Shown piece after piece: positions 1 to 64,000 of a DNA stretch of 64,000 bases. The notes under the pieces are model-generated. The model was not told where the DNA came from. It saw only the letters and a program-made list of their open reading frames with translations, and did not search any database. Position 1 is the first letter of the stretch, and every line of letters begins with the position of its first letter. The stretch is from Gemmatimonadota bacterium (GTDB lineage: Bacteria > Gemmatimonadota > Gemmatimonadetes > Gemmatimonadales > GWC2-71-9): NCBI GenBank assembly GCA_022563595.1, contig JADFNB010000007.1, forward strand, positions 14,975 to 78,974, in the 5' to 3' direction. The position numbers and the translations under genes are program-made.

Positions 1-98
1 GACGCCAGGATCTCTTCGGTGGCAGGATTCATGACCTCGAGCGTTTGGCCCGAGGTCGCCTTGCGCCACTCGTTGGCGATGAACAGATCGGTGTGCAC
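1..98 (-). CDS. aldehyde dehydrogenase family protein, first 32 codons only (gene runs off the window start)
   Basis: The minus-strand translation VHTDLFIANEWRKATSGQTLEVMNPATEEILA is a typical ALDH N-terminus (NPAT-E motif). The GTG start shares one nt with the upstream TAG stop (TAGTG). Confidence 0.55.
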   Translation of the reverse strand, partial: MHTDLFIANEWRKATSGQTLEVMNPATEEILA

Positions 99-907
99 TA
101 CGTTCCCTTGAACGCGGGGGTTCGTTTCTCGATGTAGGCGGCGAGGCCTTCCCTCGCATCCTCGCTCTGGAAGAGCTGCTGCTGCAGCTCGCGCTCGATC
201 GCCAGGGCGCTCTCGAAGGGCACCTCAGATCCCGAACAGACGGCTCGCTTGATGTTGCCGACCGCTTTGGCTGCCTTTGCCGGCGGGACGAACTGCCGCG
301 CGTACGCCAGCGCGTCGTTCCAGAAGTTCTCCTTGGGGAGCACCTGGTTAACCAACCCCATCTCCTTGGCCTCATCGAACGAGAACAGGTCACCGGTGGC
401 CATCAATTCTATCGACTTGGACTTGCCCACGATTCGCGCCAGACGCTGCGTACCACCGGTGCCTGGCAGCACGCCGAGGTTCACCTCGGGGAGCCCGATC
501 TTGCCGCCGTCCTTGCACGCGACCCGGAGGTCGCACGCCATGGCGATCTCCAACCCACCGCCCACCGTGTGTCCGTTCAACGCCGCAATCACGAGCTTGG
601 GCGTGTGCTCCAGACGGTTCAGGGTCTCGTTCGCGTGGAGACAAAAGAAATACTTGAAGCGGGGCGTCACCTCCTTGAGCATGCTGATGTTCGCGCCCGC
701 GGAGAAGAACTTCTCGCCCTTGCCGCGCAGAACGATCACATGCACGTCGTTGTCCATGCGGGCGTCCAGGATCGCGGTCTCGAGCTGGCGCATCATGTTG
801 TAGGTGTAGGTGTTTGCCGGCGGATCGCTCAGCTCCATGATCCCGATCCCGCCCTCCACCCGATAATCCACGAGCGTCTCGTCAGTCGGTGCAGCCCAAT
901 CAGTCAT
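98..907 (-). CDS. enoyl-CoA hydratase/isomerase (crotonase) family protein
   Basis: Crotonase motifs are present (VIVLRGKGEKFFSAGANI, ALNGHTVGGGLEIAMACDLR, GLPEVNLGVLPGTGGTQRL). The start is placed at ATG 907, preceded by GGAGGA, and the track ORF extends to 943. Confidence 0.85.
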   Translation of the reverse strand: MTDWAAPTDETLVDYRVEGGIGIMELSDPPANTYTYNMMRQLETAILDARMDNDVHVIVLRGKGEKFFSAGANISMLKEVTPRFKYFFCLHANETLNRLEHTPKLVIAALNGHTVGGGLEIAMACDLRVACKDGGKIGLPEVNLGVLPGTGGTQRLARIVGKSKSIELMATGDLFSFDEAKEMGLVNQVLPKENFWNDALAYARQFVPPAKAAKAVGNIKRAVCSGSEVPFESALAIERELQQQLFQSEDAREGLAAYIEKRTPAFKGT

Positions 908-952
908 CTGGTATGGTCCTCCATGTTGCGAAAGAAGTGCCACTCGAATAGT

Positions 953-1147
953 TCACTGTTCGTCTGCCGGGCCGAGGAAACCGGGTAGGTCCAGCTTTTG
1001 AGAGGTATCACCCCACTTTATCGCCTCGAACAGCGATTTGCATTGGCGGCAGTAGTACCGGCTCACCATCAGCGAGGTACCGAAATCGGCCTGTTTCTCG
1101 GTGTCCGTCGCGTGACAGAACGGACACGGCTTCCCTTCGGGTTCCAT
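953..1147 (-). CDS. small zinc-ribbon protein resembling the C-terminal domain of PaaD
   Basis: The product is MEPEGKPCPFCHATDTEKQADFGTSLMVSRYYCRQCKSLFEAIKW, with CPxC...CxxC. Its ATG overlaps the paaC stop (ATGA), which suggests translational coupling. Confidence 0.6.
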   Translation of the reverse strand: MEPEGKPCPFCHATDTEKQADFGTSLMVSRYYCRQCKSLFEAIKWGDTSQKLDLPGFLGPADEQ

Positions 1148-1968
1148 CAGCCCAGCTTGAAGACCTCGTTCTTGCTGCCACGGAGATGGAAAAGGATCTC
1201 CTCGTTCGGCCCGCCGACACCGACACGGCGCGTCGCGGGATTCCATCCGTCGAGCGATGCCCGCTGCGCGGCAGCGACGTTCACCCCCGTGCCCGAGGCC
1301 ATCTCACTCACGTCCTCGAGCAGGGCGCGGAAGATCTCGGCGTTGGCCATCGACTTCACGCTAGCACCAACTAGCGCGGCGTCCTGCTCGTCATCCGCCG
1401 GACCGAACCACTCTGCGACGCTCGTCAACGCCGCACAGGCCTGCCGTTCTAAGCTGCCCCGTGTCACCTCGCCTTGCCTAGCGAGCGCGCGGAACCAGCC
1501 CCGGCCGTGGTGGATGTGGTAGCGCTCCTCGTCCAGCATCTTCTCCACGCTCATCCGGAGTGGCTTGAACGACGATCCCCGAAATGCGTGCAGCACCCGA
1601 GCGACCGCGAGATCCACGATCGCATTCATGGCGACGAACCCCGGCCATCTCTCGATCTGCTCGTCCAGGAACGCCACGTTGGCGAACTCGGCCGCCGGCC
1701 GATTATCGATCAACCTCTCGGGATCGTCGCCGTAGTGTTTCTTGAGCACGGCCTGAAGCAGGCGCACATGTCCCAGCTCCGATTGCGAGAGCGAGCAACT
1801 GGCGACCGCGGCCTCAAGTTCCGGTGTGCCAAAGGTCCACTCCCCATAATGGTAGCCAAGCAGCAGCTTCGTGTCGGCACACGCCATGATGATGTTGCGC
1901 AATCCCAGCCGGCAGGGCTCACTCATGCCCTCCAGGGACTCGAAAACCGGCTTCGTATCGGTCGTCAT
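1147..1968 (-). CDS. paaC: 1,2-phenylacetyl-CoA epoxidase subunit C
   Basis: The 273-aa ferritin-like protein (LLLGYHYGEWTFGTPELEAAVA..., DEERYHIHHGRGWF) sits in a paaA/paaB context. Confidence 0.8.
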   Translation of the reverse strand: MTTDTKPVFESLEGMSEPCRLGLRNIIMACADTKLLLGYHYGEWTFGTPELEAAVASCSLSQSELGHVRLLQAVLKKHYGDDPERLIDNRPAAEFANVAFLDEQIERWPGFVAMNAIVDLAVARVLHAFRGSSFKPLRMSVEKMLDEERYHIHHGRGWFRALARQGEVTRGSLERQACAALTSVAEWFGPADDEQDAALVGASVKSMANAEIFRALLEDVSEMASGTGVNVAAAQRASLDGWNPATRRVGVGGPNEEILFHLRGSKNEVFKLG

Positions 1969-1994
1969 CTGTGATCAGATCTCCGCAACGGGGA

Positions 1995-2216
1995 TCAGTT
2001 CCCCCAAACAGGTACGCTGCCGTGCTGCGTGATGGGGATGACCGCGCTGCGCGGCACGACGCACATCTCCACCCAGCTCTCCTCGTCGTACAGAGTCCAC
2101 GCGTAGGCCTTCGCGAGGTCGTCATCGGTGGCGTTGACGCTCCCGACGTGCCTCAGCGGCTCGTCGTGGGTCTTCCGCGCGAACACCTCGTATACCTGCC
2201 CGAACGTCATTGCCAC
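1995..2216 (-). CDS. paaB: 1,2-phenylacetyl-CoA epoxidase subunit B
   Basis: The 73-aa product contains YEVFARKTHDEPLRHVGSVNATDDDLA...WVEMCVVPRSAV, which is PaaB-like. Confidence 0.8.
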   Translation of the reverse strand: MAMTFGQVYEVFARKTHDEPLRHVGSVNATDDDLAKAYAWTLYDEESWVEMCVVPRSAVIPITQHGSVPVWGN

Positions 2217-2222
2217 CCTCCG

Positions 2223-2552
2223 TCAGGCGACCACGCCGTACACCGCAAGTATGCGGCGACCGCGATCGGTGATACGGTGCTTCGTCCAGGGGGGACTCCA
2301 CACGATTTCCAGGCGTACCTCGCGGACGCCGGGCACCGCCAGGATCGCCTCCCTGATATCCGATACGATCATGTCGATGGCCGGACAACCGATGGACGTA
2401 AACGTGATCTCGACGCTGGCGACCGTGCCGTCCACCCGCACGCCGTACACCATGCCGAGATCGACGATACTCAGCGGGTACTCGGGGTCGGTGACCGCAT
2501 GAAGCGCCTGCCACACCTCCGCGTCAGTTGGCAACGTAGCCGCCGAAAGCAC
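2223..2552 (-). CDS. paaD: DUF59/MIP18-type Fe-S assembly domain protein (PaaD N-terminal domain-like)
   Basis: The product contains VTDPEYPLSIVDLGMVYGV...TFTSIGCPAIDMIVSDI, a DUF59 signature. It overlaps the paaA 3' end, so the start is uncertain (alternative TTG at 2534). Confidence 0.7.
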   Translation of the reverse strand: MLSAATLPTDAEVWQALHAVTDPEYPLSIVDLGMVYGVRVDGTVASVEITFTSIGCPAIDMIVSDIREAILAVPGVREVRLEIVWSPPWTKHRITDRGRRILAVYGVVA

Positions 2553-3468
2553 CCTGGATCATCTCCACGTAGCGCTGGTTCATGGGCCCGCGCGCCTTCC
2601 ACCGGTCGAACACCTGGTCCCAGCTCAACGGCTCGTCGAACAGCCAGCGCTTCTCGTCCGGATCGTATTGGCACGGGAATGGATACTCGAGGACGTACTC
2701 GCCCTTCGCGTCGTCGTAGTGCGCCGGGACCTTTATCCCGATTCCCTCGCACAGCGGTACGGTGGCGCCCATCCATATCTTGCGCAGCTGGTCGTTGGTG
2801 TTGCCCTTCAGCCGGTAGACCAACTGCCCGCTGTGCCGCTTGAGATCGTCCGGCAGCCCGAACCATTCGAGCGTCATCGGGAACATCCAGTCAACCGTTC
2901 GCTGGAGCGCTTCCTTCACCTCCCCACCCGCCTTCGCGAGGCGTTTCATCCACGACTCGCCGTGGCGCAGGTGCAGGACCTCTTCACGGTCCACCTTGAC
3001 CAACGCGCGTTTGAGCGGGCCGTAGCTAGTGTTCTGGTGGACGTCGGAGAGCAGGGTGATCCCCGCCCGATCGAAGAAACCGTTGGCCACTACCATATCG
3101 GCCCAGTTGTCGAGCGGTTGATCGAACCCGTACGGATGCTTGAACTCGTGCGGCTGCCGCCCGTAAACGAGGTACTGCCGGTCCACGCCGAGATCTTCCA
3201 TGATCCGGTAGGCGATATTGGCGTGGCCGAGCTCGTCGTGAATGATCGCGGTCACCGCGATGCGGCTGTTGATGCTCGGGGCATCACGCGACGCCAGGTA
3301 GTAGGCCGGCGCGCTCATCAGCTCGGTGTCGCCCTGGACGGTGAGCTGCGTGATCAGTGTGCGCTTGTAGCCTGGCGTCATGTCCTCCACGGATTCGAGC
3401 ATGAATCCCGCATTGATCCGGTCGATGAGTGCCTGCTCGATCGGATCACGCTCAGCCTTCGTCGTCAC
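2524..3468 (-). CDS. paaA: 1,2-phenylacetyl-CoA epoxidase catalytic subunit A
   Basis: Di-iron oxygenase motifs are present (IIHDELGHANIAYR, EEVLHLRHGESW). The GTG at 3468 is preceded by AGGAGG. The upstream 150 codons of the track ORF are Arg/Ala-rich with no family resemblance. Confidence 0.9.
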   Translation of the reverse strand: MTTKAERDPIEQALIDRINAGFMLESVEDMTPGYKRTLITQLTVQGDTELMSAPAYYLASRDAPSINSRIAVTAIIHDELGHANIAYRIMEDLGVDRQYLVYGRQPHEFKHPYGFDQPLDNWADMVVANGFFDRAGITLLSDVHQNTSYGPLKRALVKVDREEVLHLRHGESWMKRLAKAGGEVKEALQRTVDWMFPMTLEWFGLPDDLKRHSGQLVYRLKGNTNDQLRKIWMGATVPLCEGIGIKVPAHYDDAKGEYVLEYPFPCQYDPDEKRWLFDEPLSWDQVFDRWKARGPMNQRYVEMIQGAFGGYVAN

Positions 3469-3509
3469 GACGTTGCTCCTCCTTGGTGTTCGGTGCCGGT
3501 CCCGTCCGC

Positions 3510-4172
3510 TCAGCCGGCGGGAGACACGGGAGTGGACGGCGCTTGCAGACCGTACAGATAGAGCTGCGTGAACTGCTCGGCCAGCTCCTCGGCGGAAAGC
3601 GGCCCAGCGGTATGATACCAGGTATAGATCCAGTTCATCATCCCGAACAGCGCGTATGCCGCGATCCGGACGTCCCGCGGTGTATCCAGCGCCTCGATGA
3701 GCCCGGCCAACAGATCTACATAGCGCCGCTTGAGATCGATGATCGGGCGCTCCCGCTCGCCGCTCAGGCTGCCGGCCTCGTGCGAGAGCACCTTCATCTC
3801 GCTCATGTGTTGCGCAAAGAACGTCACGTGGTGGCGGATGAATGCCCGCAGCCGCTCCGTCGGCCCCGTAGCCGACTCGACCGCATGAAGCGCACCCTGA
3901 TAGACGTTCTCGAAACATTGCCGCTGGATCAGGAAGAGCAGCTCTTCCTTGCCCGCGACGTAGTGATACATCCCCGCTAGGCTCATCCCGGTAGCGCGCG
4001 CCAGATCACGCATCGTGGTCGGGTGAAACCCCTTTGCCGCGAAGACATCGGCGGCGGTGCGGAGCAGCTGATCGAGCCGCTCATCGTAGGGTTTGATTGC
4101 CATTCGAACGTTCGTTCGAAAAAGTACTCCGGTGGGACGGGAGAGGTCAACTCGGGATTCAGACAGCGCCAT
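3510..4172 (-). CDS. TetR/AcrR family transcriptional regulator (PaaR-like)
   Basis: A TetR HTH is present (FAAKGFHPTTMRDLARATGMSLAGMYHYV). The gene lies 41 nt upstream of paaA on the same strand. An alternative start is ATG 4103. Confidence 0.8.
   Translation of the reverse strand: MALSESRVDLSRPTGVLFRTNVRMAIKPYDERLDQLLRTAADVFAAKGFHPTTMRDLARATGMSLAGMYHYVAGKEELLFLIQRQCFENVYQGALHAVESATGPTERLRAFIRHHVTFFAQHMSEMKVLSHEAGSLSGERERPIIDLKRRYVDLLAGLIEALDTPRDVRIAAYALFGMMNWIYTWYHTAGPLSAEELAEQFTQLYLYGLQAPSTPVSPAG
4103..4120. promoter_or_regulatory. inverted repeat TTCGAACG-TT-CGTTCGAA, candidate PaaR operator
   Basis: The repeat has perfect 8-bp arms. The core CGAACGTTCGTTCG fits the Thermus PaaR consensus CNAACGNNCGTTNG as I recall it. 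It sits at the 5' end of the TetR gene. Confidence 0.5.
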
Positions 4173-4210
4173 TTACTTAACTTCCCCCCTATGAACCCGT
4201 CTGATCTAGC

Positions 4211-4759
4211 GTGACGGTGCCCGAGCGAGACGGGGCGCTCAGCGATGCCGAGCTGATCGCCCGATGGCGGGTGGGGGACGAGGCGGCCGCCTCGGCGCTG
4301 GTGCACCGGCATGCGCGGGCGGTTGCCCGGTTCCTCGCCGCGGCGGGAGCCGGCGAGGAGACGGAGGATCTGGTCCAGGAGGCCTTCTTCCGGGCGTTCC
4401 GGAAGATCGACACTTTCCGCGGTGACGCGAACTTCCGTGCCTGGGTCATGAGGATCGGATCGAACGCACTCAAGGACCTGCGGCGCAAACATGGGCGCTG
4501 GCAGGTACTCGCCCTGGACGAGCGGGACGTGCCGGACGAACGGTTCGACCCGCACGGGGAGGCGATCTCCCGGGATCTCGAGCAGCGCCTCGCGGTTGAG
4601 ATTGGGCGATTGCCCGAGATGCAGCGGGACGTGTTCCTGCTCAGGGCACAACAGGGTCTCGACTACGCGGCGATCGCCGCGGCGCTCGACACCTCGGTCG
4701 GCGCGGCGCGCGTGCACTATCACCACGCCGTGAAACGGCTCAAACAGGTGTTGGAGTGA
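4211..4759 (+). CDS. ECF (sigma-70 family) RNA polymerase sigma factor
   Basis: Region 2 (EDLVQEAFFRAFRKIDTFRGDANFRAWVMRI) and region 4 (LPEMQRDVFLLRAQQGLDYAAIAAALDTSVGAARVHYHHAVKRL) are both recognisable. Confidence 0.85.
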   Translation: MTVPERDGALSDAELIARWRVGDEAAASALVHRHARAVARFLAAAGAGEETEDLVQEAFFRAFRKIDTFRGDANFRAWVMRIGSNALKDLRRKHGRWQVLALDERDVPDERFDPHGEAISRDLEQRLAVEIGRLPEMQRDVFLLRAQQGLDYAAIAAALDTSVGAARVHYHHAVKRLKQVLE

Positions 4760-4835
4760 GGAGCGTACCCAACCACGGGCGTGAGCCCGGGGGCCCGATG
4801 GCAGCGGGGCGGAACCCGCGGATGGGAACGCGGAC

Positions 4836-5237
4836 ATGACGGTGCGAGACGAAGACATCGAGCGAATCGCGGCAGGGCTGGGACGGGAGACGGCCGAACA
4901 GGTGGACGTCGACCGGATCGCCGTAGGCGTGGTGGAGCGTCTCCGCGCGCGCGACGGCATCGAGCGGCCACGCCGGACGTTCCGCTGGCTCGCCATAGCG
5001 GCGGCGCTCGCGCTCGCCGCCGGCGTCACCTTCATGTCGGTACGGACCAGGTCCGTGAGCGAGGGCGCCGAACAGATCGCCGCGGCGCCGCTGCTCGATC
5101 AGCTCTTGGCCGAGGAGCTGGCCGAGGTACTCGATTCACTGTCACTCCGAGCGCCCGTATCGGAGCAGCTTCGCAATGGTTTGGACGATCTCGACGAACG
5201 CCAACTCGAAGAGCTGTTGGCGACCATGGAGGGATGA
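4836..5237 (+). CDS. putative single-pass anti-sigma factor
   Basis: The gene lies directly downstream of the ECF sigma gene. It has one TM segment (WLAIAAALALAAGVTFM) and no zf-HC2 motif. The call rests on position only. Confidence 0.45.
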   Translation: MTVRDEDIERIAAGLGRETAEQVDVDRIAVGVVERLRARDGIERPRRTFRWLAIAAALALAAGVTFMSVRTRSVSEGAEQIAAAPLLDQLLAEELAEVLDSLSLRAPVSEQLRNGLDDLDERQLEELLATMEG

Positions 5238-5707
5238 TGCGCTGGTTGGCAATCCTCGGACTCGCAACGGTATTGGTCGCCCCGGTCCAGGCGCAGGAGC
5301 GGCCGGCGCCCGAGCGACTCCGCGAGCAGGTGATGCGCCGGTTCATGGAGAACTACCGCAACCAGGCCGGTCTGACCGACGAACAGTTTGCACGGTTCCA
5401 AGACGTAACGCGCCGCGCCTGGGAGAGGCGGCGCGAGCTGGAGCAACGCGAGCGGGCCCTGCTACGCGCGTTGGAAGGGCAGATGCGCCCCGGCGTCGCG
5501 GCCGACCAGGACAGTGTGGCCGCGTTGATCGACGCCTTGATCGACGCACAGGCCGCCCGCGTCCAGCACGCCCGGTCCGATCAGGAGGAATACGCGGCGT
5601 TTCTCAATCCCGTCCAGCGGGCACAGATCGTCTTGGCCTGGACGCGACTCGAGCGCCAGATCCAGCAGATCGTCCGGCGACGGATGGAGAACCGCATGAA
5701 TCAGTAG
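5234..5707 (+). CDS. periplasmic Spy/CpxP-like (LTXXQ motif) protein
   Basis: The product has a signal peptide (MMRWLAILGLATVLVAPVQA), an LTDEQ motif and a helical Arg/Glu/Gln-rich body. Its start overlaps the upstream stop (ATGA). Confidence 0.55.
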   Translation: MMRWLAILGLATVLVAPVQAQERPAPERLREQVMRRFMENYRNQAGLTDEQFARFQDVTRRAWERRRELEQRERALLRALEGQMRPGVAADQDSVAALIDALIDAQAARVQHARSDQEEYAAFLNPVQRAQIVLAWTRLERQIQQIVRRRMENRMNQ

Positions 5708-5784
5708 CGACGCTCGCACCGGCGCCCTCCTCCCGAACCCTGCCGCCCCGAGTGCGGCCGTCTGTCCATCTGTCCGTTCGTCTC

Positions 5785-7206
5785 CTACAAGAACAACAGC
5801 ACATACCCCAGCGCCAGAATGATCTGCGCAAGGGCAAACGGAATCGCCTTCTTCACGAACCCGCCAAAACTGAGCCGGATGCCGTGCTTGTGAATGATGG
5901 TCACGGCCACGAGCGTCGATGCCGAGCCGATCGGCGTGAGGTTGCCACCCAGGTTGGCGCCGAAGATCACGGCCCACCAGAGCGGGTCGGTGGCCGCTCG
6001 AACGCCGCCGCCGGGCACCGGGATATCGGTGATGATCTTGGCGAGCATAGCGGCGAGAGGGATGTTGTCGGTCACCGAGCTGAACGCTGCAGCGGACACG
6101 AGCACCGCTCCTGTTCCTACCGTGGGCCCCAGCGCGATCACGTGCTCGAGTCCGTGACCGATCAGCGCCAGCACCTGCGCATGCTCCATCACGTTGATCA
6201 CGACGAACAGCGCGGCGAAGAAGCCCAGGAGATCCCAGTCGACGCCGCGGTAGAACTCGTCCACCTTGTCCTTGTAGCGGACCAGCATGACGAGCGCGAA
6301 GCTGATCGCGATGAATCCCATGCCGAGATCGCTGATGATGGGCGTTGCCGAGGCGCTCGCGATGGCGACGATGAACGCCACGAGCATGACGGCGCAGAAC
6401 CAGAAGAAGGCCTTGCTCTCGATCCCGTCGTTCTCGTCGAACCCCGCAATTAGCTCCGCAGCCTCGTGCCGTTCTTCGTCGGTCTCTAGCCGAGTGATGC
6501 CGAACAACTTCGCTCCCAGCACGATCGTGGCTACCGTCGTGACGACCACGAAGGGACTCGCCTTGAGGAAGAACGTGACGAAGCTGATCCCGGCGGCCGT
6601 GCCCACGATGATGTTGGGGACGGAGCTGATCAGCGTGAGCAGGCCGCCCACGTTGGTGAGCAGCCCCTCCACCAGGAGGAAACCGAGCAGCTTGTTGGTG
6701 CGGCCGAGCTTGTCGAGCGACACGACGGAGAGCGACCCGACAATGATCATGGCCGTCACGTTGTTGAGCACGGCTGAGAAGACCACGGTCATGAGACCGT
6801 AGAGCCACAACAGCCTGCGCGGGTCGCCCCTCGAAACCTTGGTGAGCTTGATGGCAATCCACGTGAACAGTCCCGAGCGCGAGGTCACGTCCACGAACAG
6901 GCTCGCGCCCAGGATGAGCGCGATCACGCCCCAGTCGATCGCCGGGATATAGACCGGAAGATCGACCGCATGCCCGCCGATGTCGTACGGTCCGAGTGGC
7001 AGCTCGAGCAGGATGTCGCCGAGCACGAGACCCACCACCGCAAAGAGCCCCACGATCAGTGATTTCTTGGCGTGGAGTTTCTCCTCGAGGGCCAGCGAGA
7101 GAATCATGGCAACGAGGAGAGCGGCGAAGACCAGCGTCGTCGTCAGGGGAACCACCGCGTGGGACGCCTGTTCCTGAATGGAAGGGAGGATCATATCGGG
7201 CGGCAT
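5785..7206 (-). CDS. ArsB/NhaD-superfamily ion transporter (citrate transporter-like permease)
   Basis: The 473-aa polytopic membrane protein has a central hydrophilic loop and motifs such as SAVLNNVTAMII and GANLGGNLTPIGSAS. Confidence 0.75.
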   Translation of the reverse strand: MPPDMILPSIQEQASHAVVPLTTTLVFAALLVAMILSLALEEKLHAKKSLIVGLFAVVGLVLGDILLELPLGPYDIGGHAVDLPVYIPAIDWGVIALILGASLFVDVTSRSGLFTWIAIKLTKVSRGDPRRLLWLYGLMTVVFSAVLNNVTAMIIVGSLSVVSLDKLGRTNKLLGFLLVEGLLTNVGGLLTLISSVPNIIVGTAAGISFVTFFLKASPFVVVTTVATIVLGAKLFGITRLETDEERHEAAELIAGFDENDGIESKAFFWFCAVMLVAFIVAIASASATPIISDLGMGFIAISFALVMLVRYKDKVDEFYRGVDWDLLGFFAALFVVINVMEHAQVLALIGHGLEHVIALGPTVGTGAVLVSAAAFSSVTDNIPLAAMLAKIITDIPVPGGGVRAATDPLWWAVIFGANLGGNLTPIGSASTLVAVTIIHKHGIRLSFGGFVKKAIPFALAQIILALGYVLLFL

Positions 7207-7240
7207 GGTGGCAGTGGTAGCAGGAGCGAGCAGCGGCCGG

Positions 7241-8134
7241 TCACAGCATGAGCAGCGGGATCTGCCCTAGCTCGATCGCCAGCGGATAGGCGAGCCCGTG
7301 CATGGCGAGCTGATCGGCGTCCTTGGTATTGAAGACCAGGAGATCCACCGTGTGCTGCTCAACGAGCCTCTTGTACTCCCGCAGGTGGCGTCCGACCGTG
7401 ACGAGGCTCTCGACGGTGAGCGGCAAGCCTGCTTCCTCCAGGGTCTCGCGGCACGACCGGATATAATCCTGCGGCTCGCGCATCAGGCGGTTCAGAATCT
7501 CCTCACGGGCCGGCTCCGTCTCAATGGTCGGGATTTTCGAGATGGCATCCATGTAGCGCGTGAAGACGCTTTCGTCCTCGACGTGCGTGAGAAAGAGGGT
7601 ACCGCCGGGCTGGGTGAAGCGCACGGCCCAGTTGACCAGGCGATCGTCACCGGTCAGATGATCGGTCATCGCCATCACGGTGGCTGTGTGCTCCAACGCG
7701 TGTTCGGACGCGCGGCGGGCGTTCGGATGGGGCAGCACGACGACGGGCGTCTTCGTCACCTGGGTGAGCACAACGACGTACTCGCCTAGTGTGTACGGCC
7801 ATTTCCAGCTCTGGCTGTGGAGGTGCCGGTACGTGCAGATCAGATCCGGCCGTTCCGCTTCGACCAGCGCGAGCAACTCGGGGACGGTGGCGAACTCGCC
7901 GCCGTGCAGCACGCGCCAGCGCGGCTCGCCATCCGACCGGAGCACGCGGAGAAAGTCCTCGAGCTGATTGCCGAGCGCCGCCGCCTCGTGCTCCCCAAGA
8001 TCGGTGACCACGAGAACGGAGCGGACCGCCACCGGCCGATAGGTGAACACGGCCTTCGAGGCGGCGCGAAAGACGCTCTCGAACTGATCGACCTTGCCAA
8101 CGGCGATGCCTTCAGTGCGGCGCACGGTCCTCAA
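7241..8134 (-). CDS. universal stress protein, tandem UspA domains
   Basis: Two Usp-like halves are present (VLVVTDLGEHE...VVVLP and VMAMTDHLTGDD...DLLVFNTKD). Confidence 0.7.
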   Translation of the reverse strand: MRTVRRTEGIAVGKVDQFESVFRAASKAVFTYRPVAVRSVLVVTDLGEHEAAALGNQLEDFLRVLRSDGEPRWRVLHGGEFATVPELLALVEAERPDLICTYRHLHSQSWKWPYTLGEYVVVLTQVTKTPVVVLPHPNARRASEHALEHTATVMAMTDHLTGDDRLVNWAVRFTQPGGTLFLTHVEDESVFTRYMDAISKIPTIETEPAREEILNRLMREPQDYIRSCRETLEEAGLPLTVESLVTVGRHLREYKRLVEQHTVDLLVFNTKDADQLAMHGLAYPLAIELGQIPLLML

Positions 8135-8397
8135 TTCTCTGATCCCATGATCGGTAATCTACTCATCCCTCACCCCTATCAAATCCGTTCCCCGCGTACG
8201 CGGCCCGACATTGTAGATCGGGCCCTCATGTTCGTCACAGCGCTCGGCGAAACACCTGAGGAAACTGAGGTCAGGGCACTGTTCGGCTACCCTCTAGTCC
8301 GACGCGACCGAGGATGCCGGAAAACCATGGCGTCGGTCCGGAGCGGGTCGAACAAGGGCCGGACACCGAGCCAGACCGAGTCGCTGGAGCGCCGCTC

Positions 8398-8496
8398 GCC
8401 GCCCGGCCCCAGAGGTTCGAGGACGCGGTACTGCTCGGCGAGCGCGCTGACCAGGCGCTCAGCCAGGTTGTTGGTAATCGTGTCGCTCTCTGCCAT
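8398..8496 (-). pseudogene. short remnant of a Ser/Thr protein kinase 5' end
   Basis: LAERLVSALAEQYRVLEPLGPGG matches the kinase N-terminus and Gly-loop. No frame continues as a kinase after the GG. Confidence 0.3.
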
Positions 8497-8734
8497 CGGA
8501 CCGTCGCCAATCTACGACGCCAGCCGGGGGGAGGCTAGCGAATCCGGGGAAGTGCGCGAGATTTCGCACATGGTGGTCAGGGCCGACATGCGACATGTCG
8601 CTCGTCAGGTCATTACCCAGCCCCGCGGATCAGACCAGAAGCAGCGGGTGGACCACCACATCAGGCTCCCTGGACGGTCCACTCACCCAGTTCTACTTTG
8701 GGAGGGCCGAGCGTGGGTATATTGCACTTCCCAC

Positions 8735-8817
8735 GCCCGAGTGGTGGAATGGCAGACACGCGGGACTCAAAATCCCGTGCCGGCAACGGCATGCGAGTTC
8801 GACCCTCGCCTCGGGCA
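8735..8817 (+). tRNA. tRNA-Leu (anticodon CAA)
   Basis: I folded the cloverleaf by hand. The acceptor is GCCCGAG/CTCGGGC with discriminator A. The anticodon stem is CGGGA/TCCCG with loop CTCAAAA. There is a long variable arm, the T arm is GCGAG-TTCGACC-CTCGC, and no CCA is encoded. Confidence 0.9.
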
Positions 8818-8820
8818 CTG
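8776..8820 (+). repeat. 45-bp direct repeat, copy 1 (3' part of tRNA-Leu plus 3 nt); att-like
   Basis: cgtgccggcaacggcatgcgagttcgaccctcgcctcgggcactg is identical to 10101-10145. Confidence 0.9.
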
Positions 8821-8900
8821 CTGCAACACAACGACTTACGGCACCTCGACGTCTGGACGCTCACCCCTCCACAACGCCAGATTGTCCATGTTCTGTCCAT

Positions 8901-9070
8901 GAACTCGCCCACGGCATGGGCGAGGTCGGGCTTCAACACCTTGAGCGTAACGTGGCGCTCGTGCTTGATGTCGTGGGCAAGGTGGTGGCCCTTCCGCCGG
9001 CGCCGATCTCGCGCTCGACGCGGTAGCGCTCCGCTAAGGCAGTGGTGAGGCGGTCCAGGACATCCGACAC
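8901..9070 (-). pseudogene. Ser/Thr protein kinase 5' fragment, frameshifted and truncated
   Basis: VSDVLDRLTTALAERYRVEREIGAGG is followed by a frameshift. The next frame reads HLAHDIKHERHVTLKVLKPDLAHAVGEF (the VAIK-type Lys region). Kinase similarity ends about 80 nt from the repeat at the tRNA. Confidence 0.55.
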
Positions 9071-9357
9071 GTGGGGTCGCGTCTGCCTGGGGCCAGAACG
9101 TATTGACGGACGGCGTTGCCAGGCACCAATTTCTGTCGCGATGAGCACCTCAGACCGTCTCTGGAGTTGCCCCTGTTATGCGGAGCTCCACATAGTGTGG
9201 TCAACTCCACGGCTCGAGTCCCGTAGCCGTCACCCACGGGGCGCACCCCTCAACCCCATTCCACTGGCTGGACACCTCCAGTACCAAGTGCGATACTCGG
9301 GACAGCGGAAAGGAAATTCCTATCCTGAACGCTGCATTCCCGGAGGAGGCTGCTGAC

Positions 9358-9789
9358 ATGAAATCGATTACCGTCGCGCTGGGAGCCATCGTCGTACTCA
9401 GCTTCGCCGCTGGTGCGTGCGGAGACACGACCAGAGGCGCCAACGAGGAACAGATAGGCAATCTGGAGGACCGCATTGAGGGGCTCGAGGCAGCCCTCGC
9501 GAGGTCGGGGGCGATGGCGGCGATAGACGCCGCCAGCACCTTCCCCGACAGCCTTTACTGCAACGACGAGGAGTCGTACACCGACTCTGTCGCGCGGACG
9601 TACACGATCACCAACAACTGCGAATTCTCTGCGTACGTCCAGGTGTACGACACCGCCGGGAACTTCGTGCGACAGGAGCGGATATCGGGCTACGACTCCG
9701 GCAGCGTCAGCGTCGGTCCGTTCGAGTCCATCGAGGTCCGGTGCTCGTATGTGATCGCGAGTGGGAGCTGCACCGTCACGAGACGCTGA
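9358..9789 (+). CDS. hypothetical lipoprotein
   Basis: A GGAGGAGG SD precedes the ATG. The signal peptide has a lipobox-like end (LSFAAGAC), and four further Cys residues follow. I recognise no family. Confidence 0.6.
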   Translation: MKSITVALGAIVVLSFAAGACGDTTRGANEEQIGNLEDRIEGLEAALARSGAMAAIDAASTFPDSLYCNDEESYTDSVARTYTITNNCEFSAYVQVYDTAGNFVRQERISGYDSGSVSVGPFESIEVRCSYVIASGSCTVTRR

Positions 9790-10100
9790 CTGCGGGCATG
9801 GACCCACCGGATCCTTGGGTTAGCAAGGGTGGCGGGAACCCATGGATGCCTCTCGTGTTGATCCGGCGTTGATCGGCACGCAGTAGCCTGCCACACGCTC
9901 AACCTGTGGCTCATTCCCGTCCGCGACGGCCTCCTGGCTGTCGAGCAAGCCCTAGAGCACTTAGAAGACTCAGTACCGCCCGGGATGAAGGACTACACGC
10001 CGAGAAAGCCTTAGGGAGGGATCGAAGAACCGGTGGGTCGGCGGGAACGCAGAAAACGCAAAGATCTCGCAGCCGGCGCAGATGATGAGCGTAGCGCCAG

Positions 10101-10145
10101 CGTGCCGGCAACGGCATGCGAGTTCGACCCTCGCCTCGGGCACTG
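10101..10145 (+). repeat. 45-bp direct repeat, copy 2 (orphan tRNA-Leu 3' half); att-like
   Basis: The sequence is identical to 8776-8820. The upstream sequence has no similarity to the tRNA 5' half. Confidence 0.9.
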
Positions 10146-10285
10146 ACCGTACCGGCAGGCAGCAACACGAAGCCCGACCATCGTGCGGCAGTCCGACGCG
10201 CAGCGGGATGGCAGGACGATGCCTCCCCCGAAACAAGACGGCCGCGCCAATCGGCACGGCCGTATGGCGATCGGCCCTACGGCAG

Positions 10286-10531
10286 TCAAAACTCCCTGTG
10301 CAAGTAGAGCGTGGGATGGTTCGAACCCAGATTCGGCCGGTTCAGCGCCGCCGGAACCGTGCCGATGACGTTGCCGTCAGCGTCCGTGAGACAGTAGTCC
10401 TTGATCACCCGCTCCGTGGCACCGCCGACCACACGCCGAACCAATTCGGCTGCGCGCGCGACATGCCGCGGTATGGCTACGCACGTTCCCGAATGGAACG
10501 CGTTCTCCAGTGCAAAGCTCATTGCGGTCAT
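10286..10531 (-). CDS. hypothetical protein (81 aa)
   Basis: ATG 10531 is preceded by GGGAGGAGGGAG. The product MTAMSFALENAFHSGTCVAIPRHVARAAELVRRVVGG... belongs to no family I recognise. Confidence 0.45.
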   Translation of the reverse strand: MTAMSFALENAFHSGTCVAIPRHVARAAELVRRVVGGATERVIKDYCLTDADGNVIGTVPAALNRPNLGSNHPTLYLHREF

Positions 10532-10752
10532 TGCTCCCTCCTCCCAGGCCAGCCTGTACATCACATAACGCGATTCCGGCCAGTCGGGTTTCAGCGGTGT
10601 CTGGCTCTCAAGTCTTTGGATGCATGCACCTTGGGAAGGGTTGCAAGCGAACCAGCGGGAACATTCGGGAACGCTACCTGCCCCTCTCCACACCGCCGCC
10701 TCCGGCTCGCCACCGAAACCGGGGGGCGGAGCCCGGCGTAGGGCAGGGTAGG

Positions 10753-11457
10753 ATGCCGACCGACCCCCACCCCCACCCCCTGGTGCTCCCCCCGCCCGAC
10801 GAGACCCGATCCCGACCCCGGTACCGGCGCTCGGTCTGGACGGTGGTCCGCGTCGCGCTGCTGGGGACGCTCGTGCTCTTGCTCCCTTTCGTCGTGCTGG
10901 TGCGCTCGGCCGTGTATTTCTACGCCCACCGGGGATTCGCGGCGTGGCTGGCGATCGGCGCCGCGTTGGGACTGTCCCTCGCCCTGGTGAGCATCTACGC
11001 CGCGTGGGCGTCGTTCCGCCTCACCGGACGGGTTCACCTGCGTGCCGCGATTCGGTGGGTCGCGCTCCCCCTCGTGGCACTCTACGGAGGGTACAGCCTG
11101 CTGTACCTGTCGCAGATGAACGCCAAGGGTCCCGAGGTACTGTCTTACTACCGCAGCCTCCATCCGGTCCTGCGCGTGGCGCTGAGCACCCTCGTCGTGG
11201 TCGATCGCCACCTCGTCATCACCGACCTGCGTCGGGAGCCCGCCGACTACGCGGCCTTGGGCCTTCCAGCAGCCGAGGCGTCCCTCCACTATCCGCAGCC
11301 CGACGGCTACGTCCACGCGCTCGATCTCAGGACGATCGGGCGTTCCGCCTGGCGCAACGTGCTCGTGGCAGGGTACTTCCGCGCGATGGGATTCCGGACC
11401 CTGCGCCACGTGGGAACGGCGGATCATCTTCACGTTGCGCTGCCGCCTCCAGGGTAG
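10753..11457 (+). CDS. hypothetical membrane protein with a C-terminal soluble His/Asp-rich domain
   Basis: It has a Pro/His-rich N-terminus, about 4 predicted TM helices, and a C-terminal SLHYPQPDGYVHALDL...GTADHLHVAL. Confidence 0.55.
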   Translation: MPTDPHPHPLVLPPPDETRSRPRYRRSVWTVVRVALLGTLVLLLPFVVLVRSAVYFYAHRGFAAWLAIGAALGLSLALVSIYAAWASFRLTGRVHLRAAIRWVALPLVALYGGYSLLYLSQMNAKGPEVLSYYRSLHPVLRVALSTLVVVDRHLVITDLRREPADYAALGLPAAEASLHYPQPDGYVHALDLRTIGRSAWRNVLVAGYFRAMGFRTLRHVGTADHLHVALPPPG

Positions 11458-11635
11458 TGTGACCCAGCCCCTGGAAGATCAGTGAACGCGGTATAGATTT
11501 CGCCGGTCGACCGACATTCCCAGACGGGCGAAAGGCAGGTCCGTGGCGCCACAAACACATCCGCGCGCAAGACGGCGAGACTCGCGAGACATACCCAATC
11601 CGGCCCTTCAGGCGGATGGCGGCGCGGCCTACAGC

Positions 11636-12070
11636 ATGGAGAGTTGGGACGAGGATTGTCTCCGGCTCTTCGGCGAAGGCCGCGATCCGGGTCCGTGCCC
11701 ATCATGTGGCCAGACCGGGTTCTACGGGCCGCGCGTGGGCGGGCAGGGTCGCCGCTACCGGGCGTGCCGCTTCTGTGGGTTTCACCAGGAGGTGGGCGGC
11801 GCTCCGTCGCGCGCACACCCCACGGTCCATGGCTGCAGCACCTGGCCGGACACGGCGCGCGCTCCTTACATCTGGTGGGTCCCACCCAAGCAGGACGAAT
11901 ACACCTGTCCCTTCTGCGAGACGCACGTCGCGTTGGAGGAAAGCCGGGTCACCGCACCGATAGACGATCCCGAGCACCCATGGTGGAAGGTCCCGCAGGC
12001 GCGTTCCCGTTTCTACTACGCCCGCTTCTGGGAGAACTGGCCACACACCAAAGGCCGCGTCTTCCTCTAG
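11636..12070 (+). CDS. hypothetical Cys-rich (double zinc-ribbon-like) protein
   Basis: The product has CPSC...CRFC and HGC...CPFC motifs and is Trp-rich. I recognise no family. Confidence 0.5.
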   Translation: MESWDEDCLRLFGEGRDPGPCPSCGQTGFYGPRVGGQGRRYRACRFCGFHQEVGGAPSRAHPTVHGCSTWPDTARAPYIWWVPPKQDEYTCPFCETHVALEESRVTAPIDDPEHPWWKVPQARSRFYYARFWENWPHTKGRVFL

Positions 12071-12385
12071 CAGGTTGGTGAAAAACCCATCGATTTCAGG
12101 TGTGGAGTATTGAGGCGTTATTTCCTATAATAGCGCAACCCTAGCCCTGGTGGGCGTGCTGCGCGGCGAAGGGGTGTGACACCGCACGTAGCACAGAACG
12201 TTCATACCACCAGGCCGCGAGTCTGGCCGGAGGTGTCTCCTAATGGGCCGAGAATGGTTCAAATCGCTTGACAATAGGCCGAACGGGCGAGAGGGTGGAA
12301 CACCGGATCAGTAGAAACCCCTCTTTGGAGGCAGCAACCACCGCCCCCAAAGCCGAATTTCAGCAACCTGCTAGGGAGCGCCACA

Positions 12386-12919
12386 ATGCGTGTTTTCCTG
12401 TACGTCCTCGCCGCTCTCACCCTGAGCGCCGCGCCGCTTCCCGCACAACGCGAGGCCAAGCACGAAGGTTTTTGGATCGGGTTCGGAGTTGGAGCCGGCT
12501 CGGATCTCTCCGACGCGGCTCAGGATACCCGCGGCGGCGGTGCGGTCTACCTCCGGCTCGGCGGCACGATCAACCCCATGCTGCTCGTGGGCGGCGAGAT
12601 CAGCGGATGGGCCCGGCGGCAGAACAACACGACGCTCTCGCGCGGCAACGTGACCGGCACGATCTACTTCTATCCGGTGCGGCGCGGGTTCTTTCTGAAA
12701 AGCGGTCTCGGATTCGCGACCCGCTCGCTCGAAGCCCCGCTCGGCGGCGGGACACTCACCCTGAGCGAAAAGGGATTCGGCGTCACCGTCGGCGGCGGGT
12801 ACGACGTTCAGATCGGCGGTAACCTGTTCCTCGTCCCGAACCTCGACTTCCTCATCCAGGTCATCGACGACAACACCGACGTCATCTCGCTATTCACGGT
12901 CGGCCTGACCTGGCACTGA
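12386..12919 (+). CDS. small outer-membrane beta-barrel protein (OmpW/OmpA-beta-barrel-like)
   Basis: The product has a signal peptide (MRVFLYVLAALTLSAAPLPAQ), alternating Gly/aromatic beta-strand patterns, and ends in LFTVGLTWH. Confidence 0.7.
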   Translation: MRVFLYVLAALTLSAAPLPAQREAKHEGFWIGFGVGAGSDLSDAAQDTRGGGAVYLRLGGTINPMLLVGGEISGWARRQNNTTLSRGNVTGTIYFYPVRRGFFLKSGLGFATRSLEAPLGGGTLTLSEKGFGVTVGGGYDVQIGGNLFLVPNLDFLIQVIDDNTDVISLFTVGLTWH

Positions 12920-12923
12920 TGAC

Positions 12924-12952
12924 GGGACCGGCCGGCCGTTGGCCCCGGTCCC
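12924..12952 (+). terminator. GC-rich hairpin downstream of the OMP gene
   Basis: GGGACCGG(cc)GGCC-gtt-GGCC-CCGGTCCC forms 12 bp with a 2-nt bulge. No U-tract follows. Confidence 0.4.
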
Positions 12953-12987
12953 ATCGCTTCACCCTCACATGAAATCGACAGTTCGCC

Positions 12988-14205
12988 ATGACCGGAAATA
13001 GAATCACCTGGCAGGACGGGCAATACGGCGTTCCCAACGATCCCGTCATCCCGTTCATCGAAGGTGACGGTATCGGACCCGACATCTGGCGGGCCGCTCA
13101 GCGAGTGTTCGATGCGGCCGTGAAGCACGCGTTCGGCGGCGAGCGCCGGATCGTGTGGACGGAGATACTCGCGGGCGAGAAAGCCCACCGCGAGACCGGC
13201 GAGTGGCTGCCCGAAGCCACGCTCGAAGCGATCCGCAATTACCGGATCGCCATCAAAGGGCCGCTCACCACACCGGTCGGCGGCGGTATCCGCTCCCTCA
13301 ACGTCACCCTGCGGCAGGTACTGGACCTCTACGCGTGCGTCCGTCCCGTTCGCTACCTCGCGGGCGTGCCGTCACCCATGCGCCATCCCGAGAAGCTCGA
13401 CGTGATCATCTTTCGCGAGAACATCGAGGACGTATACGCCGGGATCGAGTACGCGGCGGGCTCTCCCGAGGCAACCAAGCTGCGGGAGTTCCTCGGTGAC
13501 TCGTTCGGAGCCAGGATGGCCGAGGGCAGCGCCATTGGAATCAAGCCGATGAGTGCCGTCAACTCGAAGCGTCTCGCCGCCAAGGCGGTGCAACACGCGA
13601 TCGACCGGAACCGGTCGTCGGTGACCTTGGTGCACAAAGGCAATATCATGAAGTTCACCGAGGGCGCGTTTCGCGACTGGGGCTATGAGGTGGCGCGGGA
13701 GCGGTTCCCGGATCAGACGATCCCGGAGAGCGAGGTCGGGAAGGGTGAAGCGAGGGACGGGAAGCGTGTCATCATCAAGGACAGGATCGCCGACTCGATG
13801 TTCCAGCAGGTCCTGCTCCGACCGTCCGAGTACGCGGTACTGGCCACCCCGAACCTGAACGGCGACTACCTCTCAGATGCCTGCGCGGCCCAGGTGGGTG
13901 GACTCGGCATGGCGCCAGGCGGGAATATTGGGGATGGCGTGGCGCTGTTCGAGGCCACGCATGGGACGGCCCCGAAGTACGCCGGACAGGACAAGGTGAA
14001 CCCCAGCTCGCTCATTCTCTCGGGAACCATGATGCTCGAGGAGATCGGGTGGCAGGAGGCAGCAGCCGCCATCGTGCGCGGCATCGAAGGGGCGATCGCG
14101 GCCGGGACCGTGACCTACGATCTCGCCCGCCAGATGCCGAACGCGACGGAGGTCCCCAGCTCGGGGTTCGCCGACGCCGTCATCGCACACATTGAGCGAG
14201 GGTAG
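12988..14205 (+). CDS. icd: NADP-dependent isocitrate dehydrogenase
   Basis: Full-length match to prokaryotic IDH ([43 protein letters not shown]). Confidence 0.95.
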
Positions 14206-14210
14206 GATCC

Positions 14211-15701
14211 GTGAGGTCTTCCGTAAAAGTCGTCCCGCTGGAGCGGGTCAGCGCGTCTCTCCTGACCGTGACGGTTGGTCATCTCAACAAGAAGCTGCCC
14301 GGCTCGTTGTTGGGGCTGGATGCGGCACTCGACGGAGCGATCAAGCGCCTGATCGCTACCGGCGACTTTTCCGGAGACCGCGACGAGATCTCGTTGCTCT
14401 ATCCACCCAAAGGCGCCACACGCGTGCTCCTCGTCGGGCTCGGCAATCCGATGGAGGTCACGCGTGGAGCAATCCGCCGCGCCGCCGCCATCGCGACCCA
14501 GAAGGCGGCCAGCCTGGGCGCCCCAACGGTGGCGTTTCATCTCGCGCACGAGACACACGGCGGCGTCTCGCCCCAGGCGGTGGGACAGGTGGCCGTGGAA
14601 GGGGCGTCGCAGGGTGCCTGGAGGTTCCGAGAACTCAAGGCCGTCGTCGACGACAAACCGCCCGTCAAGACCTTCGAGATCATCGTCGCGCGGGAGGAAC
14701 GCCGCGAGGTGGAGCACGGACGCCAGATAGGCAATGCCACAGCCGTCGGCCAACGACTCGCCCGCAACCTCCAGATGCTGCCCGCCAATGTCTGCACGCC
14801 GTCGTATCTGGCTCAGATCGCTCGTGACCTCGGGAGGGCGTACGGTTTCAAGGTGACCGTGTGGAACCGGTCGCAGATCGACAAGGCTGGCATGCGTGCG
14901 CTCCTGGCGGTGGCACAAGGATCGAGCGAAGAGCCGCGGTTCATCATGCTCGAGTATCGCGGCGCGGCGCGCCAGGCTCCGATATGCCTGATCGGCAAAG
15001 GGGTCACGTTCGATTCGGGCGGAATCTCACTCAAGCCCGCCCAGCACATGGAGGAGATGAAGTACGACATGTCCGGCGCAGCGGCGGTGTTGGGTACGTT
15101 CGAGGCGCTGGGACAGCTCAAGCCGCCGGTAAACGTGGTCGGCGTGATTCCGGCGACGGAGAATCTCCCCTCCGCGACGGCGATCAAGCCGGGCGACGTG
15201 GTCCGCAGCCATATGGGCAAGACGATCGAGGTGGTCAACACAGATGCCGAAGGGCGGCTCCTGCTGGGCGATGCACTCTCCTACGTGCGACGCTTCAAAC
15301 CTGACTGCGTCATCGACGCCGCGACACTCACGGGCGCTATCGTGATCGGTCTGGGGCACCACGCTATCGGGATGATGGGGAACGACGACCAACTGCTCCA
15401 GGAAGTGCGCCGCGCGGGCGACCGGGCGGGTGAGCGATGCTGGCCGCTGCCGCTGTGGGACGAATACCGCGAGCAGATCAAGTCCGACGTGGCTGACGTG
15501 AAGAACAGCGGCGGCCGGCCGGCCGGATCGATCACTGCCGGCTGGTTCCTCCGGGAATTCGTGGACGGGTATCCGTGGGTACATCTCGACATCGCCGGGA
15601 CCGCCTGGAGCGACACCGACCGGCCGGGACTCACCAAGGGGCCCACAGGGCTGTGCGTGCGGTTGTTCACCGAGTTCGTGCTCGCGCGCGCCCACGCTTG
15701 A
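14211..15701 (+). CDS. pepA: leucyl aminopeptidase (M17)
   Basis: M17 motifs are present (GKGVTFDSGGISLKP, NTDAEGRLLLGDAL, ATLTGA). Confidence 0.9.
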   Translation: MRSSVKVVPLERVSASLLTVTVGHLNKKLPGSLLGLDAALDGAIKRLIATGDFSGDRDEISLLYPPKGATRVLLVGLGNPMEVTRGAIRRAAAIATQKAASLGAPTVAFHLAHETHGGVSPQAVGQVAVEGASQGAWRFRELKAVVDDKPPVKTFEIIVAREERREVEHGRQIGNATAVGQRLARNLQMLPANVCTPSYLAQIARDLGRAYGFKVTVWNRSQIDKAGMRALLAVAQGSSEEPRFIMLEYRGAARQAPICLIGKGVTFDSGGISLKPAQHMEEMKYDMSGAAAVLGTFEALGQLKPPVNVVGVIPATENLPSATAIKPGDVVRSHMGKTIEVVNTDAEGRLLLGDALSYVRRFKPDCVIDAATLTGAIVIGLGHHAIGMMGNDDQLLQEVRRAGDRAGERCWPLPLWDEYREQIKSDVADVKNSGGRPAGSITAGWFLREFVDGYPWVHLDIAGTAWSDTDRPGLTKGPTGLCVRLFTEFVLARAHA

Positions 15702-17485
15702 TCACGACCCGGCGTTCTCTTCGGCTCGCTGCCGCCCTCGTCATCATTACGTCGCCGGCTCTCGCCCAGGAGCAGGAGACACCGCCGGACACGGCGCGTG
15801 TTGCTGAGCCTGAGGCGCCCGATTCGGCGGCGCCGCAACGGCTGATCCTCCCGATGCCGACACCGCAAACGCCGAGTGGCCCGCTCCCGGCCGGATCCCG
15901 GCTGACCTTCACCCGCGACTCACTCGCCTGGACGAGCGGCTACACCCTGGCCGACCTGCTGGGTGAGATTCCCGGCGTCTACGTCGCCCGCGCCGGTTTC
16001 GTGGGACAGCCGGAACCGGTGACATATGCGGGACGCGGCACGGCGGCGATCGAGATCTTCTGGGATGGCGTCCCGTTCGAGCCTATCGGTCCCGACTCGG
16101 TCACCGTGGATCCGGGCCGGATCTCGTTGTTTCTGCTACGGCGGGTGGAAATCGAGGTGCTGCCAGCCGGCCTGCGCGTCTACCTGGTCTCGGAACGACA
16201 CGAGGTCGCCTCCACCCGGTCCGTCGTCCGGATCGTGTCCGGCGACTTCCGGACGGCGGCGTACGCGGGCCTGTTCCAACACCGATGGCCCAATGGGATC
16301 GGCGTCCATTTGGGCGCCGGCTTTCTCGGCACCGAGGGCGCACGCGACCCGCGACGCGACGCGAACTGGCTGGACCTGTGGCTGAAGGGCGAATGGACAC
16401 CCACGTCGCGCACGACCGCCGTCTTCCAGGTGCGGCGGCAGAGCTACGAACGCGATCCCTTCGGTGCGAATGGGGACCTGGTGCCGGGCCGCGCGGGACT
16501 CCGGACGGACGCCCTGCTGCGCTTCACGGCGGCGTCGGGGGCGGGGCGGACCGGGCTGTGGTTTGACGCCGGTCTTGCCACCACGGCGTGGCGGCCGGAC
16601 TCGGCTTCACCCGACACACTCGTAGCACCTCGCACGTTCCGACGGGTGTTCACGGGGCTCGGCTACCGCAACCACAACACGACCATCGAGGTTCGCGGGC
16701 GGGTCGGTGACTACTTCACGACCGCCGCCGCCGAAGCCCAGCTCGGGTGGGTCCCGTTAGGAGGTATGGTCCTCTCCGCCAACGGATCCTGGGCGCGTCA
16801 CCGTGGCGAGCGGACATCGCGCCGCGGACGTGCCGTGCTGGGCATCTACCGCGGACCGTTCTCGCTGAGTGCCGAGGTGGCGGCCCAAGACGCGGTGCCG
16901 GCACCGGCTCTCTTCGCCGATACCAATCGCGTGACCACGGACTACGGGATTCGGGCCGGCATCGAGAGTCGATACCTGAGTGGTCGGGTAGGACTGTTCG
17001 ACCGCGACGCGTTCGCCCCCGTCCCGCTCACGTTTTTCCGGGTTGCCTCGCTCCGGCCGTCGGTGCGTACCCGCTACCTGGTCACCAATCTCACCCTGCG
17101 GATCGGCGCGCTCGCCCTCGCCGGGTGGTACTCGACACCTACCGACGGGCCGGCGGCGGATTTTCAGCCGCCCAAACACGGTCGCGCGACGCTCACCTTC
17201 CGCTCGAAGTTCTTGCGCACTTTCCGTTCCGGCGCGTTCGATCTCAAGGTGCAGCTCGCCATGGAATCGTGGAGCACGGGCACGGCCGGCCTCGACGCCG
17301 ACGGCGCCGAGGTGCCGCTGATCGGCGCCACGTTCTACGAAGCGTTCCTCCAGTTTCAGCTCGTCACGTTCCGGGCATTCTACAGTCTCAAGAACGCGTA
17401 CAATTCCCGCGAACAGTTCGTCCCGGGCCTCGAGTATCCGCGCAACATTCAGACATTCGGTGTGAAATGGGTATTCACCAACTGA
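15698..17485 (+). CDS. putative outer-membrane beta-barrel protein with a TonB-receptor plug-like N-domain
   Basis: A TTG start overlaps the pepA stop and gives a signal peptide (ITTRRSLRLAAALVIITSPALAQ). The product has a plug-like LADLLGEIPGVYV segment and a long Gly/Tyr/Arg-rich beta-rich body. Confidence 0.6.
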   Translation: MITTRRSLRLAAALVIITSPALAQEQETPPDTARVAEPEAPDSAAPQRLILPMPTPQTPSGPLPAGSRLTFTRDSLAWTSGYTLADLLGEIPGVYVARAGFVGQPEPVTYAGRGTAAIEIFWDGVPFEPIGPDSVTVDPGRISLFLLRRVEIEVLPAGLRVYLVSERHEVASTRSVVRIVSGDFRTAAYAGLFQHRWPNGIGVHLGAGFLGTEGARDPRRDANWLDLWLKGEWTPTSRTTAVFQVRRQSYERDPFGANGDLVPGRAGLRTDALLRFTAASGAGRTGLWFDAGLATTAWRPDSASPDTLVAPRTFRRVFTGLGYRNHNTTIEVRGRVGDYFTTAAAEAQLGWVPLGGMVLSANGSWARHRGERTSRRGRAVLGIYRGPFSLSAEVAAQDAVPAPALFADTNRVTTDYGIRAGIESRYLSGRVGLFDRDAFAPVPLTFFRVASLRPSVRTRYLVTNLTLRIGALALAGWYSTPTDGPAADFQPPKHGRATLTFRSKFLRTFRSGAFDLKVQLAMESWSTGTAGLDADGAEVPLIGATFYEAFLQFQLVTFRAFYSLKNAYNSREQFVPGLEYPRNIQTFGVKWVFTN

Positions 17486-17652
17486 TCGAGAAACGTGCAC
17501 TGCGTAGTGGGACGCGCATTTCACCTCTCACTCTTCCTATTTCACCTTGCATGTCTCGTGGTCAGGCGTAGGCCGTCCCGCTCCCGCTCTTCCATGCTGT
17601 CGGCCCTCCGCGTACCTTTCGCCCCCCTGAGGTCCGTGGGGACGCTATCGAC

Positions 17653-18531
17653 GTGCCGAAATCAATGACCGGGTTTGGGCTCGCCGACGGCCCGCTGGCC
17701 GGCGGTCGGGTCCACGTGGAAATCCGCACCGTAAACCACCGTCATTTCAACGTGCAGCTGCGACTTGCGCCCGAGTTCCAGCCGTTCGAGGATGCGCTAA
17801 GCCGCGCCCTACGCAAGCGGATCGCCCGCGGGCACGTGGCCGTCTCCGTGCGCTGGGCTCAGGAGCCCGAACACGGCCGTGCGATAGCTGTCGACGTCGA
17901 ACGGGCGCGGTCCGTCGTCGCGGCGCTGACCCAGTTGAAGCACGCGCTCGACCTCGAGGGCGAGATCGACATGGGGTTCGTGGCGCGCCAGCCGGATGTT
18001 TTGGTTTACCGGAACGACGAGAACGATCTGGCGATACCTGCGGACGCGTTCCTGAGCATCGTGAGCGACGCGCTGAGCGGTGTCATCGCTATGCGGGAAC
18101 GGGAGGGAGCGGCGCTCGCCACCGACCTCCGCAGTCACCTCAAGTCTATCCGATCCCATCTCGTGGCTGTGCGCGAGCGTGCGCCACAACGTCTCACGGC
18201 GGAACGCGACCGGCTGCGCACCGCCGTTGGAGAACTGCTGGACGGGCGCGAGGTCGACGAGACGCGCCTGGCCCAGGAAATAGCCTACCTGGCCGAACGG
18301 CTGGACATCAACGAGGAGATCGTTCGACTGGAGACCCATCTGGACCATGCGGACGCCGCGCTGGCCGGCGACGAGCCGGCCGGTCGGGCACTCGCGTTCC
18401 TGTCCCAGGAGATGCTGCGGGAGATCAATACCATCGGGTCCAAAGCGAACGACGCGGCGATTACGGCGTCGGTGATCGCAATGAAGGGCGAGCTGGAGAA
18501 GTTCCGCGAGCAGCTCGAGAACATGGAGTGA
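17653..18531 (+). CDS. yicC: YicC family stress-induced protein
   Basis: The N-terminal SMTGFG motif, the coiled middle region and the DUF1732-like C-terminus (EMLREINTIGSKAND) are all present. Confidence 0.85.
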   Translation: MPKSMTGFGLADGPLAGGRVHVEIRTVNHRHFNVQLRLAPEFQPFEDALSRALRKRIARGHVAVSVRWAQEPEHGRAIAVDVERARSVVAALTQLKHALDLEGEIDMGFVARQPDVLVYRNDENDLAIPADAFLSIVSDALSGVIAMREREGAALATDLRSHLKSIRSHLVAVRERAPQRLTAERDRLRTAVGELLDGREVDETRLAQEIAYLAERLDINEEIVRLETHLDHADAALAGDEPAGRALAFLSQEMLREINTIGSKANDAAITASVIAMKGELEKFREQLENME

Positions 18532-19181
18532 AGCCGTTTCTGCTGGTCCTGTCGGCCCCGTCCGGCGGCGGGAAGACGACAATCGCGCGGGCCCTCCTTG
18601 CGGCCCGCGAGGACGTCGGCTTCTCCGTGTCGGCGACGACCCGCAAGCCGCGTGACGGCGAGCGGGACGGCATCGACTACCATTTCCTCAGCCGGGACGC
18701 GTTCGACCGCCGCGTAGCGGCCGGAGAGTTCCTGGAATGGGCCGAGTACGGTGTCGAGCGGTACGGTACTCTGCGCTCAGAGGTCGATCGGGTCCTGGAA
18801 TCCGGGAAGCACGTCGTGCTCGACATCGAGGTGCAGGGCGCCCAACAGGTACGCGAGCGGTGCCAAAACCTAGTGAGGGTCTTTATTATTCCTCCCAATG
18901 CGGCGGAGCTTGTCGAACGCCTCGGTGGCCGGAACACGGAGCACCCGGAGGAGATCGTACGCCGGCTCCGGAGGGCCGTTGACGAACTCACCGAAGCGCC
19001 GACGTACGATTACGTCGTGGTGAACAGCGACAGGACACAGGCCGTAGCCGACGTCGCGGCAATCCTCGATGCGGAAGCGCGGCGACCGGCGCGGCTCGAT
19101 CGGCTCGAGACCACCATACAGATGCTCGCCGACGGTATCGCAAACGAGGTGAAGCTGCTGAACGAGCAACAGGAGAGTTGA
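18528..19181 (+). CDS. gmk: guanylate kinase
   Basis: The product has the P-loop SAPSGGGKTT and SATTRKPRDGERDGIDYHF. Confidence 0.9.
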   Translation: MKPFLLVLSAPSGGGKTTIARALLAAREDVGFSVSATTRKPRDGERDGIDYHFLSRDAFDRRVAAGEFLEWAEYGVERYGTLRSEVDRVLESGKHVVLDIEVQGAQQVRERCQNLVRVFIIPPNAAELVERLGGRNTEHPEEIVRRLRRAVDELTEAPTYDYVVVNSDRTQAVADVAAILDAEARRPARLDRLETTIQMLADGIANEVKLLNEQQES

Positions 19182-19393
19182 TGAGGATCTTCACACCCAT
19201 CGAGATCGCGGAACGAGCGGGCAACAAGTACCTGGGCGTGCTCGTAGCCGCCAAGTTCGCGCGGTACGTAAACGACTTCCCGCGCGACCGTTCGATCGCA
19301 TTGGAGAAAAAGCTCACGACGCGTGCCTTGGAAGAGCTGGCGTCCGGTGGACTGACCTACCGCCTCATCGGGCGCCGGCGGCACGAGACGTGA
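19181..19393 (+). CDS. rpoZ: DNA-directed RNA polymerase subunit omega
   Basis: The product reads NKYLGVLVAAKFARYV...LTTRALEEL. The gmk-rpoZ synteny is also conserved. Confidence 0.8.
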   Translation: MRIFTPIEIAERAGNKYLGVLVAAKFARYVNDFPRDRSIALEKKLTTRALEELASGGLTYRLIGRRRHET

Positions 19394-20580
19394 CCCTCTC
19401 CGGCCGGCACGTGCTCTTGGGCGTGTCGGGCGGGATTGCGAGTTACAAGACGTGCATGCTCGCGCGCCGATTCATCGAGGCGGGCGCGGCGGTAGATGTG
19501 GTAATGACCGCGTCGGCCGCACAGTTCGTGCGCCCCACGACCTTCGAAGCCTTGATCGGGCGCCCGGTTCTCACCTCCCTGTGGGAGCGTGACCGGGCGC
19601 TCGCGCATATCTCCCTATCCCGGGAACCCGGGTTGGTCGTGGTCGCGCCAGCGACCGCCAATCTCCTGGCCCGCGTTGCCCAGGGCATCGCCGACGATCT
19701 GCTGACCGCGCTGCTCCTCGCGCGTACCGGTCCCGTGCTGGTGGCACCCGCCATGAACGACATGATGTTCGCGCATCCGGCAACCGGCCGGAACCTCGAG
19801 CTGGTCGAGAATCGCGGCTGGTCGATCATCGGTCCCGAGTCGGGACCGCTCGCGGAAGGGTCCAGCGATCTACCCGGCCGCATGAGTGAGCCGGACGCGA
19901 TCTTCGTCGCGGCGGAGCGCCTGCTGCGCCAGGCCGACAGCCGCCTGGCCGGACGCCGGGTGCTGGTGACCGCCGGGCCGACCCGCGAGTTGCTCGACCC
20001 GATCCGCGTCATCACCAACCGGTCGAGCGGCCGCATGGGATTCGCCCTGGCCCGCGCGGCCTACGCCCGCGGGGCGGATGTGACGCTCATCGCCGGTCCT
20101 ACAGCATTGGCGCCGCCCATAGGGCCGGACGTGATGCGCGTCGAGTCGACGGCGGATCTGGCGGAAGCGGTGGGAAACGCCCTGCCTGAGACCGACGTGC
20201 TGCTCATGGCGGCGGCACCGGCCGATTACCGCCCCGCCGCACCGGAATCGACGAAGCGCCGGCGGAGCGACGGTGCGATCGCGGTCGAGCTTCACCCGAG
20301 CGTGGACGTGCTCGAGACGACCCGGAGCCGTCGCAAGGGAGGGAGCATAGCGGTCGGCTTCGCCTATGAGACCGAGCACGGTATCGCACGAGCCAGAGCC
20401 AAGCTCGAGCGCAAGGGCCTCGACCTCGTGGTCCTGAACCTGGACGAGGAGGGCTCAGGTGCCGAGGTCGAGACGAATCGCGTGACGCTCGTGAGCGCCG
20501 ACGCCGCGCAAGAGTTGCCGCTGCTCCCCAAGTCGGACGCCGCAGAGCGCATCTTGGACGCTGTCGAACGGCTCCTGTGA
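19390..20580 (+). CDS. coaBC: bifunctional phosphopantothenoylcysteine decarboxylase / phosphopantothenate-cysteine ligase
   Basis: The flavoprotein N-domain (LLGVSGGIASYK, APAMNDMM) and the CoaB C-domain (ITNRSSGRMG) are both present. Confidence 0.9.
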   Translation: MTLSGRHVLLGVSGGIASYKTCMLARRFIEAGAAVDVVMTASAAQFVRPTTFEALIGRPVLTSLWERDRALAHISLSREPGLVVVAPATANLLARVAQGIADDLLTALLLARTGPVLVAPAMNDMMFAHPATGRNLELVENRGWSIIGPESGPLAEGSSDLPGRMSEPDAIFVAAERLLRQADSRLAGRRVLVTAGPTRELLDPIRVITNRSSGRMGFALARAAYARGADVTLIAGPTALAPPIGPDVMRVESTADLAEAVGNALPETDVLLMAAAPADYRPAAPESTKRRRSDGAIAVELHPSVDVLETTRSRRKGGSIAVGFAYETEHGIARARAKLERKGLDLVVLNLDEEGSGAEVETNRVTLVSADAAQELPLLPKSDAAERILDAVERLL

Positions 20581-21497
20581 CCGATCCCCGCGAGCTGTTC
20601 GTACGTTATCTGGAACAACGACAGGCGCTCGACGGTGATGCGCTGATACTCCCGGAGCCGGTGAACCTCGCATCCATCCGAGCGCAGCAGGGGGAGGAGG
20701 CGCGACCGCATGTGGCGAAGGGCAAGAGCGATCCGGCACGAGCGACTGCGGTCCACCACGAAACGGGGCGCGAAGAGGTCATGCCAAGCGAGCGACCCGG
20801 GCGCCAGCAAACCAAGAAGGGTGTGAGCAGGCGGAGCAAGGCGAAGCGGGGCGAGCCCAAGTGGCGGATCGACGCACCCGCGATCCCGGGGCCCGGTTTG
20901 GTGGTCCATGCGCCTCCGAAAGATCTCTTCTCGGAGGATCCGGTGGCGGACGCGACGCTCCAGGATATCGACGACATGGTGCGGCGATGCACCAGATGCC
21001 CGCTGCACGCTACCCGACTCAACGGCGTGCCGGGTGAGGGGCCGGCCGACGCCGGCCTCTTCGTCGTCGGGGAGGGCCCGGGGGCCAACGAAGACCAGCA
21101 GGGGCGTCCGTTTGTAGGTCGTGCGGGGGACTTGCTGAACGAGATCCTCGCCTCGATCGAGTGCCCGCGCGAGACGGTCTACATAGCGAACATCCTGAAG
21201 TCACGCGCCCCGAACAACCGGAAACCGCAGGCCGATGAGATAGAGGCGTGCATACCGTATCTGCATCGCCAACTTGAAATCATCCGCCCCAAGGTTATCC
21301 TCGCTATGGGGGCCACGGCCGCGGAAACGTTGCTCAACACCCGCGGGTCGTTGGCGTCGTTGCGCGGCAAGGTACACGAGTATCGAGGCATCCCGTTGAT
21401 CGTCACGTACCATCCGGCGGCACTGCTTCGCAACCCACACTGGAAACGTCCGACCTGGGATGACGTCCGTATCGCCCGTCAGCTCCTCGAGCGCTGA
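20577..21497 (+). CDS. uracil-DNA glycosylase family 4 with a ~130-aa basic N-terminal extension
   Basis: UDG family 4 motifs are present (CTRCPLHATR, FVVGEGPGANEDQQGRPFVGRAG, TYHPAALLRNP). Confidence 0.85.
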   Translation: MTDPRELFVRYLEQRQALDGDALILPEPVNLASIRAQQGEEARPHVAKGKSDPARATAVHHETGREEVMPSERPGRQQTKKGVSRRSKAKRGEPKWRIDAPAIPGPGLVVHAPPKDLFSEDPVADATLQDIDDMVRRCTRCPLHATRLNGVPGEGPADAGLFVVGEGPGANEDQQGRPFVGRAGDLLNEILASIECPRETVYIANILKSRAPNNRKPQADEIEACIPYLHRQLEIIRPKVILAMGATAAETLLNTRGSLASLRGKVHEYRGIPLIVTYHPAALLRNPHWKRPTWDDVRIARQLLER

Positions 21498-22866
21498 GCA
21501 CGACCCCACGCCACTGCGTCAGGCGCCGTGGAGCCCCGAGGCCGAACAGGCGGTTCTCGGGGCCATGTTGCTCGACCAAGACGCGGCACTCAAGGCGGTG
21601 CAGCTCCTCGCCGACAACATGTTCTACCGGGACCCGCACCGTCGTATCTACCGAGCGATGGAGGCCATCGTCGACCGCGGAGACGTGCTTGATCCCGTCA
21701 TCCTGCGGGACGAGCTGGCTCGCCGGGCCGACCTCGAGGCGGCAGGCGGGATGGATTACCTGGCAGAACTGCTGGATGTCGTTCCGACCGCCGCCAACAT
21801 CGAGTTCCACTGCCGGATCGTCAAAGACAAAGCGCTGCTACGCCGGCTGATCGAGGTCGGCACGGGGCTGGTGCAGGCGGCCTACGACGGCCGGAAAGAG
21901 GTCGGTGCGCTGCTCGACGAAGCCGAGCAACAGGTCTTCGAGGTCTCGCAGGAGCGCGGCTTGCAGGAGGTGGTGCGCATCAAGGAACTGATGTGGCACA
22001 CCATGGAACGCATCGAAGCGCGGGACCGGGGCGATGAATCGGTACGGGGTGTGCCGAGCGGGTTTGCAGATTTGGACATGAAGACGAATGGGTTCCAGCG
22101 CAGCGACCTGATCATAGTGGCCGGCCGGCCGTCGATGGGAAAGACGTCGTTATGCCTCAACATCGCCGCGAACGCGGCGCTAGAGGCCAAGACACCGGTG
22201 GTAATCTTTTCGCTCGAGATGTCCCGCGACCAGTTGGTGGAGCGTCTCCTGGCGGCGGAGAGCTTCGTCGATCTGCACCGGCTCCGGAGCGGAGGGCTCC
22301 GCCCGGACGATTACCCCAAGCTCTCGCGGGCGGCCGGCCTGCTGGGCACGGCACCGATCTGGATCGACGACACGCCGGCGCTGACCCTGCTCGAGCTGCG
22401 CTCCAAGGCGCGACGCCTGAAGGCGGAACACGACATTCAGCTGATCGTGATCGATTACTTGCAACTGATCCGGGGCCCGTCGCGCAACGAGAGCCGGCAG
22501 GAGGAGATCAGCTACATCTCGCGCTCGCTCAAGGCGCTGGCGCGCGAACTCCACACGCCCGTCATAGCACTGTCGCAGTTGTCGCGGGCACCGGAGCAAC
22601 GGGGAGGCGACCGGCGTCCGATGCTGTCGGATCTCCGGGATTCGGGCGCCATAGAGCAGGACGCCGACCTGGTGATGTTCATCTACCGGCCGGAGGTCTA
22701 CGGCACGCGCGTGACCAGCGAGGACGCCGAAGAGGGCGTGGCCGATCTCATCGTGGCCAAACAGCGGAACGGACCGACGGGCACGATCAAGCTGGCTTTC
22801 CTCAAGCAGTACACTCGCTTCGAGAGCTATACCGGCCGAACACGCGAAGGTGGCGATGGCGGCTAG
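21460..22866 (+). CDS. dnaB: replicative DNA helicase
   Basis: The product shows PWSPEAEQAVLGAMLLD, Walker A GRPSMGKTS and VIDYLQLI. Confidence 0.95.
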   Translation: MTSVSPVSSSSAEHDPTPLRQAPWSPEAEQAVLGAMLLDQDAALKAVQLLADNMFYRDPHRRIYRAMEAIVDRGDVLDPVILRDELARRADLEAAGGMDYLAELLDVVPTAANIEFHCRIVKDKALLRRLIEVGTGLVQAAYDGRKEVGALLDEAEQQVFEVSQERGLQEVVRIKELMWHTMERIEARDRGDESVRGVPSGFADLDMKTNGFQRSDLIIVAGRPSMGKTSLCLNIAANAALEAKTPVVIFSLEMSRDQLVERLLAAESFVDLHRLRSGGLRPDDYPKLSRAAGLLGTAPIWIDDTPALTLLELRSKARRLKAEHDIQLIVIDYLQLIRGPSRNESRQEEISYISRSLKALARELHTPVIALSQLSRAPEQRGGDRRPMLSDLRDSGAIEQDADLVMFIYRPEVYGTRVTSEDAEEGVADLIVAKQRNGPTGTIKLAFLKQYTRFESYTGRTREGGDGG

Positions 22867-23548
22867 GCCACCTAACGTCGGTGTGCTCATACCGGCGGGC
22901 GGTCGCGGGGAGCGCGCGGGTCCGGGCGATCCCAAACAGTTTCGATTGATCGGCGGCATTCCGATGCTGCTCCGAGCGCTACGACCTTTCGCCCGACACC
23001 CGCGTGTCCGGAGTATCGTCGTCGCGCTACCCGAGCCGGACGCCACGGCCCCGCCCGACTGGCTGGGCGAACTGATCGGCGACCGGCTGCGGGTGGTGCC
23101 GGGTGGCACCACCCGGCGGGAGTCGGTCGGCTGCGCGCTGCGCGCGCTGGACCCGGCATGCACGGTCGTGCTAGTGCACGACGCAGCCCGGCCGTTCGTG
23201 ACGCTGGATGACATCGACGCCATAATCGAAGCGGTGGACACGGGTCGGGCCGCGATCGTCGCCCTGCCCGTGTCCGACACGCTGAAGCGGGCCGACGCCG
23301 ACCACCGGATCGTCGAGACGGTTCCGCGCGAGCGGCTGTGGCGGGCCCAAACCCCGCAAGGCTTCCCGCGCACGCTCCTCGAGCGGGCCTATGAAGAGCC
23401 GGCGCATGCGGCCAAGGCGGCCACCGACGACGCGGCGCTGGTGGAAGCGCTCGGGGCGGATGTCATGGTCGTGCCCGGACGTACGGCCAACCTCAAGGTG
23501 ACGACGCCGGAGGATTTCCGGCTGGCGGAGGCACTGGTTGCGCAATGA
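22850..23548 (+). CDS. ispD: 2-C-methyl-D-erythritol 4-phosphate cytidylyltransferase
   Basis: The product shows VLIPAGGRGERAG, VLVHDAARPF and RAQTPQGF. Confidence 0.9.
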   Translation: MAMAARPPNVGVLIPAGGRGERAGPGDPKQFRLIGGIPMLLRALRPFARHPRVRSIVVALPEPDATAPPDWLGELIGDRLRVVPGGTTRRESVGCALRALDPACTVVLVHDAARPFVTLDDIDAIIEAVDTGRAAIVALPVSDTLKRADADHRIVETVPRERLWRAQTPQGFPRTLLERAYEEPAHAAKAATDDAALVEALGADVMVVPGRTANLKVTTPEDFRLAEALVAQ

Positions 23549-24195
23549 GCGTGATCCCGTTCGGTACGGCGGATGAACACGCCGCCGCAGCGTCCCAGGT
23601 GAAAGAACATCTCGCCGCCGGCGGGCTGCTGGCCTATCCCACCGAGACGGTCTACGGGCTGGGATCGCGCGCGATGCCCGACGACGTCGCCGCATTGGCA
23701 GCGCTCAAGGGCCGACCGGAGGGGAAACCATTCCTAGTGCTCGTGTCGGGGCGCGGCATGGCCGCCGACTACGGATTCGAGTTCACTGAAGCCGCCAACG
23801 CGTTGGCGGAGGCGTTCTGGCCCGGCCCGCTCACCTTGATACTCCCCGGTGCAACCCAATTGCCCGCGACCCTGCGCGGGCCTGAAGGCGGCGTTGCCGT
23901 ACGGTGGACTTCGCACGCGGGAATGGCAGAACTGATCGGTCGACTGGGAGAACTGATCACCTCGACGTCGGCGAACCGGCCGGGTGGTCCCACCGCGCCG
24001 GGTGTCGGCGCTATCGTGGAGACGTTCGGGGCGGCGGTCACATCAGGCCAGCTGCTCGTGCTCGACGGCGGGGTGCTCGGCAACGTACCTCCGTCCACGC
24101 TGGTCGACTGCACGACACCGATCCCGCGTCTCGTGCGTGAGGGCGCGATTCCGCGCCGGGAGCTACAGCGCGCGGCCGGGAGCTCGGCCCCGTGA
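23545..24195 (+). CDS. tsaC: L-threonylcarbamoyladenylate synthase (YrdC/Sua5 family)
   Basis: The product shows LAYPTETVYGLG and TSTSANRPGGP. Confidence 0.85.
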   Translation: MSVIPFGTADEHAAAASQVKEHLAAGGLLAYPTETVYGLGSRAMPDDVAALAALKGRPEGKPFLVLVSGRGMAADYGFEFTEAANALAEAFWPGPLTLILPGATQLPATLRGPEGGVAVRWTSHAGMAELIGRLGELITSTSANRPGGPTAPGVGAIVETFGAAVTSGQLLVLDGGVLGNVPPSTLVDCTTPIPRLVREGAIPRRELQRAAGSSAP

Positions 24196-24671
24196 CGCAC
24201 GTGCTCTTCGTGTGCACCGGGAACATCTGCCGGAGTCCGCTGGCGGAGGCGATCTTCCGCCGCGAGATCGCCGCCCGCGGCCTCGATGGTCTTACCGCCT
24301 CGTCAGCTGGCACGGGGGCGTGGGACGGCGCACCCGCCTCCGAGGGCGCCTACCTGATCGCCCTGGAACACGATCTCGATCTTTCCGGACACCGCGCGGG
24401 GCTACTCACGCGCGACCTCGTCGAGCAAGCCGACGTGATCTTGACCATGGCCCGACATCATCGGGCCCGGGTCACGGAACTGGGCGGAGACGCGGTGACC
24501 CAGGTGCTGGGTGAGTACGCCGGCCGTACCGGTCCGGATGCCGAGGTGAGCGACCCGTTCGGCGGTGACATCGAGCTGTACCGCTCGACTTACGAGGATC
24601 TGGATGAGCTGGTACGGATTGCCGTCGGGCGGCTCGCGAAGGAACAACGTGAGCAGGGTGCGAGCGACTAG
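24192..24671 (+). CDS. low-molecular-weight protein-tyrosine phosphatase
   Basis: The product has the active-site motif VCTGNICRSP and a downstream DPFGG. Confidence 0.85.
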   Translation: MTHVLFVCTGNICRSPLAEAIFRREIAARGLDGLTASSAGTGAWDGAPASEGAYLIALEHDLDLSGHRAGLLTRDLVEQADVILTMARHHRARVTELGGDAVTQVLGEYAGRTGPDAEVSDPFGGDIELYRSTYEDLDELVRIAVGRLAKEQREQGASD

Positions 24672-25464
24672 CCGTACGCTGGTGGTGCTCGGTGACCCGG
24701 TAGCCCACTCCCTGTCGCCGGTGATGCACAACGCCGCGATCGCCGCCCTCGGGTTGGACGCCGTCTACGTGGCTCTGCCCGCAACACGCGACGCCGTGCC
24801 CGCGATTCTGGAAACGTTTCTCTCCCTCGACATAGCCGGCAACCTCACGGTGCCGCTCAAGATCATCGGGGCGCATGCTATCCACGATCTCACCCCGGGA
24901 GCGCAAGCGCTTGGGGCCGTCAACACCTTCTGGCCGCAGGACGGACGGTTGGCCGGTGACAATACCGATGTGCGGGGCCTCCTGGACGCGATCGAAGCGG
25001 TCGACGCGGAACCCCCGTGGCTGTTGGCAGGAACCGGCGGTGCGGCTCGGGCGGCGGCGGTGGCGGCGGCGGAGCGGGGCGTGGCCGTGCTCGTCCGGTC
25101 GCGCGACCCGGCCCGCGCGGCGACTTTCGTAGAGTGGGCGCGGACCCTGGGTGTCGACGCGCGGGAAGACGACGGGACCAGGGCCGAAACCGCGATCAAC
25201 GCGACACCGTTGGGCCTGCTCCCCGAAGACGAGCTGCCGTTCATCGCCGAACGGCTGGACGGCACGCACGCGGTGGTCGACTGCGTCTACGCGCCCGGCG
25301 AAACGGCATGGGTGCGCGCCTGCCGCGCGCGCGGCATGCGGGCCACGGACGGACGAACGATGTTGGTCGGGCAGGGCGCGCTTGCCTTCGAGCGTTTCTT
25401 CCCCGGTATCGACGCCCCGCGAGAGGTGATGCGTGCGGCCGTCGATCGGGCGCTGCGCTCATGA
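24649..25464 (+). CDS. aroE: shikimate dehydrogenase
   Basis: The product shows LGDPVAHSLSPVMHNAA, GNLTVPLK and NTDVRG. A GTG start is assumed at 24649 (alternative 24658). Confidence 0.85.
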   Translation: MSRVRATSRTLVVLGDPVAHSLSPVMHNAAIAALGLDAVYVALPATRDAVPAILETFLSLDIAGNLTVPLKIIGAHAIHDLTPGAQALGAVNTFWPQDGRLAGDNTDVRGLLDAIEAVDAEPPWLLAGTGGAARAAAVAAAERGVAVLVRSRDPARAATFVEWARTLGVDAREDDGTRAETAINATPLGLLPEDELPFIAERLDGTHAVVDCVYAPGETAWVRACRARGMRATDGRTMLVGQGALAFERFFPGIDAPREVMRAAVDRALRS

Positions 25465-26222
25465 ACGCCGGCCTCGCGCGCGCGCTCGAGCGCTTCCTCC
25501 TGCCCAACGCCTGCCTCGTGTGCGAACGGCTGGTCGAGCAGCACCGACCGGACGCGCTGATCTGCGGAGTCTGCAGCGCCCGGCTGCGCCCGATCGTTCC
25601 GGGTTGCCGTCGTTGCGGCCAACCGCTCCCGCCGGTGGGGCCGTGCCGGTTCTGCGCTGGCTGGCCGGAGAACCTCTCGTTAGCACGGAGCGCTGTCTGG
25701 CTGGACGACGCGGCGCGCACGATCATCCACCGTCTCAAGTACGACGGCTGGCACGGCCTGGGCACCGAACTGGGCGGCATCGTGGCCCGTCACGTCCCCC
25801 GGCCGGCACGCGCCTACCTGGTCCCCGTTCCGCTCAGCCAGAGGCGACTCCGCGACCGCGGCTACAATCAGGCCACCGTACTCGCCCGTGGCATCGCCGC
25901 CGTGTGGCAGTACCCCGTGGCCGAACGACTCCTGCATCGCGTGCGGGAGACGCAGACCCAGACCGCCCTCACTCCGGAGGAACGCGCGGATAACGTGGCG
26001 GGCGCGTTCGAGGCCGCGCCGCGGTCGGCCGGCGGCAGGGCGATTATATTGATCGACGACGTACTCACGACAGGCGCCACATTGTGCGCCGCGGCCTGCG
26101 CGTTGGCGGCAGCAGGATGGCTTACGATCGGCGCCGTGACCCTCGCGCGGGCACTCCCCTACGACATTCGCGTTGCGGGCGGAACGAGCCGCACGCCGCA
26201 CGACAACAGCGACCGAGGATAA
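25461..26222 (+). CDS. comF: ComF family protein (phosphoribosyltransferase domain)
   Basis: An N-terminal Cys4 zinc finger is followed by a PRT motif ([12 protein letters not shown]). Confidence 0.8.
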
Positions 26223-26224
26223 CC

Positions 26225-27235
26225 ATGGCCGTACGGATAGGGATCAACGGATTCGGTCGGATCGGACGCAACGTCCTCCGGGCCCTGCGAAAGAAGGGAT
26301 CCGACCTCCAAGTCGTCGCGGTCAACGACCTCACCGACGCGAAGACGCTCGCCCATCTATTAAAGTACGATTCGGTGCACGGACGCTATCCGGGCAAGGT
26401 GACCGTCGACGGCAACACCATCGTGGTGGACGACGCCTCGATCCGTGTCCTGTCAGACCGCGACCCGGCCGACCTGCCCTGGAACGATCTCGGCGTCGAC
26501 ATCGTGCTCGAGGCAACCGGCCTGTTCCTCAACCGTGCCCAGGCGGCACGACATATCGAGGCAGGCGCCAAGAAGGTGTTGATCAGTGCGCCGGCCAAGA
26601 ACGAAGACATCACGATCGTGATGGGCGTCAACGACTCGGCGTACGACGCGGCCCGGCACCACGTGATCTCCAACGCGTCCTGCACGACCAACTGCCTCGT
26701 GCCCGTGGTGAAGGTCATGCTCGACGCGTTCGGGTTCGAGCGCGGGTTCATGACCACCATCCACAGCTACACCAACGACCAGCGGATTCTCGATCTGCCA
26801 CACAAAGATCTCCGCCGCGCGCGCGCGGCGGCGCTGAACATCATCCCCACGACGACGGGGGCGGCGCGCGCCACCGCACTCGTGATTCCCGAGGTCGAGG
26901 GCAAGATCGACGGCATCGCCCTCCGAGTCCCGACACCGAACGTCTCGCTGGTGGAGCTTACCTGCACGGTCTCGCGCGCCACCGATATCGACGCCGTGAA
27001 CGCCGCGTTCCGCGAGGCTGCGGGCGGCCGACTGACCGGTGTATTGGCGGTGAGCGACGAACCGCTCGTCTCGAGCGACTACATAGGCGATCCGTACTCG
27101 AGCACGGTCGACGCGCAGTGCACGAACGTGATCGACGGCACGTTGGTGCACGTCTCGTCCTGGTACGACAACGAGATGGGGTACTCGATGCGCTGTGTCG
27201 ACCTGATGGAGCTGATCGCCGGCTCCCTTACCTGA
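26225..27235 (+). CDS. gap: type I glyceraldehyde-3-phosphate dehydrogenase
   Basis: The product shows [21 protein letters not shown] and WYDNEMGYS. Confidence 0.95.
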
Positions 27236-27252
27236 CGGGCCGGGGAATCCAT

Positions 27253-28446
27253 GTGAACAAACGCTCGATCGAGGCGCTCGCCGACCAGCCGCTCGAGGGC
27301 ATGCGCGCGCTGGTTCGCGTCGACTTCAACGTCCCGATCAAGGACGGCACGGTCGCCGATCGCACGCGTATCCGCGCCGCGCTGCCGACCATCCGGTGGC
27401 TCCGTGACCGCGGCACCCGCGTCGTCCTGCTCTCACATCTCGGACGCCCCAAAGGAAAGCCTGACCCCCGGTTCTCGTTGCGGCCGGTCGCGGCCGCTCT
27501 CGAGCTGGAACTGGGAATGCCAATCACCTTCATCGACGACCCTACCAGCGATGAGGCGGTCAGAACCACGCGCCGCATGAAGCGCGGCGAGGTAGCGCTC
27601 GCCGAGAACACCCGCTTCTTCCCGGGAGAGGAGCAGAACGATCCGGCGTTGGCGGCGCGGTTCGCGGCACTGGGCGACCTGTACGTCAACGACGCGTTCG
27701 CCTCGGCCCACCGCGGGCACGCCTCCACGGAAGCCGTCGCCCATCTGCTCAAACCGGCCGTGGCCGGCCGGCTCATGGCCCGCGAACTCACCTATCTGGG
27801 CGGCGCACTGCGCGAGCCGGCGCGTCCGTTCCTGACCGTGCTCGGCGGCGCAAAGATATCCGGCAAGATCGATGTCATCGAGAACCTGCTCCCGCTGACC
27901 GACCGAATCCTGATCGGCGGGGCGATGGCCTGCACGTTCTTCGCCGCCATGGGACTCGAGGTCGGGAAGTCGCTCGTGGAGCCAGACCGGATTGGCGTGG
28001 CGCGGCAACTGCTCGAGCGCGCCGGTGGCAAGCTCATCCTGCCCGAAGGGGCCGTCATCGCGCAGCAACTCGCGTCCGACACCCCCTTACGCAGCGTGCC
28101 GCGTGACGCGATCCCAGCGGGCTGGGCCATGTACGACATCGACGAGCGGACGCGGGACGACTTCGCGGCCCACATTGCCGGCGCCAAGACCATCGTGTGG
28201 AACGGGCCGATGGGAGTCTTCGAGACGCCACCCTTCGATGCGGGAACGCTCGCCGTCGCCCGGGCCCTCGGATCCGCCACGGCCGCGGGTGCGGTCACAA
28301 TCGTAGGTGGCGGAGACTCGGCTGCCGCTCTCGCGGCGGCGGGTCTCGTCGACACCGTCACACACGTCTCCACAGGCGGTGGCGCGGCACTCAAGTTCCT
28401 CGAGGGCAAGACGCTGCCCGGTGTCGCGGCACTGGACGACCTATGA
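27253..28446 (+). CDS. pgk: phosphoglycerate kinase
   Basis: The product shows VRVDFNVP, SHLGRPKG and GGGDSAAA. The GTG start at 27253 is chosen, and the long 5' part of the track ORF is out-of-frame overlap with gap. Confidence 0.95.
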   Translation: MNKRSIEALADQPLEGMRALVRVDFNVPIKDGTVADRTRIRAALPTIRWLRDRGTRVVLLSHLGRPKGKPDPRFSLRPVAAALELELGMPITFIDDPTSDEAVRTTRRMKRGEVALAENTRFFPGEEQNDPALAARFAALGDLYVNDAFASAHRGHASTEAVAHLLKPAVAGRLMARELTYLGGALREPARPFLTVLGGAKISGKIDVIENLLPLTDRILIGGAMACTFFAAMGLEVGKSLVEPDRIGVARQLLERAGGKLILPEGAVIAQQLASDTPLRSVPRDAIPAGWAMYDIDERTRDDFAAHIAGAKTIVWNGPMGVFETPPFDAGTLAVARALGSATAAGAVTIVGGGDSAAALAAAGLVDTVTHVSTGGGAALKFLEGKTLPGVAALDDL

Positions 28447-29192
28447 CGCGCATCTTCGCCGGCAACTGGAAAATGCACCTGGGACCGGCGGCCGCCGCTG
28501 CGTTTCTCGACCGCTTCCTCCAGCGGTACGACGGGAGCGCGGATCGGGAGGTATGGTTCTTCGCGCCGGCCGTCTCGGTCATGACCGTCGCCGAAACGGT
28601 GCGCGGGCGCGCCGGGATTCGCGTAGGAATACAGAACGTCCACTGGGAGGAGCAAGGAGCGTTTACCGGCGAGACCAGCGTACGCATGGCTGCCGAAGCC
28701 GGCGCGACCGCAGCCCTGGTGGGTCACTCCGAGCGCCGGCACGTTTTCGGCGAGACCGACGCGGAGACCGGCCTCAAGGTGCGGGCGCTGCTCGCCGGCG
28801 GCCTGATACCGATGCTCTGTGTCGGCGAACGACTCGAGGAACGGGAACGTGAGGAGACGCTCGACGTTGTGCTCCGGCAGCTCCGAGTGCTAGACGGGCT
28901 CGACGCCGACGAGATCGCTCGGGTACGCGTCGCCTACGAGCCGGTTTGGGCTATCGGTACGGGCAGGAACGCCAGCCCGGAGGACGCCGCCACGGTGCAC
29001 GCGGCCATTCGCGCAGAACTCGTCCGGCTCGGCATGCCTGTCGAGGCCGCCCAGGTGCTGTACGGCGGGAGCGTCAAGCCGGACAACGTCGGTTCGCTGG
29101 TCGCGCAAGCGGAGATCGACGGCGTTCTGGTCGGCGGCGCTTCCCTCGATCCCGACTCGTGGCAGAGAATCGTGGCGGTCAGTCTCGATTGA
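28443..29192 (+). CDS. tpiA: triose-phosphate isomerase
   Basis: The product shows AGNWKMH, VGHSERR, AYEPVWAIGTG and VGGASL. Confidence 0.95.
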   Translation: MTRIFAGNWKMHLGPAAAAAFLDRFLQRYDGSADREVWFFAPAVSVMTVAETVRGRAGIRVGIQNVHWEEQGAFTGETSVRMAAEAGATAALVGHSERRHVFGETDAETGLKVRALLAGGLIPMLCVGERLEEREREETLDVVLRQLRVLDGLDADEIARVRVAYEPVWAIGTGRNASPEDAATVHAAIRAELVRLGMPVEAAQVLYGGSVKPDNVGSLVAQAEIDGVLVGGASLDPDSWQRIVAVSLD

Positions 29193-29238
29193 CCCCGTCA
29201 TATGGCCCGGGTATCTTGCGGCCCGAACGAGGATCTCG

Positions 29239-29619
29239 ATGTTTGCATTCCTGCTGATCATTCTGATTATCGACGCGGTGGTGCTCGGCACCGTCGTGCT
29301 GCTCCAGTCGGGCAAAGGCGGGGGACTCGCCGCTATGGGCGGCGGCGCTTCCACCGACACGTTCCTGGGCGGCAGGCAGGCGGCCACGATCCTGACCAAG
29401 ATGTCCTGGTGGTGCGGCGGTATTTTCCTGGCTCTGTCACTGGTCCTCGCGGGCCTGTCGGCAGGCGGCGGCACACCCGGTTCCGTGCTGGAAGGACAGC
29501 TCGCCCCGCCCGCGCCGGTCTTGGCACCGCCGCTCCCGCTCGACCTGAACATCCAACCGAGCGCCGAGGAGCAACCACCGACGCAGCAGGCGGAGCCGAC
29601 AACACCTGGTAACGACTGA
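29239..29619 (+). CDS. secG: preprotein translocase subunit SecG with a Pro/Ala-rich tail
   Basis: The product shows [16 protein letters not shown] and two TM segments. Confidence 0.85.
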
Positions 29620-29624
29620 TCCGG

Positions 29625-30722
29625 GTGTCGCCCAAAGCCTATCTGTTGCTCGAAGACGGCGCGTGGTTCCCAGGGACCACGCGCCGTTCCATTGCACCAA
29701 TCAGCGGTGAGGCCGTCTTCACGACCAACCTTACCGGCTACCAGGAGGTCTTTTCCGACCCGTCCTACCTGGGCCAGATAGTCGTGATGACCGCTCCGAT
29801 GATAGGGAACTACGGCATCAATGCCGAGGACCTGGAATCGGACAAACCGCAGGTGAGTGGCGTGGTGGTGCGGGAACTCGCCCGCTCCTATTCGAACTGG
29901 CGTGCCACCGGATCGCTGGACGATTGGCTCGCCGAACGCGGAATCCCGATCCTGGAACAGGTGGACACCCGCAAGCTGACCCGGCATATCCGGTCCTGCG
30001 GCGCCATGCGCGCCATCATGGCCGAGGGCGCCGAACCGAGCGACGCCGTGAACCGCCTCCTGGCCGACAGCCCACCCATGGAGGGTCTGGATCTCGCATC
30101 CCGCGCGACCGCGCCGGGTGAGCGTACTGTCGGGACGCCCGACGCGAAGTACCACGTGGTGGCCTACGACTTCGGGATGAAGGCCAACATCCTGCGCGTG
30201 CTCACGGAGCTGGGCTGCCGGGTAACCGTGGTACCATCCCACACGCCGGCCGCGCGCATTACCGAGCTGGAGCCCCACGGGCTGTTCCTCTCCAACGGGC
30301 CGGGGGACCCGGCAGCCGTCCAATACGTAATCCCCGAGATTCGCCGGCTGGCCGAGTCGGGCCTGCCGACCTTCGGGATCTGCCTCGGACACCAGCTGCT
30401 CGGGCTGGCCTTCGGCGCGGAGACGGTGAAGCTCCCCTACGGGCACCACGGCGGGAATCACCCGGTGCGGGACCTGTCCGACGGCCGCGTGCTGATAACC
30501 AGCCAAAACCACGGATTTGCCGTAAGGGGAAGCACTAAGGAGGTCCCAGGTGCCAAATCACTGGAGGTGACGCACCTCAACCTCAATGATGACACCGTTG
30601 AAGGCCTGCAACATCTAGAGCTGCCCACCTTCGGCGTTCAGTACCATCCGGAGGCGTCTCCCGGGCCCCACGACGCTAGAGGTCACTTCCGTCAATTCGT
30701 CCAAGCTCTTGACAGTCAATAG
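29625..30722 (+). CDS. carA: carbamoyl-phosphate synthase small (glutaminase) subunit
   Basis: The product shows [26 protein letters not shown] and [12 protein letters not shown]. Confidence 0.95.
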
Positions 30723-30804
30723 GTAAGCTCCTATGTTGGCCCCCCGGCTTGCCTGGTCGGGTAGCACCCTGGCAGCCGTTTCCGCGCCCAATCAGGGGGT
30801 ATGC

Positions 30805-31146
30805 ATGACCAAAGCCGATCTCGTCGAGAACGTGACGGCAACGATCGCGCGCACCGCAGGCCCCATGATCTCCAAGAAGGACTGCGCTCGGGTGGTAGAC
30901 GCGTTCCTTGACGCGGTGAAGCATTCGCTCGCCGAACAGCGGAATATCGAGATTCGCGGTTTTGGTACATTCAAGATCCGTCGCCGCAAGACCCGTATGG
31001 CGCGTAACCCGCGGACCGGCGATCCGGTCGAGGTGGCCGCGCGTCCGGTGCCCGTCTTCAAGCCGTCCAAGGAACTGCGGACGATGGTGGCGGAGCCGGT
31101 GATAGCGGCAACCCCGCTGGAGGAAGAAGCGACGCAGCCCTCCTGA
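30805..31146 (+). CDS. HU/IHF family DNA-binding protein with an acidic C-terminal tail
   Basis: The product shows IRGFGTFKIRRRKTRMARNPRTGDPVEV. Confidence 0.85.
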   Translation: MTKADLVENVTATIARTAGPMISKKDCARVVDAFLDAVKHSLAEQRNIEIRGFGTFKIRRRKTRMARNPRTGDPVEVAARPVPVFKPSKELRTMVAEPVIAATPLEEEATQPS

Positions 31147-31174
31147 GTACTGCATGCGTGGGCGCAATTCCGAT

Positions 31175-31207
31175 CACCCCGCCATCGTTCGGCGGGGTGT
31201 TTTCGTT
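31175..31207 (+). terminator. Rho-independent terminator
   Basis: CACCCCGCC-atcgttc-GGCGGGGTG is followed by TTTTCGTT. Confidence 0.7.
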
Positions 31208-31237
31208 CCATCTCCCGGCGGGGTAGCTTTGAGTACC

Positions 31238-31492
31238 ATGGAACGCATACGAGTTCGCTGCCGCTTGTTCGCCCGCTACGCCGACGTGGTGGGGGCCGAA
31301 GCGGTCACCCTGGACCTCCCGCCGGACTCCGTGGTCGCCGACGCCGTGGAACGTCTCCGTTCCGAGTTGCCGCGCGGCGATCTGTTGCCGGCCCGGCCGA
31401 TGGTGGCCGTGAACCTGGAGCACGTGCTGCCGGACCGCCGGCTCGAGGACGGTGACGAGCTGGCGTTGTTGCCTCCGTTGGCCGGTGGCTGA
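31238..31492 (+). CDS. moaD: molybdopterin synthase sulfur-carrier subunit (MoaD/ThiS fold)
   Basis: The 84-aa product ends in GG and lies immediately upstream of moaE. Confidence 0.7.
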   Translation: MERIRVRCRLFARYADVVGAEAVTLDLPPDSVVADAVERLRSELPRGDLLPARPMVAVNLEHVLPDRRLEDGDELALLPPLAGG

Positions 31493-31493
31493 C

Positions 31494-31940
31494 ATGGAGC
31501 ATGTGACGCACGACCCGATCCAGCTGTCCGCCTTGATCGATGCGGTGGCCGGTCCGGAACGCGGCGGGATCGTGACGTTCCTGGGAACCGTCCGGCGTGG
31601 CGTCGAGGACGGCCCGGTGACCCGGATCGAGTACACTGCATACGACGAGATGCTGGAAACCGAGTTCGGACGGATCGTAGCCGAGACAGCCGACCGGTGG
31701 CCGGCGGCCCGTGTCACCGCCCAGCACCGGCTCGGGATGGTCCCCACGGGCGAGGCCAGTATCGCCGTGGTCGCCGCGGCCCCGCACCGCGCCGAGGCGT
31801 TCTCAGCCTGCCGCCACGTGGTGGAGCAAGCCAAGGCACGGTTGCCCGTGTGGAAGCGGGAGTTCCTCGCAGACGGCTCCGTGCGCTGGTGCGACAACAC
31901 AGGCGCCCGGACGCCCGCCGTACCGCGTACAACAGATTAG
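31494..31940 (+). CDS. moaE: molybdopterin synthase catalytic subunit
   Basis: The product shows GGIVTFLGTVR, ASIAVVAAAPHR and ARLPVWKRE. Confidence 0.85.
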   Translation: MEHVTHDPIQLSALIDAVAGPERGGIVTFLGTVRRGVEDGPVTRIEYTAYDEMLETEFGRIVAETADRWPAARVTAQHRLGMVPTGEASIAVVAAAPHRAEAFSACRHVVEQAKARLPVWKREFLADGSVRWCDNTGARTPAVPRTTD

Positions 31941-31948
31941 TCCCGGTT

Positions 31949-32428
31949 GTGGCCCTCAGCATCGCCCTGATCGAGCCCCGCATCCCGCCCAACACCGGCA
32001 GCATCGCACGGCTGTGCGCCGCCACAGACAGCACCCTTCACCTCATCGAGCCGCTCGGGTTCGGGCTCGACGACGTCGAGCTGCGACGCGCCGGCCTCGA
32101 TTACTGGCCCGACGTCGACATCTGGATTCATCCCGATTGGCGAGCGTTTCGGTCGGCGGTGTCGCGCGAGCGCTGCTTATATTTCTCCACACACGGCACG
32201 CGGTCCTATCTCGACGCGCCGTGGAAGGCGAACTCGGTCCTAGTGTTCGGCAATGAGACGCTGGGTATGCCGGAACGTATCCGAGAGCAACATCCAGACC
32301 GGCTATTCCGCATTCCAATGACACCGTCGGTGCGGAGCCTCAACGTCGCGACCGCTGTCGCGATCGTCACCTACGAAGCGATCCGCCGGCTCGGGTCCTC
32401 GCTCGAGGACGGCGCATCGATCCGATAA
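31949..32428 (+). CDS. trmL: tRNA (cytidine/uridine-2'-O)-methyltransferase TrmL (SpoU family)
   Basis: The product shows IALIEPRIPPNTGSIARLC, FGNETLGMP and SLNVATAVAIV. A GTG start is assumed at 31949. Confidence 0.8.
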   Translation: MALSIALIEPRIPPNTGSIARLCAATDSTLHLIEPLGFGLDDVELRRAGLDYWPDVDIWIHPDWRAFRSAVSRERCLYFSTHGTRSYLDAPWKANSVLVFGNETLGMPERIREQHPDRLFRIPMTPSVRSLNVATAVAIVTYEAIRRLGSSLEDGASIR

Positions 32429-32446
32429 CTGCGAAAGGTCGAACCG

Positions 32447-33373
32447 ATGAACACCGTCACGGTGGTTGGCGCGGGCCACGTCGGCGCAACGCTGGCCCAG
32501 CGGATAGCGGAGAAGGAACTCGCGCGGCGGGTGGTCCTCGTCGACATCGTCGAGGGAATCCCGCAGGGTAAGGGCCTAGACCTATGGGAATCGGCTCCGA
32601 TCGAAGGCTTCGACACGCGCGTGCTCGGCGCCAACGACTATGCGGCCGCCAAGGACTGCGAGTTGTTTCTGGTCACGGCCGGAGTCGCCCGGAAGCCGGG
32701 GATGAGTCGCGACGATCTGGTAAAGACCAACGCCGCCATCATCGAGTCGGTCTGCGAGGAGATCAAACAGGCCTCACCCAACGCGATGATCATGATGATC
32801 TCGAACCCGCTCGACGTGATGTGCTGGGTGGCCAAGGAGGTCACGGGCTTCCCGCCGGAGCGAGTGTTCGGGATGGCCGGGGTGCTCGACACCGCCCGGT
32901 ACCGAAGTTTCATCGCCATGGAGCTGAACGTATCGGTGGAGGACATCCAGGCGATGGTGCTGGGCGGGCACGGCGACTCGATGGTACCGCTCGTCTCATA
33001 TACCACCGTCTCGGGCATCCCCGTGACCCAGCTGATGAACAGCGAGAAACTCGATGCCATCGTCGAACGCACGCGCAAGGGTGGCGGTGAGATCGTCTCC
33101 TACCTGAAGACCGGGTCGGCATACTACGCGCCTTCGGCGGCGGCTGCCCAGATGGCGGAATCGATCATCAAGGACAAGAAACGAGTACTACCTTGCGCGG
33201 CGTGGCTGACCGGTCAGTACGGATTGAACGGGCTGTACTGCGGCGTCCCGTGCAAGCTCGGCGCCGGTGGGGTGGAGGAGATCATCGAGGTGGAACTGAC
33301 CGACGAGGAGCGCACCGCCCTCGAGAACTCGTCCGAAGTCGTGAAAAAGACTATGGAGGCGGTGACGCTGTAG
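32447..33373 (+). CDS. mdh: malate dehydrogenase (LDH-like family)
   Basis: The product shows [25 protein letters not shown] and GGHGDSMVP. Confidence 0.95.
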
Positions 33374-33439
33374 CGACCTCGCGGACGCCGGGTACGCTCG
33401 CTCCGTCGGCGAACTCGACCTGTGTTGTCGGGTAGCCGC

Positions 33440-33850
33440 TCACTTACCCCGATACTCCACGCTGTTGCGCGGCGTTTCCCACAAGACGAGCTTGACCAGC
33501 CGGCCCGGGAGACGTCCCTCGAGCATCTGCCATATCACGACCACGATGTTCTCGGTGGTCGGGTTGAGATCGGCAAAGGCTCCCACGTCGAGGTTGAGAT
33601 TCTTGTGGTCCAGCACGGCGACGACCAGCTCCTCGGCAATCCGCTTGACCTCGCCGAGGTCCGCCACGAATCCAGTCACCGGATCGACCTCGCCCCGGAC
33701 GGAGATCTCCAGCTCGTAGTTGTGTCCGTGGTAGTTGGGATTGCTGCACGGACCGAACGTGCGCGCGTTCTCCTCGTCGGAGAGTTGTGGGCTGTGTAGC
33801 CGGTGCGCCGCGTTGAAATGGACCCGTCGCGTGACGGTCACCTTCGGCAT
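33440..33850 (-). CDS. queD: 6-carboxy-5,6,7,8-tetrahydropterin synthase (PTPS family)
   Basis: The product shows HFNAAHRL, NPNYHGHNY and VLDHKNLN. Confidence 0.9.
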   Translation of the reverse strand: MPKVTVTRRVHFNAAHRLHSPQLSDEENARTFGPCSNPNYHGHNYELEISVRGEVDPVTGFVADLGEVKRIAEELVVAVLDHKNLNLDVGAFADLNPTTENIVVVIWQMLEGRLPGRLVKLVLWETPRNSVEYRGK

Positions 33851-34093
33851 GATACCCCCTCCACATTTCTGTCTACGGCGCCCCGCAGGGAACGTCGCCA
33901 GGACTCATGTCGGACCGGTCACGCGCGCTGCCGGAGCCGTCGTCCAGGCCGACATAGAGCAGCACGCCGCGTGCGGTGTTGCCGGCTCGATCGCCGCAAC
34001 GCGGATCGCGTCGCTCACGACGGGTCCGACCGCCGCAAGACCGGTGAGCGTTGACCAGGTTCTATAGTATTGCTACGTTAGAACTTACACAAC

Positions 34094-35110
34094 ATGAGAT
34101 CCTGCTTGGCGCTACGGATCGCCCTCTTGGTGGGGGCGCTTGGACTCCCTGCGGCATCACCCTCATGGGGTCAGACGCGGGGGTTTGATGCGTCGTACGG
34201 TTTCTGGTGGACCGACGAACCGGCGGCAGCCACCTTCACGGCGAGCCTGCACCAGCCACTGTTGGGACCGTTCGGCTACTCCATTGGTTTCATGCATCTC
34301 GACGACCACCGCGCGAACGAGGACCGGACACTCTCGGGAGCGGAATTGGGTTTGAGTCTCGGGCGTGACGGCTCGGGCATGTTTCTCGTGGGCACCGTCG
34401 GACTGGGCATGGTACACGGGACCCGGGCGCTCGATGCGGCCTGGTCGGCGGGCGGCGGATACCTGTGGCGTCCGTTCGCGGGGCTCTCCCTGGGCCTGGA
34501 GGCGCGCTACCGGGTGGAGGATAGGGATCTGGCCGGCTTCTGGCGGCTGCGTCCCGAGGACCGGCGCGGCCTGATGGTACAGGGACGCCTGGTCATCGCC
34601 CTCGGCGGCCGGTCGCCGGCGGCGCGACCATCCGCCAGCCACGCGGACGGCGACGCCGGCGCGGCTCCATCCAGCGAGTCGATCCGGGAGCTGGCCCGCG
34701 ATCGGGGCGCGTCGGACGACGCTGCGGCACTCACGACTCACATCATCGAGACCGCCCTGGCCGTCATGGGCACACCCTACGAATGGGGTGGGACCGACGA
34801 GAACGGCTTCGACTGCTCCGGGCTGATCCAGTACGCGTACGGGCAACATGGGATCATCCTGCCGCGCGTGAGTCGCGACCAGATGCGGATGGGCACACCG
34901 CTGGACAAACGGCTCGACGCGCTGCGCCCCGGCGATCTGCTCGGATTCTCGGTCGAAGGAACGAGCCGGATCACGCACATCGGACTCTATGTCGGCGACG
35001 GCCGTTTCATTCACAGCGCGTCGGGTGGCGTGAGGCTCACCAGTCTCACCCACCCAGACGGCCGCTGGTGGCGGCAACGCTGGGTCGCGGCACGGCGCGT
35101 GGTAGAGTAG
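34094..35110 (+). CDS. C40 (NlpC/P60) peptidase with an N-terminal beta-rich domain
   Basis: The product has a signal peptide and the C-terminal motifs YEWGGTDENGFDCSGLIQYAY and ITHIGLYVGDGRFIHS. Confidence 0.85.
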   Translation: MRSCLALRIALLVGALGLPAASPSWGQTRGFDASYGFWWTDEPAAATFTASLHQPLLGPFGYSIGFMHLDDHRANEDRTLSGAELGLSLGRDGSGMFLVGTVGLGMVHGTRALDAAWSAGGGYLWRPFAGLSLGLEARYRVEDRDLAGFWRLRPEDRRGLMVQGRLVIALGGRSPAARPSASHADGDAGAAPSSESIRELARDRGASDDAAALTTHIIETALAVMGTPYEWGGTDENGFDCSGLIQYAYGQHGIILPRVSRDQMRMGTPLDKRLDALRPGDLLGFSVEGTSRITHIGLYVGDGRFIHSASGGVRLTSLTHPDGRWWRQRWVAARRVVE

Positions 35111-35148
35111 GGTACAGGGAACGCGGGACAGGGTACGAGGAGTCGTCG

Positions 35149-35727
35149 ATGCCGTGGATCGAATGGATTGCCGAGGCGGAAGCCACCGGGCGGCTGCGGG
35201 AGCTGTACGACAAATACGCCGGTCGGTTCGGCGTCGACCACATCCTGAAGATCCACTCGCTCAACCCCGACTCGCTGGAACACCACTACTCGCTTTACGC
35301 CCACCTCATGCGGGGGCCATCGAACCTCTCGCGCGCCGAACGCGAGATGATCGCCGTCGTGGTCTCGGTGGCCAACGACTGTTTCTACTGAATCCACCAT
35401 CACGGAGCGGGTCTCCGTCGGCTGTTGCGGGACGAGGAGAAGGCGGCGGCGATCGTGCGGCACTACCGCAGCGCGTCGCTGAGCGGGCGTGAGCGCGCCA
35501 TCTGCGACTATGCCGTTCGGCTCACGACGTCGCTTCCCGCCATAGCCGCCGACGATCTGCGCCCGCTGCGCGAGGCCGGGCTCGGCGACGACGAGATCCT
35601 GGATGTCTGCCAGGTGGCCGCGTACTACAACTTCGTGAACCGGCTAGCATCCGGACTCGGGGTCGAGCTGGAAGGCTATTGGCAGCAACGGGACAACGAT
35701 CCGGTCGAGATCCTCCCAACCTCTTGA
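35149..35727 (+). CDS. carboxymuconolactone decarboxylase/AhpD-like peroxidase-related protein with an in-frame TGA at 35389-35391 (candidate selenocysteine, otherwise a pseudogene)
   Basis: Both halves are in one frame and read ...EREMIAVVVSVANDCFY[TGA]IHHHGAGLRRLL...YYNFVNRLASGLGV. The TGA replaces the second Cys of the family CxxC motif. A GAGGAG SD precedes ATG 35149. Confidence 0.6.
35402..35418 (+). promoter_or_regulatory. candidate bacterial SECIS hairpin
   Basis: ACGGAG-CGGGT-CTCCGT forms a 6-bp stem starting 11 nt after the TGA. The loop G and U fall at +23 and +24 counted from the U of UGA. Confidence 0.45.
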
Positions 35728-35760
35728 CCCCAGCCGCCGAACGGGTACATTCCGTCCTAA

Positions 35761-35787
35761 TTAGCATTCACCCCTGCCGAGTGCTAA
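35761..35787. promoter_or_regulatory. CIRCE element (HrcA operator)
   Basis: TTAGCATTC-N9-GAGTGCTAA compares with the consensus TTAGCACTC-N9-GAGTGCTAA (one mismatch). It lies 54 nt upstream of groES. Confidence 0.85.
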
Positions 35788-35840
35788 CGCACGCAACTTC
35801 ACACGGTTCAACGGTTTACAGGTACGGAGGCATAGGAATT

Positions 35841-36155
35841 ATGGCCCCAGCGACGAAATCGAAAATCAAGGGCAAGGTTCAGCCGCTGGCTGACCGGGTG
35901 GTGATCCTTCCTCTGGAGGATACCGAGGAGATGCGGGGTGCGTTGTACATCCCGGACACCGCCAAGGAGAAACCGCAACAGGGTAAGGTCGTCGCCGTAG
36001 GTCCCGGTCGGTTCGAGAAGGGCGAGCGGGTTCCGATGGATTTGAAGACGGGTCAGACCGTGCTGTACGGCAAGTACAGTGGCGCGGAGGTGACGGTCAA
36101 CGATCAGGAACTGCTCATCATCAAGGAATCGGACGTCCTGGCCGTCATCGGCTGA
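35841..36155 (+). CDS. groES: co-chaperonin GroES
   Basis: The product shows [28 protein letters not shown] and YGKYSGAEV. Confidence 0.97.
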
Positions 36156-36178
36156 ACGTTCCAGGAGGAGTATCTGCA

Positions 36179-37813
36179 ATGGGAACAGTGAAGGAACTGC
36201 ATTTCGATGTTGCCGCGCGCGCGGGCCTGAAGAAAGGCATCGATCAGCTCGCCGAGGCGGTCAAGGTGACACTCGGGCCCAAGGGCCGGAACGTGGTCAT
36301 CGACAAGAAATTCGGTAGCCCGACCCTCACCAAGGACGGTGTTACCGTCGCCAAAGAGGTCGAGCTTGCCGACCCGGTCGAGAACATGGGCGCACAGATG
36401 GTCAAAGAGGTCGCGACTAAGACCTCCGACGTCGCGGGTGACGGTACCACGACCGCGATCGTGCTGGCCCAGGCCATCTTCCGCGAGGGTCTCAAGAGTG
36501 TCACGGCGGGCGTGAACCCGATGGCCATCAAGCGCGGGATCGAGAAAGCGGTCGACAAGGTCGTCGACGAGCTGAAGAAGATCTCCGTGACTTCCTCGGG
36601 CAAGAAGGAGATCACCCAGGTCGGCACGATCTCGGCCAACAACGATCATGAGATCGGTAACCTCATCGCAGACGCGATGGAGAAGGTCGGCAACGACGGT
36701 GTAATCACCGTCGAGGAGGCCCGCGGGCTCGAGACCGAGCTGGAGACCGTGGACGGCATGCAGTTCGACCGCGGTTATCTCTCGCCGTACTTCGTGACCG
36801 ACCCGGAGAAGATGGAAGCCGTCCTCGAGGACGCCTACGTCCTGGTTCACGACAAGAAGATCTCGGCGATGAAGGACCTGTTGCCGGTGCTCGAGAAGAT
36901 CGCGCAGACCGGCAAGCCGTTGCTCATCATTGCCGAGGACGTCGAGGGCGAGGCTCTGGCCACGCTAGTCGTGAACAAACTGCGTGGCACGTTGAAGGTG
37001 TGCGGCGTGAAAGCGCCGGGCTTCGGCGATCGCCGCAAGGCGATGCTGGAGGACATCGCCGTCCTCACCGGCGGCAAGGTAGTGAGTGAGGAGATCGGCT
37101 TCAAGCTCGAGAACACCGTGCTGGGTGATCTCGGTCAGGCGAAGCGCATCGTCATCGACAAGGACGACACCACGCTGATCGACGGTGGCGGCAAGCAAAA
37201 GGACCTCCAGGGCCGGATCGGCGAGATCAAGGCGGCGATCGACAAGAGCACGTCCGATTACGATCGGGAGAAGCTCCAGGAGAGGCTGGCCAAGCTCGCC
37301 GGTGGTGTCGCGGTCATCAACGTCGGTGCGGCTACCGAGACCGAGATGAAGGAGAAGAAGGCGCGGGTGGAGGATGCCCTCCATGCGACCCGTGCCGCGG
37401 TCGAGGAAGGCATCGTGCCGGGTGGCGGTGTCGCCTTCATCCGCGCTCAAACCGCGCTCAAGAAGATCAAGGTAGCCGAGCCCGACGAGCAGATCGGGAT
37501 CGACATCGTTCGGCGCGCGCTCGAAGAGCCGATGCGCATCATCGCGCTGAACGCTGGTGCCGAGGGCGCGATCGTGGTCGAGAAGGTGCGGGCCAGAGCC
37601 GAGAAGAACTTCGGTTACAACGCGCAGACCAATAAGTACGAGGACTTGGTGAAGGCCGGCGTCATCGACCCCACCAAGGTCACGCGCACCGCGCTACAGA
37701 ACGCGGCATCGGTCGCCGCCCTGCTGCTCACCACCGAGGCCGTGGTGGTCGAGAAGAAGGAGGAGGAGAAGGCGCCTCCAATGCCGGGCGGCGGCATGGG
37801 CGGGATGTACTAA
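36179..37813 (+). CDS. groEL: chaperonin GroEL
   Basis: Full-length match, including AGDGTTTA and the C-terminal GGMGGMY. Confidence 0.98.
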
Positions 37814-37840
37814 ACCGCTCAGTCGTTGAGTTAAGTGAGA

Positions 37841-37870
37841 GAAGCCCCGGGAGTGATCTCGGGGCTTTTC
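37841..37870. terminator. hairpin terminator between convergent groEL and the DUF1028 gene
   Basis: AAGCCCCG-ggagtgatct-CGGGGCTT is followed by TTTC. Confidence 0.7.
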
Positions 37871-38873
37871 ATCTCGCTGCCCGGATGATCCGTTCGACCG
37901 TCGCCTCGTCCGCACGCAACAACCCGGCGCCCGGCAGGCGGCGCAACAGCTCGATCCAGCTCCGGTCCTGCGCGAACGACCGCCGGAACAGCGGAATGGC
38001 GTCCTCCACACGACCGAGATCGGCGAGCGTCACCGCGACCCAATAGATCAGCTCGCCGTTGGTCGCCTCATCCGGCAGGATCGCCGACGCGCGGCGATAG
38101 CTCGCGAGCGCGGAGTCCACCATCCCGGCGGTGAGGAAGTTGTCACCGTCGGTGGCCGCACGATACGCGCGCGCCACGGTGACGAGCCGGCGCAGCTCGC
38201 CGAGCGGATCGGGATGATCTTCCACGCGCAGATCGAAGATCCTCTCCCACACCGGCGTATCGCGATCGCCGCTCACGATGACCAGCGCCGCCGACTGCCT
38301 TCCGCGGATGTCGCCCCCGGCCGCTTCCGCGGCGTCAAGTGCCGCGAGCATCCGGCCAGCCAGGTCTCCGCGCGTCGTCTCGAACGCACTCGCCATGGCC
38401 GGCCACACGCGGTCGTTGCGCATGAGGTTCGCCTGTACGGAGTACCAGCGGCCCACATGGTGCCCAGCCGCCGGAATGTTGCCGGAGCCCGTGTGCGCTG
38501 CCACGCGGCCTCGCACATCGATCAGCGCTACCTGGCGTACCTGGCTGTCGGGATCGGCACGGAGCAACGCCGCGAGTGCCGCCGGCGCCGGCACGCCCGT
38601 GCGCATCAGGAAGAGTCCCCGTGGGCCATAGCTCGGGTCGACGAACGACTGTGTTGCGACCGCCCCGACACCCGGTTCGGCCCAGGTCACGACGCTCCCA
38701 ACGCTGAACCAATGCGATTGGACGGCCACACCGATCTGGCCGGTCCCACTGTCGACGGCAACGATCGAGTAGGTGTGAACGGGACGTCCGCTCGCACGTT
38801 CCTGGGCAGATACGGCGGTTGCGGCGGTTGCGGCGCTCAGCACGGCGCAGGCGGTCACGACAGTGGCACGCAT
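37869..38873 (-). CDS. DUF1028 family (Ntn-hydrolase-like) secreted protein
   Basis: The signal peptide MRATVVTACAVLSAATAATAVSA is followed by HTYSIVAVDSGTGQIGVAVQS. The start is placed at ATG 38873, and the track ORF extends to 39032. Confidence 0.75.
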   Translation of the reverse strand: MRATVVTACAVLSAATAATAVSAQERASGRPVHTYSIVAVDSGTGQIGVAVQSHWFSVGSVVTWAEPGVGAVATQSFVDPSYGPRGLFLMRTGVPAPAALAALLRADPDSQVRQVALIDVRGRVAAHTGSGNIPAAGHHVGRWYSVQANLMRNDRVWPAMASAFETTRGDLAGRMLAALDAAEAAGGDIRGRQSAALVIVSGDRDTPVWERIFDLRVEDHPDPLGELRRLVTVARAYRAATDGDNFLTAGMVDSALASYRRASAILPDEATNGELIYWVAVTLADLGRVEDAIPLFRRSFAQDRSWIELLRRLPGAGLLRADEATVERIIRAAR

Positions 38874-39009
38874 GGCATCATTCCTCGGTCGCTCGGGGAT
38901 CGACCCCGGGGAACCCTGCGCTGGGGCCGCAGTATTCTCACACGCGCAACGGTGGCCGGTAAAGGGCCGTCCGTTGGCGCACCGATCAGAAACGGGATAA
39001 CTTATTGCC

Positions 39010-39399
39010 ATGAAGCTGTCTACGCCATTCATGATCCTGTTTGCGCTGACGCCGGCCGTGCTGGCTGGTCAGTCTCGACAGGTCCCCGACCTATCGGGCA
39101 CGTGGCGCACCGACACGCCCGACGGTCCCCAGACGATCGTCGTGCGCCCGGATTCATCGGCGAGCTGGGGAGACGAGACCGTGCGCTGGCGGATAGTCGC
39201 GGACTCGATTTTCATCGCCATGGGCGACGAATGGCTGGTGTACAACTACGCGCTGTCGGGCAAGAAGCTGACCCTCTCGGGCGGCGACCTGGTGGACCCG
39301 ATCGAACTCGAGCGCGCCGGCCCGCCGAGCCCCCGACCGGATGGCGTACCGGTGCCACCCGCACCCGCCATGGACCGGCGGGCGGACGTGGGCACGTGA
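39010..39399 (+). CDS. hypothetical secreted protein
   Basis: The product has a signal peptide (MKLSTPFMILFALTPAVLAG), a small beta-rich body and a Pro-rich tail. Confidence 0.5.
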   Translation: MKLSTPFMILFALTPAVLAGQSRQVPDLSGTWRTDTPDGPQTIVVRPDSSASWGDETVRWRIVADSIFIAMGDEWLVYNYALSGKKLTLSGGDLVDPIELERAGPPSPRPDGVPVPPAPAMDRRADVGT

Positions 39400-39439
39400 C
39401 CCGCCCGGTCGCACAGACCTCCATCGTGGCCGCGCCGTC

Positions 39440-41569
39440 GTGACGGACGGTTCCGAAACCGCTGCCCCACAAGGCCGGCAGACCGCTCTCTCACACGAGT
39501 TGAGCGACCTGCTCATCCAGCTGTCGATCGGCCTGCATCGCTATGGGATGTATCCGGAAGGGCATCCGTCGCTCGCCCCGACGGTGGACAACATCCTGAA
39601 CCGGTTCACCGATCTGTTACAGACGCAGAACACGCTCTCGCTGGGCGTGGCGCGCAACCAGCTGGTCATCGAGGGGGTCGCGACCGATCCGAAGAACCCG
39701 GTGCTCCACGATCTCGCCCAGCGACTGCACCGGCACCATATCGGCGCGATCACGTTCAAGGCCGGCATCGGGCACGCCGAGTTGCATGAGATGTTGCGTG
39801 TGGTATCGGTCGATCCCGATCGCTCGGACAACCCGATCGGTCTCGATCCACGCTACACACAGCCGATCTGGCCGCACCTGCGCATCTATCCGCTTACCTA
39901 CGACCGGCTGCGTCTGGTCGACGAGGAGCCGTCGGGTGACGAGACCGAGCAGTCGCGCTCGACGCGTACCCGGGCCGCGCAACTCTGGGTTGGCCTGGCA
40001 CGGGCAGCGCTGGCAGCCGGGCAGGTGCAGGCCGGTGAAGACTGGGCGCATGACGGGACGCACGATGAGGCGCACGACGAAGCCGATCCGGAAGTCGTGG
40101 CACAGGCGATCGAGAGTCACTCACGCGAGACGGCCTACGATCAGGTTATCGTCGGGTACATGCTCCAGATCGCCGACGAACTCAAGGCGGGCACGACGGC
40201 CGAATCGGCGACCCTCAAGCGGCGCATCTCGGGGCTGGTATCGAATCTCGACCAGAGCACCTTGGGTGACCTGCTGGAGATGGGTGGTGATTGCACCCAG
40301 CGCCGACAGTTCCTGTTGAGCGCCTCGGAAGGCATGGCGGTAGATGCCGTGGTGGATCTGGTGCAGGCGGCCTCTTCGACCCACGAGCAAACGATATCGA
40401 ACTCGTTCCTGCGCATGCTCCAGAAGCTGGCGCAACATGCCGAGCACGACACGGGACGGAGACGGATCGAAGCCGAAACGTCGGTTCGGGAGCAGATCAC
40501 GAGCCTGATACGTGGCTGGTCACTCACGGACCCCAACCCGGACGCGTATAGCTTGGCGTTGCAGCGCATGGCGGCCGCCAACCCGATCTTCCAGGTCGCC
40601 CCCGAACAGCGTTTCCTCCCGGAGCCCGAACGGGTGATTCACATGGCGCTCGAGCTGAATGTGACCGGAGACACCGTCGAACGGGCCGTAGACGCCATGA
40701 TCGAACGGGACAGGCACCGGTGGATGCTCGACGAGGTCCAGACCGCCGACTCCCCACTGGCGGCTAAGGCCATCCTGGATCGCGTAGCCAGCCTCGACGA
40801 AATTGCCAAGCTGCTCGAACGGGAGAACGTGGACGCCGATCTGTTGGATCAACTGCTCGCCCATGCCGGGCTGAGCGCCGCCGACGTGATGCTCGACGCG
40901 CTCATCGCCTCCGAGTCGAGTCACACACGGCGGCCCCTCATCTCTCTGATCGTCGGGTTGGGTCCCGATGTCGGGCCCCACGTGATGCGCCGGCTGGAGA
41001 ACTCCCAGTGGTTCGTGAGGCGAAACATGCTCGCCCTGTTGAGCGAGTTGCCCGAGCTGCCGGAAACGTTCGACGCGATGGATTACATCGACGACGCACA
41101 CGGGCGCGTGCGCCATGAGGCACTGCGCATTCTGCTCCGCGACGACGATACGCGGGAGCGTGCGATCTGCGTAGGCCTGGCTGATACCGACGACCACAAT
41201 GTGCGCCTTGCCCTGACCGCGGCGGCGCGTGACTGTCCGGCCGCGGCGGTGCCGCTGCTGGTATCACGCGCGACGTCCGGCTCGAAGCGCGACCAGCGCG
41301 TCGCGGCCATTCGCGTGCTCGGAGCGACAGCCAGCCGGGAGGCGCTCGAGGCGTTCCTCCGGATCGCGGCGCCGCACAAGACGCTGCTGGGAACGAAACC
41401 GCCCACGAAGTCCCCGGAATACCTGTCGGCGCTCGCCGAACTCACTCAGTTCGCGGACGACCCGCGCGTTCGGAAAGTGCTCGCCGTGGCGGCGAAATCA
41501 CGTGATGGTGAGATCGCGCGCGCCGCGCTCGGCGAGCGGCGATCGGGACTCTTCCAACAGCAAGAATGA
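39440..41569 (+). CDS. large regulatory-type protein: YPEGH N-domain shared with the downstream HD-GYP protein, plus C-terminal HEAT-like repeats
   Basis: The N-terminus IGLHRYGMYPEGHPSLAPTVD... is homologous to the N-terminus of the 41566 protein. The C-terminus shows repeats (VRRNMLALLSEL, RVRHEALRILL, NVRLALTAAA, RVAAIRVLG). A GTG start is assumed at 39440. Confidence 0.6.
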   Translation: MTDGSETAAPQGRQTALSHELSDLLIQLSIGLHRYGMYPEGHPSLAPTVDNILNRFTDLLQTQNTLSLGVARNQLVIEGVATDPKNPVLHDLAQRLHRHHIGAITFKAGIGHAELHEMLRVVSVDPDRSDNPIGLDPRYTQPIWPHLRIYPLTYDRLRLVDEEPSGDETEQSRSTRTRAAQLWVGLARAALAAGQVQAGEDWAHDGTHDEAHDEADPEVVAQAIESHSRETAYDQVIVGYMLQIADELKAGTTAESATLKRRISGLVSNLDQSTLGDLLEMGGDCTQRRQFLLSASEGMAVDAVVDLVQAASSTHEQTISNSFLRMLQKLAQHAEHDTGRRRIEAETSVREQITSLIRGWSLTDPNPDAYSLALQRMAAANPIFQVAPEQRFLPEPERVIHMALELNVTGDTVERAVDAMIERDRHRWMLDEVQTADSPLAAKAILDRVASLDEIAKLLERENVDADLLDQLLAHAGLSAADVMLDALIASESSHTRRPLISLIVGLGPDVGPHVMRRLENSQWFVRRNMLALLSELPELPETFDAMDYIDDAHGRVRHEALRILLRDDDTRERAICVGLADTDDHNVRLALTAAARDCPAAAVPLLVSRATSGSKRDQRVAAIRVLGATASREALEAFLRIAAPHKTLLGTKPPTKSPEYLSALAELTQFADDPRVRKVLAVAAKSRDGEIARAALGERRSGLFQQQE

Positions 41570-42744
41570 GCTCGCCCATCGAATTCCTGAATGCATTCGC
41601 CCAGGCCATGTCGGCTCTGGCGCTCTATCCGGAGGGGCATACCTCCCGGGAGCACGCGCTCGACAGCGTCTACGGCAAGGCCCGTGACCTCTTGGACGAC
41701 GAGCCCAACCCGGTGTTCTCGTTCCTCGGGGACGAGGTCGTCTACGGCGACCAGCCGCTGCGCGAGTTACGATCGTGGGCATGGAGCCACAAACTCTCCG
41801 AGGCCGGGATCCAACGTCTCCAGCTCGACCCCACGGTCACGCGCGACGAGCTGGAGGAGTTCTTCGATCTGGTGCTGGCGCGGCTCACCCTTCAGCCCAT
41901 CGACACGTCCGAGGCCCGCCAGACCCGTCCGTCCGGGCTGCGGTACGGGGCGATCGGGATCCAGGGTGAAGACAGCATCGAGAGCGCGGCCACCGCCACC
42001 ATCCAACTCACTCTCGGGGCCGAAGCGGAGACGATACGCTGGGTGCACGAGGAAATAGGGGACGGCAGGGCGCTGCCCGTCTTCGAGGCCGAAGCCGTGG
42101 TGCGCGGCCTGTCGGTAGCGATGCACGGCGACCGGAACCTGATCCTCCCGCTCCTACGCCTGCGGGAATTCGACGAGTATACGACCACCCACTCGATCAA
42201 CGTGTCGGTCCTGGCCATGGGCATCGCCGAATGGCTCGGCATGGGAGCGCGCGACGTGCGCGCGTTTGGTGTCTCCGGACTGCTGCACGATCTGGGCAAG
42301 GTGAAGATCCCGAATGAGATACTGAACGGGAAGGGCAAACTCACCGCCGAAGCGCGGCGGGTGATAAACATTCACCCCGCCGAAGGTGCGCGCATCATCA
42401 TTACGTCAGAGCCGGAGCTGGATCTGGCCGCCGTCGTGGCATACGAGCATCACATCATGATCAACGGCGGCGGGTATCCGTCGCTCGCCTATCCGCGCGA
42501 CTGCCACCATGCCAGCAAGTTGGTCCACGTGTGCGACGTATACGACGCGCTGCGTACCAACCGGCCGTACCGCGATTCCTGGCCGGCCGAGAAAGTGCTG
42601 GCCTATATCGAGGAGCGCTCAGGCGTGGAATTCGACGGGATAATCGCCCACGCCTTCACTCATATGATGCGGGAGTGGGAGCCTCAGCTCGCGATGGTGA
42701 CGGAGGACCAGGCGATTCCGGAAGGTCAAGCGGCAGCTGGCTGA
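41566..42744 (+). CDS. HD-GYP domain phosphodiesterase-type protein
   Basis: HD-GYP motifs are present (HSINVSVLAMGIA, LLHDLGKVKIP, HHIMINGGGYP, VCDVYDALRTNRPYR). Confidence 0.85.
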   Translation: MSSPIEFLNAFAQAMSALALYPEGHTSREHALDSVYGKARDLLDDEPNPVFSFLGDEVVYGDQPLRELRSWAWSHKLSEAGIQRLQLDPTVTRDELEEFFDLVLARLTLQPIDTSEARQTRPSGLRYGAIGIQGEDSIESAATATIQLTLGAEAETIRWVHEEIGDGRALPVFEAEAVVRGLSVAMHGDRNLILPLLRLREFDEYTTTHSINVSVLAMGIAEWLGMGARDVRAFGVSGLLHDLGKVKIPNEILNGKGKLTAEARRVINIHPAEGARIIITSEPELDLAAVVAYEHHIMINGGGYPSLAYPRDCHHASKLVHVCDVYDALRTNRPYRDSWPAEKVLAYIEERSGVEFDGIIAHAFTHMMREWEPQLAMVTEDQAIPEGQAAAG

Positions 42745-43516
42745 CCTTCGGCGTCGTGAATGCGGGCAAAGGCTCGTCCTGACCCGCCACTAGCAACTTC
42801 CCACTGAATCCCTTCTGCCGCAACGCGCGCGCCATAGTATCCCGCGCCAGCTCCACCCGGTTGCAGCGCTCGCTCACGTGTACCAGCACGACCACCTCGA
42901 GTGCCGGACTCCACACCTCGGCCGCAAGCTCGGCCGCACAACGGTTTGACAGATGCCCGGTCGAGCCCAAGATGCGGTGGCGTACCGTGGCCGGGTACGG
43001 GCCGGTCTGGAGCATGACCTCGTCGTGATTGGCCTCCAGGATGAGGACCGTGCAGTCGCGCAGCAGGTATCGCACGGCAGCCGTCGCGCGGCCCAGATCG
43101 TAGGCGACGCCAACCTTGGTTCCGGTGCGACTCGTGATCGTGAGCGCTACCGGCTCCGTGGCGTCGTGGCTGGTTCGCGCCGCCTCAATCCGGAACGGCC
43201 CGGCGTGACGGGACTCGTGCGGCAGCAAGGGAACCGTCGTGATGCCGTCGAGCCGGACTCCTTCCAGTGTGCCGGGCGACGCCAGCACCGGGCACCCATA
43301 GCGGTGGGCGAGCGCCGCAGCGCCTCGGACGTGGTCCCCGTGTTCGTGCGTGAGCGCGATAGCCGCCATCGGGTCGAGCATGACGTTGGCGCGTGCCGCG
43401 CGCTTGGCGAGCGCGCGCAGCCCGAACCCAGCATCGATCAACACCGTCGTGCCTTCGGCGCGCAACGCGATCGCGTTGCCACGGCTGCCGGACCCGAGCA
43501 CCGCGACCTTCATCAC
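42656..43516 (-). CDS. MBL-fold metallo-hydrolase
   Basis: The product shows VLGSGSRGNA, the LTHEHGDHVRG motif and GHLSN. Confidence 0.85.
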   Translation of the reverse strand: MMKVAVLGSGSRGNAIALRAEGTTVLIDAGFGLRALAKRAARANVMLDPMAAIALTHEHGDHVRGAAALAHRYGCPVLASPGTLEGVRLDGITTVPLLPHESRHAGPFRIEAARTSHDATEPVALTITSRTGTKVGVAYDLGRATAAVRYLLRDCTVLILEANHDEVMLQTGPYPATVRHRILGSTGHLSNRCAAELAAEVWSPALEVVVLVHVSERCNRVELARDTMARALRQKGFSGKLLVAGQDEPLPAFTTPKVSQLPLDLPESPGPPSPSRAEAPTPASYE

Positions 43517-44679
43517 GCGGTGGCTACCCGGTAGATACCCTCGAGCATCTTGCGTACGTCATCCGTGACCTCGACCTTGCGGCGCGGCATCACGCGCTCC
43601 GCAATGCGCAGGAACCCCGCGAGATCCATCACCGTGTTCTCGGATCCCCAAGCGAACGGTGGAACGTACTTGGGCGGTATGCGCCATCCGAACACGTTTG
43701 CCCCGACACCGACCGCCGACCCCGTCGAGAGCATCGTGCCGATCGCCGTCTTAGCGTGGTCCCCGATCAGACTTCCTAGGAACTGCCGGCCCGTCTCGAC
43801 CCGCTCTCCATGCAGGTCCAGGCGAACCGGCCCATAGGTGTTCTTCAGGTTGGACGTCGTCGTGCCGGCACCCAGGTTCGCCCACCGTCCGATGACCGAG
43901 TGACCGACGAAGCCGTCGTGTCCCTTGTTGCCATACCCGAGAAAGACGACCGACACGATCTCACCCCGCACCTTGCAGCGCGGTCCGATGGCCGACCAGC
44001 CCACCTCGCCACCCAGGACTTGGGTGCCCGGACCCACGTAGACGGGGCCGATCAAGCGCGTGCCCCCCCTCACATAGCTGTGCTGCTCTACGACGATGGC
44101 GCCGTCACGTGTGTCGAAGGTGACACCCGGTTCCACCACCGCGCCCAGCAGCACGACATCCTGCGGGTCGCCGATCACGATGCAGCCGTCGGGGATCGGG
44201 TCACCGGACTCACGCACGAAATCGGCAACGTCCGCCACGAGGAAATGCTCGAGGGCGCTGACGAGATCGTAGGCGCCATGGAGCAGGATCCCCTCGGTCT
44301 CCACCTCCTCCCAGGCGACCTGTTCGTCCTCCCACGTATTCCCTTCGGGCACCCACCACCCGACCGGCTTCCCCTCGTGCACCAACGTCGCGGGCCCTCT
44401 CGGCAGGGCGGGGCGCTCGCCCGAAGGCGCAAACACGGACCGACCCACGATCGCCGGCCCGGTCACCGGCTCACGCGATCCTACCCTGGGGATACCGTCC
44501 TCGACGAAAGACTGGAGGTGCGATGGCGCGAAGATAGCCCGGGTTGGCCCGTCGGCGATCGCCTCCCATCGCTCCCGGATCAGCCACGCGCCGGCGCGAA
44601 GCTCCGACACGGGACGCGAGTGCTGGTAGGGAAACCAGACGGAAGACGGGTCGGGATCGATGAGATAGACGTCGGTCAT
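43513..44679 (-). CDS. putative sugar nucleotidyltransferase/acyltransferase with a left-handed beta-helix (alt-GlmU-like)
   Basis: The C-terminal half has hexapeptide-repeat character (VGPGTQVLGGEVGWSAIGPRCKVRGEI...IGRWANLGAGTTTSNLKN). Confidence 0.7.
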   Translation of the reverse strand: MTDVYLIDPDPSSVWFPYQHSRPVSELRAGAWLIRERWEAIADGPTRAIFAPSHLQSFVEDGIPRVGSREPVTGPAIVGRSVFAPSGERPALPRGPATLVHEGKPVGWWVPEGNTWEDEQVAWEEVETEGILLHGAYDLVSALEHFLVADVADFVRESGDPIPDGCIVIGDPQDVVLLGAVVEPGVTFDTRDGAIVVEQHSYVRGGTRLIGPVYVGPGTQVLGGEVGWSAIGPRCKVRGEIVSVVFLGYGNKGHDGFVGHSVIGRWANLGAGTTTSNLKNTYGPVRLDLHGERVETGRQFLGSLIGDHAKTAIGTMLSTGSAVGVGANVFGWRIPPKYVPPFAWGSENTVMDLAGFLRIAERVMPRRKVEVTDDVRKMLEGIYRVATA

Positions 44680-44701
44680 GGAACGCGCGACGGATTCCCG
44701 T

Positions 44702-45736
44702 TCATCCCAACTCCCGTGTCTCCGGCGGCATCGCCTCGAGCACCCGCTTGAGGTTGCCGGCCCGCTCGCGGGTGGTGACCAACACGCGACCGTTGGCTCG
44801 GATGACCACCAGTCCGCTCACCCCATCCACCACGACCGGGCCGTCCTCAGCCCAGACGACGGTGTCGGCCGACTCGCGCACAAAGGCGTCCCCCACCACG
44901 ATGTTGCGCGCCTCGTCGGCCTTGCGGACGCGGGCCAGAGCCGCCCAGTTCCCCACGTCATCCCACGGAAATCGGCCGGGTACCACGACCACGCGCCCGC
45001 TGCGCTCGAAATGCGACACGTCGATCGCGACCGGCGTCACCGCCGCGAAGTACGCTTCCACGTCTCCGTCCGCCAGCAAAGAAAGATGTGGGGCGATCTC
45101 GGGGGCGTGCGCGTCGGTCTCGGCGAAGAAGCGCGCTACCGTCCAGGCGAACAGGCCCGAATTCCACAGCGCGCCTTTCTGGACCAGCTGCGCGGCACGT
45201 GCCGCGTTGGGTTTCTCGGTGAACCGCCCCACGGCACTCACATCGTCCTCGAGATAACCGCCGGGCTCAATGTAGCCGAACTCGGTATCGGGACGGGACG
45301 GGACGATCCCCACCACCACCAACGCGTCGTAGTGCGCCGCCACCTCGAGAGCCCGCGCGGCCGTCGCGCGGAATCCATCGTCGTCGCCGATCCACCAGTC
45401 CGCGTGCAACGAGAGCACGACGCCGTCGGGATCGCGCTCGCGCACCGTTGCGGTGGCCCAGGCCAGGGCCGGCGCCGTCGATGCGGCGCGCGGCTCCGCC
45501 AACACGTTCTCGGGCGGGAGCGCCGGAAGCAGGCGCCGTGTCTCCTCCACCAGAGCGCGGGAGGTCACCACCAGCACTTGGGAGTCGGGGATGAGGCCAT
45601 TGAGCCTTCGGACGGTGTCGACGAGCAGCGGCTCCGTACCGACGAGTGGGATCATCTGTTTCGGCCGCAGCGATGTGGAGACGGGCCAGAACCGCGTGCC
45701 GAAACCGCCGGCGAGGACCGCGGCCCAGCGGCTCAC
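44702..45736 (-). CDS. mannose-1-phosphate guanylyltransferase
   Basis: The product shows AVLAGGFGTRFWPVS and FGYIEPG and has a nucleotidyltransferase fold. No C-terminal isomerase domain is present. Confidence 0.85.
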   Translation of the reverse strand: MSRWAAVLAGGFGTRFWPVSTSLRPKQMIPLVGTEPLLVDTVRRLNGLIPDSQVLVVTSRALVEETRRLLPALPPENVLAEPRAASTAPALAWATATVRERDPDGVVLSLHADWWIGDDDGFRATAARALEVAAHYDALVVVGIVPSRPDTEFGYIEPGGYLEDDVSAVGRFTEKPNAARAAQLVQKGALWNSGLFAWTVARFFAETDAHAPEIAPHLSLLADGDVEAYFAAVTPVAIDVSHFERSGRVVVVPGRFPWDDVGNWAALARVRKADEARNIVVGDAFVRESADTVVWAEDGPVVVDGVSGLVVIRANGRVLVTTRERAGNLKRVLEAMPPETRELG

Positions 45737-45760
45737 GACATCACCAACGTCGACAGTGGG

Positions 45761-46114
45761 TCAGAGCAGGCTCGCGATGGCCGACCGATGCCGTTCGATC
45801 TCGTAGAGCAGGGAACCAACGTTGGTGTCGGGTGCAACGAGAATCGCGAGCAGGGTTTCGGGAGTGATCGACACCACGAGAAGCATACCCGACGCGAACT
45901 CGACGACGCCGGTATGGAACTCTCCGCGCCCGGCGGCGTCACCCAAGCGGGAGCTGGCCGTGACCATCGATGGGATGAGCGCCGAGACGTCTTCGGAGTC
46001 GACCCCGTTCCCCGCATGCGAGTCGATCACCAGACCATCTCTCCCGAGGATGATCACCGCATCGACTCCCGCCCGCCCGCTCAACGCCCGGACCACGTCG
46101 TGAATGGTCGGCAT
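45761..46114 (-). CDS. roadblock/LC7 (MglB-like) domain protein
   Basis: The 117-aa product shows GVDAVIILGRDGLVIDS...LLVVSITPETLLAILVAPDTNVG. Confidence 0.75.
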   Translation of the reverse strand: MPTIHDVVRALSGRAGVDAVIILGRDGLVIDSHAGNGVDSEDVSALIPSMVTASSRLGDAAGRGEFHTGVVEFASGMLLVVSITPETLLAILVAPDTNVGSLLYEIERHRSAIASLL

Positions 46115-46204
46115 GCGCCAATGCTACCGGCGCCCGTAACCGAAGTCAAGATAAATTCAGAGGTTGACCGCATTTTCGGCGGCCGCTAACCTTCTCGGCA
46201 CCTC

Positions 46205-46777
46205 ATGCCTGCTATGTCCTTGCCCCGCAGCCTGTTCTGCTTCGTCGCCGTGCTGAGCGGCACGGCAGCCGTCGCGTGCGACAATCCGCTGGCGTTGCCG
46301 CCGGCGCGATTCGACAACGAGATCGACACGACCACTATACACGCACTGCGCGGCACCCCGATCGCGTTGCCCAGCGCGTTCGACATCGTGGCGAACTCGC
46401 CCGCCCGGACCGATCGTGCGGAGCCGTTCGACTTCGCGTTCGATATCGACTCGGGTGGTAATGCGCTGCTCGTGCCAGCAGGAGCGTTGGGCCTGACGAA
46501 CGAGCCCGGTATCCTCGTCAGCTCGGACCCGTTCGATTCTATCGTGACCGCGCCGCTCGACGGCTATGTCATCGACAGCGTGGTGCCGGTGAGGGTGGGG
46601 ACCGTGTTCATCGCGCGGTCGCGCACTGATCAGTGCTCGCCAACCGTGGCGCTCCCGCGCTATGGCAAGTTCCGGGTCTTGGAGCTGGATCTACAGGAGC
46701 GGGCGCTCACGCTGCAGAAGCTGGTGAACACCAACTGCGGGTTCCGCAGCCTCGTGCCGGGCACCCCCACGTCCTGA
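46205..46777 (+). CDS. hypothetical lipoprotein
   Basis: The signal peptide ends in a lipobox-like AAVAC. I recognise no family. Confidence 0.55.
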   Translation: MPAMSLPRSLFCFVAVLSGTAAVACDNPLALPPARFDNEIDTTTIHALRGTPIALPSAFDIVANSPARTDRAEPFDFAFDIDSGGNALLVPAGALGLTNEPGILVSSDPFDSIVTAPLDGYVIDSVVPVRVGTVFIARSRTDQCSPTVALPRYGKFRVLELDLQERALTLQKLVNTNCGFRSLVPGTPTS

Positions 46778-46781
46778 GCCC

Positions 46782-48062
46782 ATGATCGACGTCCGCGTGC
46801 TTCGCGACTCGCCCGACTCAGCGCGGGCGATCCTCGCACGCCGGCACGCCGATCTACCGGCGCTGGTCGACAGGGCGCTCGATCTGGACCGGCACCGGCG
46901 AGCGTCGCTCAAGGAGGTCGAGCATCTCAAGGCCGAGCGCAACCGGGAATCGGCGGAGGTCGCCCGCCGGAAGAAGGCCGGCGAAGAGGCGGCCGATCTG
47001 CTCGCCGAGCTGAAACAGTTGAGCGAGCGGATCAAGTCGCTCGACGAGGTGACACGCGCGACCGACGCCGAACTCGAGGACACGCTGCTACAGATACCGA
47101 ACTTCCCGCTCGACGAGGTCCCGGCCGGCGACGAGAGCGCCAACGTCATCGAGCGGAGTTGGGGGGAGAAACCGACCTTCACCTTCGAGCCCAAACCGCA
47201 TTGGGAGCTGGGACAGACGCTCGGGCTCCTCGACCTGCCGGCGGGGACCAAGATAGCCGGGACCGGGTTCCCGCTGTTCGTCGGTCCCGGCGCCCGGCTC
47301 GTGCGGGCGCTGGCCGGGTTCATGCTGGACCTACACACCACCGAACACGGCTACACCGAGGTCGTCCCGCCGTTGCTCGTCAACGCCGCCGCGGCTCGGG
47401 GAACGGGACAGCTCCCGGATCACGAAGGCAACATGTATGTGACTGCCGACGGGTTCTACCTGATCCCGACGGCTGAAGTCCCGGTCACCAACATCCACCG
47501 GGACGAGATCCTCGACGGGTCACGGCTGCCGATCGGGTACGCGGCGTTCACGCCGTGCTTCCGCCGGGAGGCCGGCGCGCATGGTAAGGACACCCGCGGT
47601 TTGATCCGGGTGCATCAGTTCGACAAGGTCGAGCTGGTGCGGTTCTGCCGGCCCGAAGACTCGCCATCCGAGCACGAGAAGCTCCTCGCCCACGCCGAGA
47701 CGGTGCTCCGCCGGCTCGACCTGCCGTACCGTGTCGTCCTGCTGGCCACGGGCGACCTCGGGTTCGCGTCGGCCAAGACCTACGACCTCGAAGTCTGGGC
47801 TGCCGGAGTCGGGACGTGGCTCGAAGTCTCGAGCGCCAGCACATTCACGGATTTTCAGGCCCGCCGCGCAAACATTCGGTACCGGCCGCGCCACGACGCG
47901 AAGCCATCGTTCGTGCACACGTTGAACGCGTCCGGGCTGGCCTTCCCGCGCACGATCATCGCCCTGCTCGAGAACAACCAGCAGGCCGACGGATCGGTGA
48001 CCATCCCAGCGGCGCTGGTCCCCTACTTGGGGACCGATCGACTAGCACCCAGTGACGACTAG
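46782..48062 (+). CDS. serS: serine--tRNA ligase
   Basis: The product has an N-terminal coiled coil and class II motifs (FRREAGAHGKDTRGLIRVHQF, GLAFPRTIIALLENNQ). Confidence 0.97.
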   Translation: MIDVRVLRDSPDSARAILARRHADLPALVDRALDLDRHRRASLKEVEHLKAERNRESAEVARRKKAGEEAADLLAELKQLSERIKSLDEVTRATDAELEDTLLQIPNFPLDEVPAGDESANVIERSWGEKPTFTFEPKPHWELGQTLGLLDLPAGTKIAGTGFPLFVGPGARLVRALAGFMLDLHTTEHGYTEVVPPLLVNAAAARGTGQLPDHEGNMYVTADGFYLIPTAEVPVTNIHRDEILDGSRLPIGYAAFTPCFRREAGAHGKDTRGLIRVHQFDKVELVRFCRPEDSPSEHEKLLAHAETVLRRLDLPYRVVLLATGDLGFASAKTYDLEVWAAGVGTWLEVSSASTFTDFQARRANIRYRPRHDAKPSFVHTLNASGLAFPRTIIALLENNQQADGSVTIPAALVPYLGTDRLAPSDD

Positions 48063-49221
48063 AGCGTTCCGCCGACTGAAACGGTTCGGGCCAGAAGTTG
48101 TCCTGAGCCTCGTTGTGCTGCTCGGTGGGGTCTCGTTGTGGCAGACATGGGAGGTAGCGGGACATCTCCGCAGCGAGGCGCGTGAGTCGTCTCGCATATT
48201 CGGGCGGGTGATCGCCGCTCTGAATGACACGATACCCGGAGCGGAAACCGAGGTGTTGTTTCAGCTGGTCGTAGACATCCGGGCCACCGGACTCCCGGTC
48301 GTTATCACCGATACGGCCGGCGCCGCTACCGCCTGGCAGAACCTGCCGTTCGAGGCGTCGGCGGACGACCGGCGCGTGGTGGAATACGCCGGCTCGCTCG
48401 ATCGTGTGAACCCGCCGATTCTCATCCCGGGAACCGGGCGGATCCATTTCGGTGACCTGCCACTCGGCCGGCGGCTGCGCCTGCTCGCGTTGCTGCAGTT
48501 CGCCCTGCTGGCCTGCGCGGTGGGCGCGGGTGTTTGGGCGTACCGGGCGGCCGTCGACCGGGACCGTGACAGGCTGTGGGTGGCGATGGCGCGCGAGTCA
48601 GCACATCAGTTGGGAACCCCGCTGATGAGTGCCGGCGCCTGGGTGGACCGGCTGGCCGATGGCGGCACCGGCACGACGGAGATAGTACGCCATCTTCGGG
48701 TCGACTTGGAGCGGTTGCACCGGGTCGCACAACGTTTCGAGCGGATCGGCAGGCCCGCCCGGCGCGACCGTGTGGCCCTCGGGGCACTCGCCGAGCGGGT
48801 GGCGGCCTACTTCGAGCCGCGTCTCCCACGTCACGCCAATCGGATCTTCCTGGAGGTGCGGGCTCCAGAAGCGGGCCCGATAGTCACCGGTGACGCGGTG
48901 TTGCTCGAGTGGGCCCTCGAAGCCCTGGTACGGAACGCGATCGACGCGTTGAGCGGACGGGGCGGGGCGGTGACGTTGAGCGTCTGTTGCGATGAAAGCG
49001 ACACGGCGTCGGTATCGGTCGCCGACGACGGTCCAGGTATCGCCCCTGAGGTTCGGGGACGGATCTTCAACCCGGGCGTTACCACGAAATCAGGGGGATG
49101 GGGCATTGGTCTCGCTCTGGCCAGACGGATCGTCGAGGACGTGCACGACGGCCGCCTGACGGTCGGCACTCCCGAGCAGGGGGCGGAATTCGTCGCGACG
49201 CTCCCTATGGACCGGACGTGA
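48052..49221 (+). CDS. sensor histidine kinase
   Basis: The product has two TM segments, an H-box (ESAHQLGTPL), an N-box (LVRNAIDA) and G-boxes (DDGPGI, GGWGIGLA). Confidence 0.75.
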   Translation: MTTRAFRRLKRFGPEVVLSLVVLLGGVSLWQTWEVAGHLRSEARESSRIFGRVIAALNDTIPGAETEVLFQLVVDIRATGLPVVITDTAGAATAWQNLPFEASADDRRVVEYAGSLDRVNPPILIPGTGRIHFGDLPLGRRLRLLALLQFALLACAVGAGVWAYRAAVDRDRDRLWVAMARESAHQLGTPLMSAGAWVDRLADGGTGTTEIVRHLRVDLERLHRVAQRFERIGRPARRDRVALGALAERVAAYFEPRLPRHANRIFLEVRAPEAGPIVTGDAVLLEWALEALVRNAIDALSGRGGAVTLSVCCDESDTASVSVADDGPGIAPEVRGRIFNPGVTTKSGGWGIGLALARRIVEDVHDGRLTVGTPEQGAEFVATLPMDRT

Positions 49222-51452
49222 CCGGCATCCCGCTGAACGCGGCGCAACGCGCCGCTGTCGAGCACGCCGATGGTCCGCTCCTGGTCCTGGCCGGCGCCGG
49301 ATCCGGCAAGACCCGCGTGCTCACGGCACGGCTCGCCCATCTCGTAGCCGCTCGGTCGATCCCACCCGAACGCATCATCGCGGTCACCTTCACGAACCGC
49401 GCCGCCCGCGAGATGCGCAGCCGAGTCGCCACCCTGCTGGGACGCGAGCCGGCCGGGCTGTGGATCGGTACGTTTCACTCGTTGGCCGCCCGGATGCTGC
49501 GGCGCGAAGCCCATCACCTAGGGTTCACGCCGCAGTTCACGATCTACGACGAGAACGACCGGCTGGCCGTAATCAAGCGGCTGCTGGAGCAGGGGGGCTA
49601 TGCGCAGCGCGCCTACCCGCCGAAACTCGTGCAGTCGATCATCTCGGGTGCGAAGAACCGCATGGTCCCGCCGGAAGAACTCGCGGCTGCTGCCACCGAC
49701 AAGCTCGAGCGGGTGGCGGCCGAGATCTACCTGCACCTGAACAGGGCGTTGGCCGACGCCAACGCAATGGACTTCGACGATCTCCTGCTGCACCCGCTCA
49801 CCCTGTTCCGGCAACACGAGGACAGGCTGCGCCACTATCAGCAACGGTTCCACGCCGTGCTGGTCGACGAGTTCCAGGACACCAACCGGGCGCAATACCT
49901 CCTCGTGCGTAAGCTCGCCGAGGCTCACCGGCAGATCTGCGCCGTGGGCGACGACGACCAGTCGATCTACGGCTGGCGCGGGGCCGACGTGCGCAACATG
50001 CTCGACTTCCAGAGCGATTTTCCGGATGCCACGGTGATCCGTCTCGAAGAGAATTACCGTTCGACACAGATCATTCTGGACGCGGCCAACGCCGTGATCG
50101 CCGAGAACGAGCACCGTCTCGGGAAGACGCTCTTCACGTCGCGCGCAGGCGGCGAGCCCGTAACCACGGTCGCGACGGCGGACGAGCGCGACGAGGCCGA
50201 ATGGGTGGCCCGGGAGATCCGTCACCGCGTCGCCACCGACCACTATGCCCATAACGAGATAGCGGTGCTGTACCGCACCAACGCGCAATCACGGGCGCTG
50301 GAAGAGGCATTCCGCCGCGTGGCGTTGCCGTATCAGATCATCGGCGCGGTGAGTTTCTATGAACGGCGCGAAGTGAAGGATCTGCTCGCCTATCTGAGGC
50401 TGATTGTGAATCCCGCCGACGATGAGTCGTTCCGCCGCGCTGTACAGGCGCCCAAACGGGGTCTCGGGATCGCCAGCCTAACGGCGTTACAGGATGCGGC
50501 GGCGCGGTGGAGCAAGTCGCTCTATGAGACGGCGGCCATCGCCGACCGCATCTTCGACCTCCGGCCGCGCGCCAAGTCCTCCTTCCAGGAGTTCGTGGAC
50601 CTACTCGACGGCCTACGCACCCGGCTCGGCGACACCAGCCCGGCGGCACTCCTCGAGCGCATAGTGGAGTCGATCGACTACGAGGCGTATCTGGAAGCGG
50701 AGGGCTTTGAAGGAATCGAGCGGATCGACAACATGCGCGAGTTGCTCGCCGGCGCGGCGGAGTGGTCCGAAGAAGCCGAGCCCGACGATCCCACCTCACC
50801 TGTGGAGCGGTACCTTGCCAACGCTGCGCTCACCACCTCCGTCGACACATCGGGCGGGGACCCCGACGGCGTCACCCTGATGACGGTTCACACCGCCAAG
50901 GGCCTCGAGTGGCCGATCGTGGTGATCGCCGGCATGGAAGACGGGCTGTTTCCCCTGAGTCGCGCACTCGAGACGGCCGATGGCCTGGAGGAAGAGCGCC
51001 GGCTGGCCTACGTCGCCATGACGCGCGCGCGCGACCTGGTATATATCACGTGGGCACGCGCTCGACGGCGTGGCGGGCAACTCGTGCCCGGAACCCCGTC
51101 GCGGTTTCTCGCCGTGATTCCGCCGCATCTGGTAACCGAGCGGCGGAGCAGCGGTGTGTTCGGCGGCGACGCATTCCGGCGCCGGGTGTCCCGCCCGGTA
51201 TGGGCAGGCAGCTACGCGGAGGAACCCGGTTTCGGGGAGCCGACTCCCGTCGAGGACCTGTCGCAGGACGCGCCACGCTACGTGAAGGGCGAGCGCGTTC
51301 GTCACCGGCGGTTTGGCACGGGCACAATTCGTGGCCTGGCCGGACACGGCCGCGCCCTGAAGGTCGACGTGGAGTTCGACGACGCGGAGGTGGGAACCAA
51401 GCTGCTGCTGGTCGCCTATGCGGGTCTGGAGCGCGATTGGGAGAGCGCCTGA
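49218..51452 (+). CDS. uvrD: ATP-dependent DNA helicase, UvrD/PcrA family
   Basis: The product shows LNAAQRAAV, AGAGSGKTRVL, DEFQDTN, TVHTAKGLEW and VAMTRAR. The GTG start overlaps the kinase stop (GTGA). Confidence 0.9.
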   Translation: MTGIPLNAAQRAAVEHADGPLLVLAGAGSGKTRVLTARLAHLVAARSIPPERIIAVTFTNRAAREMRSRVATLLGREPAGLWIGTFHSLAARMLRREAHHLGFTPQFTIYDENDRLAVIKRLLEQGGYAQRAYPPKLVQSIISGAKNRMVPPEELAAAATDKLERVAAEIYLHLNRALADANAMDFDDLLLHPLTLFRQHEDRLRHYQQRFHAVLVDEFQDTNRAQYLLVRKLAEAHRQICAVGDDDQSIYGWRGADVRNMLDFQSDFPDATVIRLEENYRSTQIILDAANAVIAENEHRLGKTLFTSRAGGEPVTTVATADERDEAEWVAREIRHRVATDHYAHNEIAVLYRTNAQSRALEEAFRRVALPYQIIGAVSFYERREVKDLLAYLRLIVNPADDESFRRAVQAPKRGLGIASLTALQDAAARWSKSLYETAAIADRIFDLRPRAKSSFQEFVDLLDGLRTRLGDTSPAALLERIVESIDYEAYLEAEGFEGIERIDNMRELLAGAAEWSEEAEPDDPTSPVERYLANAALTTSVDTSGGDPDGVTLMTVHTAKGLEWPIVVIAGMEDGLFPLSRALETADGLEEERRLAYVAMTRARDLVYITWARARRRGGQLVPGTPSRFLAVIPPHLVTERRSSGVFGGDAFRRRVSRPVWAGSYAEEPGFGEPTPVEDLSQDAPRYVKGERVRHRRFGTGTIRGLAGHGRALKVDVEFDDAEVGTKLLLVAYAGLERDWESA

Positions 51453-51492
51453 GACGCGCCGCCGCGATGGCACCGCAGCGGACCCAGGGAAA

Positions 51493-52443
51493 CTAGGCGG
51501 ACCGGCCGTCGCCGCCGTTGCGATCCCTCCATGGACGTTGTGACGGCGAAGCGTCCCAGAAGTCCAGTTCGCGGTCCGGCAACCCGAAATTCCGATCGGC
51601 CAGCTCCGCCAACCGTACGCGGTCGCTCGGGATGCGATTCCGTATCACGTCCAACCGCATTCGCTTGGCGAGCCGTAGCGAGGACTCCCCGGACGGATCG
51701 AGGCGTCGGGCATGCGAGTTCTCTCGCTGGCTCAACATCTCCATGACCAACTGAAACGCCATCGCCATCTGGCGTTCAACCTCGCCGTCACCCAGGTCCC
51801 ACCGGCTGCGTTCCGCCACGATCCGGAACGCGCGTTGCCAGCTTTGGGTCTCGGTCAAGCCGACCATCCCGCGGAACAGGCGCCGGCTCGTTCGCACCGA
51901 GAAGATGGTGGGCGCGAGAATCCGGTCCAGATGGGAATCGGATCCCGTGTGATCCATCCTGATGAGGTCCATGGCCGACCGGACATAATGTTCGCCGAGA
52001 TGGGTCTCGAATCGGCTTTCCCAGTAGGAATGACCCAAGGCGATCGTCGTCGAAGTCACCACGAGCTGTCGGGGCACGAAGAAATTGTGAGCCACCGTAT
52101 CGGCCGCGAGATGCGACAAATAACCGAGTCCGAAGGCCCGCAACGGGTTGCTGTCGGCCCGGTCGAAGATCTCCTGTCCTACGTGCCACGCGTGGCAGTG
52201 ACGCCCGACGGGGGCGTATTTCTTGGCGATCGACGTGTCGGCCGCGATGTTGCCGTAGAGATAGTCGTACGGGTACGCCCGCAGCAGATCGGCCAGGAAC
52301 CCGGGAAGCTGTGGCAGGTTAGCGAGCACCGACTCGCCTAGATAGATGTGCGTGCCGGGTGACCAGGCGAATGCGGCTGTGGGGAACAGCGCAAGCGCCA
52401 CGACCGCCGCCACGGCCGCTATGACCAGGAAGCGCAGCTTCAC
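51493..52443 (-). CDS. zinc-dependent phospholipase C-like family protein
   Basis: The product has an N-terminal signal/anchor, then WSPGTHIYLG, GYLSHLAADTVAHN and other His-rich motifs. Confidence 0.7.
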   Translation of the reverse strand: MKLRFLVIAAVAAVVALALFPTAAFAWSPGTHIYLGESVLANLPQLPGFLADLLRAYPYDYLYGNIAADTSIAKKYAPVGRHCHAWHVGQEIFDRADSNPLRAFGLGYLSHLAADTVAHNFFVPRQLVVTSTTIALGHSYWESRFETHLGEHYVRSAMDLIRMDHTGSDSHLDRILAPTIFSVRTSRRLFRGMVGLTETQSWQRAFRIVAERSRWDLGDGEVERQMAMAFQLVMEMLSQRENSHARRLDPSGESSLRLAKRMRLDVIRNRIPSDRVRLAELADRNFGLPDRELDFWDASPSQRPWRDRNGGDGRSA

Positions 52444-52453
52444 CCGGCCGGCC

Positions 52454-52954
52454 TCAGCGTTTGCGCCGCTTGAATACCCGCCTCATGGTACGGAACAGTC
52501 CGGCGCCGCGCCGGGTGGTCCGGAGCGCCGCCGCCACGTCGAGCGCAGTCTCTTCGACCTCATCCTGGAGTAGGTCCAGCAATGTCTCGAACTCGATGAA
52601 ACGCTCCTCGAGCGATTTGGTGGTTCGCTCGATACGGCCTCGCAGTTTCTTCGAGGTTCCCGTAATGCCGTCGACCTCGTCGCGCACGAGGATCGCCAGA
52701 CGGCTGGCTTCGTCCGCCGTGCGGCGCACGGCCTGGAGCGCGGGGCGCGCGTCACGGTCGAGCGTATCGACCAGGCGTTCCACGCTCTTCGATAGATCGA
52801 TCATGCGGCGCATCGAACTCACCAATGCGACCACGAACACCACGACCGCGATCGCCATCACGGCGGTCGAGACCGCCGTGAGCACGGCTGCCCATCCCGT
52901 CACCGTTTCCTCCTCGACGTCGTGTCTAGCCGTCCCTACACTGCGGGGAAACAT
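52454..52954 (-). CDS. DUF948/YtxH-like membrane-anchored coiled-coil protein
   Basis: A single TM segment (AAVLTAVSTAVMAIAVVVFVVALV) is followed by a helical Arg/Glu/Asp-rich region. The start is uncertain, and the track ORF extends to 53026. Confidence 0.45.
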   Translation of the reverse strand: MFPRSVGTARHDVEEETVTGWAAVLTAVSTAVMAIAVVVFVVALVSSMRRMIDLSKSVERLVDTLDRDARPALQAVRRTADEASRLAILVRDEVDGITGTSKKLRGRIERTTKSLEERFIEFETLLDLLQDEVEETALDVAAALRTTRRGAGLFRTMRRVFKRRKR

Positions 52955-53024
52955 CCTGCCGGCCGGGACGGCTGTCAACTTCGGCTTGACGCTATCCATC
53001 GGAACCGCATATGGTTCGCGCACC

Positions 53025-54323
53025 ATGTCTCAACGGTTTGTCGTAGAAGGCGGCCAGGCGCTGCACGGCTCGATCCGGCCCGCGGGCAACAAGAACGCCG
53101 CTCTGCCGATGATCGCGGCGGCCCTCCTTGCCGACGGGCCCAGCGAGATTGCCAACGTTCCGCGCATTAGGGACGTTGAAGTGTTGTTGCACATCGTCGC
53201 CGACCTCGGAGCGGGCGTCCACTGGACCGGCTCGAACGCGCTGCGGATCGATCCGGGAGGGCTGGAAGCGAAACCGCTCGACCAGGAACTATGCGCCCAG
53301 CTGCGGGCGTCGATCCTGTTGGCCGGACCAATGCTGGCGCGGTTCGGCTCGGTCACGCTCCCCCCTCCCGGCGGCGACGTCATCGGCCGGCGACGTCTCG
53401 ACACCCATTTTCTCGCCCTCGAACGGCTCGGTGCCACGGTCGATATCGGGAGCGAATACCACATCAGCGCCGGTAAACTCCGGGGTGCCGAGATCTTCCT
53501 CGACGAACCGAGTGTGACGGCCACCGAGAACGCGCTCATGGCGGCCGTGTTGGCGGAAGGACGGACCATACTCCGTAACGCGGCCTGCGAGCCGCACGTG
53601 CAGGACCTCGCACGGGCGTTGATCGCGATGGGTGGGAGAATCACGGGCATCGGTACCAACGTCCTCGAGATCGAAGGTGTCGAGCGGCTCTCGGGCACGT
53701 CGCTTGAAGTCGGGCCCGATCATGTCGAGGTCGGCAGCTTCATCGGGCTGGCGGCCGTTACCAACGGCGACATAGTCATCGAAGGCGTTCGCCCACAGGA
53801 TCTCCAGCCGATCCTGCTGCAATTCGACCGGCTGGGCGTGCGGCCACGACTCGACGGCGATCGACTGCACGTCGCGGCATCCCAGGAGCGTCGCGTGCGG
53901 CCGGATCTGGGCGGACACGTTCCCCAGATCGAGGACGGCCCGTGGCCGGCTTTCCCGGCGGACCTGATCTCGATCGCCGTGGTGGTGGCCACACAGTGTG
54001 ACGGACTGGTGATGATCTTCGAGAAGATGTTCGAGTCGCGTCTCTTCTTCGTCGACAAGCTTGTCGGCCTCGGCGCGCGCGCCGTGCTCTGCGATCCGCA
54101 CCGGGTGGTGGTCGCGGGTCCCAGCCGCCTGCACGGTGGAGTGGTCGAAAGCCCCGACATCCGAGCCGGCATGGCCATGCTCCTCGCCGCGCTGGCGGCG
54201 GACGGGCAGAGCGTGATCCACAACATCAGACAGATCGACCGCGGCTACGAACGCATCGATGAACGGCTCCGAACCCTGGGCGCCGATATTGAGCGCGTGG
54301 GCGAGCCGGAGGTGAGCCCATGA
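53025..54323 (+). CDS. murA: UDP-N-acetylglucosamine 1-carboxyvinyltransferase
   Basis: The product shows GSIRPAGNKNAALP, LPPPGGDVIGRRRLD and TFPTD-like regions. It is full length. Confidence 0.95.
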   Translation: MSQRFVVEGGQALHGSIRPAGNKNAALPMIAAALLADGPSEIANVPRIRDVEVLLHIVADLGAGVHWTGSNALRIDPGGLEAKPLDQELCAQLRASILLAGPMLARFGSVTLPPPGGDVIGRRRLDTHFLALERLGATVDIGSEYHISAGKLRGAEIFLDEPSVTATENALMAAVLAEGRTILRNAACEPHVQDLARALIAMGGRITGIGTNVLEIEGVERLSGTSLEVGPDHVEVGSFIGLAAVTNGDIVIEGVRPQDLQPILLQFDRLGVRPRLDGDRLHVAASQERRVRPDLGGHVPQIEDGPWPAFPADLISIAVVVATQCDGLVMIFEKMFESRLFFVDKLVGLGARAVLCDPHRVVVAGPSRLHGGVVESPDIRAGMAMLLAALAADGQSVIHNIRQIDRGYERIDERLRTLGADIERVGEPEVSP

Positions 54324-55087
54324 CCGCAGGTGACGTGCAACGACTCGACGAAACTGCGCACGAGACGCGGGTCCCCTTGCTGGACCTCACCGCTTGGCGC
54401 GAGACGCACGGGATAGTCGCCGGCATCACCGCCCGCACCGGCGAGTTCGATCTCGGATTGGCGAGTCTCGAGTCCACCAAGGCGGTAACCGCCCGGTGGC
54501 GCGCCTTCTTCGCCGAGATGCGACCGGCGTTCTCAGGGTTTGTGATGAGCTTCCACGCCCATCGGGCCACCATCGCTAGCTACGGACCCGACACCAAAGG
54601 GTGGGTAATCGGCGACGGGCTGGACGGACACGCCACTACGGACGCCGGAATCCTGCTCATGGTACCTGTGGCCGACTGCGTGCCGGTGTATCTGCTCCAT
54701 CCACCCACCAACACGCTTGCCCTGCTCCATGCCGGGTGGCGTGGCATAGCCGACGGAATCCTCGAATCAGGGCTTGCCAGCGTGGCAGAACTGTCGGGGG
54801 ACCCCAGGCCCAGCGAAGTCATAATGCATTGTGGTGTAGGTATTTGCGGTGACTGTTATGAGGTAGGACATGAAGTCTTCGAGGCCGTTACCGGGAGCGC
54901 CGTCTCGGGCCGCGTCAAACTCGACCTGCGAGTGGCTTTGACCGACCGCGCCCGGCGGGCGGGCGTGGGCACCATCACGGCGACCCAATGGTGCTCGGCG
55001 CATGATCGCGACCGGTTCTTCTCTCACCGCCGCTCCGGCGGTACTGACGGACGGATGGTGGCCTACCTGGGCCGGCCGCGCGGTTGA
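54320..55087 (+). CDS. pgeF: peptidoglycan editing factor PgeF (YfiH/laccase-domain family)
   Basis: The product shows VPVADCVPV, LLHAGWRG and CGVGICGDCYEVG. Confidence 0.85.
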   Translation: MTAGDVQRLDETAHETRVPLLDLTAWRETHGIVAGITARTGEFDLGLASLESTKAVTARWRAFFAEMRPAFSGFVMSFHAHRATIASYGPDTKGWVIGDGLDGHATTDAGILLMVPVADCVPVYLLHPPTNTLALLHAGWRGIADGILESGLASVAELSGDPRPSEVIMHCGVGICGDCYEVGHEVFEAVTGSAVSGRVKLDLRVALTDRARRAGVGTITATQWCSAHDRDRFFSHRRSGGTDGRMVAYLGRPRG

Positions 55088-55126
55088 CCGCCCGGTATCC
55101 GGTTCCTATATTTGCGGTGGTGTGGA

Positions 55127-55157
55127 GCGGGCGCAGTTGGCCCGCGCTTTTTTGTTT
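55127..55157 (+). terminator. Rho-independent terminator
   Basis: GCGGGC-gcagttg-GCCCGC is followed by gcTTTTTTGTTT. Confidence 0.65.
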
Positions 55158-55171
55158 CCACCGGCCTTAGC

Positions 55172-55666
55172 ATGTCTGATGCACTGGCTGAATTGACCGC
55201 CGAAGTCAAGCGGCGCGTGAGCGAACTAGGGTTCGAACTCGTGGATTTGCGACGCGGAGGCACGAAGAACCTGACCCGCCTGCAGCTGCGGCTCGATCGG
55301 CCCGACGCGGTGCCGGGCCACGGCATCACCATTGACGAATGCACCACGGTGTCGCGGGCGCTGGAGGCGTGGCTCGACGGATCAGGCAAGCTGGGCCCGC
55401 GCTACGTGCTCGAGGTCTCCTCGCCCGGGATCGAGCGCCCGATCCGGTGGTTGGAGCACTGGGCGCGATTCACCGGTCGAGCGGTGCGCGTCACGCTGCC
55501 GGAACACGGACGGATACGCGCCACGATCCAGGCGGTCGACGAGAACGCCAAAACGATCGTACTTCGTCCCGACCGGTCGGGCACGGACATCACGGTCGCG
55601 CACGCCGAGGTGCGTGACGCGAACCTCGCGGTCGATTGGAACGAGCTGCGCTTACACCACAAGTAA
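55172..55666 (+). CDS. rimP: ribosome maturation factor RimP
   Basis: The product shows GFELVDL and LEVSSPGIERPI and lies upstream of nusA. Confidence 0.85.
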   Translation: MSDALAELTAEVKRRVSELGFELVDLRRGGTKNLTRLQLRLDRPDAVPGHGITIDECTTVSRALEAWLDGSGKLGPRYVLEVSSPGIERPIRWLEHWARFTGRAVRVTLPEHGRIRATIQAVDENAKTIVLRPDRSGTDITVAHAEVRDANLAVDWNELRLHHK

Positions 55667-55675
55667 GGAGCGCGA

Positions 55676-57196
55676 ATGGCGACTCCCGCCGAAGTGCTGG
55701 ATGCGATCCGCGAACTCGCTAACGTAAAACAACTCGATCAAGAGAGCCTGCTGGATCTCCTGCGCGACGGGATCCACGCGGCGCTCGTCAAGAAGTACGG
55801 GCCGGCGGTCCGGTCCGAGATCGAGATCGATGAGCTGAAGGGCGAGATCCGTGTGATCGTGCTCAAGAGCGTCGTCGAAGAGGTGGAAGACCCCAGCTCG
55901 CAGATCTCGCTCGAGGATGCACGTTGGGAGGACGCCGATTTCCAGGTCGGGGACGTGCTGGAAGAAGAGGTGCCGTTCGAGGCTTTCGGTCGTATCGCGG
56001 TGCAGGCGGCGAAGCAGCGGATCATCCAGCGCGTGCGGGAGGGTGAGCGCGCCCGAATCCGCGAGGAGTTCGCCGACAAGGTCGGCGAGTTGCTGTCAGC
56101 CGAGATCCAGCAGATCGAGCGCGGCAAGCTCGTGATCATGATCAACCGGTTCCGCGAGGCGGAGGCGATCATTCCGTATCGCGAGCAGAACCATCGCGAG
56201 CGATTTCACCAGGGCGACACGATACGTGCCGTCCTGAAGCGGCTCGAGGAGACGCCCAAAGGTCCGCGTCTGGTCCTGTCGCGGGCCGATCCGCTGTTCG
56301 TTCAGGCGCTCTTCGCGCTCGAGGTGCCGGAAATCCAGCAGTCGATCGTCTCGATCCGGGCTGCCGCCCGGGAGGTGGGGAGCCGCACCAAGATCGCCGT
56401 CGTCAGCCGCGACGACTCGATCGATCCGGTGGGTGCGTGCGTAGGGCTGAAGGGCAGCCGTGTCCAGGCGGTCGTGAACGAGCTGGCCGGTGAGCGCATC
56501 GACATCGTACCGTGGTCGCCCGACCCCGAGCGCTTCGCGAAGCTGGCGCTCGCGCCGGCTCGTGTGGCTCGTGTATTCTCCGACCCGAACACCAAGACGA
56601 TTCAGGCGATCGTGGATGAAGACCAACTCTCGCTCGCGATCGGCCGTAACGGACAGAACGTGCGGCTCGCTTCCGAGCTGACCGGTTGGAAGATCGACCT
56701 CTATTCCAGCAGGGAATGGCTGGAACGGGGAGGCGAGAGTCCGCTGTTCGCTCCGCTTCCGGGCGAGGAAGAGAACGAGCTGGATGTGGAGCTGCGTGAG
56801 CTGGAGGGTCTGTCACCCGAGCTGATCGAGAAACTGGCTTCGCAAGGTCTCGTGCGACTGAGCGAGGTGCTCGATCTGGAATCTGAGGAGATCACATCGA
56901 TTCCCGGACTCTCGCCGGAAGATGTGGAGACTCTAAAGGCCTACCTCGCCGAGCTGGTCGAAGAACCGACGGAGCAGCCGGCAGAGGAGCCGACCGACGC
57001 AGCGGCGGTGGCGGCGGAGGCGGAGGCGACGGCAGAGGAGCCGACCGACGCAGCGGCGGTGGCGGCGGAGGCGGAGGCGACGGCAGAGGAGCCGACCGAC
57101 GCAGCGGCGGTGGCGGCGGAGGCGACGGCAGAGAATCCCGAACAGGGCGCCGACACCGGAGCGGGCGAGCCGGCGGGGGAATCACCGAGCCCGTGA
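55676..57196 (+). CDS. nusA: transcription termination/antitermination factor NusA with an acidic repeat tail
   Basis: The product has S1 and KH domains (RAAREVGSRTKIAV, CVGLKGSRVQAV, IGRNGQNVRLASELTGWKIDL), an HhH region and three AEEPTDAAAVAAEAEAT units. Confidence 0.95.
   Translation: MATPAEVLDAIRELANVKQLDQESLLDLLRDGIHAALVKKYGPAVRSEIEIDELKGEIRVIVLKSVVEEVEDPSSQISLEDARWEDADFQVGDVLEEEVPFEAFGRIAVQAAKQRIIQRVREGERARIREEFADKVGELLSAEIQQIERGKLVIMINRFREAEAIIPYREQNHRERFHQGDTIRAVLKRLEETPKGPRLVLSRADPLFVQALFALEVPEIQQSIVSIRAAAREVGSRTKIAVVSRDDSIDPVGACVGLKGSRVQAVVNELAGERIDIVPWSPDPERFAKLALAPARVARVFSDPNTKTIQAIVDEDQLSLAIGRNGQNVRLASELTGWKIDLYSSREWLERGGESPLFAPLPGEEENELDVELRELEGLSPELIEKLASQGLVRLSEVLDLESEEITSIPGLSPEDVETLKAYLAELVEEPTEQPAEEPTDAAAVAAEAEATAEEPTDAAAVAAEAEATAEEPTDAAAVAAEATAENPEQGADTGAGEPAGESPSP
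56981..57127 (+). repeat. 51-bp tandem repeat (2 identical copies plus one 45-bp copy with a 6-bp deletion) inside the nusA 3' end
   Basis: gcagaggagccgaccgacgcagcggcggtggcggcggaggcggaggcgacg occurs at 56981 and 57032. The third copy starts at 57083. Confidence 0.9.
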
Positions 57197-57525
57197 TCGG
57201 TCAGGGCTGGCTCGGATTGCTGGGGCTCGGCGCGCGGGCCGGCACGTTGGTTGTCGGCACCGGTCTCGTCAGGGCGGAGTTGCAGCGCGATCGGGTGCGC
57301 GCGGTGGTGCTGGCCGCGGATCGCAGCCCGCGAACAGAGCAGAAGGTCGAGCGGCTTGCTCGTGCCAAGGGAGTGCCAGTGATGCGGGGACCGTCGGCCC
57401 GATCCCTGGGGCAGCAACTGGGACGTTCCGCGGTACAGGCGATCGGCGTGATGGACAAACGGCTGGCAGATGGTCTCGTGGCCAAGGCAAGTGGCCGTCC
57501 GGCGGGAGGATCGAGTGGCGACTAA
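57193..57525 (+). CDS. L7Ae/L30e-like RNA-binding protein (YlxQ family)
   Basis: It holds the conserved position between nusA and infB. The product shows GTGLVRAELQRDRVRAVVLAADRSPRTEQKV. Confidence 0.7.
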   Translation: MIGQGWLGLLGLGARAGTLVVGTGLVRAELQRDRVRAVVLAADRSPRTEQKVERLARAKGVPVMRGPSARSLGQQLGRSAVQAIGVMDKRLADGLVAKASGRPAGGSSGD

Positions 57526-60277
57526 GACGCGGGTCCACGATATCGCAGCGGAGTTCGGTATCCCGAGCGAGCAGCTCATTCAGTTGCTCGCCGATCTAGG
57601 CGTGCACGTGCGCAGTCACCTGTCTTCACTCGACTCGGGGCAGACCGCGTTGGTGCGCGCCCGGTGGGAACGCGACAAGCGGCGCAAGAGCGCGAGCGAC
57701 CCTAAAAAGAAGACCAAGCGCCGGACCAAGAAGACGGCTAGAGCCCCCGAGGCGGAACCCGCCCCCACCCGACCGCGCAGGCGCCGCCGCCCCGCCGCCG
57801 AGGTTGCCGCCCGCGCCGAGAAGGAGGAGCGCATTCTGGCCGCCGCCGCCGCCGAAGTGGAACAGGCGGCCATGGCTATCGAGCCTGCCGCACGCGAACA
57901 GACGCTCGAGGAACGTGCGGCAGCCCTGTTCAAGGATGCTCCCGCGGTCTCTGAAGCCGGTGCGGAAGCCCCCGCAGCTCCCGGCGTGGAGGTGGTAACG
58001 CCGCCGGCGGCGCCGGAAGACGTCGGCGTAGCCGCGTCGGAAGAAGTTGCCGCACCGGTGCTCGAGGCGTCGCAGCCCGCAGCACAGGCGGCTGACTCAG
58101 CGGCCAAACCCACCGCACCAGCTGAGACGGCCGGGCCCGGGCCGGTCAAGCCACTCCGCGTGCAGCGTCCCGCCAGGGCGCCGCGCATCAAGCCGGTCGC
58201 GTCCGCAGCGCCCAAGCCGGTGGCGTCCGCCGCGCCGGGCGAGCCGACCACCGAGGAGCGAGGCCGCGAGAAGGGCGGCAAGAAGCGGCGCAAGGGAGGC
58301 AAACGATCGCAGGTCGACCAGGCGGCCGTGCAGGCCAATATCAGCCGGACACTCGCCTCCCTGAAGGGCGGCCCCAGAGGAAAGGGGCACCGCCGGGGAT
58401 TCGAGACCAGTTTCCGCGAGCGCGAAACGCAACGGCTCCACGAGGAAAAGGAGCGCGAGAAGACGCTGGTCCGGGTCAACGAGTTCATCACCGTCTCCGA
58501 ACTCTCCGATATCCTAAAGGTGAACCGGACCGAGATCGTCTCGTTCTGTTTCAAGGAACTCGGGATGATGGTAACCGTGAACCAGCGGCTGGATTTCGAC
58601 CAGATCGAGCTGATAGCGGGTGCGTTCGGCTTCCAGGCGGTGCAGGAGGAGGAGTACTCGCCGACTGACGCTCTCCAAGAGGCCGAAGCTGACACACCGG
58701 AAAACCTCCGGTCGCGGCCACCGGTAGTCACCGTCATGGGCCACGTCGATCACGGCAAGACGTCGTTGCTCGACCACATCCGCAAAGCCAACGTAATCGC
58801 CGGCGAGGCGGGCGGGATCACCCAGCACATCGGCGCCTACCATGTCGAGGTCGCCGACGGGAAGGGAATCACGTTCCTCGATACGCCGGGGCACCAGGCG
58901 TTCACCGCAATGCGCGCACGCGGTGCGCAGATCACCGACCTGGTAGTGCTCGTCGTGGCCGCCGACGACCAGGTCATGCCGCAGACGATCGAGGCGATCA
59001 GCCACGCAAAGAACGCCGGCGTGCCGCTAGTGGTGGCCATCAACAAGATCGACCTTCCCTCCGCCAACGTGGAGAAGGTGAAGCAGGATCTGTTACAGCA
59101 TGAAGTCATCCTCGAGGAGTTCGGTGGTGAGACGCTCGCATCACCCATCTCCGCCAAGACGGGGCAGGGTATCGAGGAACTGCTCGAGAAGATCCTGCTC
59201 CAGGCCGAGCTGCTCGACAAGAAGGCCAATCCGGATCGCGATGCCCGCGGGACGGTGGTCGAAAGCTCGTTGGACGCGGGTAAGGGTCCGGTTGCGACAA
59301 TCCTCATCCAGAACGGGACCTTGAAGATCGGGGCCAACTTCATCTGCGGGAACCTCTCCGGCCGCGTGCGCGCGATGCTCGACGAGCGTGGGCAGCGGGT
59401 GGAGGAGGCGGGTCCGTCCATGCCCGTCCAGGTCCTGGGCCTCGATGGTGTCCCGCAGGCCGGCGATCACTTCACGGTGGTGCGGGACGCCAGGACGGCG
59501 CGCGAGATCGCGCAGAAGCGCCAGCGCCTCGACCGTGAAGCGGTGCACCGGCGTGCCTCGCGGGGCCTGTCGCTGGAGGATCTCTCCAGGAAGATCGAAG
59601 AGGGTGATGTCCAGGCGCTCAAGATCATCATCAAGGCCGATCAGGATGGCCCGGCCGAGGCTCTCGCCGACGCGTTCGCGCAGCTCTCGACCGACGAGGT
59701 GGCGGTGCGGGTGATTCACCGCGGCGTGGGAGCGATCACCGAGAGCGATGTGTTGCTCGCCAAGGCGTCGGAGGCGGTCGTCGTCGGCTTCCACGTGCGG
59801 CCCGACTCGAAGGCCCGCGCGGCAGCCGAGCGGGAGCGGGTCGACATCCGTACCTACCGCGTGATCTACGAGGCGGTCGAGGAGATGCGATCGGCCCTCG
59901 AGGGCCTCCTGGCCCCCGAAGAGAGAGAGATCGTTTTGGGATCGGCCGAGGTGCTTCAGATCTTCAAGATCTCGGGGCTCGGTGTGATCGCCGGGTGCCT
60001 CGTGTCGTCGGGCACCATCACCCGGGCGGCCAAGGTGCGGGTTGTACGCGACGGCGTCGAGATCTACGACAGCGTGATCGCAAGCCTGAGACGCTTCAAG
60101 GACGACGTGCGTGAGGTCAAGGAAGGACTCGAGTGCGGTATCGGAATCGAGAACTTCAACGACGTGAAGGTGCGGGACGTGCTGGAGGCCTACCGCATCG
60201 AGCAGATCGCACGGACGCTGGAGGTCGCCGATACCGGCGAGTGGGGCGCGCAGGCGAAAGTCTCGAAAGAGCAGTGA
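57515..60277 (+). CDS. infB: translation initiation factor IF-2
   Basis: The GTG start is preceded by GGAGG. The product has an Ala/Pro/Glu/Lys-rich N-region and a GTPase domain (VMGHVDHGKTSLLD, DTPGH, NKID). Confidence 0.95.
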   Translation: MATKTRVHDIAAEFGIPSEQLIQLLADLGVHVRSHLSSLDSGQTALVRARWERDKRRKSASDPKKKTKRRTKKTARAPEAEPAPTRPRRRRRPAAEVAARAEKEERILAAAAAEVEQAAMAIEPAAREQTLEERAAALFKDAPAVSEAGAEAPAAPGVEVVTPPAAPEDVGVAASEEVAAPVLEASQPAAQAADSAAKPTAPAETAGPGPVKPLRVQRPARAPRIKPVASAAPKPVASAAPGEPTTEERGREKGGKKRRKGGKRSQVDQAAVQANISRTLASLKGGPRGKGHRRGFETSFRERETQRLHEEKEREKTLVRVNEFITVSELSDILKVNRTEIVSFCFKELGMMVTVNQRLDFDQIELIAGAFGFQAVQEEEYSPTDALQEAEADTPENLRSRPPVVTVMGHVDHGKTSLLDHIRKANVIAGEAGGITQHIGAYHVEVADGKGITFLDTPGHQAFTAMRARGAQITDLVVLVVAADDQVMPQTIEAISHAKNAGVPLVVAINKIDLPSANVEKVKQDLLQHEVILEEFGGETLASPISAKTGQGIEELLEKILLQAELLDKKANPDRDARGTVVESSLDAGKGPVATILIQNGTLKIGANFICGNLSGRVRAMLDERGQRVEEAGPSMPVQVLGLDGVPQAGDHFTVVRDARTAREIAQKRQRLDREAVHRRASRGLSLEDLSRKIEEGDVQALKIIIKADQDGPAEALADAFAQLSTDEVAVRVIHRGVGAITESDVLLAKASEAVVVGFHVRPDSKARAAAERERVDIRTYRVIYEAVEEMRSALEGLLAPEEREIVLGSAEVLQIFKISGLGVIAGCLVSSGTITRAAKVRVVRDGVEIYDSVIASLRRFKDDVREVKEGLECGIGIENFNDVKVRDVLEAYRIEQIARTLEVADTGEWGAQAKVSKEQ

Positions 60278-60292
60278 GGCGGAGGCCGGCTC

Positions 60293-60574
60293 GTGGTGGT
60301 GGCCGTCAGGACCTGGGACCTGCACCTGAACGGGTGCGCGTCGCTCAAGGACAAACGCCGGATCATCAAGAGCCTCAAGGACCGGCTCCATCAGCGATTC
60401 AATGTCTCCGTCGCCGAGACCGCGAGCCACGATCTCTGGCAGCGGGCGGAACTCACCTGTTGTGTGGTGGCGGGTGAGCGCCGGCAGGCCGAACGGGTGT
60501 TGGCCTCGGCCGAGCGGCTCGTCGCCGCGCACCAACTCACGCGGATCATCGACGCTGCGACCAGCTTCGTATGA
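60293..60574 (+). CDS. DUF503 domain protein (YlxP-like)
   Basis: The product shows LHLNGCASLKDKRRIIKSLKDRL and holds the conserved position between infB and rbfA. Confidence 0.8.
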   Translation: MVVAVRTWDLHLNGCASLKDKRRIIKSLKDRLHQRFNVSVAETASHDLWQRAELTCCVVAGERRQAERVLASAERLVAAHQLTRIIDAATSFV

Positions 60575-60936
60575 CGCGCAGCCACCGCCATCGTCCCGAG
60601 CGCATCGCCGCCGTGATTCAGGAAACCCTGGCCGACGCCCTGGCCACCAAGGTGAAGGATCCGCGGATCGGGTTCGTCACCGTGACGAAAGTGGGCGTGA
60701 GTCGCGACGGTTCCCACGCCACCGTCCGGGTCAGCGTCATGGGGTCGGAAGAGGAGAAGCAGCAGGCGTTGACGGGACTCGAGAGCGCGCGTGGATTCCT
60801 ACGCAGCCACGTGGCGCGGATGCTGCCGCTTCGCGTAGCCCCGGAACTCCGATTCGAGCTGGACCGCGGGTTGGAGCACGCGCAGCAGATCGAACAGATC
60901 CTCTACCGGATCAAACGGGACGAGTCGGAGTCCTGA
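60571..60936 (+). CDS. rbfA: ribosome-binding factor A
   Basis: The product shows RIAAVIQETLADAL..KDPRIGFVTVT.V.VSRDGSHA.V. Confidence 0.9.
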   Translation: MTRSHRHRPERIAAVIQETLADALATKVKDPRIGFVTVTKVGVSRDGSHATVRVSVMGSEEEKQQALTGLESARGFLRSHVARMLPLRVAPELRFELDRGLEHAQQIEQILYRIKRDESES

Positions 60937-61793
60937 ACGACGGTTTCCTGCTGCTCGACAAGCCCGCCGGCTGCACGTCGCACGACGTGGTGGACGTGGC
61001 ACGCCGCGCCTTCGGTACGCGCCGGGTGGGGCACGCCGGTACGCTCGATCCATTCGCCACTGGGCTCTTACCACTCCTGGTGGGCCGGGCGACGCGGCTC
61101 ATGCAGTACGTTGTCGGCCTCTCGAAACGCTACGCCGGGACCATCCGCCTGGGCGAGCGGACCGATACCGACGATCTCACGGGCACGGTGCTCGCGTCCG
61201 ATGACCGGTGGCGCGCGGTGACGGACGAGGATCTCGAGCAGGCGACCCGGACCCACACCGGTCGTATCCTCCAGCGCCCGCCTGCTTTCTCGGCGAAGAA
61301 GGTCGCCGGTCAGCGCGCGTACCGGCGGGCGCAGCGCGGCGAGCCGCTCAACTTGGAGCCGCGTGAGGTAGAGGTCCTGCTCTTCGAGATCACCGCGCGT
61401 AGCGGGCGGGACTGCGACTTCGTGGCGGAGGTCGGCAGCGGTACCTACATCCGGTCACTGGCACGGGACGTGGGTGAGGCACTTGGGTGCGGGGCCCACC
61501 TGCACGCGTTGCGGCGGCTCGCGGTAGGGCGTTGGGACGTAGCAGCGGCCCTCCCGCTCAGCGCGCTCCGGGCGGGCACAGCCCGACTCGAGCCTCCCGC
61601 CGGCCTCGTCGCCCACCTCCCGCGCCATACAGTGACCCCGGAGGAACGGGACCTGGTGCGGCACGGTCGCCCACTGCCCGCGACCACGGAGGACACCGGA
61701 CCGGTAGCACTCCTCGCCGGCGATACGCTCGTCGCCGTGGCGGAATCGGTGGGCGGCATGCTTAAACCACGGGTCGTTTTGGAGGGCGAGTGA
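60933..61793 (+). CDS. truB: tRNA pseudouridine(55) synthase (start codon uncertain)
   Basis: The product shows GFLLLDKPAGCTSHDVV and RVGHAGTLDPFATGLLPLLVG. There is no ATG/GTG/TTG near the conserved N-terminus, so the CTG at 60933 is taken provisionally. Confidence 0.85.
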   Translation: MNDGFLLLDKPAGCTSHDVVDVARRAFGTRRVGHAGTLDPFATGLLPLLVGRATRLMQYVVGLSKRYAGTIRLGERTDTDDLTGTVLASDDRWRAVTDEDLEQATRTHTGRILQRPPAFSAKKVAGQRAYRRAQRGEPLNLEPREVEVLLFEITARSGRDCDFVAEVGSGTYIRSLARDVGEALGCGAHLHALRRLAVGRWDVAAALPLSALRAGTARLEPPAGLVAHLPRHTVTPEERDLVRHGRPLPATTEDTGPVALLAGDTLVAVAESVGGMLKPRVVLEGE

Positions 61794-62698
61794 ACGGTGC
61801 GGTGATCACGGTGGGGAGCTTCGATGGCGTCCACCTGGGACACCGGGCGGTGCTGGAGGAGATCGCCGACCGCGCGAAACGGTCCGATCGGCGCAGCGTA
61901 CTGGTCACCTTCGTGCCGCACCCAATGGAGGTGGTGAACCCGGAGGCGGCCCCGCGGTTGCTGACACTCGGTCACGAGCGCCGCGAGATCCTGGCACAGT
62001 CGGAGCTGGACGCGGTCGCGTTTCTCCCGTTCACACGCACGCTATCCCACTACGCCCCCGAAGAGTTCGTACGCCTGTTGCTCGACCGGTTCGACATGCG
62101 CGAGCTGGTGATCGGACACGACCACGGGTTCGGTCGCGGCCGGGCCGGTGGCATGGACACCCTGCGTGCGCTTGGCGACAAGCTGCGGTTTGCTGTGGAC
62201 GTCGTGGCCCCGGTCAAGGTCGGCGGTCGTGAGGTATCGTCGACCTTGATCCGGCGCGCCGTCGCGGGCGGGGATCTGGACACCGCCGCGCGGTTGCTGG
62301 GTCGCGCGTACTCGATGACCGGGCGGGTCATACCGGGAGCAGGGCGCGGCCGGGATCTCGGGTACCGAACGATCAATCTCGAGGCGCCAAACCGGCGGAA
62401 GCTATTGCCGCCGGAAGGGGTATATGCGGTCCGCGTCGAGTGGAAAGACGGGGCGTCGGGCGCGATGATGCACCTCGGTCCGCGACCGACGTTCGGCGAG
62501 AAGGCGCTATCGATCGAGGCACATCTGCTCGACGCAGACCCCGACCTCTACGGCAGCGAGGTCAAGGTTTCCTGGACCGCACGACTCCGGGACGTGGCGC
62601 GGTTCGCTTCGGCGGAGGCGCTCAAACAACAGCTCGACCGCGATTCCGCAGCCGCCCGCAAGGCGTTGGCGGTGCCACCCGGAGGGACGAGAGGTTAA
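61790..62698 (+). CDS. ribF: bifunctional riboflavin kinase / FMN adenylyltransferase
   Basis: The product shows GSFDGVHLGHRAV, GHDHGFGRGR, VSSTLIR and GRVIPGAGRGRDLGYRTINL. Confidence 0.9.
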   Translation: MNGAVITVGSFDGVHLGHRAVLEEIADRAKRSDRRSVLVTFVPHPMEVVNPEAAPRLLTLGHERREILAQSELDAVAFLPFTRTLSHYAPEEFVRLLLDRFDMRELVIGHDHGFGRGRAGGMDTLRALGDKLRFAVDVVAPVKVGGREVSSTLIRRAVAGGDLDTAARLLGRAYSMTGRVIPGAGRGRDLGYRTINLEAPNRRKLLPPEGVYAVRVEWKDGASGAMMHLGPRPTFGEKALSIEAHLLDADPDLYGSEVKVSWTARLRDVARFASAEALKQQLDRDSAAARKALAVPPGGTRG

Positions 62699-62725
62699 CT
62701 TCTTCGCACTTTTTCCCATGCCAAG

Positions 62726-64000
62726 ATGCTGAGTTCCATCCGCAATCGACTCATATTGATCGGCGTTCTCACCGCCGCGAGCGTGTGGTCACTGATCCCC
62801 CGCGAGGTGACGGTGCGGCAGCTCGGCGCGGACGGCCGGATGCAGGATGTCGTCCAGAAACGCACGCCCCTCAAGCTGGGCCTGGACCTTCAGGGCGGGG
62901 TTCACCTCGCACTGGAGATCGACGAGAGCGCCGGCGTGGTGATCGACCGGGACGACGCGCTCGAGCGGGCGCTCGAGATCATCCGCCAACGGATCGACGA
63001 GTTCGGCGTGGCCGAGCCGACCGTCCAGAAAGTCGGTACCGAGCGGATCGTAGTGGAGTTGCCCGGGTTGCAGGAGGACCCGCAGCGGGCCAAGGAGATC
63101 ATCCAACGATCGGCCTTCCTCGAGTTCCGTATCACGGACATGGACGGAACGTTCCGGGATGCTCTCCCGCGCATCGACGCAGCCCTACGTCGCGCCGGTG
63201 TGACCGCCGACGCGCCGGCCGCGCCGAGCACGGTCGACCAGCTGCTGGGGCTGGACACGGGGAGCCCTGACTCCGCGAGCGCGGACACGGCCGACGTGGC
63301 CGATCTGCCGGGACCTCTGAGCACGCTCCTGTTCCAGGGCAGTGTCGAGGGCGAGTACCTCGTTCCCGAGGAGAGCTTCCCGCTGGCCGACAGCCTGCTC
63401 CGGATCCCGGAAGCGAAGCGGGCGATCCCGAGGGGGGTGGAGTTGTTCTGGGGTGCCGCACCCATCTCCCAGGGTAACAGGTCATACCGCCCGCTCTACG
63501 CCGTCGACAGCCGGGCGATCATCACCGGCGATCAGCTGGCGGACGCCCAAGCGACCCTGGACCAGCTCAGCGGTCAGGCGATCGTAACGTTCCAGCTGAC
63601 CCGGGCGGGCGGACGCGTGTTCGGCCGCGAGACGGGCAGACATGTTGGCGACAACATGGCCATCATCCTCGACAGAAGGGTGCAGGGCACGCCTCCGGTC
63701 ATCCGATCACAGATTACGCGTTCCGGCCAGATCGAGCTTGGCAACGCGACACTCGAAGAAGCGCTCGACCTGGCGCTGGTGCTGCGCGCCGGTGCGCTCC
63801 CGGTACCACTCGTGATCGTAGAGGAGCGGACCGTCGGTCCGAGCCTGGGACGCGACTCGATCGAGCAGGGCAAGCGTGCCATCATCATCGGCGCGGCACT
63901 GGTCGTCCTCGTCCTCGTCCTCTATTACCGCTTCGTCGGCCTCCTCGCAGTTGCCGCGCTCGGGTTCTATCTGCTCTTCACGCTCGGCGGCCTCGCCGGC
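62726..64000 (+). CDS. secD: protein translocase subunit SecD, 5' part (runs off the window end)
   Basis: I translated this by hand because it has no stop and so is absent from the track. It reads MLSSIRNRLILIGVLTAASVW...LKLGLDLQGGVHLALE...RIDEFGVAEPTVQKVG...VEERTVGPSLG, and the frame stays open to 64000. Confidence 0.9.
   Translation, partial: MLSSIRNRLILIGVLTAASVWSLIPREVTVRQLGADGRMQDVVQKRTPLKLGLDLQGGVHLALEIDESAGVVIDRDDALERALEIIRQRIDEFGVAEPTVQKVGTERIVVELPGLQEDPQRAKEIIQRSAFLEFRITDMDGTFRDALPRIDAALRRAGVTADAPAAPSTVDQLLGLDTGSPDSASADTADVADLPGPLSTLLFQGSVEGEYLVPEESFPLADSLLRIPEAKRAIPRGVELFWGAAPISQGNRSYRPLYAVDSRAIITGDQLADAQATLDQLSGQAIVTFQLTRAGGRVFGRETGRHVGDNMAIILDRRVQGTPPVIRSQITRSGQIELGNATLEEALDLALVLRAGALPVPLVIVEERTVGPSLGRDSIEQGKRAIIIGAALVVLVLVLYYRFVGLLAVAALGFYLLFTLGGLAG

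Follow-up and report, generated by a model that had tools for sequence, protein, structure and literature searches.

A candidate selenocysteine codon and SECIS-like hairpin in an AhpD-like gene of a Gemmatimonadota chromosomal region

Does an in-frame TGA codon divide an AhpD-like gene into two separate reading frames, or is it read as selenocysteine (Sec) within one gene? The locus that raises this question lies in a 64-kb stretch of Gemmatimonadota DNA (the window, i.e. the whole of that stretch), an ordinary chromosomal region of approximately 66% GC that carries dnaB, an aroA-like gene, nusA-infB-truB and groESL. The evidence presented below makes it highly probable that positions 35149-35727 encode one 192-residue AhpD-like thiol/selenol oxidoreductase (TIGR01926), in which UGA-81 would be recoded to selenocysteine. 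This reading had been put forward as a candidate in the initial annotation of the sequence, and it gained support from the reading frame, the protein family, the occurrence of TGA or Cys codons in the relevant alignment column, the conservation of the locus and the RNA-level constraint acting on a downstream hairpin.

Reading frame and protein family

The two ORF pieces present at this locus had been described as parts of a single frame giving a 192-codon read-through product, and retranslation agreed with this description. Positions 35149-35727 of the forward strand form one frame of 192 codons plus a stop, with TGA 35389-35391 as the sole internal stop codon. The translated context of this codon reads ...REMIAVVVSVANDCFY before the TGA and IHHHGAGLRRL... 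after it. An alignment with 29 homologues placed the ATG at 35149 at the same Met start as in those proteins. The identified features, together with their positions, are presented in Table 1.

Table 1. Position and strand of the features identified in the AhpD-like gene and its immediate surroundings (window coordinates).
Feature	Position	Strand	Remarks
Shine-Dalgarno-like GAGGAG	35137..35142	+	6 nt 5' of ATG 35149; direct sequence reading
AhpD-like (TIGR01926) candidate selenoprotein gene, complete	35149..35727	+	192 sense codons including predicted Sec-81; translation, HMMs, full-length homologues
Glu66 codon	35344..35346	+	Acidic, invariant; Cys78 follows 12 positions later (E-x11-C); aligns with ERE of 6K40
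Redox motif C-F-Y-U (TGT TTC TAC TGA), Cys78 and predicted Sec81	35380..35391	+	C78 invariant in homologues
In-frame TGA, putative Sec codon, residue 81	35389..35391	+	Same in two assemblies; 80/80 loci
His85 codon, four residues past the predicted Sec	35401..35403	+	H85 invariant in both alignments; CAC in 82/82
Bacterial SECIS-like hairpin	35402..35418	+	6-bp stem 35402-35407/35413-35418; 5-nt loop CGGGU 35408-35412
True stop of the AhpD-like gene	TGA 35725-35727	+	

It had been anticipated that gene callers would fragment the gene, and the metagenome calls indeed consist of pieces of 80 and 90 residues. The related claim that the residues following the TGA would be lost if this codon acted as a stop also stood, the loss amounting to residues 82-102. 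However, the restart codon is GTG 35455, preceded by a GGAG-like stretch, and not the TTG at 35425 that had been suggested.

For profile searches, the protein was used with C put in place of U. The NCBIfam model TIGR01926 ("peroxidase-related enzyme") was matched with 159.1 bits (cut-off 81.8); the aligned region runs from residue 2 to residue 172 of the protein and takes in model positions 1-173 out of 178. The protein also matched the Pfam CMD family PF02627 (63.6 bits, cut-off 23) and the NCBIfam AhpD core model TIGR00778 (43.7 bits, cut-off 27.8). With both PF02627 and TIGR01926 above their cut-offs, the carboxymuconolactone decarboxylase (CMD)/AhpD-like identity first assigned to the product was corroborated.

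The nearest solved structures are 6K40 (the Deinococcus radiodurans AhpD-like protein DR1765; E = 6e-30) and the "uncharacterized peroxidase-related proteins" 2PFX, 2OYO, 3C1L and 2PRR from structural genomics, with E-values ranging to 5e-20 over residues 13-173; those of 6K40, 2PFX and 2OYO are approximately 1e-29 to 1e-30. These proteins have the ERE...C-x-Y-C-x3-H stretch in common with the window protein; they differ from it in carrying Cys at the second position of the motif and in lacking the GAGL peptide that the hairpin described below encodes.

The arrangement E-x11-C-x2-C-x3-H constitutes the catalytic signature of AhpD. The same spacing, in the form E-x11-C-x2-[C/U]-x3-H, is present in the window protein (E66, C78, U81 and H85). 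Residues E66, C78, Y80, H84 and H85 were invariant in the alignment with 29 homologues, and E66, C78 and H85 were invariant in both homologue alignments (A1 and A2). Reading of the TGA as Sec would thus restore the complete active site E66/C78/U81/H85.

Conservation of the TGA codon and of the downstream frame

The gene, including its TGA codon, was found to be identical in two independent ENA metagenome assemblies (ERZ24945681, locus L003, and ERZ27267525, locus L004). Inspection of the residue-81 column in the best 120 database homologues revealed Cys in 96 sequences, "W" in 16, "G" in two, "R" in two and "S" in one. The predominance of Cys (96/120) in this column therefore upholds the initial view that the TGA replaces the second CxxC cysteine.

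One of the "W" entries (P0002, locus L001) was inspected as DNA and contains TGA at the residue-81 column; translation of L001 with genetic code 11 does not give the query. Since plain TGA lies behind this "W" protein, the "W" and "G" residues reported at position 81 in public databases are probably gene-calling artefacts, produced by translating TGA under another genetic code. Standard callers either split the gene or print its TGA as Trp or Gly, and this widespread redox enzyme is therefore systematically misrepresented in public collections.

If the organism used an alternative genetic code, with every UGA read as an amino acid (Trp or Gly), the 16 "W" and two "G" residues among the best 120 homologues would be accounted for. 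Nevertheless, the probability of this explanation is close to negligible, given the plain TGA in L001 and the use of TGA as a terminator in the window. TGA ends eight of the 12 confidently identified window genes (nusA, infB, truB, groES, the aroA-like gene, paaA, the NTP-transferase gene and the AhpD-like gene itself), at positions that fit full-length Pfam domain matches; TAA or TAG terminates the remaining four. Because TGA is an ordinary stop codon in the window, decoding of the internal UGA would have to be site-specific. A scan of the whole window for in-frame TGA codons with high-GC3 flanks identified only the one at 35389 as convincing, although such a scan is not discriminating at 66% GC.

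To examine how widely the TGA form occurs, GTDB representative genomes, a single one for each species, were scanned with a query alignment built from the non-Cys subfamily, and 80 loci were returned. The retrieval pattern lay in the C-terminal portion, and hence the TGA was not selected for. This analysis revealed TGA at exactly the residue-81 column in all 80 loci, and in 82/82 distinct sequences of the Sec subfamily. The loci originate mostly from metagenome-assembled genomes (MAGs) of Gemmatimonadota, Gemmatimonadales and Longimicrobiales; the remaining ones belong to Acidobacteriota, Chloroflexota, Calditrichaceae, KSB1 and Krumholzibacteriia. The best identity of a species representative to the window protein was at most 69%.

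The frame following the TGA remains open for 94-164 codons in each of the 82 distinct sequences. Compared with the window protein, the 80 codons preceding the TGA show a mean amino-acid identity of 0.63 and the 94 codons following it one of 0.55, and the median dN/dS (NG86) is 0.25 upstream and 0.34 downstream of the TGA, with dS near saturation. In 81 other sequences, purifying selection has thus acted to keep the downstream frame, which had been assumed to be part of the gene. Disabling mutations downstream of the TGA in relatives had been named as an observation that would speak for a pseudogene; no second stop was present within 94 codons in any of the 82 sequences.

These results bear on two explanations that do without recoding. 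According to the first, the gene is a pseudogene, or the TGA is an assembly or sequencing error, a TGC or TGT Cys codon having been mutated or miscalled. Such a change needs a single base, callers do report two fragments, and two relatives have AGA or CGA at this site; however, the codon is identical in two independent assemblies and recurs in 80/80 genomes of different species, while the downstream frame lacks a second stop over 94 codons in 82 sequences and evolves with a dN/dS well below 1. This explanation is extremely improbable.

The second explanation assumes a split gene, whose 80-residue N-terminal peptide associates with a 90-residue protein initiated at GTG 35455. Exactly these two products are obtained from gene callers, and the GGAG-like stretch before the GTG could be taken as a sign of initiation there. 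The split arrangement would nonetheless discard residues 82-102, including the invariant H84 and H85 and the GAGL-R segment, which are in frame in 82/82 sequences; it would also cut the protein precisely at a catalytic residue, a point where the relatives have neither gaps nor frame changes. We consider the chance of a split gene to be very slight indeed.

Neither a pseudogene nor a sequencing error nor a split gene accounts for the conserved TGA and the open, constrained downstream frame.

The hairpin downstream of the TGA

A hairpin, ACGGAG-CGGGT-CTCCGT, is located at 35402-35418, its first base being the 11th nucleotide past the TGA. The initial annotation had placed a hairpin here, with G23 and U24 (the U of UGA being nucleotide 1) in its loop, and alignment with the SECIS of E. 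coli fdhF confirmed both the position and the two loop nucleotides. As in fdhF, the structure starts 11 nt past the UGA and corresponds to a minimal upper stem-loop of approximately 17 nt. The fdhF sequence (NC_000913.3, UGA-140) and that of the window have GGTCT at nt 22-26 in common, placed in the apical loop in local folds. The two structures differ in that fdhF has a bulged U17, whereas the stem in the window consists of six continuous pairs with no bulge, and in that the loop comprises 5 nt (CGGGU) in the window as against 4 nt (GGUC) in fdhF.

Local folding of nt 11-34 picked the hairpin at 35402-35418, with a free energy of -7.3 kcal/mol. Folding of 45 nt gave z = +0.64 relative to dinucleotide shuffles, with a minimum free energy structure that does not include the 35402-35418 stem. 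Support for the predicted hairpin is comparative, not energetic.

In 80 distinct sequences, nt 14-19 and 25-30 were paired in 95.4% of the alignment cells. Sliding of the 3' arm by 1-3 nt, which served as a control, reduced this value to 28-53%. The sole frequent change in the stem is the presence of A18 or G18 opposite U26 (41 A-U and 39 G-U). No pair was changed on both sides in a fixed register among these 80 sequences, and the RNAalifold consensus recovered only the inner four pairs, with no compensatory changes and no covariation term. Since RNAalifold found no compensatory changes, classical covariation cannot be claimed. An alignment of orthologues had been suggested as a check of both the codon and the hairpin. 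It bore out the first part, the residue-81 column containing Cys or TGA, but yielded no double-sided covariation of the hairpin in register.

Each of the loop nucleotides G21, G22 and G23 is retained by no fewer than 80 of the 82 sequences. Of the two loop nucleotides that had been singled out as the counterparts of the SelB contacts in fdhF, G23 is kept in 80/82, but U24 varies (T in 45, A in 22, C in nine and G in six of the 82 sequences).

A constraint acting on the RNA was indicated by synonymous codon choice within the hairpin, compared with the same 82 genes elsewhere. The second His codon is CAC in 82/82 sequences (72% elsewhere), the Gly codon is GGA or GGG, never GGC or GGT, in 80/80 (46%), Ala is encoded by GCG in 70/71 (40%), Leu by CTC in 79/82 (35%) and Arg by CGT in 68/79 (9%). 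Fisher p-values for this bias range from 4e-11 to 7e-52; like the other conservation statistics, they are not corrected for phylogeny. The preceding His codon, which lies outside the stem, is CAT in 49 sequences and CAC in 33, and beyond the hairpin synonymous positions are essentially randomised. The fixed third positions are those of stem partners (C15-G29, R18-U26, C27-G17 and U30-A14) or of loop nucleotide G21, and the single free third position, nt 24, sits in the loop. The invariable CAC at His85 is explained by the hairpin, which starts with the last two bases of this codon. More generally, since the hairpin is placed inside the coding region, both the peptide H-G-A-G-L-R and the choice of its codons are fixed.

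Four outliers (L078, L081, L057 and L052) show an altered peptide together with an altered pairing register, and retain a hairpin with a G22-G23 apex. Such register shifts are, as judged from the predicted pairings, a form of structural compensation.

The occurrence of the hairpin-encoded peptide was compared between the Cys and non-Cys forms of the protein. In public translations, G[AE]GL was absent from all 96 Cys forms and present in 19/19 W/R/G forms. Three Cys-form loci were available as DNA controls; two of them (L088 and L089) have no hairpin in the same register, and the third (L087) has a different palindrome further downstream. Because of this distribution (0/96 versus 19/19), G[AE]GL follows the TGA and not the function of the protein, a pattern that would be expected of a bacterial SECIS located in a coding region. 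The hairpin, initially a prediction from a single sequence, is thus supported by the fixed synonymous sites and by its co-occurrence with TGA forms only.

Two relatives carry single-base neighbours of TGA at codon 81, namely AGA (L002) and CGA (L090). These Arg-codon variants keep the SECIS-like element.

Decoding of UGA-81, known relatives and genomic context

The Sec machinery was searched for in the window and in the sequences flanking the related loci. ARAGORN found no tRNA-Sec in the 64-kb window, which represents less than 2% of a genome, or in 60 of the 80 related loci, and Rfam at gathering thresholds likewise detected none in the window. Pfam analysis of the ten window ORFs of SelA/SelB/SelD-like size identified no SelA, SelB or SelD; these ORFs encode DnaB, IF-2, NusA, TruB, EPSP synthase, a CitMHS transporter, PaaA, an NTP transferase, a TonB-plug protein and one protein without a match. 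When E. coli SelA, SelB and SelD were compared by tblastn with the window and all loci, the only matches were to the IF-2 GTPase domain. Overall, selA, selB, selD and tRNA-Sec were found neither in the 64-kb window nor in the approximately 1.3 Mb of flanks of related loci.

Hairpins 3' of stop codons can stimulate read-through. UGA-81 might accordingly be read through without selenium, by Cys-tRNA(Sec) or a near-cognate tRNA, the hairpin acting as a stimulator or pause site, and the result of the machinery searches in the window and the fetched flanks is compatible with such an event. Against this stand the location of the recoded site at a redox Cys, the exchange of Sec and Cys being the rule in known selenoproteins (PMC1088965, PMC1794560), the fdhF SECIS spacing of the hairpin with its G-rich apical loop, which contains GU in the window sequence, and the fact that the AhpD-like family has already been catalogued among selenoproteins. 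Selenium-free read-through is, on this evidence, quite improbable, and recoding to selenocysteine is the preferred reading.

In the well-studied bacterial system, SelB with GTP and Sec-tRNA(Sec) binds the apical hairpin while UGA is in the A site and outcompetes RF2 (PMC9312934). By analogy, the 17-nt stem-loop, 11 nt past the UGA, would offer its G-rich apical loop (G21-G23, with U24 as the next base in the window sequence) to SelB, which would then bring Sec-tRNA(Sec) to the UGA in the A site in place of release factor 2.

The predicted catalytic role of Sec81 is likewise modelled on characterised Cys homologues. In place of the second Cys of E66-x11-C78-x2-U81-x3-H85, Sec81 would be the attacking nucleophile, and a Sec81-Cys78 selenenyl-sulfide may form during the reduction of peroxide or of a partner protein, with Cys78 as the resolving residue. 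These roles are proposed because the second Cys of M. tuberculosis AhpD is reportedly regarded as the nucleophile, activated via a Glu/His relay.

M. tuberculosis AhpD, a lipoamide-dependent AhpC reductase, belongs to the same fold superfamily as the window protein and has the same signature spacing, but its sequence is only distantly related. The pairing with ahpC typical of canonical AhpD was not observed at the immediate neighbours of the window gene (the NlpC/P60 gene and groES). DR1765, the closest solved relative of the window protein, is itself just 12% identical to MtAhpD (PMC8945050). Relatives that have been characterised function as thiol-dependent peroxidases or reductases: D. radiodurans without DR1765 is sensitive to H2O2, and complementation needs the CxxC cysteines (PMC8945050, citing Zhao et al. 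2020).

Selenoproteins of this kind have been described previously. A 2005 study of the Sargasso Sea metagenome introduced AhpD-like proteins (COG2128) with a CxxU motif as a new family of selenoproteins, with 27 sequences and a predicted SECIS (PMC1088965). In the GOS data, "AhpD-like 1" had the fourth-largest number of selenoprotein sequences, with 299 Sec and 902 Cys forms (PMC2398784). The AhpD-like selenoprotein was found in a few sequenced genomes (PMC1794560), and a 2026 review of prokaryotic selenoproteins includes an "AhpD-like protein, TIGR01926, CxxU" (PMC13188914). The window gene agrees with this family in its TIGR01926 assignment, in having the predicted Sec at the second Cys position, in having Cys homologues, and in a stem-loop with an apical G past the UGA. 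There is no essential difference, the window copy being placed in a Gemmatimonadota-like chromosome of approximately 66% GC. By all sequence-level measures, the predicted AhpD-like Sec protein is a member of this known selenoprotein family.

Two further (seleno)protein models, both related and of the AhpD superfamily, were compared with the window protein, which is a member of neither. NF041238 ("AhpD_rel_CFYUT alkylhydroperoxidase-related (seleno)protein") is a related superfamily model whose name contains CFYU, the motif found here; it gave 57.7 bits (cut-off 175), with positions 152-341 of 357, in the C-terminal half of the model, matched. NF053654 ("YciW-related (seleno)protein") gave 23.7 bits (cut-off 310).

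The candidate selenoprotein gene adds one unannotated instance to a known, abundant and functionally uncharacterised selenoprotein family, and does not represent a new class of mechanism. The main practical value of the finding lies in annotation correction. If the TGA is read as Sec, selenium dependence of the Gemmatimonadota-like host would be implied. A search of the open-access literature retrieved no paper on selenoproteins in Gemmatimonadota/Gemmatimonadetes, an absence which says little.

In the window, the AhpD-like gene is located between an NlpC/P60 gene (upstream) and groES-groEL (downstream), and the encoded GroEL is 81-85% identical to GroEL of Gemmatimonadota MAGs. The order NlpC/P60, AhpD-like was observed in 13 related loci, followed by groEL in ten of them. 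Gemmatimonadota is therefore the most likely phylum of the host. An alternative context among the related loci is hutH-hutU.

A broader joint reading of these data is tentative and, in our estimation, rather doubtful. It holds that the gene, with its near-fixed 17-nt SECIS, may be common to most Gemmatimonadota and may have spread together with the SECIS to Acidobacteriota, Chloroflexota, Calditrichota and KSB1; that the hut linkage might point to a specific, undescribed role rather than to generic peroxide defence; and that the minimal SECIS, near-invariant across phyla, could be a natural "portable" SECIS.

Two minor observations concern the neighbourhood of the gene. In Longimicrobiales-type loci, the AhpD-like gene is the first gene of a hutH-hutU histidine-degradation operon. 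In addition, the CIRCE-controlled groESL promoter overlaps the stop codon of the AhpD-like gene.

Hairpin conservation and substitutions at the Sec position

The 17-nt hairpin found at nt 13–30 after the TGA has a near-identical sequence across the 80 related genome loci (L005–L084), which come from MAGs classified in six phyla or more, although SECIS elements and SelB are generally considered to evolve together within a lineage. The near-identity suggests either that the gene has spread horizontally together with its SECIS or that the protein and the RNA are under unusually tight joint constraint.

Two relatives, L002 and L090 (the latter from a 1-Mb contig), carry an Arg codon at the Sec position (AGA and CGA, respectively), each differing from TGA by a single substitution. 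The stem and loop of the SECIS are intact in both, except that the outermost A-U pair alone is missing in L090 (CGC replacing CGT). The Arg codons could reflect recent Sec loss, a miscalled base or a gene copy that is inactive.

The closest Cys-form homologue (P0001, encoded by locus L087) contains a perfect palindromic hairpin, shifted approx. 7 nt downstream relative to the SECIS of the Sec forms. This structure may be a remnant or alternative SECIS that survived a Sec-to-Cys change, or it may have arisen by chance in GC-rich DNA.

Misannotated family members in protein collections

In public protein collections, W or G is printed at the Sec position of several members of this selenoprotein family (P0002, P0003, P0008, P0010–P0012, P0014, P0017, P0023, P0036, P0045, P0049, P0086, P0096, P0108, P0110 and P0119). 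In the single case checked at the DNA level (P0002; locus L001), a TGA is present at this position, and therefore the W/G entries presumably result from TGA being translated under genetic code 4 or 25. Other assemblies show the gene cut into two pieces, 80 and 90 residues long. Such calls and fragments constitute a systematic annotation error affecting many metagenomic entries.

Gene neighbourhood and predicted control of groESL

In 33 of the 80 related loci, all Longimicrobiales-type (e.g. L016, L017, L021–L023, L026, L035, L040, L049, L053, L060 and L084), the Sec-type AhpD-like gene is directly followed by hutH (histidine ammonia-lyase) and hutU (urocanase), approx. 350–640 nt after the TGA, and is apparently the first gene of the operon. 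The Cys form L088 is likewise adjoined downstream by hutH, and the Arg-codon form L090 by hutH and hutU.

The clade of the window differs from this context in its gene order (NlpC/P60, AhpD-like, groESL). In the window, the AhpD-like stop codon is overlapped by a sigma-70-like promoter, downstream of which lies a CIRCE-like inverted repeat. Judging from these sequence patterns ahead of groES, groESL appears to be under its own HrcA-type heat-shock control, and co-transcription with the selenoprotein gene would thus not be required.

Positions of features in the window and in related loci
Feature	Source	Position	Sequence or remark
Sigma-70-like promoter	window	35724–35751	TTGACC-16 nt-TACATT (sequence pattern)
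CIRCE-like inverted repeat	window	35761–35787	TTAGCATTC-N9-GAGTGCTAA; 3′ of promoter, 5′ of groES
groES	window	35841–36155	
groEL	window	36179–37813	
Arg codon	L002	342–344	AGA
Arg codon	L090	inside gene 5001–5498	CGA
Palindromic hairpin	L087	approx. 20–36 nt after TGC codon of gene 451–1065	GAGCCTCCGGAGGCTC
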